Of a DNA stretch of 15,503 nucleotides, positions 1-15,503 are shown one piece after another. The notes below the pieces were generated by a model. It did no database searches and was not told the DNA's origin. It was given only the letters and a program-made list of their open reading frames with translations. Each line of letters starts with the position of its first letter. Position 1 is the first letter of the stretch. Both the position numbers and the translations under genes were made by a program. This DNA comes from Chthonomonadales bacterium (lineage in GTDB: Bacteria; Armatimonadota; Chthonomonadetes; Chthonomonadales; Chthonomonadaceae): assembly GCA_038217285.1 (NCBI GenBank), contig JBBQPO010000144.1, forward strand, positions 1 to 15,503, in the 5' to 3' direction.

Positions 1-104
1 CAATATGTCGAAGATGACAGCCAGATTCCATCTTTCTCAAAACAGACGACCCTCATTTTCATGATGTGCAACGAAGCTCCGTAGAAAGAGATAGAAACTC
101 TGTC

Positions 105-1643
105 ATGCCCCTCTGGTACAACTCGTTCTTTTCCGCCGTCAGTCTGATGCTCGTTCTATCGCTGCTTGTTGCCGTCACCGCGACGCCTGCCGTGGGAGAG
201 CCAAAAGAGAGACTGAATGTCACAGCGTTCGGCGCGCATAGCGGGGATCGGAGCGATACGGTTCCGGCGGTGAGGGCGGCGCTGGAGCAGTGCCGCAAGA
301 CGGGCGCGAACGTGCTTGTTTTTCCGAAGGGCCGGTACGACTTCTATCCGGACCGCGCTTCGGAGCAGTATGTCTTCATCTCCAACAACGACGAGGGGCT
401 GCGGCGAGTCGCGTTCCCGCTGAGCGGCTGCACCGGTTTGGAGATCGACGGGCAGGGCTCGGAGTTTATCTTTCACGGCGTCATCATCCCGTTCGTGCTC
501 GCGGGCGCGAAACAGGTGACGGTGCGGAACCTGTCTATCGACTGGGAACAGACGTTTCACACGGAGGGAACGGTCGTTTCGGTGGACGACAACGCCGTGG
601 AACTGACCATTCCGGAGCAGTTTCCGTACAAGGTCGTCAACGAGCGGTTTCAGCATATGGGCGCGGGCAAAGAGGATTTCGTGCTCGGCAATATGCTGGA
701 GTTCGATACGCAACGGCGCGAAACCGCCTTCGGAGCGCAGGACAACTATGGGGCGGCGGATCGGCTTCAGGTGGTCGTGCGGCCTGGCAGCGGGCGTATC
801 GTCTCCGCGACGGCCGACGCCACGCACTTCGTCTCCTGTCGGGGTCGCATCAAGATGACCGACTGTCGCTTCGAAAACCAGAAGGACGATGCGACCAACG
901 TCCACGGGATCTATACGCGTATTACCGGCCGTCCCGATGCCTATAGCGTCGAAGTCCGCCTCATGCATGGCCAGCAGTTCGGCATCCATCCGGCGAAGGT
1001 CGGGCATACTATGCAATTCGTCAAGGGCGATACGCTGCTGCCCGCTTACCAGGCGAAGGTCACGAAGGTGCGCGCGATCAACAAGGAGTTTACGATCCTG
1101 ACCTTCGCGAAACCTTTGCCTGCGACCCTGACACCGAACGATGCCGTGCTGGATCTCTACTGGCAGCCGACAGACGTGTTGATCAAAGGCTGCACGCTCG
1201 GCAGCAATCGGGCGCGCGGCTTCCTGATCTCCGTGCAGAGCCATGTTGTCATCGAGGAGTGTACGTTCCACACGCCCGGCGCGGCGATCCTGATCACTGG
1301 AGACGCCAACTACTGGTTCGAGTCCGGGCCCGTTCGCGACGTTACCGTCCGCAACAACCGCTTCATCGACTGCAACTATGGAGTCTGGGGGAGCGCCGCC
1401 ATCGAGATCAATCCCGAGATCAAGCCGGAGCATCGTCAGGAGCCGCGCTATCACCGGAACATCCGAATCGAGAATAACCGCTTCGAGGTTTTCTTCCCCC
1501 GACTGTTACGCGCCCACTCCGTCGACGGCCTGCGCTTCACCGGCAATACCGTCGTGCCCTCGAACCGCTATCCGGCCAAAGAACCAACCACGCCGCCCCT
1601 CGACATCCGCGACTGCTCCCATGTCATAATAGAGAACAAATAA
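105..1643 (+). CDS. Secreted right-handed beta-helix glycoside hydrolase, GH110 (alpha-1,3-galactosidase)-like; probably carries an in-frame internal deletion
   Basis: Signal-peptide-like N-terminus from ATG 105 (the ORF track starts at GTG 66). It has the LVFPKGRYDF beta-helix start, the GH110-type acidic motifs ADATHF and NQKDDATNVHG, NRARGFL, and GDANYWFESGPVRDV. Confidence 0.8.
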   Translation: MPLWYNSFFSAVSLMLVLSLLVAVTATPAVGEPKERLNVTAFGAHSGDRSDTVPAVRAALEQCRKTGANVLVFPKGRYDFYPDRASEQYVFISNNDEGLRRVAFPLSGCTGLEIDGQGSEFIFHGVIIPFVLAGAKQVTVRNLSIDWEQTFHTEGTVVSVDDNAVELTIPEQFPYKVVNERFQHMGAGKEDFVLGNMLEFDTQRRETAFGAQDNYGAADRLQVVVRPGSGRIVSATADATHFVSCRGRIKMTDCRFENQKDDATNVHGIYTRITGRPDAYSVEVRLMHGQQFGIHPAKVGHTMQFVKGDTLLPAYQAKVTKVRAINKEFTILTFAKPLPATLTPNDAVLDLYWQPTDVLIKGCTLGSNRARGFLISVQSHVVIEECTFHTPGAAILITGDANYWFESGPVRDVTVRNNRFIDCNYGVWGSAAIEINPEIKPEHRQEPRYHRNIRIENNRFEVFFPRLLRAHSVDGLRFTGNTVVPSNRYPAKEPTTPPLDIRDCSHVIIENK

Positions 1644-1677
1644 GGTTCACAGATTCATACCAGGAGGCCCCTTGCCT

Positions 1678-1908
1678 TTAGGCAGGGGAGGAATGGTATC
1701 CTTCGAGAATGAGCGTCGTCAGACGCGGGATTTGGCTTATCTCAGAGGGCAAAGAAGTTAGTTGATTGTCACCAAGATAGAGGGTTGTCAAATTGGTCAG
1801 TTGCCCGATTTCAGAAGGCAATGAGGAGAGGTGATTGTTGTGAAGGTAGAGTTTCGTAAGATTGGTGAGCTGACCGATCTCAGGCGGCAGAGAGGTCAGC
1901 TCATACAA
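1678..1908 (-). pseudogene. Leucine-rich-repeat fragment (about three 23-aa LRRs), probably a gene remnant or a frameshifted C-terminus
   Basis: LTSLPPEIGQLTNLTKLYLHNNH / LSSLPSEIGQLTNLTTLYLGDNQ / LTSLPSEISQIPRLTTLIL match the bacterial LRR consensus. It has only a TTG start, no RBS, begins mid-repeat and overlaps the ankyrin gene end in the -1 frame. Confidence 0.7.
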
Positions 1909-2705
1909 GCGCTGCGCTTGCTGTCGGTGAGTTCGGCCTTGAGAGAAGCGCCATGCTCTTCCAGGAGGCGGACCAGTTCTAGAGAACCCGCCCCATGCAC
2001 ATACATGAGCACATTCTTGCCGTTCTTGTCGGTGAACTTCGCATCGGCGCCTCTCTCCAGGAGAAAGCGCACGATGCTGAGGTTATGGGTGGAGGTCGCA
2101 TGAACGAGCGAAGGCATCTCATTCGCATCGGGTACGTTGACGTCCGCGCCGTGATCGACGAGCAGACGCACCATCTCCGGAGAGCCCATTATGCAGGCCA
2201 TCGGTAAGGGGTGCAATCCATTGAAGCCCTTGGCGTTGGGATCGACTTTGGCATCGAGCAGCGCCGTGGCCTCTTTGATACTATTCGTCTGTACGGCAAA
2301 GCCCAGCGCGAAGGCAGGCACATAGGCTCCGCCTGCCACCAGATCCGCGATAGCCTCGGCGTTGGCTTCCGCCTGGGCTGCGTCTACCGGTGTTTTACCC
2401 TCTTTATCGTGTGCATTGGGATTCGCGCCATACTTCAACAGGGTCTTCAGGACGATCAGATCCATACCCTTGACGGAATAGAAGAGGGGCGTTCGACCCT
2501 GAGCGTCCTGCTCATTGGGATCCGCGCCCTGCTCCAATAGTTTACGCGTCAGTTTTGTGTCGTCCTCTTTGGCCGCTTTGAAGAGCGACAGTTCCTGGGG
2601 TGTCTGCAGAGGTTCGCCTGCGACGCAGGCAGCGGAAACCATGCAGATGACAAGTGTGCAGCAGAACCAGAGAGGGCAAGTGAGACAAGATCGGTTGCAT
2701 CGCAT
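1896..2705 (-). CDS. Exported ankyrin-repeat protein (possible lipoprotein)
   Basis: Repeated ankyrin motifs (LLEQGADPN, GRTPLF, LLKYGANPN, GKTPV, LLVDHGADVN, LLERGAD). Strong RBS GGAGGTG upstream of ATG 2705. Hydrophobic, Cys-rich leader ending in VSAAC. Confidence 0.9.
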   Translation of the reverse strand: MRCNRSCLTCPLWFCCTLVICMVSAACVAGEPLQTPQELSLFKAAKEDDTKLTRKLLEQGADPNEQDAQGRTPLFYSVKGMDLIVLKTLLKYGANPNAHDKEGKTPVDAAQAEANAEAIADLVAGGAYVPAFALGFAVQTNSIKEATALLDAKVDPNAKGFNGLHPLPMACIMGSPEMVRLLVDHGADVNVPDANEMPSLVHATSTHNLSIVRFLLERGADAKFTDKNGKNVLMYVHGAGSLELVRLLEEHGASLKAELTDSKRSACMS

Positions 2706-2822
2706 ACGTTTTCACCTCCATTCGTCGTGGGCCGGTTGTCTGGAGACAGGGTAATATCGATTCATCAAATTCGGACAGGCATCTCGTTCCTCATAGCTCC
2801 CTTGAAAGTGCGGATCGGCGGA

Positions 2823-3830
2823 TCATTTCGAGGGAGCGTTGGGGTGGGGAGAGGGTTGGATCTCCGCCATAGCGATACCGGATTCACCGGCGATGCTATA
2901 GAGCAGGTAGGTCTTACCCGCCTCCTGGAAGACAGCAGGGTCGCGCAGAGCGTTTTCGGGGCCTTCCAGCGCGCCGATATGAGTGGCTTGTAGGGGCAGG
3001 TTTGCGCCTTCCCAGGGCATCTCCGGTTTGAGGAACTCTTTAGGTTCGGTCGGTTTCCACTGGGTCCAGTCCAGGCTAAGTTTGACCTGCGAAGCAAGGA
3101 TGCGCTCAGGGGTGTCTCCGGTGCGGGTATAGAAGACGGTGAGGGTGTCGCCCTGCACCAGGGGGGCGTTGTGGACCTGCGTGGGCGGAAACAGTTGCGG
3201 GCCAGCTTCGAAGTGCGTCATGCCGTCGCGAGAGCGGAACAGTTTGCCGGGCATCGCCAGCGCATACCACCAGCCGTCGTAGTGGAACAGTCGCCAGTAG
3301 GCGCTGCCCTTGCCGACGGGCTCCTGCGTGGCCGTGAAGTTCAGGCCGTCCGTAGAGACAGCGACACGCGTATGCTGCGAACGCTCTTCCGGAGTCAGGC
3401 CGTGATAGAACATCCGGATCTGCTTATGGGCGTTGTCTACGACGACATCCGGGGAGGCGATATGGTCGGTGAAGTAGGACTGCGCCAGTTGCAGGGCACC
3501 GGGTCGATAGACTTTCCAGGGACCGGTCAGTGTGTCGGAGTATGCCAGACGAATATACTTGCCGCGATGGTCGGCAAAATAGAGGTAGTAGGCTCCGAGG
3601 GGCTTCTCGACCCACGCAGGTACGCGGATCAGGCTCGGCCCGTTGATGTTGTTGCCTAGAGTGGGATCGGACTGCGGCGTGAGGATCGGGTTGCCGGGCA
3701 GGCGTCTCGCCGTTCCGATAACCGGAGGCATGTCGGGAGGCGCCTGTGGCAGCGAACAGGCAGGTGAGATTGTCAATCCCACGAATCCGGCGACCGACAG
3801 ACTGAACAGGACCGCAGCACGAAGGCGCAT
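2823..3830 (-). CDS. Secreted beta-propeller protein, glycoside hydrolase clan GH43/32/130-like; substrate unknown
   Basis: Signal peptide, RBS AGGGAG, and propeller-type motifs GNPIL, NINGPS, YYLYFA, IRLAYSDTLTGPW, HIASPDV, VAVSTDGLNF, LRDPAVF. Confidence 0.7.
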   Translation of the reverse strand: MRLRAAVLFSLSVAGFVGLTISPACSLPQAPPDMPPVIGTARRLPGNPILTPQSDPTLGNNINGPSLIRVPAWVEKPLGAYYLYFADHRGKYIRLAYSDTLTGPWKVYRPGALQLAQSYFTDHIASPDVVVDNAHKQIRMFYHGLTPEERSQHTRVAVSTDGLNFTATQEPVGKGSAYWRLFHYDGWWYALAMPGKLFRSRDGMTHFEAGPQLFPPTQVHNAPLVQGDTLTVFYTRTGDTPERILASQVKLSLDWTQWKPTEPKEFLKPEMPWEGANLPLQATHIGALEGPENALRDPAVFQEAGKTYLLYSIAGESGIAMAEIQPSPHPNAPSK

Positions 3831-3848
3831 GTTTCTCCCTGTCTCCTG

Positions 3849-4514
3849 TCAGACCGCCGGGGTGTAGCCGAGAACGATGTCGAACTTCGCAGCCACCTCG
3901 CCGATGCGGGACCCCTTGACCGGCGCGAACGGCACAATGACCGAGGCGCGCTGCTTCGCATTCTGAATATCATTCAGCACGCCGTCGCCGTTGTTTTTCG
4001 GCTCGCCTTTGATGTAGCACTGCGTCGTAAACTTTTCGCGGCCCTTCATCTTGACTGCGAAATGGATATGCGGCGTACGACCGGGATAGGCTACCGGTTT
4101 GATGGTGCGGAAGTAGTATTCGCCGGTCGAGGCGGTCAGAAAGCGCCCGAAGCCCTGAAAGTTGGCATCGTGCTTTCCGGACGGATTGGTGCCGTGGCTA
4201 TGCAGGTACGATCCCTCGTGGTCCACCTGCCAGATCTCCACGACGGCGTTGCGAATCGGCTCTCCGCGCGCGTCCAGCACACGACCGCTTAGATGCGTAA
4301 TATCGCCGACGGCCTCTGTGATCCGGTCGTTGACGATGAGCAGGTCGTTGTCGGTATCGACCGGCAGGTGGTCCGGGTAGAACGGGCCTTCCGTCTGGGC
4401 GGGTGTACGCATCAGTTCGTCGGCAAATGCCCCGGTCGGCAGTAACGTGGCGGCGCTGATCGCCAGTCCGCTCAAGAAGCGACGGCGTGTCCAGGACGGC
4501 AATGACAGTGCCAT
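3849..4514 (-). CDS. Tat-exported intradiol ring-cleavage dioxygenase-like protein (protocatechuate 3,4-dioxygenase fold), 221 aa
   Basis: Start ATG 4514 follows RBS AAGGAG. Twin-arginine motif TRRRFL, then TEGPFYP, VEIWQVDHEGSY, FRTIKPVAYPGRTPHIH, supplying the expected Tyr/Tyr/His/His Fe ligands. Confidence 0.88.
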   Translation of the reverse strand: MALSLPSWTRRRFLSGLAISAATLLPTGAFADELMRTPAQTEGPFYPDHLPVDTDNDLLIVNDRITEAVGDITHLSGRVLDARGEPIRNAVVEIWQVDHEGSYLHSHGTNPSGKHDANFQGFGRFLTASTGEYYFRTIKPVAYPGRTPHIHFAVKMKGREKFTTQCYIKGEPKNNGDGVLNDIQNAKQRASVIVPFAPVKGSRIGEVAAKFDIVLGYTPAV

Positions 4515-4708
4515 AAGAGACGTTCTCCTTACATCCAAGATATTGTTCTCTTCGCCCTCACGCGGCACTTTTCCTGCCGCCGATTTCGTCCGCCGGGATG
4601 CCGTCCGCAAACGAGGGTCCAGGGGTGACAAGCCCCGCAGCATCCAGCGCCCGTAGCCTAACAGGGAACGCAGGCGAGCGAACACCGTTTCCACTGGAGA
4701 TCTCCTCG

Positions 4709-5806
4709 TCAGGAGAAAGTGGGGATCGTAACGGTCTCGCCCTCCCGCAGGGCCGATTCGTGGGCGCAGATGCCGGGAGCGGTCCAGTTCGCCGCCGTCA
4801 CGGCGTCGATGGCGGGAGGACGCTCCTCGACGATGCTGCGGACGAACTCATGGGCCAGATGGGGATGCGAGCCGCCATGTGCGCCGTCGGTCTCGAAGCG
4901 TGTGAACGCGCGGATCGACTCCGGCAGACGGTCGGCGTAGTCGGGAATATCCACGCGTTCCACCGAGACGGGCCGACCGTAAGGCGTGACCTGGTCGCTC
5001 AGGGTGAACAGCGCCGGCTTCTCGTCGCGCAGTTGATTCCACTCGAAGCTCTTTTTCGAGCCGTAGACATTGAAGCTCTCGATGTAGGGCCGGGCCGTCT
5101 CAAACCAGGAGCGTGTCACCTCGGCGGCGGCATCGGTGTTTTCGAGCCGAAACAGACCGGTCTCCAGGCGGAAAGGGTTGGCGTTCGGCTGCTGCAGACG
5201 TGGCGACAGTCGGCCGGAGCCGAGGCAGTTGACCTGCGTCGCGCGGGTGCCGGTCAGCGCCAGCAGCGGCGCGACGGCGTGGGTCGCATAGTGCATCGGA
5301 GGAACGCTCTTCCAGTAGTCCGGATAGCCTTCGACATCCTGAAAATAGACGCCGCGCAGAAATGTCAGATCCCCCAACTCGCCCCGGTCGTAGAGATCTT
5401 TGACGAAGAGAAACTCGCGGGAATAGACGACTGTCTCCATCATCATATAGTTCTTGCCAGCCGTTCGTTGCGCGGCGACGATGCGCCGTAGCTCGTCGAG
5501 GGTCGAACCCATGCAGACCGCCGAGGCACAGTGCTTGCCTGCTTCCAGCACGCGCAGCGTCTGCGCGGCATGCAGCAGAAACGGCGTCAGCAGATGCACG
5601 GCATCGATATCCGGCGTGCCTAACAGCGTTTCGAAATCGGTAAACCGGCGGACGACACCGAACCGATCGCCAACCTCTTGCAGACGCCGCGTATCCAGAT
5701 CGCACAGGACAACTTCGCCTACCTCCGGATGCCGCTGGTAGATAGGGACAAACTCCGCGCCGAAATGCAGCCCGACCACGGCGATGCAGATTTTTTGCTG
5801 TGCCAC
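4709..5806 (-). CDS. Gfo/Idh/MocA family NAD(P)-dependent oxidoreductase
   Basis: N-terminal Rossmann motif IAVVGLHFG, DIDAVHLLTP..H, LEAGKH, and C-terminal HGGSHPHL..EF. GTG start with RBS GGAGGAG. Confidence 0.9.
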   Translation of the reverse strand: MAQQKICIAVVGLHFGAEFVPIYQRHPEVGEVVLCDLDTRRLQEVGDRFGVVRRFTDFETLLGTPDIDAVHLLTPFLLHAAQTLRVLEAGKHCASAVCMGSTLDELRRIVAAQRTAGKNYMMMETVVYSREFLFVKDLYDRGELGDLTFLRGVYFQDVEGYPDYWKSVPPMHYATHAVAPLLALTGTRATQVNCLGSGRLSPRLQQPNANPFRLETGLFRLENTDAAAEVTRSWFETARPYIESFNVYGSKKSFEWNQLRDEKPALFTLSDQVTPYGRPVSVERVDIPDYADRLPESIRAFTRFETDGAHGGSHPHLAHEFVRSIVEERPPAIDAVTAANWTAPGICAHESALREGETVTIPTFS

Positions 5807-5934
5807 GCGACCTCTCCTCCCTCTCTGTAAGGCGTAATGAGCCTATCTTATGCAGGCTTGCGCTTCTTTCCTGCGGGAGTACATGTGATTCTGTCTTTGC
5901 TGTGTGGCAGGGAGGAGGCTCTTCGGGTTCGGGG

Positions 5935-5940
5935 TATAAT
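5935..5940 (+). promoter_or_regulatory. Consensus -10 box (TATAAT) 7 nt before the murJ ATG; possible leaderless promoter
   Basis: TATAAT-gcacatc-ATG(5948), with no SD between them and no clear -35. Confidence 0.55.
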
Positions 5941-5947
5941 GCACATC

Positions 5948-7672
5948 ATGGCAACAACAGATAATCCCGTGCCGGAAGCGGGCTTCGGTGACGGAGATGA
6001 TGGGGACAAAGGCGGACAGAGTAAGGCGCAGCGACGGATCGCGGGGGCGTCCGGCTTTCTCATGGTCGCGGTGCTGCTCAGTCGGGTGCTCGGCCTCGTG
6101 CGCGAGCATGTGATCTCCACACGTTTTGGACAGGGCGTCGAAACCGACATCTATACGGCAGCCTTCACCGTTCCCGACCTTATCTTCTTCCTCATCGCCG
6201 GTGGCGGCCTCTCGACCGCCATTATCCCGACCTTCACACAGTATATGAACGAGGGTCGTAAGCAGGAAGCCTGGCGTATCTTCAAGGTCGTCTGTATCTT
6301 CACCACCCTCATCGTTGCGGGCCTGATTCTGGTCGGGGAGGTGTTCACCTCCGCCCTGATCCGCCGTACCAACCCCGGTTTCACCGAAGAAGAGGTCGTG
6401 CGGTGCGTAGGATTGACGCGGATTCTGCTCCCGGCCCAGATCTGTTTCTTCCTCGGGGGGCTGATGATGGGCGTCCTCCAGACCCGCAACAATATGCGTG
6501 GGCAGGCCTACGGGCCGCTGATCTACAACCTCGGCATCATTTTCGGCGGGGTGGTACTGACGAAGTTCATGCCGGCGGGCAGCGAGATCGCCGGGTTGTG
6601 CTGGGGAGCGGTCGGTGGGGCGCTGCTGGGCAACCTGCTTCTGCAGTGGTATTTCATAAAACGCATGGGCGGCTACTGGGCGCCGGAGAGCCTGCGAACG
6701 ATGCTCAAGGAGCCGGGAGTGAAAGAGGGCGCGCTCCAGGTGTGGTACATGATGCTGCCGATCATTCTGGGCGTCGCGCTGCCGCAAGTGAGTGCGCTGA
6801 TGAATCGCTACTACGCCTCTTACCTCGACAAAGGCACGATGTCGGCGCTGAACCGCGCCAATCAGTTGATGCAGGTTCCGCTCGGGGTCTTCGGGCAGGC
6901 GGTCTCTATCGCGATCCTGCCCACTCTGGCAGCGCAGTTCGTCAAAAAAGATATGGCGGCGATTCGGCGCACCACGAACTTCGGGCTGCGTTTCATCCTG
7001 TTTCTGACGGTTCCCTGCTCGGTGTTGATGATCGTGCTCGCGGTGCCCCTCGTGCAGTTGGCGCTGCAGGGCGGACGATACCATACCGCCGACTCGATCA
7101 CGGCGGCGACCGCGCTGAGCTTCTATTCCATCGGCATCATGGCCTGGTCGGCGCAGGCGCTCATCTCACGCGCCTTCTACTCGATGAAAGATACCAAAAC
7201 GCCGGTGATCGTTGGGACGCTGGTGACGTTCCTGATCTTCGTCCCGCTCAACCCTCCACTGCTCTTCTGGCTGGGCTATCGCGGCCTCGCACTCGCCACC
7301 TCCATCGCGGCCACCGTCAATATGTTCACGCTGTTGTTCCTGTTGCGCCGCCGTCTGCGGGGGATCGAGGGCGGGAAGCTGCTGGCCTCCGTCCTGAAGA
7401 TCGGCTTCGCCTCCGCCTTCATGGGCGTGGTCTGCCGCTGGCTCTACCTGAAGACATCCAACTATCAGGATGTGCTGGCGGCCCAGAGGGCAGCGGCGGA
7501 GGGCGTGACTGCTTTCCATACTGCCCACGCCCTCCCGCACGCCTTGCAGGCCTTGCTACTCTGCTCTGCGGTCGGTCTGGCGATCTATCTTGCGTTCGCG
7601 CTACTGCTCCGCATGGACGAGATCAGCCCGCTGCGCAAGATTCTCCGCCGCTTCGTCCCACGCCACGCCTAG
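5948..7672 (+). CDS. murJ: Lipid II flippase MurJ (MviN), 574 aa
   Basis: LSRVLGLVRE, AFTVPDLIF..IAGGGLSTAIIPTF, QVPLGVFGQAVSIAILPTL, RAFYSMKDTKTPV and GLALATSIA, with about 14 hydrophobic segments. Confidence 0.95.
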   Translation: MATTDNPVPEAGFGDGDDGDKGGQSKAQRRIAGASGFLMVAVLLSRVLGLVREHVISTRFGQGVETDIYTAAFTVPDLIFFLIAGGGLSTAIIPTFTQYMNEGRKQEAWRIFKVVCIFTTLIVAGLILVGEVFTSALIRRTNPGFTEEEVVRCVGLTRILLPAQICFFLGGLMMGVLQTRNNMRGQAYGPLIYNLGIIFGGVVLTKFMPAGSEIAGLCWGAVGGALLGNLLLQWYFIKRMGGYWAPESLRTMLKEPGVKEGALQVWYMMLPIILGVALPQVSALMNRYYASYLDKGTMSALNRANQLMQVPLGVFGQAVSIAILPTLAAQFVKKDMAAIRRTTNFGLRFILFLTVPCSVLMIVLAVPLVQLALQGGRYHTADSITAATALSFYSIGIMAWSAQALISRAFYSMKDTKTPVIVGTLVTFLIFVPLNPPLLFWLGYRGLALATSIAATVNMFTLLFLLRRRLRGIEGGKLLASVLKIGFASAFMGVVCRWLYLKTSNYQDVLAAQRAAAEGVTAFHTAHALPHALQALLLCSAVGLAIYLAFALLLRMDEISPLRKILRRFVPRHA

Positions 7673-7701
7673 TGCGGCTCATAAAGAGAAAGAGAGTGGG
7701 T

Positions 7702-8886
7702 ATGACGCCGATTGATGTAGAGCGCGCTCGACGGGAGACTCCGGGCTGTGCGCAGGTACTGCATTTCAACAACGCCGGAGCGTCTTTACCGCCTCAGACG
7801 GTCACGGAGACGATGGTCGACTATCTGCGAAGGGAGTCAGAACTCGGCGGCTATGAGGTGGAGTTGGAGCGTGAGGAGGCGATAAGTAACACCTATACCG
7901 CGCTGGCAACGATGCTCCACTGCCGCCGGGAGGAGATCGCTTATGCCGAAAGTGCGACCCGCGCGTGGGACATGGCTTTCTACGGGATTCCCCTGCGGCC
8001 GGGCGACCGCATTCTGACGGGCCGGATGGAGTATGGCAGCAACTGGATCGCGATGCTGCAGAGGGCGCGGCAGACAGGGGCGGTCATCGAGGTCGTGCCG
8101 AGCGACGAAACCGGGCAGATCTGTGTCGAGGCGTTGCGGGGGATGCTGGATGAGCGGGTCAAGCTGATCGCGCTGACGCACATTCCCACCAATGGCGGCC
8201 TGGTCAATCCTGCGGCGGAGGTAGGAAAGATCGCGCGGCAGGCCGGTATTCTCTACCTGCTGGACGCCTGTCAGTCGGCGGGCCAGATGCCGCTCGATGT
8301 TGAGCAGATCGGCTGCGATTTTCTCTCCGCGACCGGACGGAAGTTCCTGCGCGGCCCACGCGGGACCGGCTTTCTCTACGTGCGTGAGTCTGCGCTAGAG
8401 AGGTTGGAGCCGCCGTTCCTGGATATGGCCGCTGCAGAGTGGGTCTCTCGCGACGCCTACCGTCTGCAACCGGACGCGCGGCGTTTCGAAGCGTTCGAGG
8501 CCAACTTCGCGGCTAAAATCGGTCTGGGAGTCGCCGTAGACTACGCACTGCACTGGGGTCTCGACGCGATCCAGGACCGCATCCGCGTCCTGGCCACAAC
8601 CCTGCGAGCACGACTCACGGCACTGCCGGGCGTCACCGTACACGATCTGGGGAAGGAGCAGTGCGGTATAGTCACCTTCACCGTGGACAGACACGATCCC
8701 TGGGATCTCCGCACCCGTCTCGCCGACCAGAGCATCCATATCTGGACGTCCAATCCCGGCGGCACGCGCCTCGACATGGAAGCTCGCCACCTCACCCGGC
8801 TGGCCCGCGCCTCCGTCCATTACTACAATACCGAAGAAGAGATCGACCGCTTCTGCACGACACTGGCCTCTATGACGGCCGCCTAA
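7702..8886 (+). CDS. Class V-fold PLP-dependent enzyme (cysteine desulfurase/C-S lyase-like), 394 aa
   Basis: ATG 7702. LHFNNAGAS, LLDACQSAG, the PLP-lysine motif ATGRKFLRGPRGTG and RASVHYYNTEEEI. Confidence 0.9.
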   Translation: MTPIDVERARRETPGCAQVLHFNNAGASLPPQTVTETMVDYLRRESELGGYEVELEREEAISNTYTALATMLHCRREEIAYAESATRAWDMAFYGIPLRPGDRILTGRMEYGSNWIAMLQRARQTGAVIEVVPSDETGQICVEALRGMLDERVKLIALTHIPTNGGLVNPAAEVGKIARQAGILYLLDACQSAGQMPLDVEQIGCDFLSATGRKFLRGPRGTGFLYVRESALERLEPPFLDMAAAEWVSRDAYRLQPDARRFEAFEANFAAKIGLGVAVDYALHWGLDAIQDRIRVLATTLRARLTALPGVTVHDLGKEQCGIVTFTVDRHDPWDLRTRLADQSIHIWTSNPGGTRLDMEARHLTRLARASVHYYNTEEEIDRFCTTLASMTAA

Positions 8887-8907
8887 TGCCGTGCCAATTC
8901 CGGTCAA

Positions 8908-8939
8908 GAAGATCGGGGAGCCAAATGGCTCCCCGCTTC
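8908..8939. terminator. GC-rich hairpin between convergent genes, a likely shared terminator
   Basis: CGGGGAGCCA (8914-8923) / TGGCTCCCCG (8926-8935) is a perfect 10-bp inverted repeat, extendable by GAAG/CTTC. It lies between the stops at 8886 (+) and 8944 (-). There is no long U-tract. Confidence 0.65.
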
Positions 8940-8943
8940 GTCG

Positions 8944-9276
8944 TCAGTTTTTGGTGGTGCGCCGGGAGGCTCGGCGCATCCATGCGCCTGTGCCGACACG
9001 CTCCATACCGCCGGTCGTTTCCAGCGAATAGGTGGCGTGTGCCGCTCGCAGACGGGCCAGTTGCGCCAGTGTGTCCGGTGCGGCTTCGGTTTCGGGAGAG
9101 TGCGGGGTCTGGGCGTCGGGTGCCCCCGCTGCGAGCAGTGCGAGCAGCCGCTCCAGCGCCGCATCCCGCGCCTGCTCTTCCGCCCTTAGGCGGGGAAGTC
9201 GATGGGACATTTCACGGCGCGGTGTTTTCGTCTCCTGCAAGTTTGTGTTCATCGTAGTAGTCATTGTGCTGTCCAT
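8944..9276 (-). CDS. Hypothetical protein, 110 aa, no recognised domain
   Basis: RBS GAAAGGA 5 nt before ATG 9276. Ala/Arg/Leu/Glu-rich helical composition. Ends just before the hairpin at 8914-8935. Confidence 0.6.
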   Translation of the reverse strand: MDSTMTTTMNTNLQETKTPRREMSHRLPRLRAEEQARDAALERLLALLAAGAPDAQTPHSPETEAAPDTLAQLARLRAAHATYSLETTGGMERVGTGAWMRRASRRTTKN

Positions 9277-9500
9277 CCTGGTCCTTTCTCTGGCCTTTAC
9301 CGCAACAGTGCGAAGGCTCTCCTGCATCCTCTCGTCGGGAAGAGGCTTGCTTATGCTAAAACTCCGTTTGGTGGCTATCGTGACTGCGTCACGGTGCGCT
9401 CCTTTGTCGTACACTCTGTCACTCCGCTGGTTCCCGCGAAAACGGAAGGCGCTTTTGCGTGTTTGCGAGCAAACACGAGTCTGTTTCCGCTTTCACTCAT

Positions 9501-9535
9501 AAAAAATCCCGCCCGGAGATTGGCTTCCGGCGGGG
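9501..9535 (-). terminator. Intrinsic terminator upstream of the 110-aa ORF
   Basis: The minus strand reads CCCGCCGGA-AGCCAAUC-UCCGG(G)CGGG-A-UUUUUU: a 9-bp GC stem with one bulge followed by U6. Confidence 0.8.
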
Positions 9536-9775
9536 CAACTCAAGAGGGCGTCGCAAGGGCTGGCGACGTGTCCGAATGTGGACACATCGTTACCTATGTT
9601 GCAACCCTCCCGGGGCCTTGCCGGAAAAGCAAACTCCTGTGTATTGGCCTGTCATTGCGTGCAATGGTTCTCCCGAAAGATGAGACCGGTTAAAAAGTTA
9701 GCCCCGGCATCGGCAATACGAAACGATATTATCAGGAACTTCTTCACGGAGGTTTTTGGCTCCGTTTGCGCTTAC
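9501..9775 (-). ncRNA. Candidate structured leader (riboswitch/attenuator) or sRNA, family not recognised
   Basis: Bounded by an ECF-like promoter motif and an intrinsic terminator, with several helices and mutually exclusive pairings (see findings). Confidence 0.45.
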
Positions 9776-9780
9776 ACTCT

Positions 9781-9812
9781 ATTAGACAGAAACCGACAGC
9801 CTTTGGTTTCAC
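9781..9812 (-). promoter_or_regulatory. Putative ECF-sigma promoter
   Basis: Minus strand GTGAAAC-N18-GTCTAAT resembles ECF -35 (TGAAAC) and -10 (GTCTAA) elements. Confidence 0.5.
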
Positions 9813-9881
9813 CCTATCGCGTCTTTTTTCACAGATCGTTATCGAAGCGAGTACGCGCTTTGCTAAACGGATCTTTCAGCC

Positions 9882-9910
9882 TTGACTCCTTGGACCCTTA
9901 ATGGTATGAT
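9882..9910 (+). promoter_or_regulatory. Sigma70-type promoter with extended -10
   Basis: TTGACT-N17-TATGAT, with TG at 9902-9903 (TGnTATGAT), upstream of the 9987 gene. Confidence 0.75.
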
Positions 9911-9938
9911 GCAAACAGTCGGGCTTCGGCGAACGACC

Positions 9939-9969
9939 GTGAACACTTACGGCTCGGAAGCGGTCTAAT
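9939..9969 (+). promoter_or_regulatory. Putative ECF-sigma promoter
   Basis: GTGAAC-N18-GTCTAAT directly ahead of the RBS of the 9987 gene. Same motif and spacing as the divergent site at 9781-9812. Confidence 0.45.
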
Positions 9970-9986
9970 GAGGGGGAGGTGCGCTG

Positions 9987-10889
9987 ATGAAATGTAGTCG
10001 CTGTTCTGCGGAGATACCCGCACAATCTCAATTCTGCCTGCGCTGTGGCACGCCCGTGCGTGGCAGCGCGCCTTCCATGACCGGCCCCGTCCGCCCCACC
10101 GCTCCCGCCGTGCCGTTCGCTCAACCCAAATCGAATCGCAATCCGATGCTGATCATCGTGATCGTGCTGCTGCTGGCCGTGATGAGCCTGGGCGCGATGC
10201 TGATGGTGCAGAAGGCTGCCAGGAGCGACAACGGCAAACTGGTCACCGCTCCCGCCAACTCCGGCCCCGGCGGTCTCGTTCAGAAACCGGCCGAGGCGAA
10301 TCCCAATACGACCGTCCAGGCTCCCGCAGAAGCACACCCTAACGGGGTGGTTCAGCAGCCCGACACGACTCAGCCTTTTCCGGCGGATATCGACGACTAC
10401 CTCAAATTCGTCAAGCGCATCGAGCAGAAAAAGCAGGTGCTTATGCGTGCCCAACTCGGCGATGCCCTTCTGATGCTGACACAGGTGAAAGGTCTCTCCG
10501 CAACGATCGAAGAGAAGGACTACACCGACGCGTTCAAAAACATGAAAACGACCATGCAAAAAAATTCGTCGGACTGGAACGCGCTGACGCAGGAGTTCAA
10601 TGGCAGACAGCCGCCGTCCGCCTGTGTCGATCTGCGCAACAAGTTCCTCGATCAACTCGGCAAGATACAGGCCTCCCTGTTCGCGGTCAACGACGCCATC
10701 TCCCATGTCCAGACTGATCCGAGCAGTGTGCTGCACGACCTGACGCAGATGCAGGGGAAAAGCTCGGCTGACGTAGACGCTTCGATTGAAGCGGCGGACA
10801 GCGCCCTCGCCGATGTCTGCGACAAGTACCGTCTCAAAAAGGATTTCAGTATAAGCAGCGATTCCGGCTCCTCTGGCCTGCTTCGTTAG
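9987..10889 (+). CDS. Zinc-ribbon domain, single-pass membrane protein
   Basis: CSRC-x10-CLRCG at the N-terminus, a Pro-rich linker, one TM segment (MLIIVIVLLLAVMSLGAMLMV), a second Pro/Gln-rich linker and a helical C-terminal domain with two Cys. RBS GGGGAGGT. Confidence 0.85.
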   Translation: MKCSRCSAEIPAQSQFCLRCGTPVRGSAPSMTGPVRPTAPAVPFAQPKSNRNPMLIIVIVLLLAVMSLGAMLMVQKAARSDNGKLVTAPANSGPGGLVQKPAEANPNTTVQAPAEAHPNGVVQQPDTTQPFPADIDDYLKFVKRIEQKKQVLMRAQLGDALLMLTQVKGLSATIEEKDYTDAFKNMKTTMQKNSSDWNALTQEFNGRQPPSACVDLRNKFLDQLGKIQASLFAVNDAISHVQTDPSSVLHDLTQMQGKSSADVDASIEAADSALADVCDKYRLKKDFSISSDSGSSGLLR

Positions 10890-10932
10890 TGCGGAGAAAT
10901 TGGAGGACGGTTCCCTGTGAGCCGCGGTCGAG

Positions 10933-12993
10933 CTATGGCCAGGGGAACGAGGGCGTGGGTGTGAAGCGGTCGTAGAGGGCGGGCAGCGTGAACAGGATAG
11001 CCGTGGTGAACTCGCCCAGCACCATGCCCAGAAAGAGCGGGCGGGCGCGAGAGTAGAGCCGCATCCCGCCATAGCGCAGAATGAGAACTTTGAGCAGCCA
11101 GGCCACGAAACAGGGGAACCAGAAGACCATCATCGTCCAGGTTCCCGACAGCGCATAGCCGAGCGGATGCAGAGGAAACCAGAGCAGACGGGTGCGCAGA
11201 GTCGTGATCAGAACGGTGACGACCACGCCGATGATGAAGTTGAGCGTCCCGACGAACGGTAACGGCCCCTGCGACCGGTTCAGGACCGTCGCCGCATTCT
11301 GGAATGCCCAGACCGGATTGCCCTGATAGACATAGCCGTACATCTGCACCGCGCCGAGCTTGTAGGGCAGCGAGATATGCAGATAGCCCGCGACGCCGAG
11401 CGCGACCGTCAGCGCAAGCCCGAACACCCCGACCAGCGACCGCCGTTTTACCCGTACCCCGTCCGCGAACTTCATGGAGTCGAGAAATCCGGTCAGGATG
11501 AGGCCGCGTTGATCGCGCATCCAGAGGCCGTCCAGGAAGGCCAGCGCCGTCAGGTTGGCGTTGCCGAGGTTGCGCGGGTCGCCGATCATGCGGTAGATAT
11601 CTATGGGCCGGAACGACGTCTCGGTCATCAGCATACCCGACTCGCTTACGCTGCGCGCCATCACCAGCGCCACGACGAACAGCAGGACGACCAGCTCGAA
11701 CAGCGCGAGCCAGTAGGACATCCCGAACATCCAGAGCCAGCCCCCCGACAGCGCTACGCACGCGACCAGCCCCCAGAAGGCCGTTCGGTACGACAGCACC
11801 TCGTCGTCCTCCTCCGGCAGCAGCGGCTGCCGCCGAAAGCGGGTCGCCGCCGCCCAGACCCGCCGCAGATGCGGCCGGGCCGCATAGAGCATATAGCCCA
11901 CCAGCACGAGATAACAGCCGATGATCTGATACCCGACGAACAGCTTGCAGCCGTACATCGGCATCGTCTCCGGTTCGTACCCCATTCCCGCCGCGCCCAC
12001 CTCCTCCATCTTCACGAACAGAAAGAAAAACCAGAGCGAAAACAGCAGATCCGTCGGCAGCAGATAGAAGAAGCCTATCGCCGCGAACGACAGATAGATA
12101 TGGAAGAAGCCCATCTGACTGTAGGGCGGCTGTGTGAAGAAGGCGTTGAGGTCGACGTCGGTGATGATGTCGGGAATCGAGGGATAGTACTGATGCAGAC
12201 CTTTGAAGCCGAAGACGAACGCGGCGATCCCGAATCCGATCCAGGTGAGACCGTTTTTGAGGAAGCCGCTCGTCTGCGCCATGCCCGGCCCCGTCGCGTC
12301 CCCGCGTATCATCTCCAGCGGCAACTGCACGAGGGGAAAGGAGAGCTTCTCGTTGTCTACCCACTGCCGCCGCAGTATCACGGCCAGGCAGAGATAGGCC
12401 GAGAAGATCAGCGCGACAAAGACGCCCCACGCCGCCAGCGGCACGATCCAGGCCTGCCAGGGAAGACGTTCTCCGGGCCGCAGCGCCTCGAAAAAGGCGG
12501 TCGAGACGAACTGTTTGGCCGGGCCATGGACGTCCCAGGGCACCGCCCACTGCGGGATAAACTTCGTGAACAGCTCCTGCCAGTGATTTTCGGGAACGGC
12601 GTTGTAGTTGGGAACGACGAGCAGGGGGATCAGTTTCTGCAGCAGCCCGCGTGAGGAGACCATCGAGGCGAACAGCATCATGATATAGATCGTGAACAGT
12701 TCATGCGGCTGTAAGCGCAGCCGTGGCGAGAGCCTCCGGAGCGCCGCCTGCGCCCCGAGCAGCAGCACCAACATGCCGACCACGGCAGGCGGCAGTTGCA
12801 AAAACCCGATCTGTATCTTGCCGACGACAAGCTCCGCATAGCAGACCACCACACAGGTCACGACCACGCAGAGCAGCCCAATCAGCAGTCCCGGCCAGGA
12901 CAGTGCGCTGACGCGCTTCCCGGACGAGGCCGGAGTGTCCTGAATCGTCTCCGGCGTCTCCGGTGGTCGTTGCTGCGGTACCGATTCAGCCAC
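10933..12993 (-). CDS. Polytopic membrane protein, DUF6785/DUF6784-like (putative transporter), 686 aa
   Basis: Many hydrophobic segments and motifs recalled from that family (LRRQWVDNEKLSFPLVQLP, WFPLHPLGY, ILRYGGMRLY..ARPLFLG). GTG start with RBS GAGGGAGG. Family assigned from memory, not from a search. Confidence 0.75.
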   Translation of the reverse strand: MAESVPQQRPPETPETIQDTPASSGKRVSALSWPGLLIGLLCVVVTCVVVCYAELVVGKIQIGFLQLPPAVVGMLVLLLGAQAALRRLSPRLRLQPHELFTIYIMMLFASMVSSRGLLQKLIPLLVVPNYNAVPENHWQELFTKFIPQWAVPWDVHGPAKQFVSTAFFEALRPGERLPWQAWIVPLAAWGVFVALIFSAYLCLAVILRRQWVDNEKLSFPLVQLPLEMIRGDATGPGMAQTSGFLKNGLTWIGFGIAAFVFGFKGLHQYYPSIPDIITDVDLNAFFTQPPYSQMGFFHIYLSFAAIGFFYLLPTDLLFSLWFFFLFVKMEEVGAAGMGYEPETMPMYGCKLFVGYQIIGCYLVLVGYMLYAARPHLRRVWAAATRFRRQPLLPEEDDEVLSYRTAFWGLVACVALSGGWLWMFGMSYWLALFELVVLLFVVALVMARSVSESGMLMTETSFRPIDIYRMIGDPRNLGNANLTALAFLDGLWMRDQRGLILTGFLDSMKFADGVRVKRRSLVGVFGLALTVALGVAGYLHISLPYKLGAVQMYGYVYQGNPVWAFQNAATVLNRSQGPLPFVGTLNFIIGVVVTVLITTLRTRLLWFPLHPLGYALSGTWTMMVFWFPCFVAWLLKVLILRYGGMRLYSRARPLFLGMVLGEFTTAILFTLPALYDRFTPTPSFPWP

Positions 12994-13042
12994 CCTCGAA
13001 CCTCCCTCGGCTCTCGAATAGAAAATAGTGACGGCTTCGCGG

Positions 13043-13573
13043 CTACCAGAGGATCGATCCGGGATACTTGCGAGCGAGGCGGGCGTCCAGGCCGAACGTG
13101 CGGCCCGGGCCGACCATGAGGAACGCCACCTCCAGCATCAGGAACGCCTCGTTGAGCATCTGCCACTGTGCGCCCTGCTGCCAGTAGCCAAGCAGATAGG
13201 CGAGGTTCAGGCCCAGCGCGTAGAGCGCAGCGCCCCGGCTGAACAGCCCCAGCGTGAGGAGCAGACCGACCACGATCTCGCCAAGAACGATAAGCGCGGT
13301 GAACAGCGCGTTATGCGGCACGACGGTCTGTGTCAGGAAGTTGCTGAAACCCTGCAGCGCCGTCCCCCGCTGCGATTCGGCGATTCGCGTGGCGGCCATC
13401 GCCAGTTGGTGCGCCCCGATCCAGGACCATTTCTCCATGCCGGACACCAGAAACATCAGTCCGACGAAGATCCGCAGCAGCGCGAAGGCGGCGCCTGTTG
13501 TCTGTGGTTTCGCACCCGGCGCAGCGGAACCGCTCTTTCCGGCGCGGCTTGCGCCGCCCTCAGACCGTCGCAC
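13043..13573 (-). CDS. DoxX/DoxD family membrane protein
   Basis: ALLRIFVGLMFLVSGMEKW, GEIVVGLLLTLGLFSR and GPGRTFGLD are DoxX hallmarks. The start is uncertain; it overlaps the upstream gene by 14 bp. Confidence 0.85.
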   Translation of the reverse strand: MRRSEGGASRAGKSGSAAPGAKPQTTGAAFALLRIFVGLMFLVSGMEKWSWIGAHQLAMAATRIAESQRGTALQGFSNFLTQTVVPHNALFTALIVLGEIVVGLLLTLGLFSRGAALYALGLNLAYLLGYWQQGAQWQMLNEAFLMLEVAFLMVGPGRTFGLDARLARKYPGSILW

Positions 13574-13982
13574 CGCTGTGTTCCCGCCGCAGCGCCAGGG
13601 CGACCAGGATGCAGGCTCCTCCTGCCACGACCTGCAGGGAGAGAGAGCTGGCGAGATTGTAAGCGGCGGTCGAATCGGACCCCGGCTGCATCCAGATATA
13701 GGGAATCTTCAGATGCGCGGCCGTTCGGATCGTCTCCTCGGTGATCTGCGGCGGCGTCACGGTCACCACGCAGTCGAGGGGACCGGGAACGTTGTCGAGC
13801 GTGGGATAGCAGGGCTCGTCGTCGATTGTCTCCGCATTCGGGTTCACGGCGAAGACGGTATAGCCCGCCAGTTTCAGGGCGCGGTAGACCTTATACCCAT
13901 ACTTTTCGGGGTCGCGGGAGACTCCGGTCACCGCGAAACGACGCTGATCCATGACATGGTCGATAAGGGCCTGTTTTGACAC
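13560..13982 (-). CDS. CoA-binding protein (YccU-like), 140 aa
   Basis: FAVTGVSRDPEKYGYKV, VFAVNP, CYPTLDNVP, IWMQPGS and VVAGGACI. GTG 13982 follows AAAGGA. The TTG start in the ORF track is the -35 box. Confidence 0.9.
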   Translation of the reverse strand: MSKQALIDHVMDQRRFAVTGVSRDPEKYGYKVYRALKLAGYTVFAVNPNAETIDDEPCYPTLDNVPGPLDCVVTVTPPQITEETIRTAAHLKIPYIWMQPGSDSTAAYNLASSLSLQVVAGGACILVALALRREHSGATV

Positions 13983-14031
13983 GATAATGGCTTGTCCTTT
14001 GGTGAAAATGCGGTGTGCGGTCGTCGCTCTC

Positions 14032-14060
14032 ATTGTAGCGACTTTCCCGCCCTCTGTCAA
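14032..14060 (-). promoter_or_regulatory. Near-consensus sigma70 promoter for the CoA-binding/DoxX/DUF6785 genes
   Basis: Minus strand TTGACA-N17-TACAAT. Confidence 0.85.
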
Positions 14061-14085
14061 TCGTCGATTAGGGATGGGAAGGCTC

Positions 14086-15267
14086 TTATTTGAGGCGTTG
14101 CGCGCCCTGCGCAGCCGTGGTGACGATGATCGTCGTGGTGAGGCCGGTGGCCTGGCGATAGCGTTCCGGGACTTCGTGCTGGAACCTCTCCACGGCCTCC
14201 GTCGCGACGAGACTGACGGTACAGCCGCCGAAGCCTGCGCCGGTCATACGCGCTCCATAGACGCCTTCCACGGATCGCGCCGCCTCAGCCAGTGCGTCCA
14301 GCTCTTTGCAGCTCACCTCATAGTCGACCTGCAGGCTGGTATGGGAGGCGTTCATCAGCTCCCCGAAACGGGTGATGTCTCCGGCTTTCAGGGCGGCGAC
14401 TCCCTCCAGGGTGCGGGCGTCCTCCGTCACGACATGGCGGGCGCGGCGGCGCGTCACTTCCGGCAGCCTGTCGGCAAAGCGTTCGAAATCTTCCAGCGTC
14501 ACATCACGCAGCGCCTTGATCTCCGGCAGAAACTCTTTGAGGATCTCCACGGCGCGCTCGCACTCGGCACGGCGCGTGTTGTACTCGGAGTCGACCAGGC
14601 CGCGCTTCTTGTTGGTGTCGGCGATGACGATGGCGACCCCGGACTGCGGCAGGGGAACCGCTTCATACGTGAGGGAGCGGGTATCGATCAGCAGCGCATG
14701 GTCTTTCCGGCCCAGAGCGGAGATAAACTGATCCATGATCCCGACGTTCACGCCCACGAACTCCCGCTCGGCCCGCTGCGCCAGAAGTGCCAGCCGTACC
14801 GGCTCCAACTCCAGCCCCGCGCCTGCTGCGAAGGCCAGCCCGCCCGCCACCAGCATCGCTGCCGAAGAGGAGAGGCCCGCCCCCAGTGGCACGTCTCCGA
14901 GCGTCACACAGTTCATGCCCTGTGTTCCCAGCCCTTCGGCGTGCAGCACCCAGGCCATGGCCCGCAGATAGTTGCTCCAGCGCTCGCGACCTTCGGTCGC
15001 GGGCTGCACATCGTCGAGCGTGAAGGTGGAGGACTGATTGAAATTCAGTGCGCAGGCCCGCACCTGCCGGTCGTTACGTGGCGCGGCGGCGATCAGGACA
15101 TCGCGGTCGATGGCGGCTGGGAAGACGAAGCCGTCGTTATAGTCCGTATGTTCGCCAATCAGGTTGACGCGCCCCGGCGCGCGCACCAGTATGGTCGGCT
15201 CCATGCCGAAAAGCTCCTTAAACCGGCTTTCAATCTCCGCTGTCTTGGCGGATTCGTTTGTGTTCAT
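14086..15267 (-). CDS. galK: Galactokinase
   Basis: GRVNLIGEHTDY signature, the GHMP motif PLGAGLSSSAA, GIMDQF, SEYNTRRAEC and GARMTGAGFGG. Confidence 0.97.
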   Translation of the reverse strand: MNTNESAKTAEIESRFKELFGMEPTILVRAPGRVNLIGEHTDYNDGFVFPAAIDRDVLIAAAPRNDRQVRACALNFNQSSTFTLDDVQPATEGRERWSNYLRAMAWVLHAEGLGTQGMNCVTLGDVPLGAGLSSSAAMLVAGGLAFAAGAGLELEPVRLALLAQRAEREFVGVNVGIMDQFISALGRKDHALLIDTRSLTYEAVPLPQSGVAIVIADTNKKRGLVDSEYNTRRAECERAVEILKEFLPEIKALRDVTLEDFERFADRLPEVTRRRARHVVTEDARTLEGVAALKAGDITRFGELMNASHTSLQVDYEVSCKELDALAEAARSVEGVYGARMTGAGFGGCTVSLVATEAVERFQHEVPERYRQATGLTTTIIVTTAAQGAQRLK

Positions 15268-15503
15268 TATTGAAATGCTGCAAGGATCTTCGTGCCTCCG
15301 CCTCGCGAGATAATTCTATCGAAACGACGCGCGGCTATCGGCAAGAGGACGACCTCTCCTTGCATCCTCCTATCGTTGAATTTGTTCTAACCGATCGTTC
15401 GACGCACTCTCCGTAAATGCAGACGCACCGTGGCTTAATGATACCCGACAGGCAGGCTTCACGTTTAGGTTCCAGGCTAGCGAAGTGTTTTCGGCCCATT
15501 CCT

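Follow-up and report, generated by a model that had tools for sequence, protein, structure and literature searches.

A stretch of 15,503 nucleotides from a Chthonomonadales bacterium (the window) contains a conserved non-coding RNA, probably the leader of a small orphan gene, that is equipped with an ECF-type promoter and an intrinsic terminator and belongs to no described family. The RNA is encoded on the minus strand, with a predicted length of about 277 nt from an inferred start near 9777 to the end of a U-tract at 9501. The original prediction, made from the window's letters, had placed a candidate riboswitch or attenuator at 9501..9720; there is indeed a structured RNA at this place, but the element is longer and extends over the ~277 nt that follow the promoter. 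A standalone sRNA of ~275 nt had been offered there as a side suggestion, and this length fits the predicted 277 nt. The main features of the locus, in the order in which the minus strand is read, are:

9838..9866, minus strand: TTAGCA-N17-GATAAC motif, conserved, upstream of the ECF promoter
9782..9811, minus strand: ECF-sigma-type promoter, with −35 element TGAAACC (9811-9805), 17-nt spacer and −10 element GTCTAA (9787-9782)
9501..9777, minus strand: predicted non-coding RNA, whose start is placed 6-8 nt past the −10 element, at a 'TG' that is invariant in 26-27 of 28 sites
9501..9534, minus strand: intrinsic terminator, a 9-bp G+C-rich stem with one bulge, an 8-nt loop, and an A followed by U6
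9395..9500, minus strand: 106-nt insertion between the terminator and the 5' UTR block, in the source genome only
9277..9393, minus strand: second non-coding block that is conserved, forming the 5' UTR of the small ORF and holding a CCUCU/AGAGG hairpin and the Shine-Dalgarno-like AGAAAGGA
8944..9276, minus strand: small ORF, 110 aa from the ATG at 9276 (a 106-aa form starts at 9264)
8914..8935, minus strand: terminator past the small ORF, 9-bp stem and U-rich tail, conserved in the genus with a varying loop

The promoter was defined by a strict pattern, G[AT]AAC[CT]-N14-19-GTC[TA][AG], searched in the same orientation upstream of the small ORF in 30 Chthonomonadaceae loci. It occurs exactly once in 26 of the 30 upstream regions, and two more carry a GTCTG variant, which brings the total to 28/30; of the two regions lacking the motif, one had just 113 nt and the other gave no match. 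By a rough estimate, chance would produce about 0.02 occurrences per region. Across the 28 sites G-AAC and GTC are invariant (28/28), the second position is an A in 27, the spacer measures 16 nt in 12 loci and 17 nt in 16, and a near-invariant 'TG' lies 6-7 nt past the −10 element (26-27 sites). The sites thus show the AAC core at −35 and the (C)GTC at −10, spaced by 16-17 nt, of ECF promoters. The −35 element of E. coli sigma-E is given as GGAACTT (PMC3326320) and CGTC in the −10 region as a common feature of ECF promoters (PMC3397946). The segment TCTGTCTAATAGAGTGTAAG, which at first seemed to be the best-conserved part of the RNA, is therefore the promoter together with the predicted start site.

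In a position-weight scan of the source genome the window's site ranks first, with 30.1 bits. The bare motif has 8 matches in this genome against about 7 expected by chance (a rough hand estimate), and because this count is near chance we base the promoter assignment on cross-genus conservation and not on the motif by itself. The site ranking fourth (22.4 bits) lies ~300 nt upstream of an ECF sigma gene (C244:6899-7543; Pfam Sigma70_r2 and r4_2) that has orthologues in all 42 family genomes. Its four orthologues in the genus keep the site at 22.4-22.5 bits, and most of the other 25 orthologues examined have a weaker GAAAC...CGTC-type site 126-350 nt upstream; overall, 17 of 30 upstream regions score at least 13.7 bits, and three have no match (one of these being only 108 nt long). 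Judged from these sites, the gene may encode an autoregulated ECF sigma factor. We infer that the leader's promoter is used by an ECF sigma factor; since the source genome has several paralogous ECF sigma genes, the C244 protein is a candidate only.

DNA searches recovered the element in three of the four other genomes of the genus, with 66-77% identity over the aligned stretches, and in none of the 56 other genomes searched within the order; in the source genome it is present as a single copy. Pattern scanning of contigs retrieved 29 loci, three of which match the DNA of homologues already found, and a single metagenome scan retrieved nine, none homologous beyond the promoter-like word. As these scans added no homologues, the genus-level tests rest on four sequences, namely the window and its three same-genus homologues, aligned in four rows. 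This alignment shows conserved synteny: a conserved non-coding block (~9866-9501), a spacer, the block at 9393-9277, and the ORF. Within 9776-9536 the variable columns show no phase preference (37/75, 36/74 and 36/74), and the RNA in this region is therefore non-coding. In the small ORF the corresponding numbers for codon positions 1, 2 and 3 are 30/80, 26/81 and 64/81, a third-position bias that marks it as coding. A leaderless peptide beginning at a conserved RTG was considered and ruled out: in the genus the GTG is directly followed by TAA, and in two species of one other genus the peptide would have unequal lengths.

The 236 nt from 9730 to 9495 fold at −85.8 kcal/mol, compared with −74.3 ± 4.4 kcal/mol for 200 dinucleotide shuffles (z = −2.64; one of the 200 was equally good). 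The original prediction matched no known aptamer, and our Rfam comparisons agree. The gathering-threshold scan of the full window gave no matches, an E-value scan of 9200-10000 yielded only a chance match on the wrong strand (E = 7), and over 20 homologous loci no family was found apart from one unrelated tRNA. We also asked whether the element could be a housekeeping RNA missing from the source genome, which was ruled out, all four being located elsewhere: RNase P RNA at C288, tmRNA at C52, SRP RNA at C81, and a 6S-like RNA at C75 that scores 44.9 bits, slightly under the 46.4-bit cut-off.

The terminator proposed earlier (9535-9501) is genuine and conserved. Its stem is formed by 9534-9526 and 9517-9508 with a bulged G at 9514, and the U6 tract occupies 9506-9501, where we predict the 3' end; because of the bulge, a simple terminator scan misses the hairpin. 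In the four-row alignment 97.2% of the terminator's cells are paired, and the helix is near-invariant, with no compensatory change. RNAfold recovered a terminator in each of the four genus members and in 13 loci beyond them (14 with L053), so that one stands at the equivalent place in 17 loci, or 18 if the weaker U-tract of L053 is counted. Between genera, the sequences of the two arms change together.

The small protein is found in 31 of 42 family genomes by single-protein search and in 36 by profile; in two sister families the profile detected it in 1/24 and 0/2 genomes. It has no Pfam match at E ≤ 0.01, and the only NCBIfam match, EncD (E = 0.021), scores 15.2 bits, far below the 120-bit cut-off. 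A search with the small protein returned 23 matches including the window's own, all unnamed or hypothetical; close homologues, about 20 in number, are present on ENA, Logan and JGI contigs. A protein Atlas search gave no usable match. The AlphaFold model comprises two helices and a small hairpin (mean pLDDT 65, pTM 0.29) and is too weak for a fold search.

Comparison across genera revealed how RNA and ORF are arranged. Of the 28 loci with the promoter, 17-18 have a terminator-ended RNA of 227-439 nt. The lengths in 17 loci (276, 287, 286, 279, 268, 288, 299, 311, 439, 289, 347, 308, 299, 267, 246, 227 and 264 nt) fall mostly between 246 and 311 nt, so that length is conserved though sequence is not. 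Nine loci have no terminator and one is ambiguous, and in these the promoter lies ~200-260 nt from the ORF. Since these 9-10 terminator-less loci keep the promoter, the promoter belongs to the ORF and the terminator-bearing RNA lies inside the ORF's leader. The reading we favour, with middling confidence, is that the leader is ECF-regulated and that its terminator attenuates transcription of the small ORF while setting free the ~277-nt RNA. Activity of the cognate ECF sigma factor would lead RNA polymerase to start near 9777; the majority of transcripts would end at the terminator and accumulate as a discrete RNA of ~277 nt, while a read-through fraction would carry the small ORF. Read-through is thus a predicted route to the ORF, the terminator would attenuate its expression, and the terminated leader may double as a small RNA.

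An alternative that we regard as possible though doubtful is a stand-alone, trans-acting sRNA of ~277 nt resembling the sigma-E-dependent sRNAs, the small ORF being a mere neighbour with its own promoter within 9393-9277. The strong terminator, with its G+C-rich 9-bp stem and U6, would suit such an RNA, as would a length that is kept while the sequence drifts, a behaviour seen in many sRNAs. Conservation, moreover, resumes as a separate block past a variable or inserted spacer. The source genome's 106-nt insertion is absent from the three genus homologues (it is a single copy in the source genome, which rules out a repeat), and its toleration right after the terminator suggests that the two modules are loosely coupled. 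The block at 9393-9277 is conserved in the four genus members and opens with a GTCAC motif common to g1 and L052/L059/L061, with a similar TGTCAC in L056; an unconventional promoter near this motif, making the ORF independent of the upstream RNA, is possible. Against a mere neighbour stand the 9-10 loci in which the ECF promoter lies directly ahead of the ORF with no terminator between them. The stretch from terminator to ORF yielded no sigma-70-like promoter, neither in the window nor across 18 scanned spacers, of which the choice of start codon had shortened 3-4. A trans-acting RNA is also disfavoured by the lack of a single-stranded seed conserved over 17 genera and by the duplex predictions to three nearby mRNAs, which equal those of shuffles: the unconstrained duplexes predicted around the translation starts of the small ORF, of the zinc-ribbon gene and of the ECF sigma gene are long and unspecific, with 10 of 12 cases not above shuffles and the other two (5/40 and 2/40) not conserved.

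The promoter, the terminator and the ORF are conserved between genera, whereas the RNA body that lies between promoter and terminator is alignable within the genus only. Besides the terminator and Shine-Dalgarno sequences, no k-mer of at least 7 nt is common to more than 8 of 17 genera. In leaders of the riboswitch type, conservation is normally highest in the aptamer; the unconserved body, together with the lack of an Rfam match, therefore argues against a classical metabolite riboswitch.

The predicted structure of the RNA in the window comprises the following parts:

9659..9777, minus strand: 5' domain (RNAalifold, four genus sequences), with P1, P2, P3 and local hairpins
9777-9772 with 9664-9659, minus strand: P1, GUGUAA with UUGCAC
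9764-9760 with 9751-9747, minus strand: P2 hairpin
9738-9732 with 9676-9670, minus strand: P3, UUCCUGA with UCGGGAG
9711-9702 with 9690-9679, minus strand: local hairpins that include the CCGGGGC segment, three pairs covarying
9616..9625, minus strand: UCCGGCAAGG block, which mimics the terminator's 3' arm; 9625-9620 pairs with 9531-9526
9542..9611, minus strand: 3' domain, with GGGAGG 9611-9606/CCUCUU 9547-9542, GUUGCA 9605-9600/UGCGAC 9555-9550 and a hairpin 9589-9580/9573-9564

From the predicted start, RNAalifold of the four genus sequences gives 69 pairs, six of them with compensatory changes, and five of these six fall in the 5' domain (alignment columns 16-29, 52-61, 70-98, 71-97 and 77-89). 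For the structure as a whole, the covariation statistics of these four alignable sequences, in which most helices are invariant, are no better than those of shuffles. Two helices of the 3' domain had already been described in the original prediction and hold within the genus: the 10-bp hairpin CGAUGUGUCC/GGACACGUCG (9589-9580/9573-9564) with 89.7% of cells paired over the four rows, and the GGGAGG/GUUGCAA helix (GUUGCAA/UUGCGAC at 9605-9599/9556-9550) with 88.6%. Both are near-invariant and show no compensatory change. Single-sequence folds of other genera contain a comparable nested stem-loop adjoining the terminator. A covariance model of the 3' domain and terminator scores its four seeds at 99-127 bits and other genera at 9-17 bits, the latter matches lying at the expected place amid noise of similar score, and RNAalifold applied to the final 116 nt of 18 RNAs from across the family recovers only the base of the terminator (6 pairs).

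These observations bear on a further reading, that the RNA has no dedicated function and the locus consists only of a promoter and a terminator, serving for instance to insulate the ORF from upstream transcription, with a spacer between them that evolves and whose folding is a by-product of its G+C content. A body that is not conserved between genera, helices that are mostly invariant with statistics equal to shuffles, and the weak covariance-model scores outside the genus would all be expected under such a scheme. We nevertheless think it unlikely: insulation poorly explains a terminator ~280 nt past a dedicated conserved promoter in 17-18 loci, the length of the RNA is conserved, and within the genus an identity of 66-77% is accompanied by the six compensatory pairs and by a folding energy well below that of shuffles (the z of −2.64 given above).

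The switch put forward in the original prediction consisted of a ~100-nt domain closed by CCGGGGC (9707-9701) with GCCCCGG (9616-9610), holding the hairpins UCU-UUCG-GGA (9680-9671) and CAUUG-cacg-CAAUG (9666-9653), and of a 10-bp antiterminator in which 9706-9696 pairs instead with AGUUGCCCCG (9540-9531). This would make the element a ligand-sensing transcriptional riboswitch. The quoted bases are present on the minus strand at these positions; GGGAGG is present too, but at 9611-9606, one base off the register that the prediction implied. All pairings can thus form in the window, the terminator precedes a gene, and no known aptamer was matched.

Comparison with the relatives did not bear the switch out. 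In the four-row alignment the closing helix has 78.6% of its cells paired; 4 of its 7 pairs fail in at least one row, and compensatory changes are absent. The CAUUG hairpin (65% paired) is confined to the window, since the sequences of the relatives are interrupted at this point by an 18-nt insertion. The antiterminator is intact in the window only: the relatives keep 3-4 invariant G-C pairs (CG, GC and GC are invariant, and the next three pairs are broken in one or two rows), while the AACU/AGUU half has gaps or fails to pair in each of the three relatives. Both switch helices that use 9707-9696 are thus window-specific. The CCGGGGC segment lies instead in a local hairpin, whose pairing is kept in the relatives by compensatory changes, and the region of the putative aptamer is unalignable between genera. 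What stands of the earlier interpretation is a conserved, structured, non-coding minus-strand RNA that ends in a terminator ahead of a gene; the terminator/antiterminator pair is not supported, the riboswitch label is weakened by an RNA body that is not conserved between genera, and a riboswitch with these helices is largely refuted. We consider a ligand-sensing riboswitch very improbable here.

A regulated read-through switch at the terminator is still possible with a different partner. Only one conserved segment, UCCGGC (9625-9620), is a candidate to compete for the terminator's 5' arm, GCCGGA (9531-9526). In folds of the nascent transcript up to the terminator loop, the 5' arm pairs with the UCCGGC block in 4/4 genus members, and the six pairs of this helix are invariant in all four, so that they give no covariation signal. 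In the window, the alternative pairing of the 5' arm is unusually stable, at −10.0 kcal/mol compared with −4.7 ± 2.2 for shuffles, of which 1/25 was as low; this would also have favoured the ligand riboswitch, but in the three relatives the same energy gain does not stand out from shuffles, of which 4, 8 and 11 of 25 were equally low. In six other genera the comparison with shuffles is mixed.

These pairings allow for a lineage-specific Chthonomonadaceae riboregulator, which we consider quite unlikely, in which the leader would again be ECF-driven and UCCGGC would compete with the terminator's 3' arm for GCCGGA, thereby switching read-through. The switch might be set by the fast-evolving 5' domain, by the small protein encoded downstream of the leader (autoregulation), or by the choice between two tandem promoters. 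The last variant would involve the TTAGCA-N17-GATAAC motif, whose two hexamers are invariant in the four genus members while the sequence of the 17-nt spacer varies; TTAGCAA is also found 55 nt upstream of TGAAACC in loci L048 and L058. The motif may be a weak sigma-70-type promoter or an operator. Transcripts starting from it would include UCUGUC (9790-9785), which can pair with GGCAAG (9622-9617) with one C-A mismatch in the window; the three relatives have GGCAGA. If this holds, the riboregulator would add an attenuator class that is new and has a defined stress input.

The element, whether a sigma-dependent leader or an sRNA, belongs to known kinds, in an unexplored phylum. Enterobacterial MicA and RybB are roughly 70-100 nt long; the RNA described here measures ~277 nt, is always directly upstream of a small ORF in the same orientation, and showed no conserved seed. 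The sigma-E (ECF)-dependent sRNAs MicA and RybB of enterobacteria and FoxJ of Fusobacterium (PMC1804206, PMC11005410) share with our element an ECF-type promoter of their own and a Rho-independent terminator, and their output follows an envelope or stress sigma factor; here the phylum is a different one, Armatimonadota. Attenuator and riboswitch leaders, whose terminated product may itself be an sRNA, as reported for an early-terminated Shiga-toxin transcript (PMC7547250), have the same order of promoter, long structured leader, intrinsic terminator and ORF, and their terminated product is a discrete RNA, as predicted here. Unlike them, our leader lacks a conserved aptamer, a leader peptide and any known site for an antiterminator protein, and a conserved mutually exclusive helix is putative at most. 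With autoregulated ECF promoters the locus shares the AAC-core −35 (TGAAACC), the (C/T)GTCTA −10, the 16-17-nt spacer, and the presence of the motif upstream of a conserved ECF sigma gene as well; it differs in the additional near-invariant 'TG' past the −10, and its sigma dependence is putative. The B. subtilis sigma-W promoter, for comparison, reads TGAAAC-N16-CGTA.

We know of no regulatory RNA in Armatimonadota, and in one full-text literature search none of the papers listed mentioned Chthonomonas. The locus forms a conserved unit within one family of soil bacteria, made of an ECF promoter, a ~280-nt leader, a terminator and a small orphan protein, next to the divergent gene of a zinc-ribbon membrane protein. 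It would link a non-coding RNA to a defined stress-sigma input, and it is open to testing in a cultured family member. If read-through is regulated, it would represent a new type of attenuator; otherwise it joins the known sigma-dependent leaders or small RNAs. It also illustrates how a switch that is plausible in a single sequence fails on comparison with three relatives.

The neighbouring gene upstream of the element is divergent and carries a promoter of a different type:

9987..10889, plus strand: divergent gene, 300 aa, with an N-terminal zinc ribbon
9882-9910, plus strand: sigma-70-type promoter of the divergent gene, TTGACT-17-TATGAT

A minus-strand ORF of 398 aa (9876-11072), which would place the element in a 3' region, was considered as the upstream gene and rejected: it has no Pfam match and its translation is antisense-like, the real gene being the one at 9987-10889 on the plus strand. 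The zinc ribbon was recognized through Pfam Zn_Ribbon_1/DZR at E = 4e-5, under the curated cut-offs, and besides the window, 10 loci from several genera have this gene as their divergent neighbour.

The RNA/small-ORF unit of the window, with its ECF-sigma-type promoter, predicted RNA, terminator and small ORF, lies on the minus strand, and the sequence elements and genes in and around it are the following.

Features of the window in and around the RNA/small-ORF unit
5837-7672, plus strand: MurJ, on the small-ORF side, convergent with the small ORF
ending at 8886, plus strand: class-V aminotransferase, on the small-ORF side, convergent with the small ORF
9277-9393, minus strand: 5' UTR of the small ORF, a conserved block with a hairpin CCUCU/AGAGG
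9395-9500, minus strand: 106-nt insertion directly after the terminator, single copy and unique to this genome
9775-9776, minus strand: TG, 6-7 nt past the −10 GTCTA
9838-9866, minus strand: TTAGCA-N17-GATAAC
9987-10889, plus strand: zinc-ribbon protein gene, 300 aa
10933-12993, minus strand: gene of a large DUF6785/DUF6784 protein, converging on the zinc-ribbon gene

In 10 further loci, too, the zinc-ribbon gene lies next to the RNA/small-ORF unit in divergent orientation, and the two may therefore form one common module. A 398-aa minus-strand ORF (9876-11072) was rejected as an antisense artefact, the true gene being the zinc-ribbon gene on the plus strand.

The TTAGCA-N17-GATAAC motif is kept in all four genus members with a 17-nt spacer that varies in sequence, and two other genera (loci L048 and L058) have it as well, with 55 nt between it and the ECF −35 element downstream. 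The motif could serve as an additional promoter of sigma-70-like type, or else as an operator. At positions equivalent to the TG of the window, 26-27 of the 28 family loci with an ECF-type promoter upstream of the small ORF carry the same dinucleotide, and TGTAAG also follows two other high-scoring promoter-motif sites of the source genome (contigs C38 and C54). The TG lies at or close to the predicted start site, and the constraint on it is unexplained.

Between the terminator and the small ORF, the 5' UTR block opens with a GTCAC motif that is common to other genera, and its hairpin changes to CUCUC/GAGAG in the same-genus genome G002. The insertion holds a 10-bp hairpin, which the terminator scan gives as a plus-strand, 8-pair terminator-like site at 9458-9477.

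The promoter motif of the unit recurs at a core ECF sigma gene of the source genome (C244:6597-7543; L081, L082), which has its own leader of ~270 nt, is present in all 42 genomes of the family (Chthonomonadaceae), and has a convergent histidine kinase gene downstream. The 19-nt word CTGTCTAATAGAGTGTAAG was also found closely upstream of a gene start in an unrelated organism (metagenome contigs L074, L076, L077, L079 and L080), where it may represent a similar promoter.

Elsewhere in the source genome, a full-length 6S RNA match (C75:5750-5934, minus strand; L034) scored 44.9 bits, just below the Rfam cut-off of 46.4, and is probably the 6S RNA of this organism.
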